From NCBI GenBank assembly GCA_964291415.2, contig OZ219920.1, positions 1,184,001-1,248,000 on the forward strand: 64,000 bases of DNA, given 5' to 3'. The translations under genes were made by a program, and so were the position numbers. The notes below the pieces were generated by a model. The model made no database searches, had not been told where the DNA came from, and saw nothing but the letters and a program-made list of their open reading frames with translations. Each line of letters begins with the position of its first letter. The stretch's first letter is position 1. Shown piece after piece: positions 1 to 64,000 of the stretch. The stretch is from Alphaproteobacteria bacterium (GTDB taxonomy: Bacteria; Pseudomonadota; Alphaproteobacteria; SP197).

Positions 1-1
1 C

Positions 2-679
2 ATCTACAAGAGTTCGTTCGACAAGGCCAATCGGACGAGTCTCGATGGCGCCCGTGGCGCAGGCATGGAAGAGGGCCTGCGGATCCTGGATGAGGTGCGG
101 TCCCGATTGGGCTGCCCGGTTCTCACCGACGTTCACCTGCCCGACCAGTGCCAGGCCGTTGCCGGCGTCGTTGATGTTCTGCAGATCCCGGCATTCCTGT
201 GCCGGCAGACAGATCTCCTGGTCGCGGCGGCGAAGACCGGCCGGATTGTCAATGTCAAGAAGGGCCAGTTCCTGGCACCCTGGGACATGGCGCATGCGGT
301 GAACAAGATCACGGCATCCGGAAATCCCCATGTCCTCGTGACAGAACGCGGTACGAGTTTCGGTTACAACACACTCGTGTCCGACATGCGCGCCCTTCCG
401 CAACTTGCAGAAAGTGGGACGCCGGTGGTGTTCGACGCCACCCATTCGGTCCAGCAACCGGGGGGGAGGGGCGGCGCCAGCGGCGGTCAGCGGGAGTATG
501 TCCCGCTCCTCGCGCAGGCGGCCGTTGCCGTCGGTGTCGCGGCGGTCTTCATGGAATCCCACGAGGAACCGGACCGGGCGCCTTCCGACGGAGCCACCAT
601 GATGGCGCTTGATGACATGCCTGCCCTTCTCGACCGTCTCCAGGCTATCGATTCCCTCACGAAGGGACGGACGGGTTGA
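2..679 (+). CDS. kdsA: 3-deoxy-8-phosphooctulonate (KDO8P) synthase, 5'-partial
   Basis: Frame open from the window edge: [13 protein letters not shown]...[13 protein letters not shown]...[11 protein letters not shown]...ERGTSFGYN...[12 protein letters not shown]; directly upstream of eno. Confidence 0.96.
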
Positions 680-762
680 AGGCCGGCAACCGAGTGCGGT
701 TCGGGATCAGACGTTGTACAACACGCCGCGCCGGCACCGGCAGGAACAATGAGAGGATGACC

Positions 763-2028
763 ATGGCTGCCATCATTGACGTCCGCGGCAGGGAAATCCT
801 CGACAGTCGCGGCAATCCGACCGTCGAAGTTGACGTCCTTCTCGAAGACGGCGCCAGTGGACGCGCTGCGGTTCCCTCCGGCGCCTCGACGGGAACCCAC
901 GAAGCCATGGAACTGCGCGATGGCGATCGCGCGCGCTTTCACGGGAAGGGCGTGCTGAAGGCTCTCGACGGTATCAACGGCGACATCTTTGATGCCGTGC
1001 GTGGCATGGACGCACACTGCCAGCGCGAGATCGATGACTGCCTGGTGTCGCTTGACGGCACCCCCGACAAGTCGCGCCTTGGCGCCAACGCCACCCTGGG
1101 CGTCAGCCTTGCCGTGGCCCATGCGGCAGCGAACCAGGCTGGCGTTCCCCTGTGGCGTCATGTTGGCGGCCTCGCGGCGCGCCGCCTGCCGGTACCACAG
1201 ATGAATGTCATCAACGGTGGAGCCCATGCGGACAATGCTCTCGACTTCCAGGAGTTCATGATCCTGCCAGCCGGATGCAGCTCGTTCAGGGAAGCCGTGC
1301 GGGCGGGTTCCGAGATCTTCCATCAACTGAAGCACACGCTCCAGGCCCGGGGTCATTCGACCAATGTCGGTGACGAGGGTGGATTTGCTCCGCAGATCTC
1401 GGATGCCAGGGAAGCCCTCGACCTTCTGATGGCCGCCATCGACGGCACAGGCTACCGCGCGGGCGAGGATGTCTTCCTTGCGCTTGATCCTGCCGCAAGC
1501 GAACTCTGGCGTGACGGACGCTATGTCTTCAGCGCCAACGGTCGCAAACTCGACTCGCCGGCGATGATCGAACTCTACCGCGACCTTCTGGAATCCTACC
1601 CGATCGCCTCCATCGAGGACGGCCTTGCGGAGGATGACTGGGAAGGTTGGCAGGCGATGACACAGGAGTTGGGCGACAGGGTCCAGCTGGTGGGCGACGA
1701 CATCTTCGTGACAAGGGAAAGCCGCCTGCAACAGGGCATCAGGAGTGGAGTGGCCAATGCCATTCTCGTCAAGGTCAACCAGGTGGGAACACTCAGCGAA
1801 GCGATGGCGACGGTGGCGTGTGCGCACGAGGAAGGCTATCGCACCGTCATGTCCCACCGCTCTGGAGAGACGGAAGACACCACCATCGCCGATCTTGCCG
1901 TCGGCCTGGGATGCCGGCACATCAAGACCGGCTCGCTTTCCCGTTCCGATCGCACGGCAAAGTACAACAGGTTGTTGAAAATCGAGGAAGAACTGGACGC
2001 CGGTGCCATCTGGTCCGGGCACCCTTGA
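763..2028 (+). CDS. eno: Enolase
   Basis: [51 protein letters not shown]; start placed at MAAIIDV after GAGAGG. Confidence 0.98.
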
Positions 2029-2088
2029 TCGAGCGCCTGACCATGGACGAGCTTGACAGTCTCGTGAGTGTTGTGGTTTGTTGACGCC

Positions 2089-2418
2089 ATGCGCGGCCTG
2101 CATGAACGCTTCCGCTCGACCCTTCGTTCATTGCCTTGCCTTCTCGGCATGTTTGCAGTCGTCTACTTTGGTTACCATGCCATCCAGGGTGAAAACGGCA
2201 TTCTCGCGATCATGTCCCTGGAACAGCAGATCGAACGGGCCGAAGCCGAACGCGTGCGGCTGACTGCCGTGGAGCAGAGGTTGTTGAACCATGTCACGCT
2301 TCTCAACCCACCGAGTATCGATCGGGACATGCTTGACGAACAGGCGCGCCGGACCCTCAATCTGGCGCATCCCCATGAGCTCGTGATCATGAGAAGCGAT
2401 GATGGCGCTTTCGACTGA
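2089..2418 (+). CDS. ftsB: Septum formation initiator, FtsB/DivIC family
   Basis: One TM helix, then YFGYHAIQGENG, a coiled coil and DMLDEQARRTL; usual position between eno and pdhA in alphaproteobacteria. Confidence 0.85.
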   Translation: MRGLHERFRSTLRSLPCLLGMFAVVYFGYHAIQGENGILAIMSLEQQIERAEAERVRLTAVEQRLLNHVTLLNPPSIDRDMLDEQARRTLNLAHPHELVIMRSDDGAFD

Positions 2419-2463
2419 TTTCCTGCCCTGTCAGCGTTCTGTTCCGCCCTGTCGCGGGAGGAC

Positions 2464-3462
2464 ATGATGTCCGCTGCGCCTGCAGACGATCCCGCACTCC
2501 TGGTGGATTTCTATCGCACCATGCTTCTGGTGCGCCGTTTCGAGGAAAAGGTGGGCCAGATGTATGGCATGGGGCTGATCGGCGGCTTCTGCCATCTCTA
2601 CATCGGCCAGGAAGCCGTGGTGGTCGGCATGGACTCCGCGATCAGGGCGGACGATGCCGTGATCACCAGCTACCGCTGTCACGCCCATGCCCTGGTGCGC
2701 GGTGTTCCGCCTGCGGCCATCATGGCCGAACTGACCGGCCGCGGCACCGGTGTCTCAAAAGGCAAGGGTGGCTCCATGCACATGTTCGACATCGAACGTG
2801 GATTCTATGGCGGCCACGGCATTGTCGGCGCCCAGGTTCCGCTCGGCGCCGGAATTGCCTTTGCCCAGAAGTACCAGAAGCGTGACAACGTCACCCTGAT
2901 CTTCTTCGGTGAGGGGGCTGCAAACCAGGGACAGGTCTACGAGACCTTCAATATGGCGAGCTTGTGGAAGTTGCCCGCGATCTTCGTCATTGAGAACAAC
3001 CAGTACGCCATGGGAACGGCCGTCCGCCGTGCCAAGGCAGGAACGGAACTCTGCCATCGGGGTGAAGCCTTCGGCATTCACGGAGTTCAGGTTGACGGCA
3101 TGGATGTCGTGGCGGTTCACGAGGCTTCCAGGGATCTGGTGGCACGAGTGCGCGACGGCGAGGGTCCGATGCTGGTCGAGATGCAGACCTATCGCTACCG
3201 GGGACACTCGATGTCGGATCCGGTCAAGTACCGTACCCGGGACGAAGTCCAGAAGGTCCGTGAGCGGCAGGATCCGATCGAACAGTTGCGGGCCCGGCTC
3301 GTCGAAGGTGGCGCCATCGACGATGCGGCACTGAAGGCCATCGACAGGGACGTCAAGAAAACTGTGGCGGAGGCGGCTGAACACGCCCAGACAAGCCCGG
3401 AACCCGACATCAGCGAACTCATGACCGACGTCATGGTCGACGCAGACGGCGGGAGTGCATGA
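2464..3462 (+). CDS. pdhA: Pyruvate dehydrogenase E1 alpha
   Basis: [27 protein letters not shown] ThDP motif, [11 protein letters not shown]. Confidence 0.97.
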
Positions 3463-4439
3463 TGGTCGAGATGACGGTGCGTCAGGCCCTGCGCGATGCC
3501 ATGGCCGAGGAAATGCGCCGCGATGACCGGGTTTTCCTGATAGGCGAGGAAGTTGCCGAGTACCAGGGCGCATACAAGGTGAGCCAGGGTCTGCTCGAGG
3601 AATTCGGCGCCGACCGGGTCATCGACACGCCCATCACGGAGCACGGCTTCGCCGGCCTGGCCATCGGCGCCGCCATGGCCGGATTGAGACCCATCAACGA
3701 GTTCATGACCTTCAATTTCGCCATGCAGGCGATGGACCAGATCATCAACTCGGCAGCCAAGACACTTTACATGTCCGGCGGTGAGGTGCGGTGCCCCATC
3801 GTCCTTCGCGGGCCCAACGGCGCCGCGGCACGGGTGGCTGCCCAGCACTCCCAGGACTTCGCATCGTGGTTCGCTCATGTTCCCGGGCTGAAGGTCATCG
3901 CGCCGTGGTCGGCCACGGATGCCAAGGGACTCCTCAAGGCCGCCGTACGGGACCCCAACCCGGTTATCTTCCTCGAAAACGAAATCCTCTATGGCGTCTC
4001 ATTCGACGTCAGTGACGAGGATGTCGTCCTCGACATCGGCAAGGCAGCGATCGAACGGACGGGCAGGGATGTCACGATCGTCGGCTACTCGATCACGGTC
4101 AGCCGTGCCCTCGAGGCGGCCGGCATGCTGGCCGAAGAAGGTGTCGAGGCCGAAGTCATCAATCTGCGCACCATACGTCCCCTCGATGCAGCGACCATCA
4201 TCGATTCCCTCGCCCGCACCAACCGGCTTGTGGTGGTCGAGGAGGGATGGGCCTTTGCCGGGATCGGCGCCGAGGTGATCGCCGCCGTGTGTGACGGGGG
4301 ATTCGATTATCTCGACGCCCCACCCGCGCGGGTGTCGGCAGCGGACGTGCCATTGCCCTATGCTGCCAACCTGGAAGAGGCAGCACTGCCCCAGGCGAAT
4401 CAGATCGTCCGGGCGGTGCGTGAAGTCTGCTATGTCTGA
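3459..4439 (+). CDS. pdhB: Pyruvate dehydrogenase E1 beta (no N-terminal lipoyl domain)
   Basis: [45 protein letters not shown]; ATGA overlap with pdhA. Confidence 0.97.
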
Positions 4440-4460
4440 TTGCGGCTGAGGGAGACCGAC

Positions 4461-5675
4461 ATGCCGATTACCGTCACCATGCCCCAGCTTTCACCCACCA
4501 TGGAGGTGGGCACATTGGCGCGGTGGCTGGTCAGTGAGGGCGACACCGTCGCTTCGGGCGATGTGCTCGCCGAGATCGAGACCGACAAGGCCACCATGGA
4601 AGTCGAGGCCATCGATGAAGGAACCGTCGGCCGTATTCTGGTGGCTGAGGGAACCGAAAACGTCCCGGTGAACCAGGCCATCGCCCTCATTCTGGAAGAG
4701 GGCGAGGACGCTCCTGTGGATGTACCCGACAGCATCGACGCCGTCCCGCCGCCACCCGTCCCTGCGCCGGAGGAGGCCGATTCCGAACCGGAGAGAACGG
4801 CCGTCCAGGACAGACCCGGCAAGCAGGCTTCGAGCGGCCGCAAGAGAGCCGCCAGTCCCCTTGCACGCAGCATGGCGCTCAAGGCAGGGCTGTCGCTCGA
4901 TGATGTCACGGGCAGTGGCCCGGGCGGCCGCATCATCAAGCGCGACATCGAAAAGGCGCTCAGGGCCGACATGCCTGCCACATCGCCGGTCACCGCAGGC
5001 ACCTGGGAAGAGATCAGGATAACGGGCATGCGCCGCGTGATCGCCGAGCGCCTGCAGGAAGCCAAACAGACCATCCCGCATTTCTATCTGTCGCTGGACT
5101 GCGACATCGATCGATTGCTCGAAACGAGGCGCGAAATCAACGCCGCGGGACATCAGGTTTCTGTGAACGACTTCATCATCCGCGCGCTTGCACTGGCCCT
5201 GAGAGACGTTCCGGACGCCAATGTCCAGTGGAGAGGCGATGTCATCCGTCGATTTGCCCGTGTCGATCTCTCTGTGGCCGTTGCCGTCGATGGCGGACTT
5301 GTGACCCCTGTCATCCGCGATGCTGCTTCCAGGAGTCTCCTGGACATCGCCACCGCCATGCGGGATCTGGCCGATCGGGCCCGCAGTGGAAAACTCATGC
5401 CGGAGGAGTACCAGGGCGGATGTTTCACCCTGTCGAATCTCGGCATGTACGGAATCAGGGAATTCGATGCCGTCATCAATCCGCCGCAGGCCGGAATTCT
5501 GGCAGTCGGTGCGGGCTATCCGCGACCGGTAGCAAGGGATGGAGCCCTCGCCGTGGCAACCCTGATGAGCACGACGCTTTCCGCCGATCACCGGGTTGTC
5601 GACGGTGCAATCGGCGCGGCGCTGCTGAACGCGTTCAGGAACTTCATCGAATCGCCGACTTCCTTGCTCTTGTAG
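4461..5675 (+). CDS. pdhC: Dihydrolipoamide acetyltransferase (PDH E2)
   Basis: Lipoyl domain MPQLSPTME...EIETDKATME, E3-binding ASPLAR...GSGPGGRI, catalytic DHRVVDG. Confidence 0.96.
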   Translation: MPITVTMPQLSPTMEVGTLARWLVSEGDTVASGDVLAEIETDKATMEVEAIDEGTVGRILVAEGTENVPVNQAIALILEEGEDAPVDVPDSIDAVPPPPVPAPEEADSEPERTAVQDRPGKQASSGRKRAASPLARSMALKAGLSLDDVTGSGPGGRIIKRDIEKALRADMPATSPVTAGTWEEIRITGMRRVIAERLQEAKQTIPHFYLSLDCDIDRLLETRREINAAGHQVSVNDFIIRALALALRDVPDANVQWRGDVIRRFARVDLSVAVAVDGGLVTPVIRDAASRSLLDIATAMRDLADRARSGKLMPEEYQGGCFTLSNLGMYGIREFDAVINPPQAGILAVGAGYPRPVARDGALAVATLMSTTLSADHRVVDGAIGAALLNAFRNFIESPTSLLL

Positions 5676-5686
5676 AGGACCAACCG

Positions 5687-7075
5687 ATGGCCCAGTCGCG
5701 ATACGATCTTGCTATCCTCGGTGGGGGACCGGGAGGATATGTTGCCGCCATACGTGCTGCGCAGCTCGGAATGTCGGTCGCGGTCATCGAGCGCGAGCAT
5801 CTCGGCGGCGTGTGCCTCAACTGGGGATGCATCCCCACCAAGGCGCTGTTGCGCTCGGCGGAGGTGATGCGCCTGGCGCGTCATGGCGGCGCCTTCGGCC
5901 TCGACATCGACAGCCCGCGCTTTGACATTGCAGCCGTGGTCGCCCGGAGCCGCAAGGTGGCCGAACGTCTTTCGCGAGGCGTCAAGCACCTGCTGTCCAA
6001 GCACTCGGTGACGATCTTCAATGGCGAAGGGCAACTGGCGGGACCAGGAACGGTTCGCGTTGGCGAGACGCTGCTGGAGGCCGGTCACATTATTCTTGCC
6101 ACGGGGGCGCGGCCCCGGGAACTTGCCAATGTGAAGGCCGACGAGAATGTCATCTGGACCTATCGCAAGGCCATGGTGCCCGAGAGCATGCCGGAGTCCG
6201 TCATTGTCATAGGCTCAGGCGCCATCGGAATCGAGTTCGCCAGCTTCTACCGCGACATGGGGGCGGAGGTCTCGGTCATCGAGGTGGTCGACCGCATTCT
6301 TCCCTCTGAAGATGAGGAAATTTCCTCCATCGCCCGCAAGTCATTCGAGAAACAGGGAATCAGCATTCACACCGGAAGTGTCCTGCAGGAGGTCGCCGCA
6401 TCACAGGAAGGCGCTTCGGTCCGTATCGCGGATGATGTTGGCGAGGAACATCGGTTGTCAGCCGAACGCATCATTCTCGCCGTCGGCATTGTCGGCAATA
6501 CGGAAAACCTCGGGCTTGAGGGTACGGGAGTCACTGTTTCGGGAGGTCATGTTGCGGTCAACCGATGGCTGGAAACGGGAGAAGAGGGAGTTTTCGCCAT
6601 CGGCGACCTTGCCGGCCCCCCCTGGCTTGCCCACAAGGCCAGTCACGAGGGAATCATCGCCGTCGAGAGGATTGCAGGTCTGGACCATGTCGAACCACTC
6701 GACACCGATAACATTCCGGGCTGCACCTACTGCCATCCGCAGATTGCCAGCATCGGTCTCACTGAAGCGGCTGCCCGCGATGCCGGGCATACGGTTCGCG
6801 TCGGGCGCTTTCCATTCATTGGAAACGGCAAGGCCATCGCCCTGGGTGACGACGAGGGCATGGTCAAGACCGTGTTCGACGCCGACACCGGAGAACTTCT
6901 GGGCGCGCACATGATCGGCGCCGAGGTCACGGAACTGATCCATGGATTTGCCATCGCCCGCACTCTCGAGACCACCGAGGCAGAACTCATGAGCACGATC
7001 TTTCCCCATCCGACGCTGTCGGAAATGATGGGTGAATCGGTTCTCGATGCCTATGGCCGCGCCCTCCATATCTGA
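5687..7075 (+). CDS. lpdA: Dihydrolipoamide dehydrogenase (E3)
   Basis: GGGPGGY, GGVCLNWGCIPTK, HPTLSE; start at ATG 5687 behind GAGGA rather than 5228. Confidence 0.97.
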   Translation: MAQSRYDLAILGGGPGGYVAAIRAAQLGMSVAVIEREHLGGVCLNWGCIPTKALLRSAEVMRLARHGGAFGLDIDSPRFDIAAVVARSRKVAERLSRGVKHLLSKHSVTIFNGEGQLAGPGTVRVGETLLEAGHIILATGARPRELANVKADENVIWTYRKAMVPESMPESVIVIGSGAIGIEFASFYRDMGAEVSVIEVVDRILPSEDEEISSIARKSFEKQGISIHTGSVLQEVAASQEGASVRIADDVGEEHRLSAERIILAVGIVGNTENLGLEGTGVTVSGGHVAVNRWLETGEEGVFAIGDLAGPPWLAHKASHEGIIAVERIAGLDHVEPLDTDNIPGCTYCHPQIASIGLTEAAARDAGHTVRVGRFPFIGNGKAIALGDDEGMVKTVFDADTGELLGAHMIGAEVTELIHGFAIARTLETTEAELMSTIFPHPTLSEMMGESVLDAYGRALHI

Positions 7076-7081
7076 CGTGTC

Positions 7082-8029
7082 ATGACCAGGCTCTCCCGGA
7101 TCCAGCCCATTGGTGAACGCCATCCGGAAAAGGCGTGGCGGGACCCTGTCGCCGTACCCCGTAAACCGAAGTGGATCAGGGCCCGGGCGCCTGGGTCACC
7201 GGACTACCACGCGACACGCCAACTCGTCCGCAAGGCGGGGTTGGTGACAGTGTGCGAAGAAGCTGCTTGTCCCAACATCGGGGAGTGTTGGTCGAAACGG
7301 CATGTCACCGTCATGATTCTCGGTGATATCTGCACCCGGGGCTGTACTTTCTGCAATGTCACCACGGGACGACCCGGTCCGGTCGATGACGACGAGCCAC
7401 GACGTCTGGCACAAGCCATCCGCGACCTTGGCCTTGAGCACGTGGTCATCACCTCGGTTGACAGGGACGATCTCGATGATGGTGGGGCAGGGCAGTTTGT
7501 CGCCTGCATCAACGAGATACGACGGGTGTCCCCGGCCACGACCATCGAGGTCCTGACCCCTGATTTCCTGCGCAAGGAGGGGGCGGTCGAGCAGGTTGTC
7601 GCGGCGCGTCCTGACGTCCTGAACCACAACCTGGAGACCGTTCCCAGACTCTATCGCGACGTGAGGCCCGGTTCACGGTACTTTGCCTCGCTCAACCTGT
7701 TGTGGCGTGTCAAGGAGATCGACTCAGGGATCTTCACCAAGTCGGGATTGATGGTGGGACTTGGCGAAACCAGGGACGAGGTCATGCAGGTCATGGACGA
7801 CATGCGTCACGCGGATGTCGACTTCCTGACGGTCGGGCAGTACCTGCAGCCCACGCCGCGCCACCATGCCATCGACCGTTTCTGGACGCCGGAAGAGTTC
7901 CGGGAACTGGAGGCGGTTGCCAGGGCCCGGGGCTTCCTCATGGTGAGTGCCAGTCCACTCACCCGGTCATCCCATCATGCCGGTCGGGATTTTGCCATCA
8001 TGCAGGCACGTCGCCATGCCGGAGGCTGA
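7082..8029 (+). CDS. lipA: Lipoyl synthase
   Basis: [12 protein letters not shown] and CTRGCTFC clusters, NHNLETV, RSSH. Confidence 0.97.
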
Positions 8030-8493
8030 TGGTGGCCTGGCATCGCGAACAGAAACTGCTGCCGTGGACGGCTGATCAGCTCTACGACCTGGTGGCCGAT
8101 GTCGGCCGGTATCCCGAGTTCCTCCCCTGGTGCGTGGCAGCGCGTGTCACCAGACGCGACGGCAACGTCTTCTGGGCCGACCTGGTGATCGGATTTCGCC
8201 TCATCCGGGAAAGCTACACGTCCAGAGTGACCCTGGTACCAGGCCGGGAAATCCACACGACCTACACCTCGGGGCCGTTCAGGAGGATGGAGGGATGCTG
8301 GCGTTTCGATCCCCGGGGCAACGGGGGATGTCTCGTCGAATTCGCCATCGATTTCGAGTTCAACTCGCGCCTTCTGCAACGGACCATCGGAGTCCTGTAC
8401 CTTGAGGCGGCCCGGCGTCTCGTCCGTTCCTTCGAGGACCGGGCCCGAGACCTCTACGGTCCAACGATCAGGGACGAAGACAGCTTGCGATGA
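8029..8493 (+). CDS. ratA: RatA/PasT/COQ10 START-domain protein
   Basis: LYDLVADVGRYPEFLPWC, GPFRRMEGCWRF; TGATG overlap with lipA. Confidence 0.9.
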   Translation: MVAWHREQKLLPWTADQLYDLVADVGRYPEFLPWCVAARVTRRDGNVFWADLVIGFRLIRESYTSRVTLVPGREIHTTYTSGPFRRMEGCWRFDPRGNGGCLVEFAIDFEFNSRLLQRTIGVLYLEAARRLVRSFEDRARDLYGPTIRDEDSLR

Positions 8494-8959
8494 GCATCAG
8501 CGCATCGCGTACCGAGGCCATTCTGACAGCGTGGCGCCCGATGTCGCCGTAACGGTTTTCCGTGACCGCGATGTCACCGTCAGCAACCGCCGCCAGGTAG
8601 ACAAGACCTGCGGGTTTGGTCCGGGAATCGCTGCCCGGACCGGCAACCCCGGTAATGGCGACACCGATGCGCCCCGGATGATGGTTGCAGATGCCGTTGA
8701 CCATGGCCCGCGCGACCTCGGCACTGACCGCGCCATGCGCGTGGATGAGGGCGGCGGGCACCCCGAGAAGTGCGGTCTTGGCGGAACAGGAATAGGTTAC
8801 ATATCCGCAATCGACGACGTCGGAGGATCCGGCGACGGCCGTCAGTGATCCGGCGAGCAGGCCTCCGGTGCAGGACTCGGCGGTGACAACCATCGCCCCG
8901 CGCTGCCGGCAGAGCTCGAGGACGCGTTCGGCGGCACCGAGAATCACCGCATCAAACAT
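8468..8959 (-). CDS. cinA: CinA C-terminal domain / NMN amidohydrolase (PncC)
   Basis: TAESCTGG, VTYSCSAK, HGAVSAEVARAM, ITGVAGPG. Confidence 0.9.
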   Translation of the reverse strand: MFDAVILGAAERVLELCRQRGAMVVTAESCTGGLLAGSLTAVAGSSDVVDCGYVTYSCSAKTALLGVPAALIHAHGAVSAEVARAMVNGICNHHPGRIGVAITGVAGPGSDSRTKPAGLVYLAAVADGDIAVTENRYGDIGRHAVRMASVRDALMLIASCLRP

Positions 8960-9443
8960 CGGTCCATCCTGTCAGGGAGAATGCCCAGACACATGCCGCC
9001 GCCGCCGCACCTGCGGCCACGTCATCCAGCATGACACCCCAGGGGCCCCTGAAGCGCCGCTCGATCACGCGAATGGGCCCGGGTTTCCAGATGTCGAAGA
9101 CCCGGAACAAGGCAAAGGAGAGAATCCACAGAACGGGAGACAGCATGGCCGGCGTGAGGGCAAGAAACTGGCCGCACGCCTCATCGATGACAATGTCGGC
9201 GCGGTCCGGGTCCGTCCCTGTCTCCATTGTTCCGGCAACATGCCGAACGGAAGCGAACCCTACCACAAGAAGGATGAACGCCGCCGCAAGGACTGCCCAT
9301 GGTCCGGCAAACCACATGACAAGGAAGGCGGGCGGCAGGGCTGCCAGGGAGCCCAGGGTTCCAGGCATCGGACGGAGGAGGCCGACACCTCCCAGGGTCG
9401 CCACCCACGGCGCGAACCCTGTCATGGCCAGGTCGCGGCGCAT
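8952..9443 (-). CDS. pgpA: Phosphatidylglycerophosphatase A
   Basis: PMPGTLGSL, IVIDEACGQ, FRVFDIWKPGPI, GVMLDDVAAG; start 9443 or 9425. Confidence 0.92.
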   Translation of the reverse strand: MRRDLAMTGFAPWVATLGGVGLLRPMPGTLGSLAALPPAFLVMWFAGPWAVLAAAFILLVVGFASVRHVAGTMETGTDPDRADIVIDEACGQFLALTPAMLSPVLWILSFALFRVFDIWKPGPIRVIERRFRGPWGVMLDDVAAGAAAAACVWAFSLTGWTDV

Positions 9444-9444
9444 G

Positions 9445-10602
9445 TCACGATGGCGGCCGGCGAATGGTGACCGTGGCCGCGGCGGCGATGCCCTCGCAGC
9501 GGCCCAGGAATCCGAGGCCATCGGTGGACGTGACCTTGACGTTGACCCGTGGTTCCCCGACACCAAGAAGGTTCGCCACATTGTGACGCATTGCCTCCTG
9601 GTGAGGTGCGAGCCGCGGTCTCTGACACATCAGGGTGATGTCGGCATGGAGCAGGATTGCATGGCGTTCCGTCAACAGATCCCGTGCCACCCTGACGAGG
9701 TCGCCCGAGGGGCGTCCATGCCATGTGGCATCGTCCACCGGGAAATGTTGTCCGAGATCACCGCATCCAAGTGCCCCGAGAATGGCGTCAACCAGGGCGT
9801 GGAGCCCGACATCGCCATCGGTGTTGCCTTCGAGGGTTCGGTCGTGATCGATGCGCACACCGCACAGCATGACATGATCGCCGTCCACGAGAGCATGGGC
9901 ATCATAGCCTGAGCCGGTGGAGACTTCGGTCTGGTCGAGGGGCAATGAGAAATCCTCATCATGCGTCATCTTGATGTTGGCCCTGTCGCCGTTGACGGTG
10001 ACGACAGTCATGCCGACGGCTTCGGCAACCGCTGCGTCGTCGGTGAACGTCCGGTCGTCAGCCTGCCTGTGGGCCGCCAGAATCCCGGCATAGGGAAATC
10101 CCTGGGGCGTCTGCGCACAGACGAGTTCCGCCCTGTCTGCCGTTCCTGTCACCTCGTTGCCCGCGCGGTACTTCACTGTATCGGTGATGCCGGTCACCGG
10201 AATGACGCCGCACCCCTGTTCCCGGAGAGTCCGCACGATCTCGTCGAGCAGGAGGTCACTGACAAAGGGCCGCGCCGCATCGTGAATGAGTACAAAGTCA
10301 GGTGCGTGAACGCGCAAGGCCTCCAGACCATTCAGCACGGACTCCTGGCGCGTAGCGCCGCCGTAAACGGCAGGCAGAAGATCGAGCCCGGCGACAGACT
10401 CCTCGTGAAGAGGCGCGAAATCGGGATGAATGACAGCAAGTATCGGATGAATTGCCGGGTGCGCCGCAAAGCGCCTGAGCGACCAGCAGATGAGCGGGCG
10501 ACCGCCCAGGGAGCGGTACTGTTTGGGCACCGGCCCACCCATGCGCTCGCCCCGGCCGGCCGCCACGACGACGGCAGCAATCGAATGCACCGACTTGCCC
10601 AT
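9445..10602 (-). CDS. ispDF: Bifunctional IspD/IspF (MEP pathway)
   Basis: AAGRGERMG..PKQY, GGATRQESV, LIHDAARPF, QTPQGF; C-terminal GYDAH...LHALVDAILGA IspF domain. Confidence 0.95.
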   Translation of the reverse strand: MGKSVHSIAAVVVAAGRGERMGGPVPKQYRSLGGRPLICWSLRRFAAHPAIHPILAVIHPDFAPLHEESVAGLDLLPAVYGGATRQESVLNGLEALRVHAPDFVLIHDAARPFVSDLLLDEIVRTLREQGCGVIPVTGITDTVKYRAGNEVTGTADRAELVCAQTPQGFPYAGILAAHRQADDRTFTDDAAVAEAVGMTVVTVNGDRANIKMTHDEDFSLPLDQTEVSTGSGYDAHALVDGDHVMLCGVRIDHDRTLEGNTDGDVGLHALVDAILGALGCGDLGQHFPVDDATWHGRPSGDLVRVARDLLTERHAILLHADITLMCQRPRLAPHQEAMRHNVANLLGVGEPRVNVKVTSTDGLGFLGRCEGIAAAATVTIRRPPS

Positions 10603-10707
10603 GCCGGCAACCTAGCGCGTTCACGCTCTCCGTGAAACCGCCCGCACATGCTCCCTCCTGGCAGGCGTGGGATTGCGGCAGCGCGATGAATTGGCGAGGA
10701 TACATCC

Positions 10708-11499
10708 ATGATCTTCTGGCATCATCTGGTCCCTGTTCTGCTGGTTCCGGCAGGCGTGCTGCCGTTCCTGGGCCGCTTCGAAAGGGGATTGCACTTCTGG
10801 GGTGCCTTCGGACTGGCGGCGCTTGCCGCCACGGCGTGGACCGCGGCCCAGTTCAGCCACTCCTGGTCCACGGGATTCGGACCCGCGATCTGGCTGACGG
10901 TGTCGGCCTGTCTGGTGCTGTTTCTGGTCCTTTCTCTCCTGGTTCCGGAGTTCTGGCGGCTGGGAGCCCTCCTCGGTCCCTGGATCCTCGTCATGGCAGT
11001 TCTGGCCCTGGCCTGGAACCAGGCAGAGGTGAACCGTGCGCCCGGGATCGACTCCGTCTCGGACTGGATCGGCCTTCACGTGATCCTGTCGGTCACAACC
11101 TATGTGTTCCTCACAATGGCGGCGATCGCAGGTTTCGCCGTCATTCTCCAGGAACGCTCCCTCAAGCGGCGCTCGCCGGGGCGGCTGACACCCTTGTTGC
11201 CATCCCTGGCCGATTGTGAGCGACTCGAGATCCGCCTGTTGGTGACGAGCGAGATCATCCTTGCCGCCGGAATTGCCACAGGGTTGGCGGCCACGTCGAC
11301 GACGGATGCCATCACCGGCATGAACCACAAGATCGTACTGACGGTGGCCGCCTTCGCCGTCATCGCCATGCTTCTCGTGGCCCGTCAGCTTTGGGGGACA
11401 CGGGGCCGAAGGGCGGCGCGTCTGGTGTTGACCGGCTATCTCCTGATGACTCTCGCCTATCCCGGAGTGAAGTTCGTCACGGAAGTCATTATCGGATAG
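10708..11499 (+). CDS. Cytochrome c assembly family membrane protein (CcsA/YpjD-like)
   Basis: About 8 TM segments with WIGLHVILS, LPSLADCE, HKIVL, GTRGRRA, LAYPGVKFV. Confidence 0.8.
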   Translation: MIFWHHLVPVLLVPAGVLPFLGRFERGLHFWGAFGLAALAATAWTAAQFSHSWSTGFGPAIWLTVSACLVLFLVLSLLVPEFWRLGALLGPWILVMAVLALAWNQAEVNRAPGIDSVSDWIGLHVILSVTTYVFLTMAAIAGFAVILQERSLKRRSPGRLTPLLPSLADCERLEIRLLVTSEIILAAGIATGLAATSTTDAITGMNHKIVLTVAAFAVIAMLLVARQLWGTRGRRAARLVLTGYLLMTLAYPGVKFVTEVIIG

Positions 11500-11577
11500 C
11501 TGCGGGCGGCAGGGTGCATGTGCCTGCCGGCGGCTGTATGATGGTCGGGGCTGATTTCGGGGGCTCCACCTTAATCC

Positions 11578-13821
11578 ATGAGTCTCGAGACGACCGGCGG
11601 GCACTCCCCGGACAACCCGATCAGGGCGAAGCTGCCCAGGCTGTTCGGCTGGTTCCGCAAGCCGACGGGACGGTGGTCACGCAGCCGGATCGTGAATGTG
11701 GCCCTTGCGGTGATGGCGGTGTTGTCCGGCCTTGCCACCTACGGGGCGCTTACAGGTTCGGGACCGTTCGAACCTGACCAGAACACCCTTATCGTTCTTC
11801 TGAACATCGATCTGGCCCTCCTTCTTGCCTTTGCCGTCATCATCATCCGCCGCCTTGCGGACATGTGGTCGCAGCGCCGGGAGGGAATGGCAGGTTCAAG
11901 ACTGCAGGCACGGCTGGTCGCTGCATTCGGTCTGGCGGCCACCATCCCCGCCGTTCTCATCGGCGTGTCGTCGGCGACCTTCTTCAACATGGGCATTGAC
12001 TCCTGGTTCAATGAACGGGTTCAGACGGCGATTGCCCAGTCGACCAGAATTGCCGATGCCTACCTGGAAGAACACCGCATTGCCCTTGGGGCCAGCGCAA
12101 TCGCGCTCGCCCGAGACTTTCATCTTTACGTGCCGAAGTCAGGCGGCAGCATGGAGGAGTTCACATCCTACCTTGAGGATCGCGCCGGTGTGAGAGGCAT
12201 CTCCGAATGGGTCGTGCTGAGCAGTCTCGGCCAGATCATCATGCAGGGCTCTCTGTCAACGGGTCTCGGCATGGAGCCTCTCACGGCGCATGAGATCGAA
12301 CGTGCCGATGCGGGTGATGCCGTCATTCTGAGATCAAGTGCCAGGGACAGGGTTCGCGCGCTCGTCAGCCTCAGTCGGGGCAGCACCTACCTGCTGGCGG
12401 GAAGCAGTGTCGACCCCGACGTCATCGAGAGCACCAAGAAGGTGTCTGCGGTCGCATCCTCCTACAGAAAACTCGCGCTGGAGCGAACCAGCCTGCAACT
12501 GACCTTCTCCCTCTTCTATGCCGTTGCCGCCCTTCTCCTGCTGTTCGTTGCAGTGTGGTTCGCGCTGCAGCTTGCATCTCGCCTGGTGGGCCCGGTCGTG
12601 GCTCTGGCCAACGCTGCCGAGAAGATCCGGCAGGACGACCTTTCCGTGCGCGTGTCACTGAGTGGACGATCCGACGAAATCTCCTTGCTTGGTCAAGCCT
12701 TCAACCGCATGGCCGACCGGATTGCCGAACAGCGTCATGCCCTGGTTGAAACCAACAAGGATCTCGAAGCACGGAGGCGCTTCACTGAATCGGTCCTCTC
12801 CGGCGTCAGTGCGGGAGTTATCGGACTCGATGATGCCGGGATCGTCGAACTGGTGAATCGCCGGGCGCTGGAACTGCTCAACGTGACCGAGGGCGGTCTC
12901 GTCGGAGCCAGCCTCATCGACACCATGCCCGAGGCTGCCGGACTTCTCGCGGAGGCCATGAAGGCCCGCGCGGCGTCAGGCAGCGTCAACCTCGAAAACG
13001 ACGCCGGGTTGCGGCGGCTCTTCGTGCGCATCGGCAATGTCGGGGGTGAACCGGATGGACACGTTCGACGTGGCGGGTTCGTGATGACCATCGATGACGT
13101 CACGCCACTCGTGCTCGCGCAGCGCAAGGCAGCATGGAGTGACGTGGCCCTGCGGGTGGCCCATGAAATCAAGAATCCGCTGACACCCATCACGCTTTCC
13201 GCCGAGCGGCTGGAACGCAAGTTTGCAGGCGCGATCACCGAGTCGCCCGAGGTGTTCCGGGAACTCACCGACACCATCAAGCGACAGGCAATACACATGA
13301 CCAACGTGGTCAACGAGTTCTCCCGGCACGCGCGAATGCCGACACTCATCATGTCTGCGGAAAGTGCGATTGACATTGTCGAGAAGGCTATTCGGCTTCA
13401 AGAGATTTCCGATACCCGCGTCGTCTTCGAGCGCATCTATCCCGAGATCCCGCCGGTGGTGCACTGTGACGGGGACATGATCTGCGCCGCCATCTTCAAC
13501 ATCGTCAAGAACTCGGCGGAGGCCTTCCGCATGGACGATGTGGAAAGGCCGGAGGGAGACATCGTGAGGGTCACCATTGCGGAAGAGGACGCATGGTGTG
13601 TTATCAGGATTGAGGACAATGGTCCCGGATTTCCCGTGGAGCGCCCCGAGACACTCCTTGAACCGCATGAATCCCATGGCAAGGATGACGGCTACGGTCT
13701 CGGTCTGACGATTGCACGATCAACGGTCAGGGACCACGGCGGGGACCTCGTCTTGCGGAACAGGGAGGAAGGCGGTGCGTCGGTGATCCTGTCGCTGCCT
13801 CTGGAACGGAACGACGACTGA
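11578..13821 (+). CDS. ntrY: Sensor histidine kinase NtrY
   Basis: TM region, HAMP (DEISLLGQAFNRM), PAS, AWSDVALRVAHEIKNPLTPI, DNGPGF, GLGL. Confidence 0.93.
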   Translation: MSLETTGGHSPDNPIRAKLPRLFGWFRKPTGRWSRSRIVNVALAVMAVLSGLATYGALTGSGPFEPDQNTLIVLLNIDLALLLAFAVIIIRRLADMWSQRREGMAGSRLQARLVAAFGLAATIPAVLIGVSSATFFNMGIDSWFNERVQTAIAQSTRIADAYLEEHRIALGASAIALARDFHLYVPKSGGSMEEFTSYLEDRAGVRGISEWVVLSSLGQIIMQGSLSTGLGMEPLTAHEIERADAGDAVILRSSARDRVRALVSLSRGSTYLLAGSSVDPDVIESTKKVSAVASSYRKLALERTSLQLTFSLFYAVAALLLLFVAVWFALQLASRLVGPVVALANAAEKIRQDDLSVRVSLSGRSDEISLLGQAFNRMADRIAEQRHALVETNKDLEARRRFTESVLSGVSAGVIGLDDAGIVELVNRRALELLNVTEGGLVGASLIDTMPEAAGLLAEAMKARAASGSVNLENDAGLRRLFVRIGNVGGEPDGHVRRGGFVMTIDDVTPLVLAQRKAAWSDVALRVAHEIKNPLTPITLSAERLERKFAGAITESPEVFRELTDTIKRQAIHMTNVVNEFSRHARMPTLIMSAESAIDIVEKAIRLQEISDTRVVFERIYPEIPPVVHCDGDMICAAIFNIVKNSAEAFRMDDVERPEGDIVRVTIAEEDAWCVIRIEDNGPGFPVERPETLLEPHESHGKDDGYGLGLTIARSTVRDHGGDLVLRNREEGGASVILSLPLERNDD

Positions 13822-15221
13822 TGAAGCACGACATCCTCATCGTTGATGATGAGCGCGACATTCGTCGGGCGCTGGCCGATGTTCTCGAGGATGAGGGCTA
13901 TCAGGCGCGCACGGCGTCCGATCCCGATTCCGCAGATGCCATGATCGCTGAACAGGTGCCTTCCCTGTTGATCCTGGACATCTGGTTTCGCGGGTCGCGA
14001 CGCGATGGCGTCGAACTGCTGCGCGACTACGTCGCCCACCATCCGTTCATGCCGATCATCATGATCAGCGGTCACGGCACCATCACCACCGCTGTCAAGT
14101 GCACCAGGATCGGCGCCTACGACTTCATCGAGAAGCCCCTTCAGACCGACAAGGTGCTCCTGGTGGTCAAACGGGCACTCGACGAAGCACGACTGCGTCG
14201 CGAGAACGAGGAACTGAGGCGTTCCACCCGTGTGCTCGACGATCTCGTCGGCGAATCACGGGCCATGGTGCAGTTGCGCGAGGCCATTTCCCGGGTTGCG
14301 CCCACTGGCAGCAGAGTTCTGATCACGGGTCCGGCAGGTTCCGGCAAGGAACTCGTGGCTCGGCATATTCACCAGCAGTCGCCACGCACAGGTGGACCGT
14401 TCGTGGCCATCAATGCCGCCACGATGGAGCCCGAGAGGGTAGAGGAGGAACTCTTCGGACGGGAAACCCGGACCTCACCCGGCGTGCCGGTCGTCACCCA
14501 CGGAGTGTTCGAGCGCGCCAACGGAGGCACACTGTTCCTCGACAATGTTCCGGACATGCCGCTGGCCACGCAAGGCAAGATCCTGAGAGCCCTCCAGGAA
14601 CAGGTGTTCACCCGACTGGGCGGCGACACGCCGGTCAGGGCCGATGTTCGTGTCCTCACATCCGCGGGTGGCAACATCACCGCAGCGGTGCAATCAGGCC
14701 ATTTCCGTGAGGATCTCTACTACCGTCTGAATGTCGTGTCGATCGATGTCCCGCCACTTTCGGAAAGGCGGGAAGATGTGGCGTTGCTGTCGAAGTATTT
14801 CATCAGGCGCGCCGTGCGTCAGCAGGGTCTCTGTGCCCGGACGCTGACGGGCGATGCCGAAATGGCTCTGTTGATGGCCAACTGGCCTGGCAATGTGCGC
14901 CAGTTGCGCAATGTGATCGAGTCCTTGCTGATCATGACGCCGGAGGGCGAGGACGGGGCAATCACGGTGGAAATGCTGCCTGGGGAAGTGAGGCAGACCA
15001 GCCCGGCTCCCGTCCTGTTTCACGATTCCAGCGAGGTGATGTCCCTTGGACTGCGTGAGGCACGGGCGGCTTTCGAACGCAAGTACCTGTTGACCCAGCT
15101 GGCGCGCTTCGGCAACAACATTTCGCGGACGGCCGCCGCGGTCGGCATGGAACGGTCCGCGTTGCACCGGAAACTGAGAGCACTGGGTGTCAGCGTCGCC
15201 GAACGCGACACCGGAGGCTGA
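13821..15221 (+). CDS. ntrX: Response regulator NtrX (REC-AAA+-Fis HTH)
   Basis: ILIVDDE, LDIW, MISGHG, GPAGSGKE, no GAFTGA loop, FREDLYYRL, WPGNVRQL, MERSALHRKL. Confidence 0.93.
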   Translation: MKHDILIVDDERDIRRALADVLEDEGYQARTASDPDSADAMIAEQVPSLLILDIWFRGSRRDGVELLRDYVAHHPFMPIIMISGHGTITTAVKCTRIGAYDFIEKPLQTDKVLLVVKRALDEARLRRENEELRRSTRVLDDLVGESRAMVQLREAISRVAPTGSRVLITGPAGSGKELVARHIHQQSPRTGGPFVAINAATMEPERVEEELFGRETRTSPGVPVVTHGVFERANGGTLFLDNVPDMPLATQGKILRALQEQVFTRLGGDTPVRADVRVLTSAGGNITAAVQSGHFREDLYYRLNVVSIDVPPLSERREDVALLSKYFIRRAVRQQGLCARTLTGDAEMALLMANWPGNVRQLRNVIESLLIMTPEGEDGAITVEMLPGEVRQTSPAPVLFHDSSEVMSLGLREARAAFERKYLLTQLARFGNNISRTAAAVGMERSALHRKLRALGVSVAERDTGG

Positions 15222-15226
15222 GTGCC

Positions 15227-16603
15227 ATGCGTGTCATTGTCTGTGGAGCCGGACAGGTCGGCTACAATATTGCCCGCAGACTGGCGGAGGAAGCCAACGA
15301 TGTCACCGTGATCGACAGTGATGCCTCCCGCATCACCAGGGTGACGGAGAACATTGACGCGAAGGGACTGGTCGGATTTGCGGCCCATCCGCCGGTACTC
15401 CAGCGCGCCGGCGCCGAAGATGCTGACATGCTGATTGCCGTCACCTACGCCGACGAAGTCAACATGATTGCCTGCCAGGTGGCGCATTCCATCTTCGACG
15501 TACCCACCAAGATCGCCCGGGTGCGCCACCAGTCCTATCTCGATCTCGCGTGGAGCAATCTCTACAGCCGGGATCACATGCCCATCAATGTCATCATCTC
15601 GCCGGAAATCGAAGTGGGGCGCGCCATCATCAGGCGTCTCGAGGTTCCAGGCGCAATCGATATCGTGTCGATGGCCGATGACCGGGTGCGCGCCATTGCC
15701 GTGCGGTGTCATGCCGACTGCCCGATTCTTGACACGCCCCTTGAGGAACTCACGGAGCTCTTTCCCAACCTCAAGGTCTTTGTTGTCGGCATCGTGCGCC
15801 ATGGTGAACTGTTCATCCCCACGGGCCGGACGGAAATGCGCGCGGGGGATGTCGTCTACTTTGTGACCTCGAGCGACCACATGCACCGGTCGATGTCCGT
15901 CTTCGGCCATGAGGAACCGGAAGCCCGCCGGGTGATCATAGTCGGCGGCGGCAACATCGGCCTCTACGTTGCACGCGAGATGGAAAAGCGCCATGCCGAC
16001 GTGCGCTGCAAGGTCATCGAGATCAATGAGAGTCGGGCTCGGGAGGTCGCCGATCAGTTGATACGAACAACGGTGCTGCTCGGTGATGCGCTGGAACGCA
16101 AGCTCCTTGAGGAAGCGGGTGCCGGGGATGTCGAGACAGTGGTTGCTGTTTCCAATGATGACGAGGTCAACATTCTCTCGTCACTCCTGGCAAAGAGGCT
16201 TGGTGCAAAGCGGGCCATTACACTGGTCAATTCAGAGAGTTACGACCCCCTGGTCGAGGATCTTGGTGTCGATTCAGTGGTCAATCCCAGGGGTTCCACG
16301 GTCTCGACGATCCTCCAGCACATTCGCCGCGGCCGCGTTCGCAGCGTCTACAGCATTCACGAGGGCGCCGGTGAGTTCATCGAAGCCGAGGCCCTTGAAA
16401 CAACCCGGATCACCAACCGGAGAATTCGCGACATTCACCTCGCCAGGGGCATCCTCATCGCCGCCCTCGTACGAGGTCAGGAAGTCATCGTTCCCCACGG
16501 TGACACGCGGATCCAGGTCGGTGACCGGGTGGTTCTCTTCGCCAGCACCAACCTGATGAGCAAGGTCGAGAAACTCCTCTCCGTGGGCCTCGAGTTCTTC
16601 TGA
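15227..16603 (+). CDS. trkA: Trk potassium uptake NAD-binding subunit
   Basis: Two RCK domains (CGAGQVG; VGGGNIG), DEVNMIACQVA. Confidence 0.95.
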   Translation: MRVIVCGAGQVGYNIARRLAEEANDVTVIDSDASRITRVTENIDAKGLVGFAAHPPVLQRAGAEDADMLIAVTYADEVNMIACQVAHSIFDVPTKIARVRHQSYLDLAWSNLYSRDHMPINVIISPEIEVGRAIIRRLEVPGAIDIVSMADDRVRAIAVRCHADCPILDTPLEELTELFPNLKVFVVGIVRHGELFIPTGRTEMRAGDVVYFVTSSDHMHRSMSVFGHEEPEARRVIIVGGGNIGLYVAREMEKRHADVRCKVIEINESRAREVADQLIRTTVLLGDALERKLLEEAGAGDVETVVAVSNDDEVNILSSLLAKRLGAKRAITLVNSESYDPLVEDLGVDSVVNPRGSTVSTILQHIRRGRVRSVYSIHEGAGEFIEAEALETTRITNRRIRDIHLARGILIAALVRGQEVIVPHGDTRIQVGDRVVLFASTNLMSKVEKLLSVGLEFF

Positions 16604-16604
16604 G

Positions 16605-17480
16605 ATGTCGCGCATCGCATATGTCAACGGCCGGTACTGCGCCCACTCCCGGGCCAGTGTTCACATCGATGACCGCGCCCACACCTTTGCCGACGGAATC
16701 TACGAGGTCATTCTCGTGGTCAACTGCCACCTGATCGACCTTGACGATCATTTCCGGCGCCTGGATCGCTCGCTGGCCGAACTCGACATTCCGCAACCGA
16801 TGACAGGACGCGTACTCACCCACATCATGAACCGCACGATCCACCTGAACAGGGTGGTCGATGGTATCGTCTATCTGCAGATCAGCCGTGGCGCGGCACC
16901 CCGCAACCACGTCTTCGACAACGCGGCCCTGACCCCGGGCGTGGTGTGTACGGCACGGCGCATGGCATTGCCCGCGACATCGCGTGACGCTTCAGGGGTC
17001 GACGTCATCACGCTCCCCGACACACGCTGGGCACGTGTCGACATCAAGAGCGTCTCTCTTCTTCCCAATGTCCTGGCCCGCACGAAGGCAGCCGGGCAGG
17101 GGGCCTACGAGGCCTGGCTCGTCGACGGGAACGGCCTTGTGACCGAGTGCGCCGCCTCCAATGCCTGGATCGTTGATTCCAGCGGACGTCTTGTCACGCG
17201 GCCGGTCACGGACGGGATTCTGCGGGGCATCACCCGCGAGCGGGTGATGGCACTGGCTCGCGAGTTGTCAATCGAGGTTGTCGAACGCCCCTTCAGCGTG
17301 GCCGAGGCGATGGAGGCTCGTGAAGCCTTCCTGACCAGCACCACCTCCCTCGTCAAGGCGGTTTCGCGCATTGACGAGACGGTCATCGGCAACGGCCATC
17401 CCGGCCATGTGACCTGTCGGCTGCTCGATGCCTACCTCGACTTCGCGCGCCGGCAGGCGCTGCCGGACGGGGTTTCCTGA
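16605..17480 (+). CDS. dat: D-amino-acid transaminase (class IV PLP)
   Basis: IAYVNG, DRAHTFADGIYEV, RVDIKSVSLLPN, ILRGITR; usual dat-hfq synteny. Confidence 0.88.
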   Translation: MSRIAYVNGRYCAHSRASVHIDDRAHTFADGIYEVILVVNCHLIDLDDHFRRLDRSLAELDIPQPMTGRVLTHIMNRTIHLNRVVDGIVYLQISRGAAPRNHVFDNAALTPGVVCTARRMALPATSRDASGVDVITLPDTRWARVDIKSVSLLPNVLARTKAAGQGAYEAWLVDGNGLVTECAASNAWIVDSSGRLVTRPVTDGILRGITRERVMALARELSIEVVERPFSVAEAMEAREAFLTSTTSLVKAVSRIDETVIGNGHPGHVTCRLLDAYLDFARRQALPDGVS

Positions 17481-17576
17481 CGGCCGTTCGCGTGTAGTCT
17501 TGGGGTGACCGGCACGGATTGCCATCCTCCCCGGTCGCGGCACATGTCAAGGAGCAGCATGCGGGATACCGGTATC

Positions 17577-17834
17577 ATGGCACAGACAAGACAACAGAAC
17601 CTCCAGGACACGTTCCTCAATGCCGTCCGCAAGTCGAAAGTTCCGGTGACAGTCTATCTCGTGAACGGCGTCAAACTGCAGGGCATCATCACCTGGTTTG
17701 ACAACTTCTGCCTGCTCCTGCGACGGGACGGCCATTCGCAACTCGTTTACAAGCACGCGGTGTCGACCGTCATGCCCGAGGGAATGGTGAACCTGCAGCT
17801 TGCTGGTGATGGAGAGACGCCCGACAATGCCTGA
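17577..17834 (+). CDS. hfq: RNA chaperone Hfq
   Basis: QNLQDTFLN...[14 protein letters not shown]...[13 protein letters not shown]; alternative start at 17559. Confidence 0.98.
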
Positions 17835-19143
17835 GGCATCGCGCGAGGCCGCAGTCACGCGAACCAGCGTCATTCATCCTTCACTCGGCGGTGGGCGTGG
17901 CAGACGCAATGGGCCTGAGGCTCTGGAGGAGGCAGTCAGTCTGGCGAGAGCCATCGATCTCGAGGTCCGGGACGCCCGCGTCCTTCCCGTAAAGCGCCCC
18001 CAGGCAGGCACGTTTCTGGGAAAGGGACAAGTCGAGGAGCTCAAGTTCCAGGTCGCTTCGGCGTCGATCGATCTTGTCTTTGTCGATACGGCCCTGTCGC
18101 CGGTACAGCAACGCAATCTGGAACAGCAGCTGCAGACCAAGGTCATCGATCGCACTGGGCTGATTCTCGATATCTTCGGTGCGCGCGCCGCCACACGCGA
18201 AGGCGTGCTGCAGGTGGAGATGGCGGCGCTCACCTATCAGCGCAGCCGTCTTGTGCGGAGCTGGACCCATCTGGAACGCCAGCGTGGCGGACTGGGTTTT
18301 GTGGGCGGACCTGGTGAATCCCAGCTCGAAATCGACCGTCGCCTGATCGGTCAGCGCATAGCCCGGCTGCGTCGTGATCTCGACGGCGTCGTCGCGATGC
18401 GCGGCCAGCATCGCAATGCACGGCGCAAGGTGCCGTGGCCGACTGTCGCTCTGGTGGGCTATACCAACGCCGGCAAATCGACACTCTTCAACCGATTGAC
18501 CGGGGCCGGCGTCTATGCCGATGACAGGCTGTTTGCCACGCTCGATCCCACCATGCGGGCTCTCGACCTCGGATGCGGGATGCGCGCGATCCTCTCCGAC
18601 ACAGTCGGATTCGTATCCGAACTTCCCGAGACTCTCGTTGCCGCGTTTCGCGCCACCCTGGAGGAGGTGACAGAGGCATCGCTCATCGTTCACGTGCGCA
18701 ACGCGCACCACCCCGAGCATGAGCGCCAGGCGACCGACGTGATGGCCGTGCTGGCAAACCTTGGCATCGACGAACTCGACGCCTCCGAGAGGATGATCAC
18801 CGCCTACAACAAACGTGACATGCTCGATGACGACTCCGCGTCACGGTTGCGCGCGGTTGCCGAACGCCAGGGCGATGCAGCCGTCATTTCGGCTCGGACG
18901 GGAGAAGGGCTCGATGACCTTGTCGACCTCATTGCCCGTCGCCTGGCCGGCAGACACCGCCTCGTCGAACTCAGCGTACCCGTCAGGGATGGCGCCGCCA
19001 TCGGTTATCTCTATCGCCACGCCGAAATCGTCGAACGCAGCGATGGCGATCACGACATTCATCTCAAGGTCCGCATCCAGGCCAGTGACCTCGGTCGCTT
19101 CCACAAGCGTTTCCCTCGTCCGGTTCCTTCGCGCCGGCAGTAG
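17827..19143 (+). CDS. hflX: Ribosome-splitting GTPase HflX
   Basis: [46 protein letters not shown]. Confidence 0.97.
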
Positions 19144-19178
19144 GCGGCGTGATCAGTTCTCAATGCGCAGCCGGGCGA

Positions 19179-19997
19179 TCACCTGCTGGCGGCTTCCTCA
19201 TCCTTGGCAATGGTCCACAGGGTGTCGAGTTCTTCAGCCCCACAGTCACTGATCGTCCGGTTGTCACGGCTGAGGCAGCGTTCGATGAAACGGTAGCGTA
19301 TCTCAAAGCGCGCTGCGCTGCGGCGCAATGCGCTCTCGGGATCGACGTCCAGATGACGGGCAAGATTGACGGTGGCGAAGAGAACATCGCCGAGTTCATC
19401 GGCGATGCGTTGGGATGAACCGCCTGCAATCTCCTGCGAGAGTTCCTCGACTTCAGAGATCACATCCTCCAGCGCCTCGCCTGGCGAAGCGAATCCGAAC
19501 CCCTGGCCCGCCACGCGGTCATGGATCTTGCGAGTGCGGGTGAGGGCAGGGAGGTTGGCGCTGATTCCATCGAGGGCGGACACGTCCCTGCCTCCTGCGC
19601 GGGACTGGTCCTGACGTTCCTGCGCCTTCATTTCTTCCCATTTCACCGTTTGTTCGGCGGCTGAGTTTACATCCGCTCCATCCGCGAAGACATGGGGATG
19701 ACGGCGCACCATCTTCTCCGAGATCGCCTCGACCACGTCGCCAAACCCGAAGAGGCCACGCTCTCGCGCCATTCGGGCATGAAACACGACCTGGAAAAGC
19801 AGGTCGCCAAGCTCCGTCTTCAGTGCCGTCCAGTCTTCCCTGTCGATGGCATCGGCAACCTCGTAGGCCTCCTCGATGGTATAGGGAGAGATCGAGGCGA
19901 AGGACTGTTCAACATCCCACGGACACCCGGTGGCGGGATCGCGCAGGCGCACCATGATTTCGAGCAAACGGGCGATGGAACCAGAGTCATCCATCAC
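19179..19997 (-). CDS. mazG: Nucleoside triphosphate pyrophosphohydrolase MazG
   Basis: LRDPATGCPWD, EEAYEV, ELGDLLFQV, RRHPHVF, second ELGDVLF. Confidence 0.96.
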   Translation of the reverse strand: MMDDSGSIARLLEIMVRLRDPATGCPWDVEQSFASISPYTIEEAYEVADAIDREDWTALKTELGDLLFQVVFHARMARERGLFGFGDVVEAISEKMVRRHPHVFADGADVNSAAEQTVKWEEMKAQERQDQSRAGGRDVSALDGISANLPALTRTRKIHDRVAGQGFGFASPGEALEDVISEVEELSQEIAGGSSQRIADELGDVLFATVNLARHLDVDPESALRRSAARFEIRYRFIERCLSRDNRTISDCGAEELDTLWTIAKDEEAASR

Positions 19998-20011
19998 CCG
20001 TCAACCGGAGA

Positions 20012-20036
20012 CGCCCGGCGCCGGAAGCGCCGGGCG
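20012..20036 (-). terminator. GC-rich hairpin downstream of the SBP gene (possible terminator or stabiliser)
   Basis: Perfect 10-bp stem CGCCCGGCGC-CGGAA-GCGCCGGGCG; only a weak U-tract. Confidence 0.5.
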
Positions 20037-20059
20037 GTCCTTGCAACAACACCCCTGCA

Positions 20060-21637
20060 TCAGGTCCAGGCGAACCTCTGCATGTAGAACTGCCAGCCGC
20101 TCGGCCGGATCGACGGTGACAGATCGTCACGGTGGATGATGCCCACGGGTTCATGCGTGATCCACACGTAGGCACCGGTGTCTTCCATGATGTCCTGCAT
20201 GCGCAGGTAGATCTCCTCGCGTCGCGACTCGTCGGTTTCGCCAAGTCCCTCGAGGAACAATGCGTCGAACTCGGGATCCTTCCACCGTTCCCAGTTCCAC
20301 ACCCCGACCTGGGCCTCGACATACCACTGCGACATCTGGCTGGGATCCGGAGCGTCACCGTAGCGCATGATCCACAGCTGCAGGTCCTTCCAGTCGTCTC
20401 CGGACGATTCCAGCCCCAGGTTCCAGAAGGGGCCAGGGTCCAGCGGAATGACATCAAGCTCGATACCGACATCCGCCAGGTTGGCCTGGATGACCGTGGC
20501 TGCCGCCATGCGGTCGGTACGGTTGATCGTCTTGAGCTCCAGCTGAAGGCCTTCGGCGCCAGCCTCGGCAATCAGGGCGCGGGCTTCATCCGGCGCGAAG
20601 CCGTAGTTGCTGTAATCGCGGTGGCCTACGACACCTGGAGGCACGATACCGTGAGACTTCGGAGCCACGCCGGCATAGGCGGCCTCGAGGATGGTATCGA
20701 CGTCGATAGCCCGCTGGATGGCCTTGCGCACGCGAACGTCCTGAAGCTTGGGATGTTCGGTGTTGATTCCCATCCAGGTCCACAACAGTCCCGGATAGAC
20801 CTTGAGAACGGTATCGTCCGGGGCTCCATCGCTCTGGTAGCGGGCCAGCGTGTCCGTGCTGATGTGGGTGAAATCGACATCGCCGGCCTCATAGGCGATT
20901 TCAGCCGTCTTCTCGTCCTCGATGATGATGAACCGCACGGTATTGATGGCGGCAGGGGTCCCGGTCCAGAACGGATTGGCCTCGAGTTCATAGAACTGCT
21001 TGGGAGACCATTCCTTCACGCGGAAGGGCCCGATATAGAAATTGAAGATGCCGTCGTACTTGCCGCCGGCTGCCTCCACCGCCTTGCGGCACAGGATGTT
21101 GCCGGTACCTGATGCCAGCCACGTGTACCAGACCGGGGCAAAGGGCTGGTTGAGATGGATGATGCCGGAATGGGTGCCCGTGATCTCGACATGATCGAGT
21201 GTTGCCGCCTTGTCCTTCCACTCGGACTCCTTGATCCGCTCGAGCGAGAACTTGACGTCTTCGGCATCAAGTTCGCTGATGACCTCGTGCGTCGTGCCAT
21301 CATGCCACTCAATTCCCTTCTTGAGCTCGAAGACGATGGTCTGGGCATCCACCTGCTCGACGTGCGTGACAAACTCGCTGGGCGACCAGGACCAGTCCGG
21401 CCCTTCGTTCAGGGTCGCCAGCTGAGCCAGACAGGCATACTGCAGGACCGTTTCCATGCCGCCCACCATGTAGCCCGGGTCCGTCGACACGATCGTGCGG
21501 TTGGTGCGCATGCGCAGGGCCCGATCAGGCGTGACCGAAGCCTGTGCCGGCATCATCCACGACTGCACCATGGCTGCAGCCGACATCGCCGCGGTGGCTC
21601 CCATGAGAGTGCGGCGGTTGAGTTCCGGTTGCTTCAT
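20060..21637 (-). CDS. ABC transporter substrate-binding protein, family 5 (Opp/Dpp-like), Tat signal
   Basis: MKQPELNRRTLMG Tat signal, W-HDG...DVKFSLER, GPFRVKEW, DVRVRKAI, IQANLADVGI; SD GAGGGAG. Confidence 0.9.
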   Translation of the reverse strand: MKQPELNRRTLMGATAAMSAAAMVQSWMMPAQASVTPDRALRMRTNRTIVSTDPGYMVGGMETVLQYACLAQLATLNEGPDWSWSPSEFVTHVEQVDAQTIVFELKKGIEWHDGTTHEVISELDAEDVKFSLERIKESEWKDKAATLDHVEITGTHSGIIHLNQPFAPVWYTWLASGTGNILCRKAVEAAGGKYDGIFNFYIGPFRVKEWSPKQFYELEANPFWTGTPAAINTVRFIIIEDEKTAEIAYEAGDVDFTHISTDTLARYQSDGAPDDTVLKVYPGLLWTWMGINTEHPKLQDVRVRKAIQRAIDVDTILEAAYAGVAPKSHGIVPPGVVGHRDYSNYGFAPDEARALIAEAGAEGLQLELKTINRTDRMAAATVIQANLADVGIELDVIPLDPGPFWNLGLESSGDDWKDLQLWIMRYGDAPDPSQMSQWYVEAQVGVWNWERWKDPEFDALFLEGLGETDESRREEIYLRMQDIMEDTGAYVWITHEPVGIIHRDDLSPSIRPSGWQFYMQRFAWT

Positions 21638-21768
21638 CAGACAATCTCCCTCAGGTGTAACCTGCAACAGACTACCAACTTTGCCGTTGGAGAACCATGG
21701 CGTCATGAACGCGACGCGGCCTGTGGCTCGAACCCTTAAGTTCAGGCGAAACAGGGAAGGGGAAGAAT

Positions 21769-22779
21769 ATGGAAAGATTGAAGATTGCAGTGACAGGCCT
21801 GGGCTGATTTGGCGAGATTCATTGCGAGACCATCGCTGGCGTTCCGGAACTCGAACTCGTCGCCCTGGCCACCAGGCGCCCACGCCGCATGCAGGAGATG
21901 TCGGCCAAGTCCGGTGTCGGGAAGACTGCAACGGACTATCGCGAGATCCTCGCTGATCCCTCCATAGACGCCGTGTCAGTTGTCACCCAGTGGCATCAGC
22001 ATGTGGAACCCGCGTGTGCCGCCCTTGAGGCCGGCAAGCATGTCTTTCTCGAAAAGGCGATGGCCATGGATCCTGGCGAGTGCAAGAGGATCATCGACGC
22101 CGCGCGTTCGGCCCGGGGTATCCTGCAGGTGGGGCATATCTGCCGTTTCAATCCACGCCACCGAATGGCCAAGCAAGCCATCGAGGACGGTCGGATCGGC
22201 AAGATCGTCGCCATGAGTTCAAGAAGGAACATTCCCCTGGCATGGACTCATGACATTATCCGCAAGATCGGGCCTGTCGTTGGTGATGGTGTTCACGACA
22301 CCGACCTCATGCTCCGGCTGGCCGGTGATCGCATCATCTCTGCCTATTGCCAGACGGTCACTGTCAGGGGTCTGGAGAATCCGGATGTCGGCCAGACCAT
22401 GTACAGATTCGAGAGTGGCGCCACAGCCACCATGGAGACCGCCATGTGCATGCCCGAACAGACACCATTCGATATCGACGAGCGCCTGGCGATCATTGGC
22501 AGCGAGGGAATCATTCATGTCCAGGACACGTTCCCCAATCTGGCGATCGTCGATTCCAGCAAACTCGCCAGCCCGGATACGACGTACTGGCCGATGTTCG
22601 ATGGAGTCAGGGGAGGAGCGCTGCGTGACGAATTTGCCTATTTCGCGTGTGCAGCGCTGGATGACGCGGCCCCGGAGATCGGCCGGCCGGAAGACGCCGC
22701 TGCGGCGGTTGCCGCAACCCTGGCGGCGGAACGCTCGTCACGGACAGGCAATGTCGAGCCGGTGAAAGAAGTCGCATAA
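21769..22779 (+). pseudogene. Gfo/Idh/MocA oxidoreductase with in-frame TGA at codon 13
   Basis: ATG 21769 reads MERLKIAVTGLG*FGEIH... with TGA at 21805-21807, in frame with the 21889..22779 ORF (GKHVFLEKAM, VGHICRF, GVHDTD). Confidence 0.75.
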
Positions 22780-22795
22780 GGTATATTATGGAACA

Positions 22796-23581
22796 TTATG
22801 GACGTTGTGCGCCACCAAACAGGCGGAAGAAGTTGTCGGTGGTGATGGCGGCGAGGTCGCCTTCCGACACCTCCTTCAGTTCGGCCAGGCAACGGGCCGT
22901 GTGGACGACGAGCGCCGGCTCGTTGCGCTTGCCACGTTTCGGCACGGGGGCAAGGAACGGGGCATCGGTCTCGACCAGCAGCCGTTCCAGGGGAATGTCC
23001 CTGACAATGTCACGCAGGTCGGAGGCGTTCCGGAAGGTCACGATCCCCGATATCGAGATTGAGAATCCCAGCCGGAGACTGCGTTGGGCGAGATCCCGGC
23101 TGGCACTGAAACAATGAATGAGCCCTGGAAATGAGCCTCCCGTCTCTGTTTCTTCCTCGAGGATTGCCATGGTGTCCTCGTCAGCAGAGCGCGTATGGAC
23201 AATAAGTGGCAGACCAGTGCTGCGCGATGCCCTGACATGTTCCCTGAAGCTCTGCCGCTGGGCCTCGCGGGGGCTGTTGTCGTAATGGTAGTCGAGACCT
23301 GTCTCGCCGATACCGATGACATGCGGACAGTCGGCGAAGGCGGTAATCTCGCACTCGGCCCGGACTCCCTCCTCGGCAACGTGGTGGGGATGAACTCCGG
23401 CTGAACAATAGATGCCGTCGTGGGCCTCGGCGATCGCCCTCACCTCGGAAAAGCGGCTGAGGCGCGTCGAGATCGTCTGCATGACCGCGACGCCGGCATT
23501 CCTGGCCCGGGCGACGACATCATCGAGCTCATCGGCGAAGTCCGGGAAATCGAGGTGGCAATGGCTGTCGACAAGCATCAT
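22796..23581 (-). CDS. tatD: TatD family DNase
   Basis: DSHCHLDF, GVHPH, IGETGLDY, HTRSAD, IHCFS, ETDAPFLAP. Confidence 0.95.
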   Translation of the reverse strand: MMLVDSHCHLDFPDFADELDDVVARARNAGVAVMQTISTRLSRFSEVRAIAEAHDGIYCSAGVHPHHVAEEGVRAECEITAFADCPHVIGIGETGLDYHYDNSPREAQRQSFREHVRASRSTGLPLIVHTRSADEDTMAILEEETETGGSFPGLIHCFSASRDLAQRSLRLGFSISISGIVTFRNASDLRDIVRDIPLERLLVETDAPFLAPVPKRGKRNEPALVVHTARCLAELKEVSEGDLAAITTDNFFRLFGGAQRP

Positions 23582-25119
23582 GACGTGCTCTCGTCAAGAC
23601 GCGGGAACACGCCCTCGGGCTCGGGCAACGGACAGCCGGGCCGCAGGCTGTGGTCCTCACCGATCGAGGCAAAGTCGCGCATGTTGCCGGGAACGGAGAG
23701 CTGGTCGAGGAGCCGTGCCGAGGACTGCGGCATGACAGGCTGAGTCAACAATGCGAGGATGCGGATCAGTTCAGCGGTGCAGTAGAGCACGGTCTCCATG
23801 CGTTGCGGGTCCGCGGCCTTCAGTTTCCACGGCGCTTCGGAATCGATGTAGCGGTTGGCAGCACCGATGACCTCCCAGATGTCCCGTAACATCAGCTGGA
23901 AAGCCTGAACATCGACATGCCGGCGAAGGCGATCGACGAGACCCCTGCCCTGTGCAAGGAGCTCACGGTCCTGGTCCTGATACGTTCCTGGTGACGGCAC
24001 CCTCCCCTTGCAGTTGCGGGCAATCATCTTCAGCACACGCTGTGCCAGGTTGCCGTAGTCGTTGGCGAGATCATGGTTGCACCGGAGCATGGCGCCGCGA
24101 TGCGAGAAGTCGCCGTCGTTGCCGAAGTTTACCTCGCGCATCAGCGTATAGCGCACCTGGTCAAGCCCGTAGCGGGCAACGATTTCGGACGGCACGATGA
24201 CGTTGCCAAGGGACTTGGAGATCTTCCGGCCCTCGCTGGTCCACCAGCCATGAGCGAAGACGCGGCTGGGCACGTCGATGCCCGCAGCCATGAGAAAGGC
24301 AGGCCAGTACACCGCGTGGAATCTCAGGATGTCCTTGCCGACCATGTGCAAGGCGGGCCACCAGGACGTGAACGACTCCCCCGTTTCGTCAGGATATCCG
24401 ACCGCCGTGATGTAGTTTGTCAGGGCATCGATCCAGACATACATGACGTGGCGGGAATCACCCGGAACCGGGATGCCCCAAGTGAAGCCCGTACGTGAAA
24501 TCGACAGATCGTTGAGTCCGCCACTGACGAAGCTCACCACCTCGTTGCGTCTCACCTCGGGCATGATGAAGCCGGGCCGGTCCTCGTAGAGCTTCAAAAG
24601 GCGGTTCTGCCACGCGGACAGACGGAAGAAGTAGCTCGGCTCCTTCACCCACTCCACCGGAGCACCCGAAGGAGCCACCCTGCGGCCCTTGTCATCCACG
24701 CCAAGTTCGTCCTCGGTATAGAACGCCTCATCGCGGATGGCGTACCAGCCTTCATAGGTTCCGAGATAGATCTCGCCAGCCTCCTCGAGGCGCCGCCACA
24801 ATGCCTGGACAGAACGGATGTGGCGCTCCTCCGTCGTCCGGATGAACTGGTCATTGGAAAAGTTCCATTCCCTGGCAAGGGTACGGAAGTTCTCCGAAAC
24901 CTCGTCACAGAATGTCGCCGGATCGGTGCCGGCTTCCCGTGCCGCCCTTTCGACCTTCTGGCCATGCTCGTCGGTTCCTGTCAGGAACAGCACATCATAC
25001 CCGTCGAGACGCTTGAAACGGGCCATCACGTCGCAGGCGAGCGTGGTGTAGGCATGCCCGATGTGCGGGTTGTCGTTGACGTAGTAGATCGGCGTCGTGA
25101 TGTAGAACTTGTCGCGCAT
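23578..25119 (-). CDS. metG: Methionine--tRNA ligase
   Basis: YITTPIYYVND, HIGH, GTDEHGQK, KISKS. Confidence 0.98.
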   Translation of the reverse strand: MRDKFYITTPIYYVNDNPHIGHAYTTLACDVMARFKRLDGYDVLFLTGTDEHGQKVERAAREAGTDPATFCDEVSENFRTLAREWNFSNDQFIRTTEERHIRSVQALWRRLEEAGEIYLGTYEGWYAIRDEAFYTEDELGVDDKGRRVAPSGAPVEWVKEPSYFFRLSAWQNRLLKLYEDRPGFIMPEVRRNEVVSFVSGGLNDLSISRTGFTWGIPVPGDSRHVMYVWIDALTNYITAVGYPDETGESFTSWWPALHMVGKDILRFHAVYWPAFLMAAGIDVPSRVFAHGWWTSEGRKISKSLGNVIVPSEIVARYGLDQVRYTLMREVNFGNDGDFSHRGAMLRCNHDLANDYGNLAQRVLKMIARNCKGRVPSPGTYQDQDRELLAQGRGLVDRLRRHVDVQAFQLMLRDIWEVIGAANRYIDSEAPWKLKAADPQRMETVLYCTAELIRILALLTQPVMPQSSARLLDQLSVPGNMRDFASIGEDHSLRPGCPLPEPEGVFPRLDESTS

Positions 25120-25156
25120 GCCTCATCGCCCCCCTGGCCTGGCGGACGACGGTGTC

Positions 25157-26269
25157 TCAGGTCCTGACAGCCGCCTGCAGGGTACCGAATACCGACAGGA
25201 TGGACTGCCTGCGATCCAGATTGAGTGACTGGACTGTCCGACGCAGGTGCGCGACCTTTTCCCACACGGCTATCCATCGATCAAGGGCGGGGTCACCGGC
25301 GATGCGCGCCATCGCCTCGATCTCCTCCGGCAGGACGGGTGTCGTGTCCTTTCCCGTCGCCGCCTTGCGGATCATCGCTGCGGACCAATTCGTGAGAAAA
25401 TCGAATGCCAGGTGCCAGGATGCCTCGCCGCCGGGCCTGCCAAGACGTTCCGCAAGGCGGTGGAGTGCCGCCGGATCAATGTCCGGAGCCATGGCAATCA
25501 GGCCGATCATCTCGCGATAAAGGGCGAGACCGTCTTTCTCGGCCAGCATCAGCGCACGGCCTGGACTGCCACCTGACAGGCGGGCCAGCGAGTCCCTCTC
25601 GTCGGCCGCCAGATCCGGCAGAAACCGTTCAAGCAACAGCTCCACCTGCTCCTTCAAGAGCGGGGAAAGAGAGAGTTTTCTGCAACGGGACCTGATGGTA
25701 GCCAGCAAAGAGGAGGGTACCGCGGAAACAAGCAGCACGACCGCACGACGAGGGGGCTCCTCGATCACCTTGAGAGCCGCATTGGCCGCACTCGAATTCA
25801 TCAGATCGGCGTCGTCGATGATGGCGACCCGCCAGCCATCGTTGCCGGCCGTCCGGGCGAAGAAGGGCCTGATGCGGCGCACATCGTCGACGACGATTTC
25901 CTGGCGGCGCTTTCCCCGCTCGCCCACGGCAAGCTCGATGCCGAGAACATCGCCGTGTGAACGTGCCGAGATCCAGGCGGCAGCGGGGTCGCTGGCATTG
26001 AAGTCCAGGGTTGCCGGCGGTTCTGCAAACAGGTCCTCGCCTGAGCCGCACTGGAGATGCCGGGCCAGGCGCCAGGCCAATGTTGCCTTGCCGATTCCTG
26101 CCCTGCCCCCGATGATCCAGGCACCGGCGATACGTTCGTTCGCCACCAGACCCGCGAGCCGGCGCTCGGTCTCGTCATGTCCGATGAGTTCCTCGTTCGC
26201 CCAGGGGGCCGGAACCGCGAGCTCCGGAAAGTCCGGATGTTTGCGGATGTCGACCGGATCGTCCTTCAC
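25157..26269 (-). CDS. holB: DNA polymerase III delta' subunit
   Basis: GRAGIGKATLA, IIDDADLMNSSAANAALKVIEEPP, TIRSRC; tmk-holB-metG synteny. Confidence 0.94.
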   Translation of the reverse strand: MKDDPVDIRKHPDFPELAVPAPWANEELIGHDETERRLAGLVANERIAGAWIIGGRAGIGKATLAWRLARHLQCGSGEDLFAEPPATLDFNASDPAAAWISARSHGDVLGIELAVGERGKRRQEIVVDDVRRIRPFFARTAGNDGWRVAIIDDADLMNSSAANAALKVIEEPPRRAVVLLVSAVPSSLLATIRSRCRKLSLSPLLKEQVELLLERFLPDLAADERDSLARLSGGSPGRALMLAEKDGLALYREMIGLIAMAPDIDPAALHRLAERLGRPGGEASWHLAFDFLTNWSAAMIRKAATGKDTTPVLPEEIEAMARIAGDPALDRWIAVWEKVAHLRRTVQSLNLDRRQSILSVFGTLQAAVRT

Positions 26270-26327
26270 GGCAGCTGACGGCAGAGCATGCCCGACGCCC
26301 CTCCCCTGTCAGCCTGGCGGTCGTTCG

Positions 26328-26963
26328 TCATGGAATCGGCCATCTCCGTGACACTTCTGATCCAAGGCGGCCGGCCACCTCATCCTCGCTGCCTGAGGCA
26401 TCCACGACCTTGATGCGGTCGCTCTCCCTGCTGGCGATGGAGAGGAACGCTGCGCGCAAGCGTTCGTGGAAGGCCTCCCCCATGCGCTCGTAGCGGTTGG
26501 TGGTCCCGCGATTTTCGGCTCTGGCAAGGCCCATCCCGACCGGGACGTCCAGCAAGAACGTGAGATCCGGCCGCACCATGCTGCCAATGGCAAGTCGACC
26601 GATGTCGTCAACGAAATCGAGGCCCGCGCCCTGCACCACCCCCTGGTAGGCCCGTGTCGAGTCGGAGAATCGATCGCTGATCACCCAGCGACCCTCTGCA
26701 AGGGCCGGGCAGATTGTCTTGAGGACATGCTCACGCCGGGCTGCCACGTGAAGAAGAACTTCGGTTCCCGGATCCCATCGGTCCGTGGCCCCTGCAACGA
26801 CCAGTTCCCGGATTGCCTCGGCGCCCGGTGCTCCTCCGGGCTCGCGCGTCACCACGACGTCGACGTCATATGTCTCGGCGATCCAGGATGCCAGACGCCG
26901 GGCCTGGGTCGACTTGCCGGCCCCCTCTCCACCTTCAAGGGTGATCAGCCTGCCCCGTCTCAA
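26328..26963 (-). CDS. tmk: Thymidylate kinase
   Basis: ITLEGGEGAGKSTQ, TREPGG, SDRFSDSTRAYQG. Confidence 0.96.
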   Translation of the reverse strand: MRRGRLITLEGGEGAGKSTQARRLASWIAETYDVDVVVTREPGGAPGAEAIRELVVAGATDRWDPGTEVLLHVAARREHVLKTICPALAEGRWVISDRFSDSTRAYQGVVQGAGLDFVDDIGRLAIGSMVRPDLTFLLDVPVGMGLARAENRGTTNRYERMGEAFHERLRAAFLSIASRESDRIKVVDASGSEDEVAGRLGSEVSRRWPIP

Positions 26964-28093
26964 AGCGCGCCCGCATCGCCGAAAATCAGGTATCCGAGCA
27001 CTGTCGCCATTCTCAGCAACAAGGAAGGTTTCCCGACATCACGGCCGGCCAGAAGAGGTTGCTCGACGGTGTTCACACCTGGAGCCTCGATCACCAGTCT
27101 GGCAATCTCCTGACCTTTTTCGATCGGTGCCGGCACCGGGCCTTCGTAGACGATTCGGACAGCCAGAGAATCCCGGGTAGCCCGTGGCAGGGTCACAACC
27201 AGATCGTCCGCCAGGACGAGCGGCACCGTATCGGAATCGCCAAGCCAGACCCTGGCCGTGCCCACTTCACCCCCGGACCCGAGGAGATGGTAGGCGTCAT
27301 ACTCCCTGAATCCCCATTCGATGATCGCCTGGGATTCCCGGGCCCGGGCTGTGGCGCTCTCGAATCCGTTGACGGCGAGGATTAACCGACGGTCTCCCCG
27401 CACTGCGGAAGCTGTGAGGCCGTATCCCGCCGCACGGGTATACCCGGTCTTGAGACCGTCAGCGCCAACTCCGCTGTAAAGCAGAGGATTCCGGTTGGTC
27501 TGATGGATGCCGTTGTAGGTGAACTCCGTCTCGGCATAGTAATGATAATATTGAGGAAAGTCTCGTATCGTTCGACTTGCGAGAAGGGCAAGATCTGTCA
27601 CGGTGGTCACATGCCCCTCTTCGGGCCAACCCGAGGAGTTGAGAAATGTGGTGCCGTTCATGCCGAGTTCCCGGGCGCGTTGCGTCATGAGATCGCCGAA
27701 TTCGCCTTCGGATCCGGACAGCCCCTCGGCGACCACGATCGACGCATCATTGCCGGACTGGACAACGATTCCCCGCAACAGGTCCTCGACCGTCACACTG
27801 TCGCCGACTTCGACGAACATCTTCGATCCACCCTTGCGCCAGGCCTTTTCACTGACCGGCAGGGTATCCTCCAGAGTGAGCGTTCCCGACGCGAGCTTCT
27901 CGAACAGGAGGTACACCGTCATCAGTTTGGTCATGGATGAGGGCTCGGTCGGCGTGTCGGCGTTCTTCTGGTAGAGAATTGTGCCAGTCGTCTCGTCGAC
28001 GAGAATGGCCTCGCGCGCCGAGATCTCGAACGCCGCCAGTGGTGTCGACAGGCCGACTACGGCAACGAGACAAATCAGGATTCGCCAGATCAT
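26960..28093 (-). CDS. dacA: D-alanyl-D-alanine carboxypeptidase (PBP5/6)
   Basis: Signal peptide, SMTK (SxxK), SGN, KTG. Confidence 0.93.
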   Translation of the reverse strand: MIWRILICLVAVVGLSTPLAAFEISAREAILVDETTGTILYQKNADTPTEPSSMTKLMTVYLLFEKLASGTLTLEDTLPVSEKAWRKGGSKMFVEVGDSVTVEDLLRGIVVQSGNDASIVVAEGLSGSEGEFGDLMTQRARELGMNGTTFLNSSGWPEEGHVTTVTDLALLASRTIRDFPQYYHYYAETEFTYNGIHQTNRNPLLYSGVGADGLKTGYTRAAGYGLTASAVRGDRRLILAVNGFESATARARESQAIIEWGFREYDAYHLLGSGGEVGTARVWLGDSDTVPLVLADDLVVTLPRATRDSLAVRIVYEGPVPAPIEKGQEIARLVIEAPGVNTVEQPLLAGRDVGKPSLLLRMATVLGYLIFGDAGAL

Positions 28094-28641
28094 GGATAGC
28101 CTTCCGCTCACCACTGCAACAGGGGCGCGTCCAAGCCGGTGCCGTCAACCGAGACGCAGTGCGAGGATACCGCTTACCCCTGCCGCACGTCGATACCACG
28201 AGCATTACTGGCAACGCGTTGCGGCATTCCTGTGACAGAATACCCCAAGTCGTCTCCTTGCAACCCCGCCAGGGCGCAGTCGTGATGCTCACCAGGAATT
28301 CAGTTGTCCATCGGAACAACCCACACGAACATGCCATGGCGGGCGCAAGCGACCCTGACGAGATCGGGGGCCTCTCACGCCGGATGACCCTGCACGTTCA
28401 TTGACGTGACGGAGTTCGGCATGTGACGAAGCACATGCGCAAGGCCAATGACATGCAGGTTCTTGCTGCCGATGCTGCCCTGGTGTTGGACCTTACGGCC
28501 GGTGCCACATGGTCCGGTTTCAGGAATGGCGCGCATCAGGCGACACTGTGAGAAAGGCCGTACATCAGGATCTTGAACGGAGATGACAGGCTCGTCCATG
28601 CCTGGAATTGAACCCGCTCCGGGCAGCCGCACGCTGGTCGG

Positions 28642-29439
28642 TCACATGGCGGTGACGACGATCGCTTCGTGGTAGCCGAGATTCACCACCTGTTCGAGAA
28701 TTCGGTCGGCCTGGCCGCGAGCGAGGAACGGACCCACGCGGACCCGGTAGAAGACCCGGCCGTCAACCACCGCGCGAACGACATGAATGTCACCGGTGCC
28801 GACAAGCGCATTGCTCACCACGAAAGCGTTCGCCGCGTCTGTGAAGGCGCCTGCCTGGACGAACAGACCGCCACCGGGATCCTCATGGGTCAAATCGACG
28901 GCAGGTGCGGCAGTGCGGTCTGTTCCCGCTGGTTCGCGACCGAGCTCGGCCCAGGTCCTGCCACTCTCCCGGTCGATCACCTGAACCCTGACCCGGGCCG
29001 TTCCTTTCTCTTCGAATCCGAGCAGCTGGGCGCCGCGGCGCGACACATCGATGATACGCCCGGCAATGAAGGGGCCGCGGTCATTGACCCTGAGAACGAG
29101 ACTTCGTCCATTCTCCAGATTCTTGACCCTGACATAGACGGGCATGGGCAATGTCTTGTGAGCCGCCGTCAGTTCATTCATGTCATAGATTTCGCCGTTG
29201 GCGGTCAGCTGTCCGTGGAAGGGCTCTCCATACCAGGATGCTATGCCCTCTTCGTCGTAGAAGGGATCCACCGCGGGGTGGTACCAGACACCCTTGATTT
29301 CGTAGGGTTGCCCGACCTTGTAGTGCCCCCGTGCCTCCTGACCGCCGGACTTCATGACCGTGGCGGCAAAGTCGATCTCGGCGCAGGCCGCCAGGAAGAA
29401 GGCGAGAAGCGCGATGCCAGCCCAGCGCCAGGGCGTCAT
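28642..29439 (-). CDS. rlpA: Septal ring lytic transglycosylase RlpA (lipoprotein, SPOR domain)
   Basis: Lipobox LAAC, YKVGQPY, GIASWYG, TAAHKTLP, RVNDRGPF, C-terminal VQAGAF...YRVRVGP; ATGA overlap with mltB. Confidence 0.93.
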   Translation of the reverse strand: MTPWRWAGIALLAFFLAACAEIDFAATVMKSGGQEARGHYKVGQPYEIKGVWYHPAVDPFYDEEGIASWYGEPFHGQLTANGEIYDMNELTAAHKTLPMPVYVRVKNLENGRSLVLRVNDRGPFIAGRIIDVSRRGAQLLGFEEKGTARVRVQVIDRESGRTWAELGREPAGTDRTAAPAVDLTHEDPGGGLFVQAGAFTDAANAFVVSNALVGTGDIHVVRAVVDGRVFYRVRVGPFLARGQADRILEQVVNLGYHEAIVVTAM

Positions 29440-30413
29440 GGCTGTCGGGACAGTGCATCCGCGATGGCGGTCACGGACATCGCGAAGTAATCGGATCGGT
29501 TCCATTTGAGAATGGCCCGGTAGTTGTCGAACACGAGGAAGGCGGGACCGTCGGCGCCGGAAGGCAAGGCAAGCGATGCTGCGGCATCCAGGGGAACGAC
29601 GGGAGCCTCGCCCTGCCACGTCACGCCCCGCGAGTTCCACGTTTCAAGGGACTCGATGTCGTCACGCGTGAAGTCGAATCCTGCGGGCACGGTGACCGCA
29701 CCACCCCACGGCATGCCTCGCTGCCATCCCGAACGTGCCAGGTAGTTGGCAATCGATGCAAAGACATCCCCCCGGTTCCGCCAGATGTCACGACGCCGAT
29801 CAAGGTCCCAATCCACTGCGAACCGGCTGAAACTCGATGGCATGAACTGGCTCTGGCCCATGGCGCCGGCCCACGATCCCGTCATGTCGGTGCGGACGAC
29901 ATGCCCCTCATCGAGAATCGTCAGGGCATGGATGAGTTCATTGCGGAAAAAGGCGCTGCGCCGGCCATCGAAGGCGAGGGTCGCCACAGCGGCAATGACA
30001 TCAAAACCGCCGGTATAGCTCCCGAACCTCGTTTCAACGGCCCAGATGGCGACGATGTACTCGGCATCAAATCCATAGTGGGCGGCAATCGCCTCCAGAA
30101 GCGGACGGTGTTCGGCGTACTTTTGCGCCGCTCTCGCGATCAGGGACTCCGGCACCCGGCTTTCCATGTATTCGTCGAAGGTCAACATGCCTTCGGGCTG
30201 GTGGCGGTCGAGCTCGATCACCCGCGCGTCAGGCTCCAGTTCGGAGAGTGCCGCATCAAGGGTCTGCTGACTGATGCCGGCGGCGGCTGCCTCCGCGCGC
30301 ACACCGGCAAGAAACTCCTCCCACCCGGAAGCCCGGACTGAAGGCATGGCAGACAGAACGAGGAGGCTGCAGGCGAGCACTGCCACCGGCAATCGAAGCG
30401 AATCAGGCAACAC
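29436..30413 (-). CDS. mltB: Lytic murein transglycosylase (MltB/Slt35 family)
   Basis: IWAVETRFG, GSWAGAMGQSQFMPSS, SIANYL, WNRSDYF; GTG start behind GAGGAG. Confidence 0.9.
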   Translation of the reverse strand: MLPDSLRLPVAVLACSLLVLSAMPSVRASGWEEFLAGVRAEAAAAGISQQTLDAALSELEPDARVIELDRHQPEGMLTFDEYMESRVPESLIARAAQKYAEHRPLLEAIAAHYGFDAEYIVAIWAVETRFGSYTGGFDVIAAVATLAFDGRRSAFFRNELIHALTILDEGHVVRTDMTGSWAGAMGQSQFMPSSFSRFAVDWDLDRRRDIWRNRGDVFASIANYLARSGWQRGMPWGGAVTVPAGFDFTRDDIESLETWNSRGVTWQGEAPVVPLDAAASLALPSGADGPAFLVFDNYRAILKWNRSDYFAMSVTAIADALSRQP

Positions 30414-31350
30414 CGCGCCGCTCCTCTCGTGGAGGACGACCGAACAGCTCGCGATAGCGGTGACTGAAGTGCGAGGCTGACACAAATCCTGCGGAAAGGG
30501 CGATCGACAGGATCGAAGTCGATCCCTGCAGCAGCATCAGGCGGGCATGATGCAATCTCAGCTCCCGGTAGTAGCGTGAAGGGGACCGTCCTAGGTGTCT
30601 GGTGAACAGGCGCTCCAGTTGCCGGGTCGAAAGGCTCACGCCTCTGGCAATGTCGGGAATCGTCAGCGGCTCCTCGAGATTGCGTTCCATGACATCGATG
30701 GCTGCCAGGACCTTCGCATCACTGACTCCGGTGCGTGATTGAAGCGCCATCCGCTGCTGGTCATCGGATTGCCGGATCCTCTCGTGAATGAACTGTTCGG
30801 AAACCCGGCCGGCCAGTTCGACGCCGTGATCGAGCATGATGAGATGAAGCATGAGATCGAGAGAGGCAGTTCCGCCCGAGCATGTGATCCTGTTGCGGTC
30901 GATCTCGAACAGGTCGTCAGTGAGCTCGATGTCCGGATAGAGTTCGGTGAAGCTCTCGTGATCTTCCCAGTGAATGGTGCAGCGATGTCCCCGGATCAGA
31001 CCGGCGCGGGCAAGAATGTGCGTTCCCGTGCACAGACTTCCCATGACGGTGCCCTGACGCGCCAGCTTTCTCAGCCATGCCATGACTGATCTGTCGGCGA
31101 ACTTCTGGGCGTCGATTCCCGAACAGACGAACAATGTCTCGCAGGCAGAAACGTCGCTCATCGCATGATGAGGCACGACCTCCATGCCGTTGCTGGCCTT
31201 GACCGGCCGGCCGTCGCGCGAGATGAACGTCCAGCGGTAATGGGTGGCGCCACTCATGCGATTGGCCGAACGCAACGGCTCGACTGCGGCAGCAAAAGCC
31301 ATCATCGAGAATTCCGGGATCAGGAGAAACGCGAAGGATCTCACAGCCAC
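30403..31350 (-). CDS. GlxA/GbdR-family AraC regulator with DJ-1/PfpI domain
   Basis: FSMMAF..AVEPLRSAN, CTG..ILARAGL, TIHWE, LSTRQLERLF, GFVSASHFS. Confidence 0.9.
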   Translation of the reverse strand: MAVRSFAFLLIPEFSMMAFAAAVEPLRSANRMSGATHYRWTFISRDGRPVKASNGMEVVPHHAMSDVSACETLFVCSGIDAQKFADRSVMAWLRKLARQGTVMGSLCTGTHILARAGLIRGHRCTIHWEDHESFTELYPDIELTDDLFEIDRNRITCSGGTASLDLMLHLIMLDHGVELAGRVSEQFIHERIRQSDDQQRMALQSRTGVSDAKVLAAIDVMERNLEEPLTIPDIARGVSLSTRQLERLFTRHLGRSPSRYYRELRLHHARLMLLQGSTSILSIALSAGFVSASHFSHRYRELFGRPPREERRGVA

Positions 31351-31418
31351 TGTCCCTGATGCCTGCCAAGCATATCAGGGGGTGTGCGCGCCGGGGAGCG
31401 GGTTGTTGATCCGGGCAC

Positions 31419-33575
31419 TCAGGCCTCCCCTGCCGAGTCGAGGCGGACGTAGGCCGGCGATGTCCGGCCTTCACGGACTTCGCCGAAGTAGACCGTCATG
31501 TGCGGATAGGGAATCTCGATACCGACCTCGTCGAATCCCAGTTTGAGGCGTCTCAGATACTCGCGGCGCACGCCCCACTGATACCCGGCAAGGGTGCGGA
31601 TCCGGAACCTGAGGGTCACCGACGAATCACCCAGATCATTGACGCCCAACACCTCAAGGTCTCCGGCAAGACGCTCGTTGAGGGTTTCGTCGCTGCGTGC
31701 TTCCTCGTCGATCCGCCGCACCACGTCGATCACCTTGTCCGTGTTCTCCTGGTAGGCGACACCGATGTCGATCACCGCGTAACCGAAGTCCCGCATCATG
31801 TTGGTGACAGAGGAGATGTCCCCGAAGGGGATTGTATGCACGTAGCCACTCAGATCGCGCAACTGCACGGTGCGCACGGACACGCTCTCGACTCCGCCCA
31901 TCTTGCCGCCAGCCTCGATCCAGTCACCCACCGTGAACTGATTCTCGAACAGGATGAAGGTGCCGGTGATAATGTCCTTGATGAGGGACTGTGCGCCAAA
32001 TCCGATGGCGAGCCCGATCACGCCGGCGCCTGCGAGCAATGGAGTTATGTCGAGTCCCAGCTCTCCGAGAATCGTCATGACGGCCACGCTCCCGATCACC
32101 ACGACGAGGATGTTCCTCGCCAGCGGGAGCAGGGTGAGGACCCGCGGGTTGGCCCCTTCCCCGTGACTGCGCCTGAGCTGGTTGGCGATGACCCCGTCAC
32201 CGACTTCCCAGACCAGTACAGCGATCACCGCAATCACGATGATCGCTATCAGCCTCCCAAGGAGATCGAGTCCCTCCGACGACAGGAAGATGTGCGTCGC
32301 CTCGACTCCCCAACTTTCCAGTGCGGCGATGATGGCGACGGTCCAGATCACCACATTGGTGAGGACGCCCACAAGATAGAGATAGCGATTGCTGCGCCGC
32401 TCAAGATCCGGAAATCTCTCCCTTAAGTCAGCGCCGATACGAAAGAGCCTCGACAGGGACCGCCGCGCCAGGGTGCTGGCCAATGCCCCGGCCAGCCCGG
32501 CGAGAAACGTGAAGGCAAGACCATGGAGAATGAACACCGTCCCCGAGCGCGCCTCGAAGACCCACACGGTGTAGGTGATGGCAACCGCAAGAATGGCCAT
32601 GACGTGCCAGACATCACCGAGGCGAGAGCGCATGAAATGCGTCCGGCCATCCGCCCCGCCGCCGATCCAGGCAGCGACGCCAGCCCGGTTCTGCAGGATG
32701 ATGACAATCGCCATGATGGCGAGAATCAGCCCGATGACACGTACCAGAGAGCCGACGCTCGCTTCGGGCGCACCCATCGTTTGCAGCAGGTCCGTGGCCA
32801 GGAATCCTGCGAGTCCAACTCCCCAGAAGCGGTTGAACCAGACCACCAGGTAGGCCGCCTCGCGATCGGCAATCGGCAACAGCCGGATGGCCGGGCGCAG
32901 CGGTGACAGGATGACCCGGACCAGAACGACGGCAGAGGCGTAGAGCCCGGCGATCGTGGCTGCCGTGAGGATGACCGCCATGGCGGCGGCATCGGGCGTC
33001 AGAACGACGGTGGCAAGCCAGGTCACAAGGAGGAAACCCATGACCGGCGCAACGCCAAGCAGAAATCGGGAGCCGGCATCGATCAGCCGCTCCATCACGC
33101 TTGCTCCCTCGTCTTCCTGCAATCTCTTCCGTGGAGCGGCTGTGAGACCGAGGACTGCCAGCCAGGCGAGGATGCCGGCGGCCAGGGCGAGCCCGGCCTG
33201 GCCCGCGATCCGGAAGAGCCCGGAACCGAAGTCCTGGCGCGACACGCTATCGATGATCCAGCCTGTCAACTGTCTGCCGTCATCAAGGCTCGCCAGGAGA
33301 TCCTTCATTCTCTGATCGAGTCCGGAGATGCCGGAGACGTTTTCCTGTCCTGTGGCCTCGTCTCCGCTCGATGCCAGCGCATTGAGACTGTCGATCAGTT
33401 GCTGGCGCTTGGCAGGATCCTCGAGAATGGACACGAGCTCGGGGATGGCGTCGACGGTCTCCTGTGCCGCAGCAGGCGCAAGAGGCAAGGTGAACATCCA
33501 CAGTGCGAGCAGCCCCGGAAGCGGGAGATGGCGCAGCACGGTCAGCATGAACTGGTATCCCGGATACTGGGTCAT
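31419..33575 (-). CDS. Mechanosensitive channel, large MscS/YbiO type
   Basis: Multi-TM N-terminal region; PLLAGAGVIGLAIGFGAQSLIKD, ENQFTVGD, GIEIPYPH; start 33575 or 33548. Confidence 0.9.
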   Translation of the reverse strand: MTQYPGYQFMLTVLRHLPLPGLLALWMFTLPLAPAAAQETVDAIPELVSILEDPAKRQQLIDSLNALASSGDEATGQENVSGISGLDQRMKDLLASLDDGRQLTGWIIDSVSRQDFGSGLFRIAGQAGLALAAGILAWLAVLGLTAAPRKRLQEDEGASVMERLIDAGSRFLLGVAPVMGFLLVTWLATVVLTPDAAAMAVILTAATIAGLYASAVVLVRVILSPLRPAIRLLPIADREAAYLVVWFNRFWGVGLAGFLATDLLQTMGAPEASVGSLVRVIGLILAIMAIVIILQNRAGVAAWIGGGADGRTHFMRSRLGDVWHVMAILAVAITYTVWVFEARSGTVFILHGLAFTFLAGLAGALASTLARRSLSRLFRIGADLRERFPDLERRSNRYLYLVGVLTNVVIWTVAIIAALESWGVEATHIFLSSEGLDLLGRLIAIIVIAVIAVLVWEVGDGVIANQLRRSHGEGANPRVLTLLPLARNILVVVIGSVAVMTILGELGLDITPLLAGAGVIGLAIGFGAQSLIKDIITGTFILFENQFTVGDWIEAGGKMGGVESVSVRTVQLRDLSGYVHTIPFGDISSVTNMMRDFGYAVIDIGVAYQENTDKVIDVVRRIDEEARSDETLNERLAGDLEVLGVNDLGDSSVTLRFRIRTLAGYQWGVRREYLRRLKLGFDEVGIEIPYPHMTVYFGEVREGRTSPAYVRLDSAGEA

Positions 33576-33950
33576 GTGAGTGTAGCGATGCCGGGATGGC
33601 AATCCAGTCGCCAGGAAAATCCCGCGCAATGAGCGGTGGAGTGTTCCGGCGACACCGTGCGGAACGCACTCAGTCGACCTTGGAACGGTGCCCGACTTCA
33701 ATCCATCCTGCGCCGCGATGTCGTGTTCGTCGTTGCATGGCGGCTGCCGTTCAACCCGGAATCGGCACTCTTCCCACTGTCGTTCCCTTGAAGGGCGGTG
33801 CGCAACCGCAGGGACCCGGCGCGATCTGGTCGGTCGGCGGTTCGCCGTCACCGGGGCGGCGCTACTCAGCCTTCTCCCGTGCTTGAGTGACGGGCTCCCT
33901 GCCGATACAGTCCGCGCCGCTAGTGAAGACAGTCCGATCGGGAATCATCC

Positions 33951-34088
33951 ATGGCCGAAGTCATCGCCGACTGGCAACGTGCCGACAGCGAACACCTTTC
34001 CACCTACAAGCGGGTGATGCGCCTGACCGTGGCGTCGACGGTGTCATGCATCGTTGTTCTCGTGCTGCTTGCCGTCTTCCTGCTTTGA
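33951..34088 (+). CDS. Small membrane protein, aa3-type cytochrome c oxidase subunit IV-like (45 aa; not in the ORF track)
   Basis: Manual translation MAEVIADWQRADSEHLSTYKRVMRLTVASTVSCIVVLVLLAVFLL*: EHxxTY followed by one C-terminal TM helix. Confidence 0.75.
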   Translation: MAEVIADWQRADSEHLSTYKRVMRLTVASTVSCIVVLVLLAVFLL

Positions 34089-34561
34089 AGGTCATTTCCG
34101 GGGGGCAGACGGGCGCCGACAGGGCGGCGCTCGACGCCGCGCTGGCCCGTGGCGGGCCAGCCGGCGGGTGGTGTCCCAAGGGCCGAATGGCTGAAGACGG
34201 CATCATAGACGACCGCTATCCACTGACCGAAACCTCCCGGCGTGACTACGCCCAGCGCACGCGCTTCAACGTGCGCGATTCCGACGCCACGCTCATCGTG
34301 GCGCGACGGCCATTGACAGGAGGCACCGCGCTCACCGAACGACTGGCACTGGCATCCGGCAAACCCTGCCTCGTGGTGCATCCCGACGATACACCGGATG
34401 TCATCGCCGTCTGCCGGAGCTGGATGGAACGGCACGGGGTGCGGACTCTCAATGTCGCCGGCCCCCGCCACAGCACCACCACCTCGGCTTACTCCGACAC
34501 CAGACGCATCATGGATGACCTGCTCGCCCCCTACTCCTCGTCACGCAGCAGCCGCAGGTAG
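34085..34561 (+). CDS. SLOG-superfamily 'putative molybdenum carrier' protein
   Basis: TTG start overlapping the upstream stop (TTGA); KVISGGQTGADRAALD, GGWCPKGR, RTRFNVRDSDAT, LNVAGPR. Confidence 0.85.
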   Translation: MKVISGGQTGADRAALDAALARGGPAGGWCPKGRMAEDGIIDDRYPLTETSRRDYAQRTRFNVRDSDATLIVARRPLTGGTALTERLALASGKPCLVVHPDDTPDVIAVCRSWMERHGVRTLNVAGPRHSTTTSAYSDTRRIMDDLLAPYSSSRSSRR

Positions 34562-35444
34562 GTCTCCATGCGACCTGATGGAATGGCCCCGGACCGGACT
34601 GCCACACGCACGGCGCATCCCGGTTCGTGGTCGTGCGTGCAGTCACGGAACCGACAGCGATGGCCGGTCTCGTCAATGTCGGGGAACAGCTCGGACAGTT
34701 CTTCGCGGGTGATGCCGGCAAGGCCCAGGGAACGGATTCCCGGAGTATCGATGAGGGCCGTGCCCCCACCAAGGTCATAGAGCGATGATCGGGCGGTGGT
34801 ATGCCTCCCTTGCCGCCGCCGGCCGCCGAGACCTCCGACGCGGGCATTCTGCGAGCCGGTCAGCGCGTTGACGAGGGAGGACTTTCCGACACCGCTCGGA
34901 CCGGTCAGGACAACGGTCTTTCCCCTGATACAGCCGACCAGCCGGTCCAGTCCTTCCCCCGTTGCCGCGGAAACCTCAATGATCGTCAGTCCCGCCCGGC
35001 GGTAATCGGCAAGGTCCGGACGCGGTCTCTCGAGGTCGATCTTGTTGAGCACGACAATGACCTCGACACCGCCTCTGGCGGCGATCACCGCGTAGCGGTC
35101 GATGATGCGGGGATGAAACGGCGGATTGGCCACCGAGACGACGACAAGGGCGTGATCGATGTTGGCTGCGAGAACGTGTTCCGTGGCACCCCCGGAAAGG
35201 CGCCTGCTGGCATCTCGTCGCCAACGGGCCAGCACCCCGCGTCTCTCAAGGACCGTGTCGATCCTCGGCGGCCTGGTTCCTGCTGTGACGCGCACCCGGT
35301 CGCCCACCACCGGATAGGGATCGATGCCCGGGCGTGGAGCGCAGCGTACCGGGTCACCATCCAGTTCCACGGTCACGAGTATTCCATGCACCTCGATGAC
35401 GCGGCAGATGCGCCCAATCCCCGTTGTCGACTTGGCAGGTCCTG

Positions 35445-35448
<4 letters not shown>
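34531..35448 (-). CDS. rsgA: Ribosome small subunit-dependent GTPase A
   Basis: Circularly permuted NKID...GPSGVGKSS...GRHTT...DTPG; zinc finger CRFRDCTHDHEPGC. Confidence 0.94.
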
Positions 35449-37121
<1,673 letters not shown>

Positions 37122-37241
37122 GGTCGGGGAGGCCTTCTGCACCTGTACACCGCGTCATGTTAGCACGACATGGTCATCGGCAAGACGCGTGAGCGCCCGT
37201 GAATTTGGCCACCGACGGGTGCGATGCCGTATGGTTGTCGC

Positions 37242-38513
37242 ATGACCTCGCTGTGCCGCACTTGCGGCCATCGGCCGCAATCCGGTTCCGAGGCTTGCGA
37301 TGCCTGCGGGTCACGACGCATCGTGAGCCATCCGGAGCTTGATGAACTCGCCATCGCCCATCTCGATTGCGACGCCTTCTATGCGACTATCGAGAAACGG
37401 GATCGACCGGAGCTTGCCGATGTGCCGGTGATCGTCGGCGGCCGCCATCGCGGGGTGGTCGCCGCCTGCTGCTATATTGCCCGGTCCTTCGGTGTGCGCT
37501 CGGCCATGCCCATGTTCCGAGCCCTGAAGCTGTGTCCTGAAGCCCATGTCATCGCCCCAGACATGGGGAAGTACGTCGCCACGGGGAATGAAGTCCGCAG
37601 CTTGATGCAGAACGTGACACCGCTGGTTGAGACACTCTCGATCGACGAGGCGTTCATGGATCTCTCCGGAACCAGGACCCTGCATGGTGGCTCGCCCGCC
37701 CGGACTCTTGCACGCCTGGCCAACCAGATCGATCGGGAGCTGGGCATCACGGTGTCCATCGGACTGAGTTACAACAAGTTTCTTGCCAAGATCGCCTCCG
37801 ACCTCGACAAGCCTTGCGGGTTTGCGATCATCGGTCGTGGCGAGGCACGGCGCTTTCTTGCCGACAAGCCCGTCAGCCTTCTCTGGGGCGTGGGCCATGC
37901 GACCCGTCGCCGCCTGGCACGCGACGGCATCACCCTGATCGGTGACCTTGCCCGCATCGATGAAGCGGAACTGGTCGCGCGCTACGGCAAGATTGGCCAC
38001 CGATTCTTCCGGTTCAGCCGGGGCGAGGATGATCGAGTGGTGGAGCCGGAAGGCGAGACTCGGAGCATTTCTTCCGAGACCACCCTCCATGACGACACGG
38101 CGGAGTTTCCGATACTGCGCAGGGTGCTCTGGCAGCTCTCGGAGAACGTCGCCGAACGCATGAAAAAGGCCGGATTGGCCTCAAGAGGTGTCGCGCTCAA
38201 ACTGAAGACCTCGAACTTTCGCATCATCACCCGCACCCGCCACCTGCAACATCCCACCCGATCGGCCGAGGAGATCTTTCTTGTCGGTGAAGGACTGTTG
38301 GCCCGCGAAACCGATGGCCGGCGCTTCCGTCTGATCGGCATCGGCGTGCACGACTTCGTCGATTCCAGAGATACCGCGTTTGGCGACCTCTTCGAGCACG
38401 CGCGAAAGCAGTCCAACGCACGGGTTGACGAGGCGCTCGATGCCGTCCGCGAGAAATTCGGGAAGGACTCGCTGGTCAGGGGCCGCGGCTTCGGCGACCC
38501 TTCGGAGCCGTAG
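37242..38513 (+). CDS. dinB: DNA polymerase IV (Y family) with N-terminal CxxC..CxxC
   Basis: HLDCDAFYATIE, YIARSFGVRSAMP, SIDEAF, KFLAKIASDLDKP. Confidence 0.95.
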   Translation: MTSLCRTCGHRPQSGSEACDACGSRRIVSHPELDELAIAHLDCDAFYATIEKRDRPELADVPVIVGGRHRGVVAACCYIARSFGVRSAMPMFRALKLCPEAHVIAPDMGKYVATGNEVRSLMQNVTPLVETLSIDEAFMDLSGTRTLHGGSPARTLARLANQIDRELGITVSIGLSYNKFLAKIASDLDKPCGFAIIGRGEARRFLADKPVSLLWGVGHATRRRLARDGITLIGDLARIDEAELVARYGKIGHRFFRFSRGEDDRVVEPEGETRSISSETTLHDDTAEFPILRRVLWQLSENVAERMKKAGLASRGVALKLKTSNFRIITRTRHLQHPTRSAEEIFLVGEGLLARETDGRRFRLIGIGVHDFVDSRDTAFGDLFEHARKQSNARVDEALDAVREKFGKDSLVRGRGFGDPSEP

Positions 38514-38520
38514 GCAGTCA

Positions 38521-38547
38521 GGGCGCCAGGCGAAACACCTGGCGCCC
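38521..38547. terminator. Inverted repeat between convergent dinB and ibpA
   Basis: Perfect 10-bp stem GGGCGCCAGG-CGAAACA-CCTGGCGCCC; no strong U-tract on either strand. Confidence 0.55.
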
Positions 38548-38570
38548 CGATGCAGGATGGAGTGAAGGTG

Positions 38571-39032
38571 TCAGGCCGCCTTGCGCGGATTCTCGATCTG
38601 GCGCTGGTCCTGGCCCGTCGAAATCCTGATCGTCCGCGGCTTCAGCGCTTCCGGCACCTCTCGTACGAGGTCAACGTGAAGCAGTCCGTTCTCCAGTGCC
38701 GCTGCGGACACATGGACATGGTCTGCCAGCTGGAAGGCGCGCTTGAAGCTCCGGCCCGCGATGCCGCGATACAGATAGGTGCGCTCCTTGTCACCATCGG
38801 CGTTGACCGAACCGGAAACCGTCACGGTCCCGTCCTTGACCTCGATCGTGAGGTCGTCCTCGCCGAAACCGGCGACGGCCATGGTGATGCGGTAGTCGTT
38901 GTCGCCCCTCTTCTCGATGTTGTAGGGCGGATACCCATCCTCGCCCGTGCGGGAACTGGCTTCGAGCAGATTCATCATGCGGTCGAAGCCGACGGTCGAA
39001 CGAAACAGGGGAGAAAAATCGAAGCGTGTCAT
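38571..39032 (-). CDS. ibpA: Small heat-shock protein (Hsp20, class A)
   Basis: MTRFDFSPLFRSTVGFDR, YPPYNIE, YLYRGIA.RSF.R.FQLAD, LENGLLHVDL. Confidence 0.95.
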   Translation of the reverse strand: MTRFDFSPLFRSTVGFDRMMNLLEASSRTGEDGYPPYNIEKRGDNDYRITMAVAGFGEDDLTIEVKDGTVTVSGSVNADGDKERTYLYRGIAGRSFKRAFQLADHVHVSAAALENGLLHVDLVREVPEALKPRTIRISTGQDQRQIENPRKAA

Positions 39033-39035
39033 CGT

Positions 39036-39088
39036 ACATATCCTCCGGTTGAGCGGTATGTGCAGTCGGTCCCCCCGAAGGCAGGACC
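39036..39088 (-). promoter_or_regulatory. ROSE-like RNA thermometer in the ibpA 5' UTR
   Basis: mRNA has a cUUCGg hairpin (39068-39088), then ACAUACCGCUC-AACCG-GAGGAUAUGU, which sequesters the SD with a bulged G opposite AGGA. Confidence 0.7.
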
Positions 39089-39140
39089 CCTTTGCTCCCG
39101 TCTGGTCTTCCATATGAGGCAAGGGACGGTCGCACCCGGT

Positions 39141-39169
39141 GATATGGGATGAAGACGGGCGCTTTCAAG
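39141..39169 (-). promoter_or_regulatory. RpoH (sigma-32) promoter
   Basis: Minus strand CTTGAA-N15-CCCATATC, about 110 bp upstream of ibpA. Confidence 0.85.
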
Positions 39170-39276
39170 GCATCAGCGACGATCCGCCAGCCGCCTCGGG
39201 AACCTGTTGCGGAAGACTGTCTGCATCGCCGACTGTCTGGTACCAATGGCGGCGGACAGTGCAGGAGTTGGCAGCC

Positions 39277-40371
39277 ATGCCGGAATCTTTCGACCTGCTC
39301 GCCCTGGGTGGCGATGGCATCGGGCCGGAAGTAACCGGCTGCGCGCTCAAGGTTCTCGAGAAGGCCTGCGACAGCGACATTCGCGTCGACATTACCGAGG
39401 ATCTCCTGCACGGCGCCTGTTACGATGAAACAGGAACCTTCCTCGAGGAGACAACTCTCGACCACGCCAAAAGTGCGGACGCCGTTCTCGTCGGCGCCAC
39501 GGGAGGTCCTCGATGGGATCACATCCGCCCTGCCGGTGAGGCGGCCCAGTCGGACGGCCTCATGCAGTTGCGCATGGAACTCGACACCTATGCCGGCCTG
39601 CGCCCGGCACGCGCGATTGACTGTCTCGAACCGCTGACCCCCTATCGGCCGGGTCTGACGGCCGGTGCCGATGTGCTGGTGCTGCGGGAAATGACCGGTG
39701 GCAACTTCTTTTCCGCAGAGAGGGGAGTCGACCGGCCGCCGCAAGCCCCTCGGCGGGGATACGATCTCGGAGTCTATGACGAGTATCAGATAGCCCGCTT
39801 CGCCCACGTCGGCTTCCGGCTTGCCGAAAAAAGGCGCCGGCATCTTGTTTCGGCCGACAAGTCCAACGTCATGGAAATGCACGTCCTGTGGCGCGAAGTG
39901 GTCTCCGAGGTCGCCCTGGACTATCCCGGAATCACTCTGGAACATCTCTACGCCGACAACGCGAGCTACCAGCTCGCCCGCGACCCGGGACGATTCGACG
40001 TCATCATGGCCGACAACCTCTTCGGAGACGTACTGAGCGACCAGGCAGGCGTCATTGTCGCCAGCCTCGGCATGTTGCCTTCGGCCTGTCTGACCGGATG
40101 TCCCGACGACGCCACGCGGGTCCGCGGTATCTTCGAACCGGTCCACGGATCCGCCCCCGACATTGCCGGCGAGGGAATAGCCAATCCCGTCGGCGCCATT
40201 CTCTCGGTCGCCATGATGTTTGACTACGCCTTCGGCCGTGCGGATATCGCGAGGACCATCGAAGGCGCCGTGGTCGCTGCTCTCGAAGGGGGCGCCCGGA
40301 CGCGGGATCTCGGAGGCAGGCTCTCAAGTGCTGCCATGACCGACGCTGTTCTCGCAGAACTTGATGCCTGA
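39277..40371 (+). CDS. Isopropylmalate/tartrate-type beta-decarboxylating dehydrogenase (LeuB paralogue)
   Basis: GDGIGPEV, LRMELDTYAGLRP, DKSNV, DNLFGDVLSD, EPVHGSAPDIAG; no leuCD nearby. Confidence 0.8.
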   Translation: MPESFDLLALGGDGIGPEVTGCALKVLEKACDSDIRVDITEDLLHGACYDETGTFLEETTLDHAKSADAVLVGATGGPRWDHIRPAGEAAQSDGLMQLRMELDTYAGLRPARAIDCLEPLTPYRPGLTAGADVLVLREMTGGNFFSAERGVDRPPQAPRRGYDLGVYDEYQIARFAHVGFRLAEKRRRHLVSADKSNVMEMHVLWREVVSEVALDYPGITLEHLYADNASYQLARDPGRFDVIMADNLFGDVLSDQAGVIVASLGMLPSACLTGCPDDATRVRGIFEPVHGSAPDIAGEGIANPVGAILSVAMMFDYAFGRADIARTIEGAVVAALEGGARTRDLGGRLSSAAMTDAVLAELDA

Positions 40372-42005
40372 TGGAGACACAGTCCATGACGAACCGGATG
40401 ACATGCGGTGAAGCGACGATCCGACTCCTGGGACACTACGGCGTCCGGGAGGTCTTCGGCATCCCTGGTGTCCATACCCTCGACTTCTGCCGGGGTCTCG
40501 ATACCGGTGAGGTCCGCCACATCCAGTCGCGCAATGAACAGGGGGCGGGGTTCATGGCCGAGGGGTACGCCCGGGCCACCGGAAAGCCCGGGGTGGCGCT
40601 GGTCATCTCCGGACCAGGTGTGACGAATGCCGCCACCGCCGTCGGCCAGGCCTGGGCCGATTCGCTGCCCCTTCTCCTGCTCTCGGCGGAGGCATCGAGC
40701 GAGACCATCGGCAAGGGCTGGGGTGTGCTCCACGAGATCACCGAACAAAGGGAAGTCACGCGGCCCCTGACGGCTCTCAGCGCCACGGCACACCGGCCGC
40801 AGGATGTTCCCGAACTGATGGCCCAGGCGTTTTCCATATTCGCCGGCGAAAGACCCCGGCCGGTCCACTTGTCGATCCCGATCGATGTTCTCGGTCAGGA
40901 GGTTGGCGATGACTGGCAACCGGTGCCCCTGCCCTCGAGGCCCGGGCCAGCCGCAGGCCTGGTGGACGACGCAGCGGCAGTGCTGCGTGCCGCCACGCGG
41001 CCCGTCATCATGATAGGAGGCGGGGCAGCGGAAGCGGGGCCCGGTCTCACCCGGGTCGCCGAAGCTCTGGGCGCCGCCGTCATCGCCAGCACCGCCGGCA
41101 AGGGGATCGTTCCGGATGACCATCCCTTGAGTCTCTCCGGCAGCACGGTCCGCGAGGAAGTCCGCCAGTTCCTCGGGCAGGCCGACGCTATCCTTGCGGT
41201 CGGCACGGAACTCTCCGAGACCGACAGCTTTGTCGAACGCCTCGACATCAATGGCCGACTCATCAGGGTCGACATCGACCCAGGCAAGATGAACGATCTC
41301 TATCCAGCGGATGTCGCGATCATTTCCGACGCCGCCCCCGTGATCGAACGACTGGCTTGCCTGCTTGAAGGCCATGACGGCGCCACCGTGCGCCGCAGCA
41401 CCGAGAATTCCATCAGGTGCATTCGATCCGCGATGATGACCAACCTGACAACGTCCGAACGCCAGCATGTCAGACTTCTGGAACGCCTGCGATCCGTGAC
41501 ACCTCGTGACACGGTGTTTGCCGGCGATGCCTGCCAGCTGGTCTACACCGGAGCGTTTGCCTTTCCGGTCTTCGCGCCCCGCCAGTGGTTCTACCCTGCC
41601 GGGTACTGTGCCCTTGGCTGTGCGCTGCCCAACGCCATCGGCGCCATGCGTGCGCCCGGCGAGCGACCTGTCGTCGCCATCGCCGGTGATGGCGGCTTCA
41701 TGTTCACCATGCCCGAACTCATGGTTGCCAGTGATCTCGGGCTGGCGCTGCCCGTGATCATCTGGGAGAACGGCGGCCTCAAGCAGATCCAGGATGATCT
41801 CGACAGCCGCGGCATCCACCGGGTAGGGGTGGAGGGGAGCAATCCGGACTTTCTGATGCTCGCCCGTGCCTGTCGTGCCCATGCCGTACGTCCGGACAGT
41901 CTCGACGGCTTCGCGGATGCCGTCATCCAGGCTCTCGGGGCATCGAGGCCGACCATCATTGCTGTCGAGGAGGGAGCCTCCTGGCTCATGGCGGATGACA
42001 CCTGA
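40371..42005 (+). CDS. ThDP-dependent decarboxylase, AruI (5-guanidino-2-oxopentanoate decarboxylase)-like
   Basis: TCGE..IRLL..YGV..VFGIPGVHT, EQGAGFMAEGYAR, GDGGFMFT...WEN. Confidence 0.8.
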   Translation: METQSMTNRMTCGEATIRLLGHYGVREVFGIPGVHTLDFCRGLDTGEVRHIQSRNEQGAGFMAEGYARATGKPGVALVISGPGVTNAATAVGQAWADSLPLLLLSAEASSETIGKGWGVLHEITEQREVTRPLTALSATAHRPQDVPELMAQAFSIFAGERPRPVHLSIPIDVLGQEVGDDWQPVPLPSRPGPAAGLVDDAAAVLRAATRPVIMIGGGAAEAGPGLTRVAEALGAAVIASTAGKGIVPDDHPLSLSGSTVREEVRQFLGQADAILAVGTELSETDSFVERLDINGRLIRVDIDPGKMNDLYPADVAIISDAAPVIERLACLLEGHDGATVRRSTENSIRCIRSAMMTNLTTSERQHVRLLERLRSVTPRDTVFAGDACQLVYTGAFAFPVFAPRQWFYPAGYCALGCALPNAIGAMRAPGERPVVAIAGDGGFMFTMPELMVASDLGLALPVIIWENGGLKQIQDDLDSRGIHRVGVEGSNPDFLMLARACRAHAVRPDSLDGFADAVIQALGASRPTIIAVEEGASWLMADDT

Positions 42006-42006
42006 A

Positions 42007-43456
42007 ATGACAATTGCATTTCGGTCGGCAGAAGATCTTGCCGGCATGATCCGGCGCCGCGAAATCAGCGCGGTGGAACTGCTGGAGATCTACCTGGGGC
42101 GCATCGATGCCCTGGATACGACCATCAATGCCGTGATCTGGCAGGATCGCGAGGCAGCGCTCGAAACTGCGAGAGCTGCGGATTCACGAACCATCGCGGG
42201 TGATGATCTGCCGCCGCTGCACGGTGTGCCCATGACGATCAAGGAGAGCTTTGACGTCGCCGGCGCCCCCACCACATGGGGGGATCCGGCCTTCCGGGAC
42301 AACGTTGCCATACATGACTGCGTTGCCGTGGAACGTCTGAAGCGCGCCGGCGTGACTCTCTTTGGCAAGACGAATGTCCCGCTCAACCTTGCCGACTGGC
42401 AGAGCTTCAACGACATCTACGGGATCACCTCGAACCCCTGGGATACCGGACGCACGCCCGGGGGATCCTCGGGCGGCTCTGCCGCCGCCCTGGCCGCCGG
42501 ACTGACGGGTATCGAAACCGGCAGCGACATCGGTGCGTCGATTCGCAATCCGGCCCACTACTGTGGTGTTTTCGGTCACAAGCCGAGTTTCGGGATCTGC
42601 CCGCCCCGGGGGCAGGCCCTGCCCGGAGTCCTCACCGGAGCCGACATGGCCGTGATCGGACCGCTGGCGCGTTCAGCAGGCGACCTGGAGGTGGCGCTGA
42701 ACGTCATGGCGGGGCCGGATGTCCTCGATGCCGCCGGCTGGCGACTCGAACTTCCCGCCCCCCGCGCCCGCACACTCGGAGACTTGCGCGTCGCCGTGAT
42801 GCTCGAAAGCGGATTGTCCGAGGTGGACGGCGCCTACCTCGACATGCTGCAGGACCTGGTGGACGGCATTGCCCGCACGGGCGCCACGGTCAGCGATGCG
42901 GCGCGGCCCGACCTCGACATGCGCGATGCCCACGAGATTTACATTCAGCTGCTTCGCGCCGCCACCAGCGCACGGTTGCCCCAAGGAGAAGCTGGAGGAC
43001 TTCCAGGCGGCGCGCGCCCGGCTTGAGCCCGGCGACACCAGCTACTTTGCCCTGATGACCCGTGGCAACACCATGACCCATCGCGAGTGGATGGCTCTCA
43101 ATGAACGGCGTGAACACATCCGGTGGGCCTGGCACCGGTTCTTCGAGAGCTGGGACATTCTGATCTCGCCCGTCGCTGCTTCCACGGCCTTCCCTCATGA
43201 TCACTCCGGCGAACGGCACGATCGCACGATTCCGGTGAACGGCCACGAGGCCCCGACCACCGATCAGATGTTCTGGGCCGGATTTGGTCTCTTGGCCCTG
43301 CTCCCGGGAACCGTGGCCCCGGCCGGCATCAGCCGCGACGGCCTGCCGGGCGGGGTCCAGATCACCGGGCCGTGGCTGGGAGATCTCACGACAATCGAGG
43401 TGGCCCGCCTGATCGAGCGCGAGTTCGGCGGTTTCCAGCCGCCTCCCGGATTCTAG
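42007..43456 (+). pseudogene. Amidase-signature family enzyme split by a one-base frameshift
   Basis: Frame 1 has PMTIKES, GGSSGGS, GSDIGASIRNPA. The C-terminal half (KEKLED...WHRFF..WDILISP...GLPGGVQI...FQPPPGF) continues in the +1 frame after TTGCCCCAAG (~42976-42985). Confidence 0.8.
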
Positions 43457-43493
43457 ATCACCAACCTGATATCCCGGACGATGGAGAAATCTC

Positions 43494-44462
43494 GTGTCTG
43501 ATGACCTGCGCCTTCTGGTTCTGGCCGAAGACCCCGATGTCGTCGTGTCCGCCATCGAATCCCGGTTCTCCGGACTGCGGATGACCACGGTGGCGGACTT
43601 CGACATGCTCGGCGAGGCCATCGGATGCGATCCCCATGTCGCCTACACCGAGCGATTCAGGCCTGGTCCCTTCCCGCGCGACATCCTGTTCAGCCAGCCG
43701 TCCCTCAGGTTCGTTCATGCATCGGGGGTTGGGGTCAATCACCTTGTTCCCTGGGATCCGGCGCAGGTGGACGTGTGCAACGCCGCTGGCGTTCAGGATG
43801 AGGCAATGGCCCAGTTTGCCATTGCCCGGCTGATCGCCATGACCTGCCACTTCTTCCGCTATCACGATCAGCAGAAGCGAAGGATCTGGAAGGGGCACGA
43901 TGCCCTGCGCTCGACGGGAGGAACGCTGACCGTCGTCGGCCTCGGCAGGATCGGAAAGGCCTGTGCGCGGATCGCGGGAGCACTGGGCATGACAGTCCAT
44001 GGCGTCAAGGCCCGAGTGGAAGCCGTACCGGGAGTCTCACGCGTGGTGGGACCCGATGACATCAACGATGTTCTCTGCCTTTCGGATTACGTGATCATCG
44101 TCACACCACTCACCGAGGCCACGCGGGGCCTCATCGGACCAGAGGCCATCGCCGCGATGAAACCCGGTGTCATGATTCACAACATGTCGCGTGGCGGGGT
44201 GGTGGACGAAACGGCGCTTGTGGAAGCCCTGCGAAGCGGTCATGTGGGGGCCGCATCCCTGGATGTCTTCGAAACCGAACCGTTGCCCGCAACGAGCGTG
44301 CTCTGGGAGATGGAGAATGTGCACATCACGCCGCACAACGGAATCATGATGACCTGGGGCGACTACATCCACGACGCCATCGAGGTCTTCATGGCAAACC
44401 TCGACCGCTACATCAACGGTATCGCGCTGAAGAATGTCGTCGATCCCTCCAGGGGCTACTGA
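43494..44462 (+). CDS. D-2-hydroxyacid dehydrogenase
   Basis: VGLGRIG, PLTEATRGLI, NMSRGGVVDE, LDVFETEPL, ITPH. Confidence 0.9.
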   Translation: MSDDLRLLVLAEDPDVVVSAIESRFSGLRMTTVADFDMLGEAIGCDPHVAYTERFRPGPFPRDILFSQPSLRFVHASGVGVNHLVPWDPAQVDVCNAAGVQDEAMAQFAIARLIAMTCHFFRYHDQQKRRIWKGHDALRSTGGTLTVVGLGRIGKACARIAGALGMTVHGVKARVEAVPGVSRVVGPDDINDVLCLSDYVIIVTPLTEATRGLIGPEAIAAMKPGVMIHNMSRGGVVDETALVEALRSGHVGAASLDVFETEPLPATSVLWEMENVHITPHNGIMMTWGDYIHDAIEVFMANLDRYINGIALKNVVDPSRGY

Positions 44463-45596
44463 TCACGCCTGCAGCCAGGCCAGGGCAATGCGCCGGTAGA
44501 GTTCGACTGCCCTTTCGACATCGCTCACCATGACGTGTTCATCGGTCCTGCCACTCATGCCGAGGCGCCCCGGACCGATGATGACCATGGGAAGATCAAA
44601 GGCAGGCGACAGGACTGCTGCGTCGGAATAGTAGGATGCGCCGCCAGGTTGAGCCGGCATTCCACGTTCAGCCGAGACCACGTCAAGGCACAGGTGTGCA
44701 AAGGGATGATCGCGCGCAGTCTCGACCGCCGGCTTGTGATCGAGGCGCTCGAGTTCGAGGTCACGGCCGACATGATCGAGAATGTGCCTTTCTACCTCGT
44801 CGGCCACCATGCCCGGCAGCGTGCGGATGTCGATGTCGATTTCGCACCTGTCCGGGGTCAGGTTCACCACCGTTCCGCCCTCGATGCGTCCTGCGCTCAC
44901 GGTCGGCAGACCAAGAAGGGGATGCGGGCAAACGTCGAAACTCAGTGTACGCAGGTCGCACAGAACGTCGGTCATGCGTTCGATGGCGCTGCCGCGGGAT
45001 CCCTCCTCGGCCGACGGATGCCCCGATGACCCATGGGCGGTCAGACGCAGCCACAGGGCGCCCTTCTCCGCCAGCAGCACCTCCATCGACGACGGTTCGC
45101 TCACGAGCAGTGCTCCTGCGCCTTCCAGAGCGCGGGACCGAGAGAGTTCTGCTGCACCGAGACAGTTCGAGCTCTCCCCGGCGGTGAAGGCAAGCACAAG
45201 GTCACCGGTGAGCACCGCCGGTCCGGCCGCGAGTGATTCGGCGGCGACGATCATCGCCGCCATGCCGCTCTTCATGTCGGCTGCACCGCGGCCGTGAAGG
45301 GCGCCATCGACGATCTGCGCACCGAAGGGATCGTGGGTCCATTCTTCGTTGCCAAGCGGAACGGTGTCGAAGTGAGCGGAGAACACGAGAGCGGGCCGTT
45401 CTCCCCTCCCCTTGAGCCGTGCCACGACATTGGCCCGTCCGGAGGTGAATTCGTCGAGAACGCTGTCGATTCCGGCCCCCAGGAGACGATCGTGGACAAC
45501 TCGCGCCATGTCGATTTCGCAGCCAGGCGGATCGCGGGTGTCCATCCTGACCAGCGTCTGCAGAAGTTCCGTCACGCTGGACCGTTCCATGATCAT
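44463..45596 (-). CDS. M20 metallopeptidase, ArgE/DapE family
   Basis: SAHFDTVP, HGRGAADMKSG, TAGES, SEPS; the C-terminal His position appears replaced (GMSGRTDEH). Confidence 0.85.
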   Translation of the reverse strand: MIMERSSVTELLQTLVRMDTRDPPGCEIDMARVVHDRLLGAGIDSVLDEFTSGRANVVARLKGRGERPALVFSAHFDTVPLGNEEWTHDPFGAQIVDGALHGRGAADMKSGMAAMIVAAESLAAGPAVLTGDLVLAFTAGESSNCLGAAELSRSRALEGAGALLVSEPSSMEVLLAEKGALWLRLTAHGSSGHPSAEEGSRGSAIERMTDVLCDLRTLSFDVCPHPLLGLPTVSAGRIEGGTVVNLTPDRCEIDIDIRTLPGMVADEVERHILDHVGRDLELERLDHKPAVETARDHPFAHLCLDVVSAERGMPAQPGGASYYSDAAVLSPAFDLPMVIIGPGRLGMSGRTDEHVMVSDVERAVELYRRIALAWLQA

Positions 45597-45699
45597 CCCG
45601 CCTGCGTCATCCTGCGGGCACTCTGCCACGACACGTGCTCCTGACAAGACTGAAACGGCGGGATACGATGGACTCATCGTCGCCAGGAGGAGCGCAGTC

Positions 45700-47760
45700 A
45701 TGGCACGGGACAGCCGCTACGACATCCTCTTCAAGCCCATTGCCATCGGGCCGGTCACAGCTCCCAACAGATTCTACCAGGTGCCCCACTGCTCGGGCAT
45801 GGGATTTGCCCTTCCGCAGACCCTCAATGCCATGCGAGGGATCAAGGCCGAAGGCGGTTGGGGCGTCGTGTGCACCGAGTACTGCTCCATTGATCCTTCT
45901 TCAGATGATTTCGGTCACCACTACTGCACCCTGTGGGATGACGACGATGTCAGCGTTCAGGCCGCCATGGTCGAGGCGGTACACCGGCACGGATCGCTTG
46001 CCGGAGTTGAGTTGTGGCACGGCGGCTATGCCTCGAACAACGCTCTCACGCGGGTCATTCCGGCAGCTCCGATGTCCATGCCGGTGTGGCATGGCTTCAC
46101 GCAGACCAGGGCCATGGACAAGGCCGACATCCGGGAGTTCCGCCGTCTGCACCGGCTGTCGGCCCTTCGTGCCCGCGAAGCGGGATTTGATCTGGTCTAC
46201 GTCTATGCGGCGCACGGTTATCTTCCGGCCCAGTTCCTCTCGCCCGTCCAGAACCAGCGCTGTGACGAATACGGAGGCAGCTTCGAGAATCGGGCGCGGC
46301 TGATCCGGGAACTGCTGGAGGAGACCCGGGAGGCTGTCGGTGACCGGTGCGGCGTCGTGCTGCGCTTTGCCGTCGACAACCTCGATACCGACATGGGCAT
46401 CACGTGCGACGGCGAAGGACGTGATCTTGTCGAGTTCGTGGCCGAGCTTCCGGACCTCTGGGACGTCAATATCGCGAACTTTCCGGCCGACGCCCGTACC
46501 GCACGCTTCGCCGAAGAGGGTGCCCAGGAAGACTACATTGCCTTCGTCAAGCAGGTGACCACGAAGCCGGTTGTGGCGGTGGGTCGCTACACCTCGCCGG
46601 ACCGCATGGTGTCGGTCATCAACAAGGGACTCATGGATCTCATTGGCGCGGCCCGGCCATCGATCGCCGATCCCTTCCTCCCGGCCAAGATCCGTGACGG
46701 TCGCCTCGAGGACATCCGCGAGTGCATCGGCTGCAACATCTGCATCCTCAGCAACGGCCTGGGCGTGCCGTTGAGATGCACGCAGAATCCGACCATGGGC
46801 GAGGAATGGCGGCGTGGGTGGCATCCCGAGATCATTGCTGGGGCCTCGTCTGATGAGAAAGTGCTCGTGGTTGGCGCCGGACCTGCCGGACTTGAAGCGG
46901 CTCTCTCGGCCGGGCGCCGGGGCTACACGGTGGCGCTCGCCGAAGCCACCACCGAACTCGGAGGGCGGGTAAGCCGGGAGGCGACGCTGGCAGGCCTTTC
47001 GACATGGTCGCGGGTCAGGGACTGGCGACTGGGCCAGATCGACAAACTCCCCAACGTGGAGGTCTACCGGTCGAGCAGACTGAACGCCGAGCAGGTTCTG
47101 GAGTTTGGTTTCGGACACGTGTGCATCGCCACCGGCTCGACCTGGCGGCGCGACGGCACCGGACGCTCGAGCTTCTCACCATTCGAGGGGCATGACCTCG
47201 ACGGCGTCATCACGCCCGACGACGTCATGGAAGGAACGCCCGTCGACGGCCCGGTGCTGGTCTACGACGACGATCACTTCTACATGGGCGGTGTCATCGC
47301 CGAGACGCTCGCCGGACGCGGCGTTGACGTTGTGGTCGCCACCAGCTCCGGAATCGTGTCGCCCCTGTGTACCCATACACTCGACCAGGGACGCATCGAG
47401 GCCCGTCTCATCGAGATCGGTGTCGTCACCTTGACGTCGCGCCTGCTGCGCTCCTTCGATGGCAGCGAGGCGGTTCTTGCCCACGCATCGGGATCAAAGG
47501 ATGTCACGATTCCCTGCAGAAACATCGTCGTCGTCACGTCCCGCCAGCCTGCGGATGGCCTGTGGAGGGCGGTCATGGCCCGCCAGGCGAAGCATGACGG
47601 CGCCGGCCTGAAGAGCGTGCGCCGCATTGGAGACTGCGAGGCGCCGCAGACCATCGCCGCGGCAGTCCACGCCGGCCACCTCTATGCCAGGACTCTCGAT
47701 ACGGTGGATCACGTGAAGCGCGACCGGGTCCTGGTGGCGCCAGGCGGGGGCACTTCCTGA
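45700..47760 (+). CDS. Trimethylamine/histamine dehydrogenase-family flavoprotein (FMN, [4Fe-4S])
   Basis: RFYQVPHCSGMG (Cys for 6-S-cysteinyl FMN), YVYAAHGY, ARPSIADP, CIGCNIC-x11-C, VVGAGPAG; SD AGGAGG. Confidence 0.88.
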   Translation: MARDSRYDILFKPIAIGPVTAPNRFYQVPHCSGMGFALPQTLNAMRGIKAEGGWGVVCTEYCSIDPSSDDFGHHYCTLWDDDDVSVQAAMVEAVHRHGSLAGVELWHGGYASNNALTRVIPAAPMSMPVWHGFTQTRAMDKADIREFRRLHRLSALRAREAGFDLVYVYAAHGYLPAQFLSPVQNQRCDEYGGSFENRARLIRELLEETREAVGDRCGVVLRFAVDNLDTDMGITCDGEGRDLVEFVAELPDLWDVNIANFPADARTARFAEEGAQEDYIAFVKQVTTKPVVAVGRYTSPDRMVSVINKGLMDLIGAARPSIADPFLPAKIRDGRLEDIRECIGCNICILSNGLGVPLRCTQNPTMGEEWRRGWHPEIIAGASSDEKVLVVGAGPAGLEAALSAGRRGYTVALAEATTELGGRVSREATLAGLSTWSRVRDWRLGQIDKLPNVEVYRSSRLNAEQVLEFGFGHVCIATGSTWRRDGTGRSSFSPFEGHDLDGVITPDDVMEGTPVDGPVLVYDDDHFYMGGVIAETLAGRGVDVVVATSSGIVSPLCTHTLDQGRIEARLIEIGVVTLTSRLLRSFDGSEAVLAHASGSKDVTIPCRNIVVVTSRQPADGLWRAVMARQAKHDGAGLKSVRRIGDCEAPQTIAAAVHAGHLYARTLDTVDHVKRDRVLVAPGGGTS

Positions 47761-48681
47761 TTGAGCGCGCCGCAGGCGCCCTCCCCCACCCGCAGCGCGC
47801 TGCTCTCCGGAAACGGGGCAGCGCTCGTTCTCGTGGTTGCCTGGGGCATGAACTTTCCCCTGATCGAGCAGTTGCTGGGTCACTGGGACATCCTCTCGAC
47901 GACCCTGTCGCGCCAGATCATCGGAGCCACTCTCCTCGTCATGTTGCTGTGGATACGCACGCGACGCTTCCCGATCCATCGTGCTCTGCCCTGGCGGCGC
48001 ATGACCATCCTGGGGTTCATGGGTCCGTTCTGCGCATCACTGCTGACCACGCTCGCCGTCTTCTCTGCCGGATCCGTTGCGGTTGCCATCGTCTATGCCA
48101 TGGCGCCCCTGATCGCGGCCGTGGTGGCCCGGGTGTTCTTCGCCATTTCGCCCGCCCGGGGCATCATCATCGGCATCGCTCTGGCGGTGACCGGCGGACT
48201 CGTTGTCAAGATCCACGAATTCTCCAATGCGAGCATGACGGGGGGCGAAGGATTCATGTTTCTCGCCCTGGTGACCTGGACGTGGCATTCGATCGCCGCA
48301 CAGAGGTGGCTCAAGGGCTTCAGCCAGACGGAGATCGCCGCCTACACCATCCTGCCGGGAAGCATCCTTCTCACAGTGGCTGTGTTCATCGCCTGGGCAT
48401 CGGGCCTCGCAACCCTCAACGCACCGTTGACCGAAACCACGATCGTTCTCGCCGTCGCCATCGGTGTTGTGCCGATCGCCCTCGGCAACCTTATGTGGCA
48501 CGTCGGGGTCAACAGGCTGGGCGTGACCCCCATGGCTCTGTGGGGAAACCTGGTGCCGGTAGCCGCCATTGGCCTCGCTGCCTGGTTCGGCGCCGTACCG
48601 CAACCCGCACAGATCGCCGGCGGCCTCATCATTCTGGCCGGTGTCGTCTACGCCCAGGTCGCGTCACTCAGACAGCCATAG
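47761..48681 (+). CDS. DMT/EamA family transporter
   Basis: About 10 TM segments, AWGMNF, two EamA repeats, NLVPVAA. Confidence 0.85.
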   Translation: MSAPQAPSPTRSALLSGNGAALVLVVAWGMNFPLIEQLLGHWDILSTTLSRQIIGATLLVMLLWIRTRRFPIHRALPWRRMTILGFMGPFCASLLTTLAVFSAGSVAVAIVYAMAPLIAAVVARVFFAISPARGIIIGIALAVTGGLVVKIHEFSNASMTGGEGFMFLALVTWTWHSIAAQRWLKGFSQTEIAAYTILPGSILLTVAVFIAWASGLATLNAPLTETTIVLAVAIGVVPIALGNLMWHVGVNRLGVTPMALWGNLVPVAAIGLAAWFGAVPQPAQIAGGLIILAGVVYAQVASLRQP

Positions 48682-48900
48682 GCGAGAATCTGCGGCTGCG
48701 CTTGACTGCCGCCAATCCGACAAGCACGTCACGGCCACCGCTCGAAGGCGCCAAGTGTGTCCAGCATGACTACGATCGGGCGTGAGTGGCAACCCGTCCC
48801 CTACGACAGTATTCTGCTACCCGCATGTGTCTCGGGACAGTGATCGATCCCAATCCGGGCTTGTAGCGCACGTCCCGAAAACCTGTGTGAGGCATGGGGA

Positions 48901-49887
48901 ATGACATCACTGACCCTCTGGCAAAACATCGAGTCTCGCCTCGACTCGTCGCTCAAGGGCTGGCGAGGTCGGATCGACGATCTTGACCAGCTGGCGGCAG
49001 TCGAAGCCAGGTTGGCCGGCCAGACATGGAGCGACAATGAGACCTTCAAGGGGCTGTTGCTTGCGGTGCTGTCCAGCAACACCGACTGGTCGAAGATCGA
49101 GCGAATTCAGGATGAGTTGGCACAACTGTTTTCAGAATTCGATCTCGAATCGTTTGCCGAACTTCCGGCCTGCGAGGTCGGCGACCGGTTGCTGCCTTGG
49201 TTTCTCAACCGCAAGGCGGGGTCGATGACCCTCAAGCGGAACCTCGTCAATCTCATCGACGCCGCACGGTTGCTGAACGAGCACAGCCGCAATCACGGCA
49301 CAGCGGAAAGCTATTTCACCTCACTCTTGCGACATGTTGACGGAGACCCCAAACAGGCGGCGCTTCTCTTGGGATGCCGAAGCGAGTACAAGCTCCCCGC
49401 ATTCGGGGTGGCGTTGGCTGCCGAGGCACTCAAGAACCTTGGCTTCGACGTGGCCAAGCCCGACCGCCACGTCATCCGAGCCGTCGCTTCCTTCGGGCTG
49501 GTGCCCTTCCGGAATTGGCCCGACAGAACCGGCAGGTCTTCGCCAGCTGTCTCCTCCAGAACTTCCTATCTGGCAGTCATGGGAGCCGTGCAGGATCTTG
49601 CGACGGCTGCCGGCTTGCCTGTGGTCATGGTCGACAACGCTATCTGGCTACTATGCGCAAGGAGTGGTCTTTACCTTAGCAATCCGGAACTCGCCGAGAT
49701 GGCTCGCGAGAGCCGAGATACGACGGAACGCGCACAGACCCTCGGCTCACTGATCCGTTCCTGGGCGGAAGAGCAGGACGACGGTGAGCAACGGGAAACC
49801 ATTGAAGCCCTCGTCGATGGCCTGGATCGCGAGCGACTATCCCTGCGGAAGCTCTTTCCCGAGGAGTCGAAGGGGCGGAGCTGGTGA
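48901..49887 (+). CDS. HhH-superfamily (TAG/HhH-GPD-like) DNA glycosylase-like domain fused to a C-terminal antitoxin-like tail
   Basis: SDNETFKGLLLAVLS..TDWSKI..LFSEFD..FAEL (TAG-like), KLPAFGVALA (HhH), KPDRHVIR, VDNAIW; acidic tail LIRSWAEEQDDGEQRETIEALVDGLDRERLSLRKLFP. Confidence 0.6.
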   Translation: MTSLTLWQNIESRLDSSLKGWRGRIDDLDQLAAVEARLAGQTWSDNETFKGLLLAVLSSNTDWSKIERIQDELAQLFSEFDLESFAELPACEVGDRLLPWFLNRKAGSMTLKRNLVNLIDAARLLNEHSRNHGTAESYFTSLLRHVDGDPKQAALLLGCRSEYKLPAFGVALAAEALKNLGFDVAKPDRHVIRAVASFGLVPFRNWPDRTGRSSPAVSSRTSYLAVMGAVQDLATAAGLPVVMVDNAIWLLCARSGLYLSNPELAEMARESRDTTERAQTLGSLIRSWAEEQDDGEQRETIEALVDGLDRERLSLRKLFPEESKGRSW

Positions 49888-50330
49888 CGCGCACCATATT
49901 GCTTGACAGTGGTCCTCTTGGCTTGGTCACCAATCCCAGGGCGTCGTCGATAGCTGCAGATTGCGGGGATTGGGTCGTGAACGCAATCCGCCGCGGCGCG
50001 ACAGTGTTGGTGCCTGAAATTGCTGATTATGAGGTGCGCCGGGAACTCATCAGGGCGCAACGCGACGCTGGTCTTGCGCGCCTCGACGCATTCATCGAAC
50101 AAGTTGAATTCCTGCCCATTGAAACCGCCGCAATGCGCCGAGCCGCATCGTTCTGGGCCGAAGCGCGCCGACAAGGAAGACCGACTGCACCGGATCCTGC
50201 GCTCGATGGCGACGTGATTCTGGCTGCACAGGCAGCTATTCTCGACCGCACTGATGTCATCATTGCCACGACCAATGCGAGACACCTGTCACGTTATGTC
50301 CCCGCGGAACTCTGGACCAATATCACCTGA
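49884..50330 (+). CDS. PIN-domain (VapC-like) ribonuclease toxin
   Basis: ILLDSGPL, VPEIADYEVRREL, ALDGDVILAAQA, IATTNARHL; GTGA overlap with the upstream gene. Confidence 0.88.
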   Translation: MTRTILLDSGPLGLVTNPRASSIAADCGDWVVNAIRRGATVLVPEIADYEVRRELIRAQRDAGLARLDAFIEQVEFLPIETAAMRRAASFWAEARRQGRPTAPDPALDGDVILAAQAAILDRTDVIIATTNARHLSRYVPAELWTNIT

Positions 50331-50538
50331 GTTCCGGGCCAAGCAGTTTCCAGCCGTGCCACACGCGTCCGCCAACGCTCGCATCAGCAGCCCAGCGCAA
50401 CCGATGCCCACGGGAATGGCTGTCCTCGCCCGTGAGTTGTGTCTCTGTGCCGGATGCGTGTCCGACGCCGTCATCAGCTTCGGAGCCCCAAACACACGAA
50501 GTCCTCGATGACCGCGCGGGATGTGGGTTGCGCGGGAT

Positions 50539-51843
50539 TCAGTCGCGCATCAGTTTGCGGTCGGCACGCCTCATCCAGGCGGTGATGAGAGGCAGGAACC
50601 AGGGATTGCCACGGTAGAAGGGTATGGTACGGAAGGGTCTGTCCGTGAGTGCCGTCCTGGCGTCGCTGTCGCCGAGAATGCGCTGGGCCGTCTTGTGTCC
50701 GAGCCAGGTTCCCATCGGCACGCCGGACGCACACCAGCCCATGGCGTAGTGGATGCCGTCGGCAAATCCGTTGTGGGGCAGGAAGTCGAAGGGAAAGGCG
50801 ACCTGTCCGCTCCAGCAGTGTGTCAGTTTCGTTCCCTCGAGGTCCGGCACGACCCGCAGCAGCTCCCGATGAATCCGCTGCGCCTTGTCCGGGATCGATG
50901 TGCTCCCTTCTCCCGTGGTGCCGCCGAACAGCAACCTTGTCCCGTCCTCGGTGGGCCGCAACCACAGCGGTGAATTGCGGTTCTCGATCATCGGACGTCC
51001 CCGGGGCAGGACCTTCCTCATGAGAACCGGATCGATGGCCTCGGTGACGACGTTGAAGGCCTGGACCGGGACGACCCTGCGGCGATGCCAGGGAAGGGCC
51101 TTCGGCGTGTAGCCGTTGGTGGCGACCATGACGTCACGCGCCGCCACCCTGCCCTTCGGCGTGGAAACAACAAAACCCCTGCGTTGGCGTTCGACCCCGG
51201 TCACCGGACAGTATCCGATCACGGTCGCACCCTGGGCGCGGGCGCGGTCGAGCAGGCCCTGGTGGTACAGTCCGGCATGGATGAGGCCGTTGCCGTGCAG
51301 CACCTGGCCACCGTGGTAAAGATCGCTTGCCACCTCTTCTTTCAGCTTGTCGGGCGAGATCATGTCGGCCTCCACCGGAACCCCGTCGGCCTCCATCATC
51401 TCGAGGTCGCGTTCAAGCTTCTCGTACACCTTCCTCGAGGGTGCGGTGATGAGACGGCCCGTGTTCTGGTAGAAGCAGGCAATCTGCTCGTCGCGAATGA
51501 GGCCTGCCGCAAAGTCGTGAGCCGTGGCGGCCTCGCGGGCAATGTCACCGGCAGCCTCCCGGCCGATGCGCCTGACCATGTCGCCGTACTTGAACCACAC
51601 CGTGCGGCCGAGGTAGCCGGCATTGCGGGTGCTGGCGCCGTGACCTGCGGCCTCGGCATCGAGGACGAGAACATCCCGGCCCCCTCGCGCCAGGGTGAGT
51701 GCCGCCGACAGTCCGACATTGCCGGAACCGATGACCACGACATCCGTGCTGTCAGGTGGCGCCGACTCGTCGAGCCGGGGGCGCGGCGCGAGATCCCACC
51801 AGTACGATGCTTCCTTGAAACCCTGCGCGAACATGTCCTGCAT
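50539..51843 (-). CDS. FAD-dependent amine/amino-acid oxidoreductase (DAO/PuuB-like)
   Basis: SYWWD, VIGSGNVGLSAA, GASTRNAG, VATNGY, WSGQV, GWCASGV. Confidence 0.85.
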   Translation of the reverse strand: MQDMFAQGFKEASYWWDLAPRPRLDESAPPDSTDVVVIGSGNVGLSAALTLARGGRDVLVLDAEAAGHGASTRNAGYLGRTVWFKYGDMVRRIGREAAGDIAREAATAHDFAAGLIRDEQIACFYQNTGRLITAPSRKVYEKLERDLEMMEADGVPVEADMISPDKLKEEVASDLYHGGQVLHGNGLIHAGLYHQGLLDRARAQGATVIGYCPVTGVERQRRGFVVSTPKGRVAARDVMVATNGYTPKALPWHRRRVVPVQAFNVVTEAIDPVLMRKVLPRGRPMIENRNSPLWLRPTEDGTRLLFGGTTGEGSTSIPDKAQRIHRELLRVVPDLEGTKLTHCWSGQVAFPFDFLPHNGFADGIHYAMGWCASGVPMGTWLGHKTAQRILGDSDARTALTDRPFRTIPFYRGNPWFLPLITAWMRRADRKLMRD

Positions 51844-51959
51844 GGCCTTGAATCCCCGGGTACTGCAAGCCGCCGCCATCGCACAAGGAGAGTGGTGGCG
51901 CCTCCCCTGCCGATTGATATGATCCGCGCAACGCGGCTCGATCATGGGAGGAGAAAGCG

Positions 51960-53594
51960 ATGCTCTCCGGGAGAATGATGGACAGGCCCCTGCTGGTCAG
52001 CGACATTCTACGCCATGCCGCCGAGGCATTCCCAGTATCCAGGATCATTTCCCGCACCGTGGAAGGGCCAATTCACCGCTACACCTATGCCGATGCACTC
52101 CGGCGAACCGCCGGACTGGCCCATGCGCTCGGACAACTCGGCATCGGCCCCGGCGACCGTGTCGCCACCATTGCCTGGAACACCTATCGGCACTTCGAGC
52201 TCTACTACGGCGTCTCCGGCATTGGCGCCGTCTGTCACACCATCAATCCGCGATTGTTCGCCGACCAGCTCGACTACATCGTCAACCATGCCGATGACAG
52301 GGCAATCTTTGTCGATCTCGACCTTGTGCCGCTCGTCGAGCAGCTCGCCGACAGGTTTTCCGGGGTGCGTCATGTCGTCGTCATGACCGACCGGGGGCAT
52401 ATGCCTCGTACGTCTCTCAAGCAAGCTCTTTGTTACGAGGAACTGCTTGAAGGCATGCCGGAAACGTTCGACTGGCCCTGCCTCGACGAAAACACCGCGG
52501 CGGCGATGTGCTACACGTCGGGCACCACCGGCAATCCCAAGGGATCGCTCTACAGCCATCGCTCCACCGTCCTCCACGCCATGGGGGTCCTGGCGCCGGG
52601 CATCCTTCCTCTCAACCGCAAGGCCGTGGTCATGCCTGTGGTGCCGATGTTCCATGTCCAGGCCTGGGGGCAGCCCTACGCAGCCCCGATCTGCGGGGCG
52701 TCATTGGTCCTTCCCGGTGCAAAACTCGATGGCGAAAGCCTCCATCAACTGATGGAATCCGAAAGCGTGACACTGGCGCTGGGCGTGCCCACCATCTGGC
52801 TGGGTCTGCTGGCCTGGCTGCGCCAGGCCGGCGAGAGGCTCACGACCGTTGGCCATCTCGTGACGGGTGGTTCTGCAGCCCCACCCACCATGTTCAAGGC
52901 CTGGGAGGAAGAGTACGGCATCGAGGTCCTGCAGGGCTGGGGCATGACGGAAACCAGTCCCGTGTGCGCCTGTGGTGCCTATGGCAGCGCCCTCGATGCT
53001 GCCGATGGTGACGAACGCTACGCGCACAGACTGCGCCAGCAACGCGTCTTCGGAGTCGAACTGCGCCTCGTCGATGACGACGGCCGGCCAGTGCCCGCCG
53101 ACGGCGTCTCCCAGGGGGAACTCCAGTGTCGCGGTCCCTGGATCATCGACAGTTACTACAATGATGATGCAGCGAGTGCAGCAGCCATCACCGATGACGG
53201 CTGGTTCCGAACAGGCGACGTGGCGACGCTTGCCCGTGAGAGCATGCTGCAGATCACGGACCGCACGAAGGACATGATCAAGTCCGGCGGCGAGTGGATC
53301 AGTTCCATTGATCTTGAGAGTGAGGTGATGAGTCACCCGGCGGTCGCCGAGGCCGCGGCCATCGCCATGCCCCATCCACGCTGGCAGGAACGCCCGATGC
53401 TGGTCATCGTCCTCAACCCCGACCAGACTGCGGACTCCGGCGATATCCGCCGCCACCTTGAGGGACGAATCGTAAAATGGTGGATGCCGGACGAGATCGT
53501 GTTCGTGGACGACCTTCCCCACACGGCGACCGGAAAGGTCTCGAAACTGCAATTGCGTGAACGTTTCCGCGATCATGTCCTGCCCACCGCCTGA
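51960..53594 (+). CDS. Acyl-CoA synthetase (medium-chain / DmdB-like)
   Basis: [46 protein letters not shown]. Confidence 0.92.
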
Positions 53595-53613
53595 TCAATC
53601 GACAAGGACCGCC

Positions 53614-54861
53614 ATGCCCTCTCAAAGGACCCCCGGGGTCGAACGTCTCCTCGAGCGTGTGGCCGCGTTCATGGACGAACACGTCTATCCCGCCGAGGCA
53701 CTCTACAAGGAACAGGTGAAGGAGCACGGTTGGACCAAGGCGCCACCCGTCATCGAGGAACTCAAGACGAAGGCGCAAGGCCAGGGACTGTGGAACCTGT
53801 TTCTGCCCGACAGCGAACGGGGTTACGGTCTGTCGAACCGGGACTACGCGCCCCTGTGCGAACTCATGGGACGCAGCCCCATCGCTCCCGAGGCGTTCAA
53901 TTGTTCGGCGCCGGACACCGGAAACATGGAGGTCCTGGAACGATACGGGACCGACGAGCAGAAACGGGAATGGCTCGAACCACTGCTCGCCGGCACCATC
54001 CGCTCAGCCTTTGCCATGACCGAACCCGATGTGGCCTCGTCGGATGCCACAAACATCCGCACGCGCATCGAACGCCGCGGCAACGGGTACCGGGTCCACG
54101 GGCGCAAGTGGTTCATCTCCGGGGCCGGCGATCCGCGCTGCCGCATCCTGATTGTCATGGGAAAGACCGACCCCGATGCCGACCGCCACAGGCAGCAATC
54201 CATGATTCTCGTGCCCATGGATACCCCTGGTGTCAAGGTCATCCGCCCCATGAGAGTCTTCGGCAACGATCACGCACCGCACGGCCACATGGAGGTCGAC
54301 TTCGACGATGTCCAGGTACCGGCGTCGAACCTGCTGCTTGGTGAAGGCCGGGGCTTCGAGATTGCACAGGGCCGCCTCGGGCCCGGCCGCATCCATCACT
54401 GCATGCGATTGATCGGACTCTCGGAACGCTGCCTCGCCATCATGTGCCGCAGGGTCAAGGAGAGGGTCGCGTTCGGCCGGCCTCTGGCAAGCCGTGACAC
54501 CATCCGCGCGGACATTGCCGACAGCAGGATTGAAATCGACATGGCGCGCCATCTGGTGCTTCATGCAGCCGACATGATGGACAGTGTCGGCAACAAGGAG
54601 GCGCGAAGCGAAATCGCGGCCATCAAGGTCGTGGCCCCGAATCTGTGCCAGCGCGTGGCCGACCGCGCCATCCAGGCGCATGGCGCCATGGGCATCTCCC
54701 AGGACACCATCCTGGCAGACGCCTGGATGTACGCCCGCACCGTGCGCTTTGCTGATGGACCCGATGAAGTCCATCGCGCCGCGATCTCAAGGATGGAGCT
54801 CGCAAAACATGATGCGAATGACAATCAATCATTATCCAATGGAATGTATGAAAGTAATTGA
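53614..54861 (+). CDS. Acyl-CoA dehydrogenase, ACAD10/11- and LvaC-like
   Basis: [58 protein letters not shown]. Confidence 0.92.
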
Positions 54862-54929
54862 AATAGATTGCAGATGTGTTCCGGTCTCGTGCAGTGTCAC
54901 GGTCCGGCAGGAATTCACGGGGGAAGAGC

Positions 54930-57036
54930 ATGTCACTGGTTGATTACGAACGGCGCGGGAGCGTTGCTGTTCTCATCGTCAACAATCCGCCGGTCAACGC
55001 CATGAGCCCGGGAGTGCCCCGTGGCATCTGTGAAGGCATCGCCCGCGCGTCGCGTGACCGGGACGTCGGCGCCGTTGTCCTTGTTGGCGCCGGTCGCGGG
55101 TTCATCGCAGGAGCCGATATCCGGTACTTCTCGTTGCCCTGGCCCGAGGGCGAAGAGAACTTTTCCGATGTGATTCGCGCGTTCGAGCACAGTTCCAAAC
55201 CGGTTGTCGCCGCCATTCACGGCCATGCCCTGGGTGGCGGACTGGAGGTCGCGATGGCCTGTCACTACCGGGTCATTTCGCCTGGCACGCGGGTCGGCCA
55301 GCCCGAGGTCAAGCTCGGGTTCCCGCCAGGCGCCGGCGGCACACAGCGACTCCCCCGCCTTGCCGGAGTGGCGGCAGCGCTCGACATGATCGTTTCCGGC
55401 TCTCCGGTCACGGCGCCGCGAGCCGTGGAACTCGGCATCGCCGACAGCCTGATCGAGGACGACCTCGTGGAAGGCGCCTGCCGTTTCGCCGAACAAACGG
55501 CGAATTCCGGTGGCCCCCACCGGCTCGCGCGGGATCTTCCGGTCAACCTCGATGACCCTGCCATCTTTGACGCGATGCGCAGGAAGATTGCCCGCCGCGC
55601 GCGCGGCATGCGCGCGCCCTATGCCTGTATCGAGTGCGTCGAAGCGGCCGTGAACCTCGATTTCGACGCCGGCATCGCAGAGGAACGCCGTATCTTCGAA
55701 TCATGCGTGCACTCCGACGAATCGAAAGCACTGCGCCATGTGTTCTTCGCCGAGAGGGCAGCCGGCAAGATTCCCGGGATCGACAAGGGCACCTCCTTGC
55801 GCGAGATTGCTTCGGCAGGCGTCGTCGGTGCCGGCACCATGGGGGGCGGCATCGCCATGAACTTCGCCAATGCCGGCATCCCCGTCACCATTGTCGAACG
55901 CAATGCCGAGGTTCTCGAAGGCGGCATGGCAGTCATCTCGCGCAACTACGCGGCCAGCGTGTCGAGAGGGCGGATGAGTCAGGCGGCTCACGACCGCGCC
56001 ATGGCCCTCATGACGCCTTCCATCACCATGGAGGATCTCGCTGACGCCGACATCATCATCGAAGCCGTGTTCGAGGAGATGGCGGTCAAGAGGGCGGTCT
56101 TCGCCGAGATCGACCGGGTGGCACGGCCCGACGCCATTCTCACGTCCAACACCTCCTATCTCAATGTCGATGACATCGCCGCTGCCATGCCCGACCGCCA
56201 CGGCCATGTCCTGGGCACGCACTTCTTCAGCCCGGCCAACGTCATGCGCCTGCTTGAGGTCGTGCGCACCGCCAATGTCTCGGCGGAGAACCTCGCCACC
56301 GTCATGGCCCTGGCACGCCGGATGGGCAAGCTTCCGATTGTTGCCGGTGTCTGCCACGGGTTCATCGGCAACCGCATGCTCGAAGGATACTTCGGCGAAG
56401 CCTCGCTCATGGTCGAGGAGGGCATTGCGCCCGAGCGCATCGACCGCGTGATGTTCGAATTCGGAATGGCCATGGGACCGCTTGCGGTCATGGATCTTGC
56501 CGGGCTCGATGTCGGCTGGAGCAAGCGCAAGGACGCCGGTGGCGGCACCGCCACCGAACGCCGCGGTTCCTGGATCGCCAACCGTCTGTGCGAACAGGGA
56601 CGTTTCGGGCAGAAGACCGGACGGGGCTATTACATCTACGAGCAAGGCAGCCGCACGCCGACTCCGGATCCGGAGATCAATGACCTGATGGAGGCCGCCC
56701 GCCGTCACTTCGGTCTCGGGCCCCCTGACCTTTCGGATGCGCAGATTCTCGAGCGGTGCCTTTACCCCTTGGTCAACATCGGCGCTGCCATTCTCGCCGA
56801 AGGGCATGCCCTGAGGGCCAGCGACATCGATCTTGTCTACATCAACGGATACGGGTTCCCCGCCTGGAGAGGTGGACCGATGCACTGGGCCGGCAATGTC
56901 GGTCTCGATCGCATCCACGAGGCAGTCTGCCGCTACCACAGGGAACTCGGCTTCCCGCAGTGGACACCATCATCACTTCTGAAGGAACTCGCTTCCTCCG
57001 GCCGCACATTCGAAGATCATGACAGGGACCATCGCC

Positions 57037-57044
<8 letters not shown>
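54930..57044 (+). CDS. Enoyl-CoA hydratase / 3-hydroxyacyl-CoA dehydrogenase (PimF/FadB-like)
   Basis: [52 protein letters not shown]. Confidence 0.92.
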
Positions 57045-58221
<1,177 letters not shown>

Positions 58222-58231
58222 ACACCTGGCG

Positions 58232-59293
58232 ATGACGTTCCATGATCCCGAGACCATGGAGGTCCGGCCGGAGGAACGGCTCGACCTGAAACGTCTCGAA
58301 CCCTGGTTGCGTGACAACCTCGAGGGAGCAGCCGGGCCGCTCGCCGTTCGCCAGTTTGGTGGCGGTCACGCCAATCTGACCTATCTCCTCGACTTCGCCG
58401 GGCGGCAGTACGTGCTGAGGCGTCCGCCGTTGGGGCCGGTTGCGCCGTCTGCCCATGACATGCGCCGGGAGCATCGCATTCTCTCACGCCTGTGGCGGGC
58501 GTGGGATCTGGCGCCACGAAGCTACGTCCTGTGCACCGACGCCGCCATTCTGGGCTCCGACTTCCATGTCATGGAACGCCGCCACGGTCTGGTGCTGCGA
58601 GCCACCAATCCTCACATCACTGACGGCAAGCCTGAGGTCTGCCGACGCATTGGCGTGATGGTCGCCGAGGTTCTTGCCAGCCTGCACGAAATTGACGCCG
58701 ATGCGGTCGGTCTCGGTGATCTCGGTCGGCCTGATGGATTCGTGAACCGTCAGGTCGAGGGCTGGGCCGAACGGTGGGAGGCCGCGCTTGATGATACGTC
58801 TCCGGACGCTTCCGCATTGGTCCGCTGGATTCGCGAGGAACGGCCGGCCTCCGGCGCGGCGACGCTGGTCCACAACGATTTCAAGCTGGACAATATCCTG
58901 GTGGCACGGGACGACGTGGCGAGGGCGACGGCGGTCCTCGACTGGGACATGTGCACGCGGGGAGACCCCCTGCTCGATCTGGCCAATCTCGTGGCCTATT
59001 GGTCCGAGGAAAACGACAGCGCAACATGGCGACAGGCGGTCTGGATGCCCACCGACAAACAGGGTTTCCCGACACGCGCCGAACTGGTCGATCTCTATGC
59101 CGGTCTCACCGGATTCGATGTCTCGCGGTTTGCCTGGTACGAGGTCTTCGTCACCTTCAAGATCGCTGTCATCATCCAGCAGATCTACATCCGTTACCTG
59201 AGGGGTCAGACAAGCGATGAGCGCTTTGCCATCATGGGTGACCGGGTAGAGGCGCTGATTGCCAAGTGCGAGGAACTGACGGTACGTCAGTGA
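58232..59293 (+). CDS. APH-family phosphotransferase (ACAD10/11 kinase- and LvaA-like)
   Basis: QFGGGHANLTY, VLRRPP, AHDMRRE, HNDFKLDN, LDWDM..GDPL.D. Confidence 0.88.
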   Translation: MTFHDPETMEVRPEERLDLKRLEPWLRDNLEGAAGPLAVRQFGGGHANLTYLLDFAGRQYVLRRPPLGPVAPSAHDMRREHRILSRLWRAWDLAPRSYVLCTDAAILGSDFHVMERRHGLVLRATNPHITDGKPEVCRRIGVMVAEVLASLHEIDADAVGLGDLGRPDGFVNRQVEGWAERWEAALDDTSPDASALVRWIREERPASGAATLVHNDFKLDNILVARDDVARATAVLDWDMCTRGDPLLDLANLVAYWSEENDSATWRQAVWMPTDKQGFPTRAELVDLYAGLTGFDVSRFAWYEVFVTFKIAVIIQQIYIRYLRGQTSDERFAIMGDRVEALIAKCEELTVRQ

Positions 59294-59778
59294 CCAAACA
59301 TGCGCCGCAAACCAAAGTGTTGCTGGCGTTTTTCCATGAATCTCTGATGATAGTCCTCGGCCATCCAGAACGTATCGGCATCGCAGATTTCGGTGACGAT
59401 CCTGCGTCCGTCACGGCGCTGGGACTGCTGCTCTTCGCGTGAAGCAAGAGCAGCTTCGCGCTGATCATTGTCGTGAACGAAGATTGCCGAACGGTACTGG
59501 GTGCCGATGTCCGGTCCCTGCCTGTTGGCCGTGGTGGGATCGTGCATGGCCCAGAAGTGGGACAGCAACTCTCGGTAGCTCACGACATCGGGATCGAACG
59601 TGACCAGAACGGCCTCCGCGTGGCCTGTACTCCCCGTGCACACCTCGTGATAGGTCGGGTGTTCCAGGTAGCCGCCCGTGTAACCGACGACAGCATCACG
59701 GACACCCTCGATCTCCCTGAACCGGACTTCAGGTCCCCAGAAACATCCGGCGGCAAACGTTGCTTTCAATTCAGCCAT
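59287..59778 (-). CDS. msrA: Peptide-methionine (S)-S-oxide reductase
   Basis: AGCFWG, GHAEAV, HDPT, RQGPDIGTQYRS, AEDYHQ. Confidence 0.96.
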   Translation of the reverse strand: MAELKATFAAGCFWGPEVRFREIEGVRDAVVGYTGGYLEHPTYHEVCTGSTGHAEAVLVTFDPDVVSYRELLSHFWAMHDPTTANRQGPDIGTQYRSAIFVHDNDQREAALASREEQQSQRRDGRRIVTEICDADTFWMAEDYHQRFMEKRQQHFGLRRMFGH

Positions 59779-59793
59779 GTCGGCGGCCTCCCC

Positions 59794-60564
59794 TTACAGT
59801 CCCGCGGCGATGGTGGCGCCGCCATCCACCACGATCGTCTGGCCGGTAATGTAGCGTCCGGCGTCCGAAGCAAGGAACACCGCCGTACCGGCCATGTCAT
59901 CGGGCTCGCCGATGCGCCTCATGGGATAGTGCTCTTCGACCATGGCCAATCGTTCGGGATTCTCCCACAGCGCCTTCGCAAAGTCCGTGCGCACAAGACC
60001 AGGGGCGATGGTGTTGACCCGAACGCCGTGTTCTCCCCAGGTCACCGCGAGATTGCGCGCCATGGCGATGACGGCTGCCTTCGAAATGCCGTAGGTGCCG
60101 ATGTCGTCGGTTCCCTTGATGCCGGCGATCGATGAAACGTAGATGATGGTTCCGTCACCGCGTTCGGCCATGCCGGGGAGGACCAGTCGCGCGAGCCACA
60201 GGTTGGCCCTGACGTTGCAGTTGATGATCTTCTCGAAAGCGCTCTCGCCGATAGTGGTCATCGGGCCATAGTGCGGATTGACCGCGGCATTGCCGACGAG
60301 GCAGTCGATCCGGTCGAACACGTCGATTGACGTTGCCACCAGGTGTTCCAGCTGGTCGATGTGGGTGACATTGCAGGCCACTGCGGCTGCCTCCCCGCCA
60401 GCCTCGCGAATCGTCCGGGCCACCTCTTCGCACGCGTCAAGCTTGCGGCTGGACACCACGATACGGGCGCCGGCGTCGGCCATGCGCAGAGCCATCGCGC
60501 GGCCGATACCCCTCGATGCGCCGGTGATGACAACCACCTTCCCCGTCAGGTCAAAGAGTCCCAT
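59794..60564 (-). CDS. Short-chain dehydrogenase/reductase
   Basis: TGASRGIG, NAA, YGISK (YxxxK), VNTIAPGLVRTDF. Confidence 0.92.
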   Translation of the reverse strand: MGLFDLTGKVVVITGASRGIGRAMALRMADAGARIVVSSRKLDACEEVARTIREAGGEAAAVACNVTHIDQLEHLVATSIDVFDRIDCLVGNAAVNPHYGPMTTIGESAFEKIINCNVRANLWLARLVLPGMAERGDGTIIYVSSIAGIKGTDDIGTYGISKAAVIAMARNLAVTWGEHGVRVNTIAPGLVRTDFAKALWENPERLAMVEEHYPMRRIGEPDDMAGTAVFLASDAGRYITGQTIVVDGGATIAAGL

Positions 60565-60652
60565 CGCCCTCTCTCCCGTCGTTGCGCATCGTTGCCACGC
60601 CATACTAGATTGTCCACTCAAATCCGTGGTCAGGAATGGGGATACCGGACGC

Positions 60653-61834
60653 ATGCAGATGACGTTTACAGCCGCCGATGAGGCCTTTCGCGATGAACTC
60701 CGGGACTTCATCGGGCGGGAATGCGACCCGCGCTCGCGCGAGCGCGTGGAGAAAGGCCTTGGCATCGGCAAGGAGGACTATGTCGACTGGCACCGCAAAC
60801 TCGCCACGAAGGGCTGGTCCTGTCCTCATTGGCCGGTCGAACATGGCGGTTGCGACTGGACGCCCGTGCGTCACTACATCTTCGAAGCGGAAACCGGCGA
60901 GGCCTGTTGCCCGCCACCAGTGCCGTTCGGTCCCGAAATGGTCGCGCCGGTGGTCTGGACCTTCGGCACACCGGAACAGCAGCGACAGCACCTGCCCCCC
61001 ATCCTGGCCGGCGACCTGTGGTGGGCCCAGGGTTACTCCGAACCCAATTCCGGCTCGGATCTCGCCAGCCTGAAGACCGCGGCTCGTCTCGACGGCGACC
61101 ACTACGTTGTCAATGGCATCAAGACCTGGACGACAATGGCCCATTATGCCGACTGGATCTTCCTCCTGGTACGCACCTCGAGCAAAGGCAAGAAACAGGA
61201 GGGAATCACATTCCTCCTTGTCGACATGACGTCGCCCGGGATCACCATCCACCCGATCATCACCATGGAAGGCGGCCACGAAGTGAATCAGGTGGTTTTC
61301 GATGACGTCCGCGTTCCAGTCGCCAACCGCATCGGCGAGGAAAACCGTGGTTGGACCTATGCCAAGTTCCTTCTCGGCTACGAGCGCTTCAACATGGCAG
61401 GCATTCCCCAGGCCAAACGCCAGATGAAGCGCCTGCGTCACATCGCCGGAGACCAGGGCATCGACAGCGATCCGGGGTTCCGGGCGAGGATGGCCGACGC
61501 CGAGATCCAGATCATGGCTCTTGAATCGACGATGCTGAGATTGCTGTCGTCCGTCGCCGCAGGCAAGGACCCCGGCAATGAATCCTCCTACATCAAGATC
61601 CGTGGCACCGAGATCGATCAGCTGATGACCGAACTCGCCATGGAGGCTGCCGGCCCCTACGTGCTGCCCTACGCGCCGCGGGCCCTCGAGGAGGGCTGGA
61701 ACGAGGAACCGCTGGGGCCTGACTATGCAGCACCCGTTGCACCCGACTACTTCAATACCCGCAAGGTGACGATCTACGGCGGATCCAACGAGATCCAGAA
61801 GAACATCATCGCCAAGCACGTACTGGGGCTCTAG
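60653..61834 (+). CDS. Acyl-CoA dehydrogenase large subunit (PimC-like)
   Basis: WAQGYSEPNSGSDLASL, NRGWTYAKFLL, IYGGSNEIQKNII. Confidence 0.88.
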   Translation: MQMTFTAADEAFRDELRDFIGRECDPRSRERVEKGLGIGKEDYVDWHRKLATKGWSCPHWPVEHGGCDWTPVRHYIFEAETGEACCPPPVPFGPEMVAPVVWTFGTPEQQRQHLPPILAGDLWWAQGYSEPNSGSDLASLKTAARLDGDHYVVNGIKTWTTMAHYADWIFLLVRTSSKGKKQEGITFLLVDMTSPGITIHPIITMEGGHEVNQVVFDDVRVPVANRIGEENRGWTYAKFLLGYERFNMAGIPQAKRQMKRLRHIAGDQGIDSDPGFRARMADAEIQIMALESTMLRLLSSVAAGKDPGNESSYIKIRGTEIDQLMTELAMEAAGPYVLPYAPRALEEGWNEEPLGPDYAAPVAPDYFNTRKVTIYGGSNEIQKNIIAKHVLGL

Positions 61835-61838
61835 TGAC

Positions 61839-62951
61839 ATGCTGAATCTGGAGCTGAACGAGGGGCAGCTGCTCCTCCGGGAAAGCGTCGATCGATTTGT
61901 CGAGCGTGAGTACGATTTCGAACGTCATCGCGCGTCGGTCGCCGATGACGAAGGGTTCAGCCGCTCGCTGTGGAAGGAGTTTGCCGAACTCGGCTGGCTT
62001 GGCGTCGGCCTTGATTCCGAGTTCGGCGGCGCCCGGGATGTCGCCATCCTGATGGAGGGGCTGGGACGCGGTCTCGTGGTCGAACCGTTTCTCCCCAGCA
62101 TCGTGATGGCAGCAAAGGCCATCGCCATCGCCGGTGGCGGGGATGAGGGCTCCGAGATCATCGCCCGGGCAGCGACCGGTGATCACCTGCTGTCGTTCGC
62201 CTTTACCGAACCGCGCTCGCGCTACCACATCGACCACGTGACCACCCGCGCCACACGATCGGGGGACGGCTGGTCTCTCAACGGTCGCAAGAGCCTTGTC
62301 TTCAACGGTGACACCGCCGACTCGCTCGTGGTGACGGCAAGAACATCGGGCAGCAACCGGGACCGGGGCGGTCTTTCGCTCTTTCTGGTCGACGGTGAAG
62401 GCGATGGCGTTTCCAGGCGCGCTTATCCGACCAACGACAGCAGGCGGGCCGCCGATATCGATTTCCACGATGCTCCAGGCCGTCTGCTCGGCATGGCCGA
62501 TGAAGCCCACGCCGTGATAGCGGAAGTCGTCGACCGTGCCGCCGCGGCCGTCTGTGCCGAATCGCTCGGCCTCATGTCCCGCCTGAACGACCTCACGGTT
62601 GAATACTCGAAGACCCGCGAACAGTTCGATCAGCCGATCGGCCGGTTCCAGGTCCTGCAACATCGCATGGTGGACATGTTCGTGGCACTCGAGGAGTCGC
62701 GCTCAATGACAACCGTCTACATGGGCGATGTCGATGCCACCGATGCCATCGAGCGGCAAAGGGCGGTATCGGCCATGAAAGTGCAGTGCGACAAGGCCGG
62801 ACGCCTGGTCGGTCAGGAAGCGGTGCAACTTCACGGCGGCATCGCCATGACCCAGGACTACGAAGCCGGCCATCACTTCAAGAGACTGAGCGTCATCCAT
62901 CGCCTGTTTGGCGACATCGACTGGCACCTCGATCGCTTCGCCAGCCTCTGA
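61839..62951 (+). CDS. Acyl-CoA dehydrogenase small subunit (PimD-like)
   Basis: REQFDQPIGRFQVLQHRMVDM, QLHGGIAMT, FGDIDWHL; paired with the PimC-like gene. Confidence 0.85.
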   Translation: MLNLELNEGQLLLRESVDRFVEREYDFERHRASVADDEGFSRSLWKEFAELGWLGVGLDSEFGGARDVAILMEGLGRGLVVEPFLPSIVMAAKAIAIAGGGDEGSEIIARAATGDHLLSFAFTEPRSRYHIDHVTTRATRSGDGWSLNGRKSLVFNGDTADSLVVTARTSGSNRDRGGLSLFLVDGEGDGVSRRAYPTNDSRRAADIDFHDAPGRLLGMADEAHAVIAEVVDRAAAAVCAESLGLMSRLNDLTVEYSKTREQFDQPIGRFQVLQHRMVDMFVALEESRSMTTVYMGDVDATDAIERQRAVSAMKVQCDKAGRLVGQEAVQLHGGIAMTQDYEAGHHFKRLSVIHRLFGDIDWHLDRFASL

Positions 62952-63009
62952 GGGTGCCCCACGCGAAGCCGGGAGAGTGTCTTTTCGGTCACGTGACGGA
63001 TGGCGATGA

Positions 63010-63999
63010 TCACGTGGCAAGGGCGTGGGCGATGGCCCTGAACGAGCGCTCCATGTCATTGAAGAACTTCTCATCCGCCGGGGCGGGGTGACTCGAGTGG
63101 CGCGCGCAGACGACACCGGCAACCGGGTCGACGAAGAGCATCTGACCGTGGATTCCGATGCCGAAGAATGGCCGGTGGGGATCATTGAGGTCCGTGTACC
63201 ACTTGGAGCGGTAGTGGCATCCCGGCATCATGTCGACGAATGAGCCGCGATCCCATGCGTCGCTGTCGCCATTCTCCCTGAAGTCCCTGATCCACGATTC
63301 AGGAATGATGCGCCGTCCGTCCATGATCCCGTTCTGGAGGTGAAGCTGGCCAAAGCGGGCAAGGTCGCGCGTGGTGACGCACAGGCCGCCGTCAGTTTGT
63401 GGCGCCCCGAGTCGATCGAGCGCGACGTAGGCGTCTTCGCCCGCCCCCATCGGCTGCCAGATTTCGCGGCTGAGCAGCGTGGCAAAGTCCGTTCCCGACA
63501 CCCTCTCCAGGATCCAGCCCAGAAGATCGGTGTTGGTCGACACATAGTGGAAGATCTCTCCATGCGATCCCGCAGGACGCATTGTCGCGATGTAGTCCCG
63601 CAAGTTGTCGGGCGCGCCTTCGATGGCGGGGCGCCAGCCGCATGCCGCATCAAGCTCGGCCATGTCACTTGCGGGATTGTCGTAGTCCTCGTCGTAGTCC
63701 ATGCCCACGGTCATATCGAGCACGTGGCGAACCCGGGCACCGTCGTATGCCGAACCCCTGACTTCGGGAATGATGTCGGTGACGAGATCGTCGGGTGAAA
63801 GGAGACCGCGCTCGACAAGAATTCCGGTGAGCGATCCGGTGAAGGACTTGGTCACCGACATGAGGAGATGCGGCTCATGGGGAGCCACGCCCTCGGCATA
63901 GCGTTCGGTGACAATGACGCCCTGGCAGAGCACCACCAGACCGTCCATGTACCCGGTCTCGATTGTCCTGCCGACGGTTGTCGTGGCTCCTTCGGCATC
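63010..63999 (-). CDS. Beta-lactamase-fold serine hydrolase, NylB-like, 5'-partial
   Basis: HLLMSVTKS (SxxK), YVSTNTD, RDLARFG, GIHGQ; frame open to the window edge. Confidence 0.85.
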   Translation of the reverse strand, partial: DAEGATTTVGRTIETGYMDGLVVLCQGVIVTERYAEGVAPHEPHLLMSVTKSFTGSLTGILVERGLLSPDDLVTDIIPEVRGSAYDGARVRHVLDMTVGMDYDEDYDNPASDMAELDAACGWRPAIEGAPDNLRDYIATMRPAGSHGEIFHYVSTNTDLLGWILERVSGTDFATLLSREIWQPMGAGEDAYVALDRLGAPQTDGGLCVTTRDLARFGQLHLQNGIMDGRRIIPESWIRDFRENGDSDAWDRGSFVDMMPGCHYRSKWYTDLNDPHRPFFGIGIHGQMLFVDPVAGVVCARHSSHPAPADEKFFNDMERSFRAIAHALAT

Positions 64000-64000
64000 C

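Follow-up and report, generated by a model that had tools for sequence, protein, structure and literature searches.

What is a gene for a DNA glycosylase-like protein doing in tight overlap with the gene of a PIN nuclease, in the midst of metabolic genes of an alphaproteobacterium? The two genes lie on the forward strand of a contig stretch of 64,000 nucleotides (the window). The ORF listing and homologues define the first (48901–49887, ATG start) as a glycosylase-domain antitoxin gene encoding a 328-amino acid protein, Gly-tail. The second (49884–50330, GTG start) encodes a 148-amino acid PIN-domain protein, assigned as a VapC-like toxin from the ORF listing, family models and AF2 fold. The GTG start of the PIN gene sits inside the stop codon of the 328-amino acid ORF, and the two share a 4-nt GTGA overlap (49884–49887). 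On balance, we lean towards reading the pair as a mobile VapBC-type cassette with an enzyme-domain antitoxin, in which what may be a defence-type glycosylase gene has become locked to a toxin.

The first-pass annotation, made from the letters of the DNA, described two overlapping ORFs flanked by spacers of about 200 bp and richer in A/T-ending codons, and all three features hold in the ORF listing and codon counts. The upstream spacer measures 219 bp from the end of an EamA-like gene (48681) and the downstream spacer 208 bp to a convergent DAO-type oxidoreductase gene (ending at 50539). GC3 is 0.72 in the glycosylase gene and 0.58 in the PIN gene, compared to 0.75–0.81 in four neighbouring genes. 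Pfam annotation assigns the immediate neighbours of the cassette in the window to metabolism. A scan of positions 48500–50700 yielded no promoter-like sites and four terminator-like sites (1.3 expected), all of them within ORFs, and a repeat search around the cassette found neither flanking direct repeats nor a convincing operator palindrome. One sponge metatranscriptome run contained a 265-nt contig identical to positions 48744–49003, with the remaining cassette uncovered; DNA contamination of RNA libraries is possible.

Comparison with genomes of the same genus reveals an insertion. The sequences that flank the cassette in the window (up to 48738 and from 50510) are only 119 bp apart in congener G406, which delimits an inserted segment (48739–50509, no strand assigned) containing both genes and both spacers. 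The site is also empty in G410, where the corresponding gap is 125 bp, and the gap in G414 is ~480 bp. G414, together with G416 and G402, carries copies of the cassette at other loci, with similarity limited to window positions 48891–50354. The congener copies have no common DNA beyond ~10 nt upstream of the start codon and, for this reason, no operator travels with the cassette. The cassette is a mobile insertion with a foreign look, as seen in the empty sites of congeners, the copies elsewhere and the lower GC3. Furthermore, the cassette family crosses phyla at 44–85% identity, largely in sponge-associated MAGs. An assembly join, raised as a concern in the first-pass annotation, is ruled out by the repetition of the arrangement in 36 genome loci and by the abundance of full-length homologues: at least 98% of the query was covered in 113 of the 120 homologues listed, and 66 of these 120 are exactly 328 amino acids long.

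The PIN protein scored low against family models. The Pfam PIN model matched it with an E value of 1.7e-3 and 19.4 bits (cut-off, 23.6), and its scores with curated VapC models were also under their cut-offs. The best structural matches to its AF2 model (pLDDT 84) were VapC toxins. Residues D8, D108 and D110 are invariant in 23 sequences and E50 is nearly so (at least 90%); the fourth acidic position is occupied by Asn (N131). The VapC fold match and these conserved residues agree with the early reading of a PIN ORF that keeps its acidic residues. The PIN family is very large (7880 of 8000 scored candidates at E ≤ 1e-3), and a search with the PIN alignment of other genomes of the same phylum (those searched in a set of 400) returned no match at E ≤ 1e-5. 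Public annotation describes such pairs as just ‘hypothetical protein’ and ‘nuclease’.

The N-terminal domain of Gly-tail (residues 1–268; 48901–49704) is, in its predicted structure, an Ogg2-like helix-hairpin-helix (HhH) DNA-glycosylase fold. Family models detected it with scores below their cut-offs: Pfam Adenine_glyco at residues 44–144 (E 1.4e-3; 19 bits vs. 25), the Ogg-HhH Pfam model (12.4 bits vs. 27) and, in the NCBIfam search, N-glycosylase/DNA lyase at residues 44–251 (E 1.1e-3, well under the cut-off; PRK01229, 18.4 vs. 183). The AF2 model of the protein has a core pLDDT of mostly 85–96, and Foldseek retrieved Ogg2 enzymes as the top matches to the core (E 6.9e-5, TM 0.70 of target). 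The VIA comparison of the core with MjOgg gave a Z score of 16.0 and an rmsd of 3.3 Å over 202 of 206 residues, and all 50 VIA entries listed were HhH-superfamily DNA glycosylases or the queuine-salvage enzyme DUF2419. In phmmer, residues 167–193 (AFGVALAAEALKNLGFDVAKPDRHVIR) and the D245..IW249 region aligned with the parts of MjOgg that contain the HhH, the catalytic Asp and ‘DLYIW’. Alignment to 3fhf and 3knt places the HhH (KLPAFGVALAAEALKNLG) and the loop K186-P-D188-R-H190 at residues 164–193 (49390–49479), with D188 at the position of the catalytic Asp in the IIDRH stretch of MjOgg. The pocket-like motif D-N-A-I-W (residues 245–249; 49633–49647), identified by alignment and conservation, matches ‘DLYIW’. 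The HhH-glycosylase fold, the Asp of KPDRHVIR at the catalytic position and the D..IW motif had all been proposed in the first-pass annotation, and the structural and sequence alignments recover each of them; in place of its label ‘TAG-like’, ‘Ogg2-like’ is the more apt name.

Conservation of the core is consistent with an enzyme. Residues E175, G181, K186, D188, H190, R193 and W249 are invariant in 59 tail-bearing and tail-less sequences with identities down to 24%, and D245 is conserved in at least 90% of them. The position of the Schiff-base Lys is A171 in the 328-amino acid protein (K in 3fhf, Q in 3knt) and is occupied by A or P in 19 relatives. Because the catalytic Asp and the pocket motif are kept and the Schiff-base Lys is absent, the core would most likely be a monofunctional base-flipping enzyme for a damaged or modified purine. 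The conserved Asp of HhH-GPD proteins doubles as a helix cap, so its conservation falls short of proving catalysis; we consider a catalytically competent core reasonably probable.

The core has numerous relatives. We identified 448 representatives at E ≤ 1e-3, the majority of them stand-alone proteins of 265–295 amino acids. Like the Ogg2 enzymes MjOgg (3knt/3fhf), Tm1821 (3n0u) and SsOgg (3fhg), which match it over the whole chain (Z 15–16), the core has an alignable HhH motif, catalytic Asp and D-x-x-I-W. However, identity to Ogg2 is ~20%, the present protein has ~60 extra residues and Ala or Pro stands in for the Lys nucleophile. The core family also differs in having its own invariant K-P-D-R-H motif, a mobile and patchy distribution and a C-terminal antitoxin tail. 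Judged by sequence, the core belongs to a glycosylase family of its own, unannotated so far.

The last residues of Gly-tail (269–328; 49705–49884) carry the motif LIRSW..EQRET..L..LD.ERLS.RKLFP....W and are predicted, from co-occurrence, homology and a complex model, to form an acidic helical VapB-like toxin-binding tail. Modelled in isolation with AF2, residues 270–328 were helical and of low confidence. Two arginines of the tail, R312 and R316, are conserved. When residues 262–328 were modelled with PIN, the complex reached an ipSAE of 0.85 (best of three controls, 0.00) and passed a mark that was attained by 58 of 80 complexes of solved structure, against 2 of 110 mismatched pairs, a pass that may mirror likeness to known complexes because VapBC complexes have been solved. 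Contact agreement between runs was at least 97% and partner pLDDT at least 84. The contacts involve PIN residues 8–10, 50–55, 108–110 and 129–131, which are those of the acidic site. As modelled, the VapB-like tail wraps around PIN and hides the acidic residues of its active site.

The tail and the PIN gene occur together. Both are present at 36 of the 58 genome loci that encode the glycosylase core and both are missing from the other 22, and PIN begins at the stop codon of the tail-bearing gene in exactly those 36 loci; the count represents one clade of non-independent kin because the patterns used to retrieve the loci came solely from close relatives. Where PIN is intact (26 genome loci), its match opens on the final base of the match upstream, within the stop codon. 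Both genes are intact in 25 of the 36 tail-bearing loci, an intact Gly-tail stands beside a broken PIN in six, and both genes are broken in four. In L018, PIN is intact and the tail, shorter by 7 residues, ends in ‘KLFP’, as in many small antitoxins. An intact PIN with no tail-bearing partner was found in none of the 36 loci. This one-sided decay, in which PIN is broken beside an intact partner and never the reverse, is a signature of toxin-antitoxin systems.

Homologues of the tail are also found in proteins with other heads. We used the PIN alignment to collect 80 metagenome loci, in which PIN is 49–84% identical to the query protein (49–65% excluding L062). The tail was detected by tblastn directly upstream of PIN in 57 of the 80 loci at E ≤ 0.1 (E values down to 5e-12), and 56 of the 80 have a small tail-bearing ORF upstream of PIN, usually with the 4-nt overlap. 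L062 is the sole carrier of the glycosylase core among them. The small antitoxins are ~70–95 amino acids long and have heads that are RHH-like (weak FitA-like and ParD/RelB-like matches), HTH_17 (E 1.8e-9), AF2212-like (E 8.6e-11) or not recognizable. They share with the tail of the 328-amino acid protein the invariant positions L..SW, T, D..R, FP and W. For example, plasmid NZ_CP091915.1 of Nostoc sp. UHCC 0870 encodes a small antitoxin and PIN pair annotated as ‘hypothetical protein’ and ‘nuclease’. A word-index search for short tail-bearing proteins gave two matches among four candidates, both likely fragments. An apparent Helicase_C-small antitoxin fusion in an 801-codon frame (L094) was rejected as a frame artefact, with Arg/Gly/Pro-rich low complexity following the helicase domain.

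These results bear out two proposals of the first-pass annotation: that the tail is antitoxin-like, as its co-occurrence with PIN and its homology to small-antitoxin tails now indicate; and that small proteins are encoded upstream of this PIN subfamily, which is the case in the metagenome loci and the Nostoc plasmid. The fusion also recurs in association with PIN, in the 36 genome loci. The pair is very probably a type II toxin-antitoxin system, and we infer the toxicity of PIN and its neutralization by the tail from this kinship. The small antitoxin and PIN pairs have a homologous C-terminal tail motif, the same 4-nt overlap and the same PIN family, and differ in the size of the antitoxin (~70–95 amino acids) and its small or unrecognizable head. 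Similarities extend to VapBC systems with solved structures (Shigella VapBC, 3tnd; E. coli F-plasmid VapBC, 9h6a; Rickettsia felis VapBC2, 3zvk; and Neisseria FitAB, 2h1c): a PIN protein with conserved acidic residues, an upstream antitoxin gene, a 4-nt overlap, a mobile two-gene cassette and, according to the complex model, a C-terminal antitoxin tail over the PIN active site. In contrast to these systems, the head is a 268-amino acid HhH glycosylase fold rather than an RHH, AbrB, HTH or PHD domain and the cassette moves without a conserved operator region.

The core also exists apart from the tail and joined to other partners. In a tree of 47 cores, the tail-less forms are nested among the tail-bearing forms, which requires at least three to four changes. 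Three Bryobacterales loci (L030, L036 and L045) encode a core, 48–56% identical, fused to a partner domain matching PADLOC PDC-S18 (E 1.3e-66 in L030, the one scanned). This C-terminal extension matched no Pfam family and no PDB sequence; a NucS-like match spanned 24 residues (E 0.018). Two other proteins (P0134 and P0196) have the core fused to REase-ARP/PD-(D/E)xK (PF22558; E 6.5e-45 and 6.6e-44). What both kinds of fusion have in common with the cassette is the same glycosylase core joined to a nuclease-type effector. The effector is covalent and of the PD-(D/E)xK type in the fusions, whereas here it is a separate PIN protein engaged through a predicted antitoxin tail.

The genomic surroundings give the cassette a weak defence-island context. 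At E ≤ 1e-10, PADLOC models matched 8 of 111 ORFs within 1.8 kb of the cassette, in 6 of 34 tail-bearing loci; these are raw counts taken without a background set and leave out 8 ORFs of L055 and L058. The matches were mad2 (two loci), mad3/mad8, AbiEi, HmaB and two SspA/DndA-like proteins resembling cysteine desulfurases. When the 593 naive ORFs of the 58 loci were clustered, no conserved neighbours emerged beyond the two genes; the remaining clusters came from antisense shadow ORFs or from synteny between closely related loci. The neighbours of the 22 tail-less loci are mixed and include AAA_21, IS110, Abi_C, an N6/N4 methylase and ArdC as well as CstA, a TrpB-like protein, MFS and peptidases. 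PADLOC-DB v2 gave a confident system match for neither protein of the cassette; its OGG model matched 36 residues of the 328-amino acid protein (E 8.4e-5) and PIN had no match at all. The core matched viral contigs just twice, weakly and over part of its length (36–89 residues at 33% and 44% identity).

Glycosylases can themselves be defence proteins. Brig1 (Nature 2024), which we compared as a defence glycosylase, reportedly has a UDG fold. Closer to the core are the Dag glycosylases of the HhH superfamily, described in a preprint as single-gene, stand-alone effectors in Vibrio integrons that protect against phages whose DNA contains 7-deazaguanine (Getz et al., 2025, bioRxiv 10.1101/2025.10.29.685425). 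Set beside the Dags by this published description, the core shares an HhH-superfamily fold, horizontal movement and a tendency to be missed by standard family models. The residues reported there as essential in Dag1 are K118, D184 and a stacking W188, with a Lys-Asp pair in an apparently bifunctional enzyme (Getz et al., 2025). The spacing of D184 and W188 equals that of D245 and W249 here, both of which are conserved; K186 and K164 are conserved as well. From the same description, the Dags differ from the present protein in being stand-alone and, in the case of Dag1, apparently bifunctional, whereas the core is fused to a tail, coupled to PIN and lacks the Schiff-base Lys. Neither a toxin nor PIN nor a fusion came up in a term search of the preprint text (Getz et al., 2025).

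Taken as a mobile VapBC-type cassette with an enzyme-domain antitoxin, the locus could operate as follows. PIN would be the toxin, by analogy an Mg-dependent RNase, and the last ~60 residues of the 328-amino acid protein would form a VapB-like tail masking its acidic site, with a complete Ogg2-like glycosylase domain in place of the small DNA-binding head. The core would be a defence-type glycosylase comparable to the Dags, which destroy the DNA of phages that carry modified guanines. If the glycosylase-antitoxin were lost, depleted or inactivated, PIN would be set free and the cell arrested, with addiction and/or an abortive-infection back-up as the outcome. A defence role for the cassette, in which we infer the link to phages, is a tentative proposal that we hold a little short of an even chance. 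Doubtful, by comparison, is the release of PIN triggered by binding. In its fullest form, this would make the core a base-flipping sensor wired repeatedly to interchangeable nucleases, with modified phage DNA or an anti-glycosylase protein causing the tail to drop PIN in a guard-type abortive infection, a scheme that we regard as rather unlikely. Release of PIN by a domain that senses modified bases or serves as bait for a phage inhibitor, as put forward in the first-pass annotation, is likewise speculative.

The same anatomy could serve a purpose unrelated to phages if an ordinary repair glycosylase for oxidized or alkylated purines had been captured by a selfish VapBC-type module, for addiction or as a passenger. 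The structures closest to the core are the repair enzymes Ogg2, MutY, EndoIII and MagIII, and most neighbouring genes are housekeeping. In a Cupriavidus plasmid, imuA and a gene for a Y-family polymerase are ~2 kb away from the homologue, and the six loci that preserve Gly-tail next to a decayed PIN fit an enzyme that is useful independently. Yet patchiness, differing loci in congeners and sharing across phyla are unexpected of a core repair enzyme, and conflict systems are suggested by the fusion of the same core with a restriction-type nuclease and with a domain that PADLOC lists as a defence candidate. We consider the capture of a repair enzyme unlikely.

Less probable still is an ordinary VapBC system in which a catalytically dead glycosylase fold replaces RHH as the DNA-binding or oligomerization head for autoregulation. 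The core does occupy the exact place of the RHH, HTH_17 and AF2212-like heads of related antitoxins, and the Schiff-base Lys is absent. However, the congener copies leave no room for a travelling operator, with common DNA reaching no further than ~10 nt before the start, and neither a notable palindrome nor a promoter-like site was found in the upstream region. The residues of the putative active site are invariant among members whether or not they carry the tail, tail-less descendants persist without PIN, and a lesion-type DNA binder of 268 amino acids would be an odd operator reader. Because the core persists after the loss of tail and PIN and is elsewhere fused to DNA nucleases, we read it as a probable working enzyme or sensor rather than a mere operator-binding head. 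A monofunctional glycosylase requires a strand-cutting partner, and a two-subunit DNA-targeting enzyme, in which the tail docks PIN on the glycosylase to cut at or near the abasic sites made by the core, would meet that need and parallel the covalent fusions to PD-(D/E)xK-type nucleases in other lineages, but it is very improbable considering that the tail is homologous to those of small antitoxins with DNA-binding heads, that the model sets it on the catalytic residues of PIN (which would suggest inhibition and not mere docking), that PIN is closest in structure to VapC RNase toxins and that the decay of the pair is one-sided in the manner of a toxin-antitoxin system.

Antitoxins with enzymatic domains are known from DarTG (the DarG macrodomain) and type VII systems (MntA), where the enzyme activity itself undoes or blocks the action of the toxin. 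The present protein resembles them as an antitoxin polypeptide with an enzymatic domain, theirs acting on nucleic acid or on the toxin. It differs in that the models assign neutralization, apparently, to a binding tail, and the enzyme domain is without evident link to PIN chemistry. The first-pass annotation knew of no described system with this architecture, and our literature searches concur, having found no relevant report on a glycosylase-headed antitoxin with PIN or on the fused domains; the accessible text of PMC13092281, PMC13160076 and PMC7159879 does not describe a glycosylase-antitoxin and PIN architecture either. The architecture appears to be new, and its parts are of known kinds.

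The usual picture of a type II antitoxin is a small protein that binds DNA and has a tail for the toxin. In the present antitoxin, the head is a full enzyme domain of a kind recently shown to be a phage-defence effector. If the enzyme is active, the cassette would provide a testable link between a toxin-antitoxin module and the recognition of DNA modification or damage, an unannotated glycosylase family that can be screened for modified-base specificity, and a defined, portable PIN-binding peptide, as predicted, common to a very large PIN family. If the guard-type scheme were true, this would be the first toxin-antitoxin system with an antitoxin that reads DNA chemistry. The distribution of the cassette extends the picture of heavy cassette exchange among sponge-associated bacteria of different phyla.

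The gene pair comprises a 328-aa ORF (Gly-tail; 48901-49887) and a 148-aa PIN ORF (49884-50330) in the same orientation, which share a GTGA overlap as the first-pass annotation described. It is preceded by a gene for an EamA-type transporter, whose end is at 48681, and followed by an opposite-strand gene for a DAO-type FAD oxidoreductase, whose end is at 50539; an OYE-like flavoprotein and an AMP-dependent ligase are encoded beyond these immediate flanks. The pair is single copy in its genome. Its G+C content is 0.58-0.62 versus 0.62-0.68 in the surrounding DNA, and the higher share of A/T-ending codons reported for it was borne out by GC3 values of 0.72 (Gly-tail gene) and 0.58 (PIN gene) versus 0.75-0.81 in four neighbours. 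We also noted a 782-aa ORF read from a TTG start (45412-47760) with OYE-like FMN and FAD/NAD(P) domains (2,4-dienoyl-CoA-reductase-like). Because its first ~100 residues had no domain match, its real start probably lies further downstream than the listed TTG.

Scanning one genome per species by pattern gave 58 loci, almost all in MAGs, from Alpha- and Gammaproteobacteria, Bryobacterales, Binatia, Gemmatimonadota, Latescibacterota and others. The Gly-tail C-terminus (the tail, aa ~269-328) was detected by tblastn in 36 of the 58, and exactly these had a PIN match starting in or just past the upstream stop codon; the remaining 22 had neither. Hence, the proposed fusion recurs, and does so coupled to PIN. 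Both genes were intact in 25 of the 36 tail-bearing loci, and another (L018) combines an intact PIN with a tail seven residues short, terminating at the 'KLFP' end found in many small antitoxins. Six carry an intact Gly-tail with a broken or partial PIN, four have both genes broken, and none of the 36 has an intact PIN without a tail-bearing partner. For example, in three Candidatus Foliamicus MAGs (L028, L031 and L055) an intact Gly-tail precedes only the C-terminal third to half of PIN (query residues 101-147 in the first two, 78-147 in the third), a decayed toxin whose antitoxin was kept. Such one-sided decay of PIN relative to Gly-tail is a prediction of toxin-antitoxin dependency. Two metagenome gene calls have unusual structures: P0270 fuses the N-terminus of a PIN to the tail, and in P0239 (75 aa) the core has been deleted internally, so that residues 1-29 of the glycosylase protein run straight into the tail and a mini-antitoxin would be left.

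The PIN family greatly outnumbers the fusion: 7880 of 8000 scored candidates passed E<=1e-3 for PIN, against 367 for the 328-aa protein. When metagenomes were scanned with the PIN alignment, 80 loci (of 471 relatives) were retained, their PINs being 49-84% identical, and in 78 of the 80 an open frame ended within ~40 nt of the PIN start. The small stand-alone proteins described in the first-pass annotation as lying upstream of this PIN subfamily proved real: tblastn found the tail there in 57/80 loci at E<=0.1 (best 5e-12), and all were small proteins save in L062, the only locus with a glycosylase core. The aligned tails share the motif L..SW ... EQ.ET ... L..LD.DRLS.R.LFP....W, and the heads vary. 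By a crude pattern, at least 18 of the 78 have an RHH-like 'MTLTL.LPPELEQ' head, with weak matches to FitA-like RHH, ParD, HicB, TraY and RelB-like families; others have HTH_17 (L099, E 1.8e-9) or AF2212-like heads (L106, E 2.5e-7; L126, E 8.6e-11). The same small antitoxin and PIN pair occurs on cyanobacterial plasmids and is annotated in Nostoc sp. UHCC 0870 as a 'hypothetical protein' (94 aa) and a 'nuclease' with a 4-nt overlap. In the window's protein, a glycosylase domain has taken the place of the small DNA-binding head. Two metagenome loci have paired tail-like coding stretches (L087, 2774-2929 and 3240-3398; L111, 3843-4001 and 5899-6060), pointing to a second antitoxin-PIN module in tandem or close by. 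An 801-codon frame joining Helicase_C to a small tail-bearing antitoxin (L094:1603-4005) was rejected as a fusion, since its Arg/Gly/Pro-rich, low-complexity middle makes it probably an out-of-frame read-through in G+C-rich DNA.

The PIN model (pLDDT 84) best matched VapC toxins (Shigella, F-plasmid, Rickettsia, FitB and mycobacterial VapCs; E 1e-5 to 1e-3). As predicted from the ORF, the acidic residues are kept: D8, D108 and D110 are invariant, E50 is almost invariant, and N131 occupies the fourth acidic position. A model of PIN with Gly-tail residues 262-328 scored 0.85, a mark attained by 58/80 solved complexes and 2/110 mismatched pairs; the best of three controls scored 0.00. The runs agreed on at least 97% of contacts, which include PIN 8-10, 50-55, 108-110 and 129-131, and partner pLDDT was at least 84. 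The model supports PIN-tail binding, though the pass may partly reflect likeness, because VapBC complexes have already been solved; the pair looks like a VapBC complex, a resemblance that does not itself show binding. Tail homology, strict co-occurrence, one-sided decay and the complex model are four independent lines by which the toxin-antitoxin part is well supported.

Curated models gave only weak glycosylase signals for the 328-aa protein (Adenine_glyco, E 1.4e-3; Ogg-HhH, E 0.12; N-glycosylase/DNA lyase PRK01229, E 1.1e-3, aa 44-251; and a 36-residue match to the PADLOC OGG model, E 8.4e-5). Its AF2 model, built with 19 homologues, was confident over residues 1-255 but not over 270-328. 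The best structural matches of the core were Ogg2 enzymes, including the 8-oxoguanine DNA glycosylase MjOgg (3fhf, 3knt; Foldseek E 6.9e-5, TM 0.70 of target; VIA-align Z 16.0, rmsd 3.3 A, 202/206 residues); MutY, EndoIII, MagIII, OGG1 and a queuine-salvage enzyme came next in VIA-align (Z 11-14). In a phmmer alignment to MjOgg, D188 of the K-P-D-R-H motif falls on the Asp of an IIDRH stretch and D245-N-A-I-W249 pairs with 'DLYIW', in agreement with the earlier assignment of an HhH glycosylase fold with its Asp at D188. The counterpart of A171 is Lys in 3fhf; in 3knt, a DNA-complex mutant, it is Gln. Across 59 core-family members (down to 24% identity), E175, G181, K186, D188, H190, R193 and W249 are invariant, and D245, K164, N179 and others are at least 90% conserved. 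Thus, the core has the glycosylase fold and Asp in place and lacks the Schiff-base Lys; it would therefore be monofunctional, if active.

In a full HMMER scan covering 1.84 billion representatives, the core family numbered 448 proteins at E<=1e-3, with 206 of them reaching E<=1e-10 and 90 reaching E<=1e-30. The full-length matches are mostly stand-alone, 265-295 aa long, and end where the tail starts in the window's protein. Some have N-terminal extensions of ~120-160 aa, part of them with weak DUF7225 or DUF7669 matches. REase-ARP/PD-(D/E)xK, DUF7225 or DUF7669 lies at either end of the core in P0134, P0196, P0273, P0249, P0131, P0140 and P0141, with C-terminal REase-ARP/PD-(D/E)xK in P0134 (E 6.5e-45) and P0196 (E 6.6e-44) and C-terminal DUF7225 in P0273 (E 6.5e-32). 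In three Bryobacterales MAGs (L030, L036 and L045), ~330 in-frame residues after the core match the PADLOC defence candidate PDC-S18 (E 1.3e-66, scanned on L030:5998-7884); L044 is a truncated copy. This extension contains a NucS-like D..E.K stretch and matched no Pfam family or PDB sequence. In public records, the 328-aa form was found only under the name 'hypothetical protein', and its ESM Atlas neighbours are 'hypothetical protein' clusters of 250-269 aa. A tail-less homologue (27% identity), likewise annotated as hypothetical, lies on a Cupriavidus pinatubonensis plasmid (L164; NZ_CP080768.1, 202367-203251), with imuA and a Y-family polymerase gene ~2 kb away.

The genes flanking the cassette are conserved in 18 same-genus genomes. 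The site is empty in G406 and G410 (119 and 125 bp between the flanking genes), and the gap is ~480 bp in G414. In G404 it is occupied by a PADLOC PDC-S01 ATPase (E 1.7e-161) together with a PLP decarboxylase; G412, G401 and G416 each have a single large ORF (~530-545 aa) there, of which the G412 copy scans as this PLP decarboxylase; and in G413 the occupant is a Calx-beta protein. The stretch separating the EamA-like from the DAO-type gene (48682-50538; loci L152-L159) is a variable spot in the genus. Copies of the cassette lie elsewhere in G414, G416 and G402 (78, 81 and 73% identity), and their similarity is confined to 48891-50354, the two ORFs, which indicates that the mobile unit is the bare gene pair, with no upstream operator moving along. 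In a midpoint-rooted tree of 47 cores (12 of the 58 loci left out as partial or interrupted), tail-bearing forms fall on both sides of the root, tail-less forms and PDC-S18 fusions nest among them, and different phyla interleave. At least three changes are forced by starred branches and four by parsimony, gains and losses not being separable as the true root was not inferred. Besides the best holder, three runs labelled sponge metagenome, from three studies, hold cassette pieces at >=95% identity. One is a metatranscriptome whose 265-nt contig is identical to 48744-49003, at most a weak hint of expression.

The cassette is, very probably, a plain enzyme-antitoxin form of toxin-antitoxin module. 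That the head simply substitutes for a DNA-binding domain is argued against by its invariant putative active site, common to tail-less relatives, by the survival of the core without tail and PIN, by its fusion to other nucleases elsewhere, and by the lack of an operator travelling with the cassette. A defence role is a tentative reading, somewhat short of an even chance. Brig1 and Brig3 are reportedly defence glycosylases of other folds. Diverse stand-alone HhH-superfamily 'Dag' glycosylases of Vibrio integrons give protection from phages whose DNA contains 7-deazaguanine, and Dag1 requires K118, D184 and W188 (Getz et al., bioRxiv 10.1101/2025.10.29.685425). The cassette has no recurrent neighbours besides its two genes. 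Within 1.8 kb, 8/111 ORFs in 6/34 tail-bearing loci matched PADLOC at E<=1e-10, a raw count with no background control; they are mad2 (two loci), mad3/mad8, AbiEi, HmaB and two cysteine-desulfurase-like SspA/DndA. Tail-less loci have mixed surroundings, so that residence in a defence island is not established. A true sensor-release mechanism, in which PIN is set free when the head binds DNA or is attacked by a phage, is unlikely.

A literature search for glycosylases with an antitoxin, PIN or VapBC, and for fused domains, found no paper on such an architecture. Like VapBC modules, the cassette has a PIN closest to VapC toxins and a tail homologous to those of small antitoxins, but here the head is a glycosylase domain. 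It is a variant that brings VapBC modules and mobile HhH glycosylases, both known kinds, together, rather than being a categorically new system.
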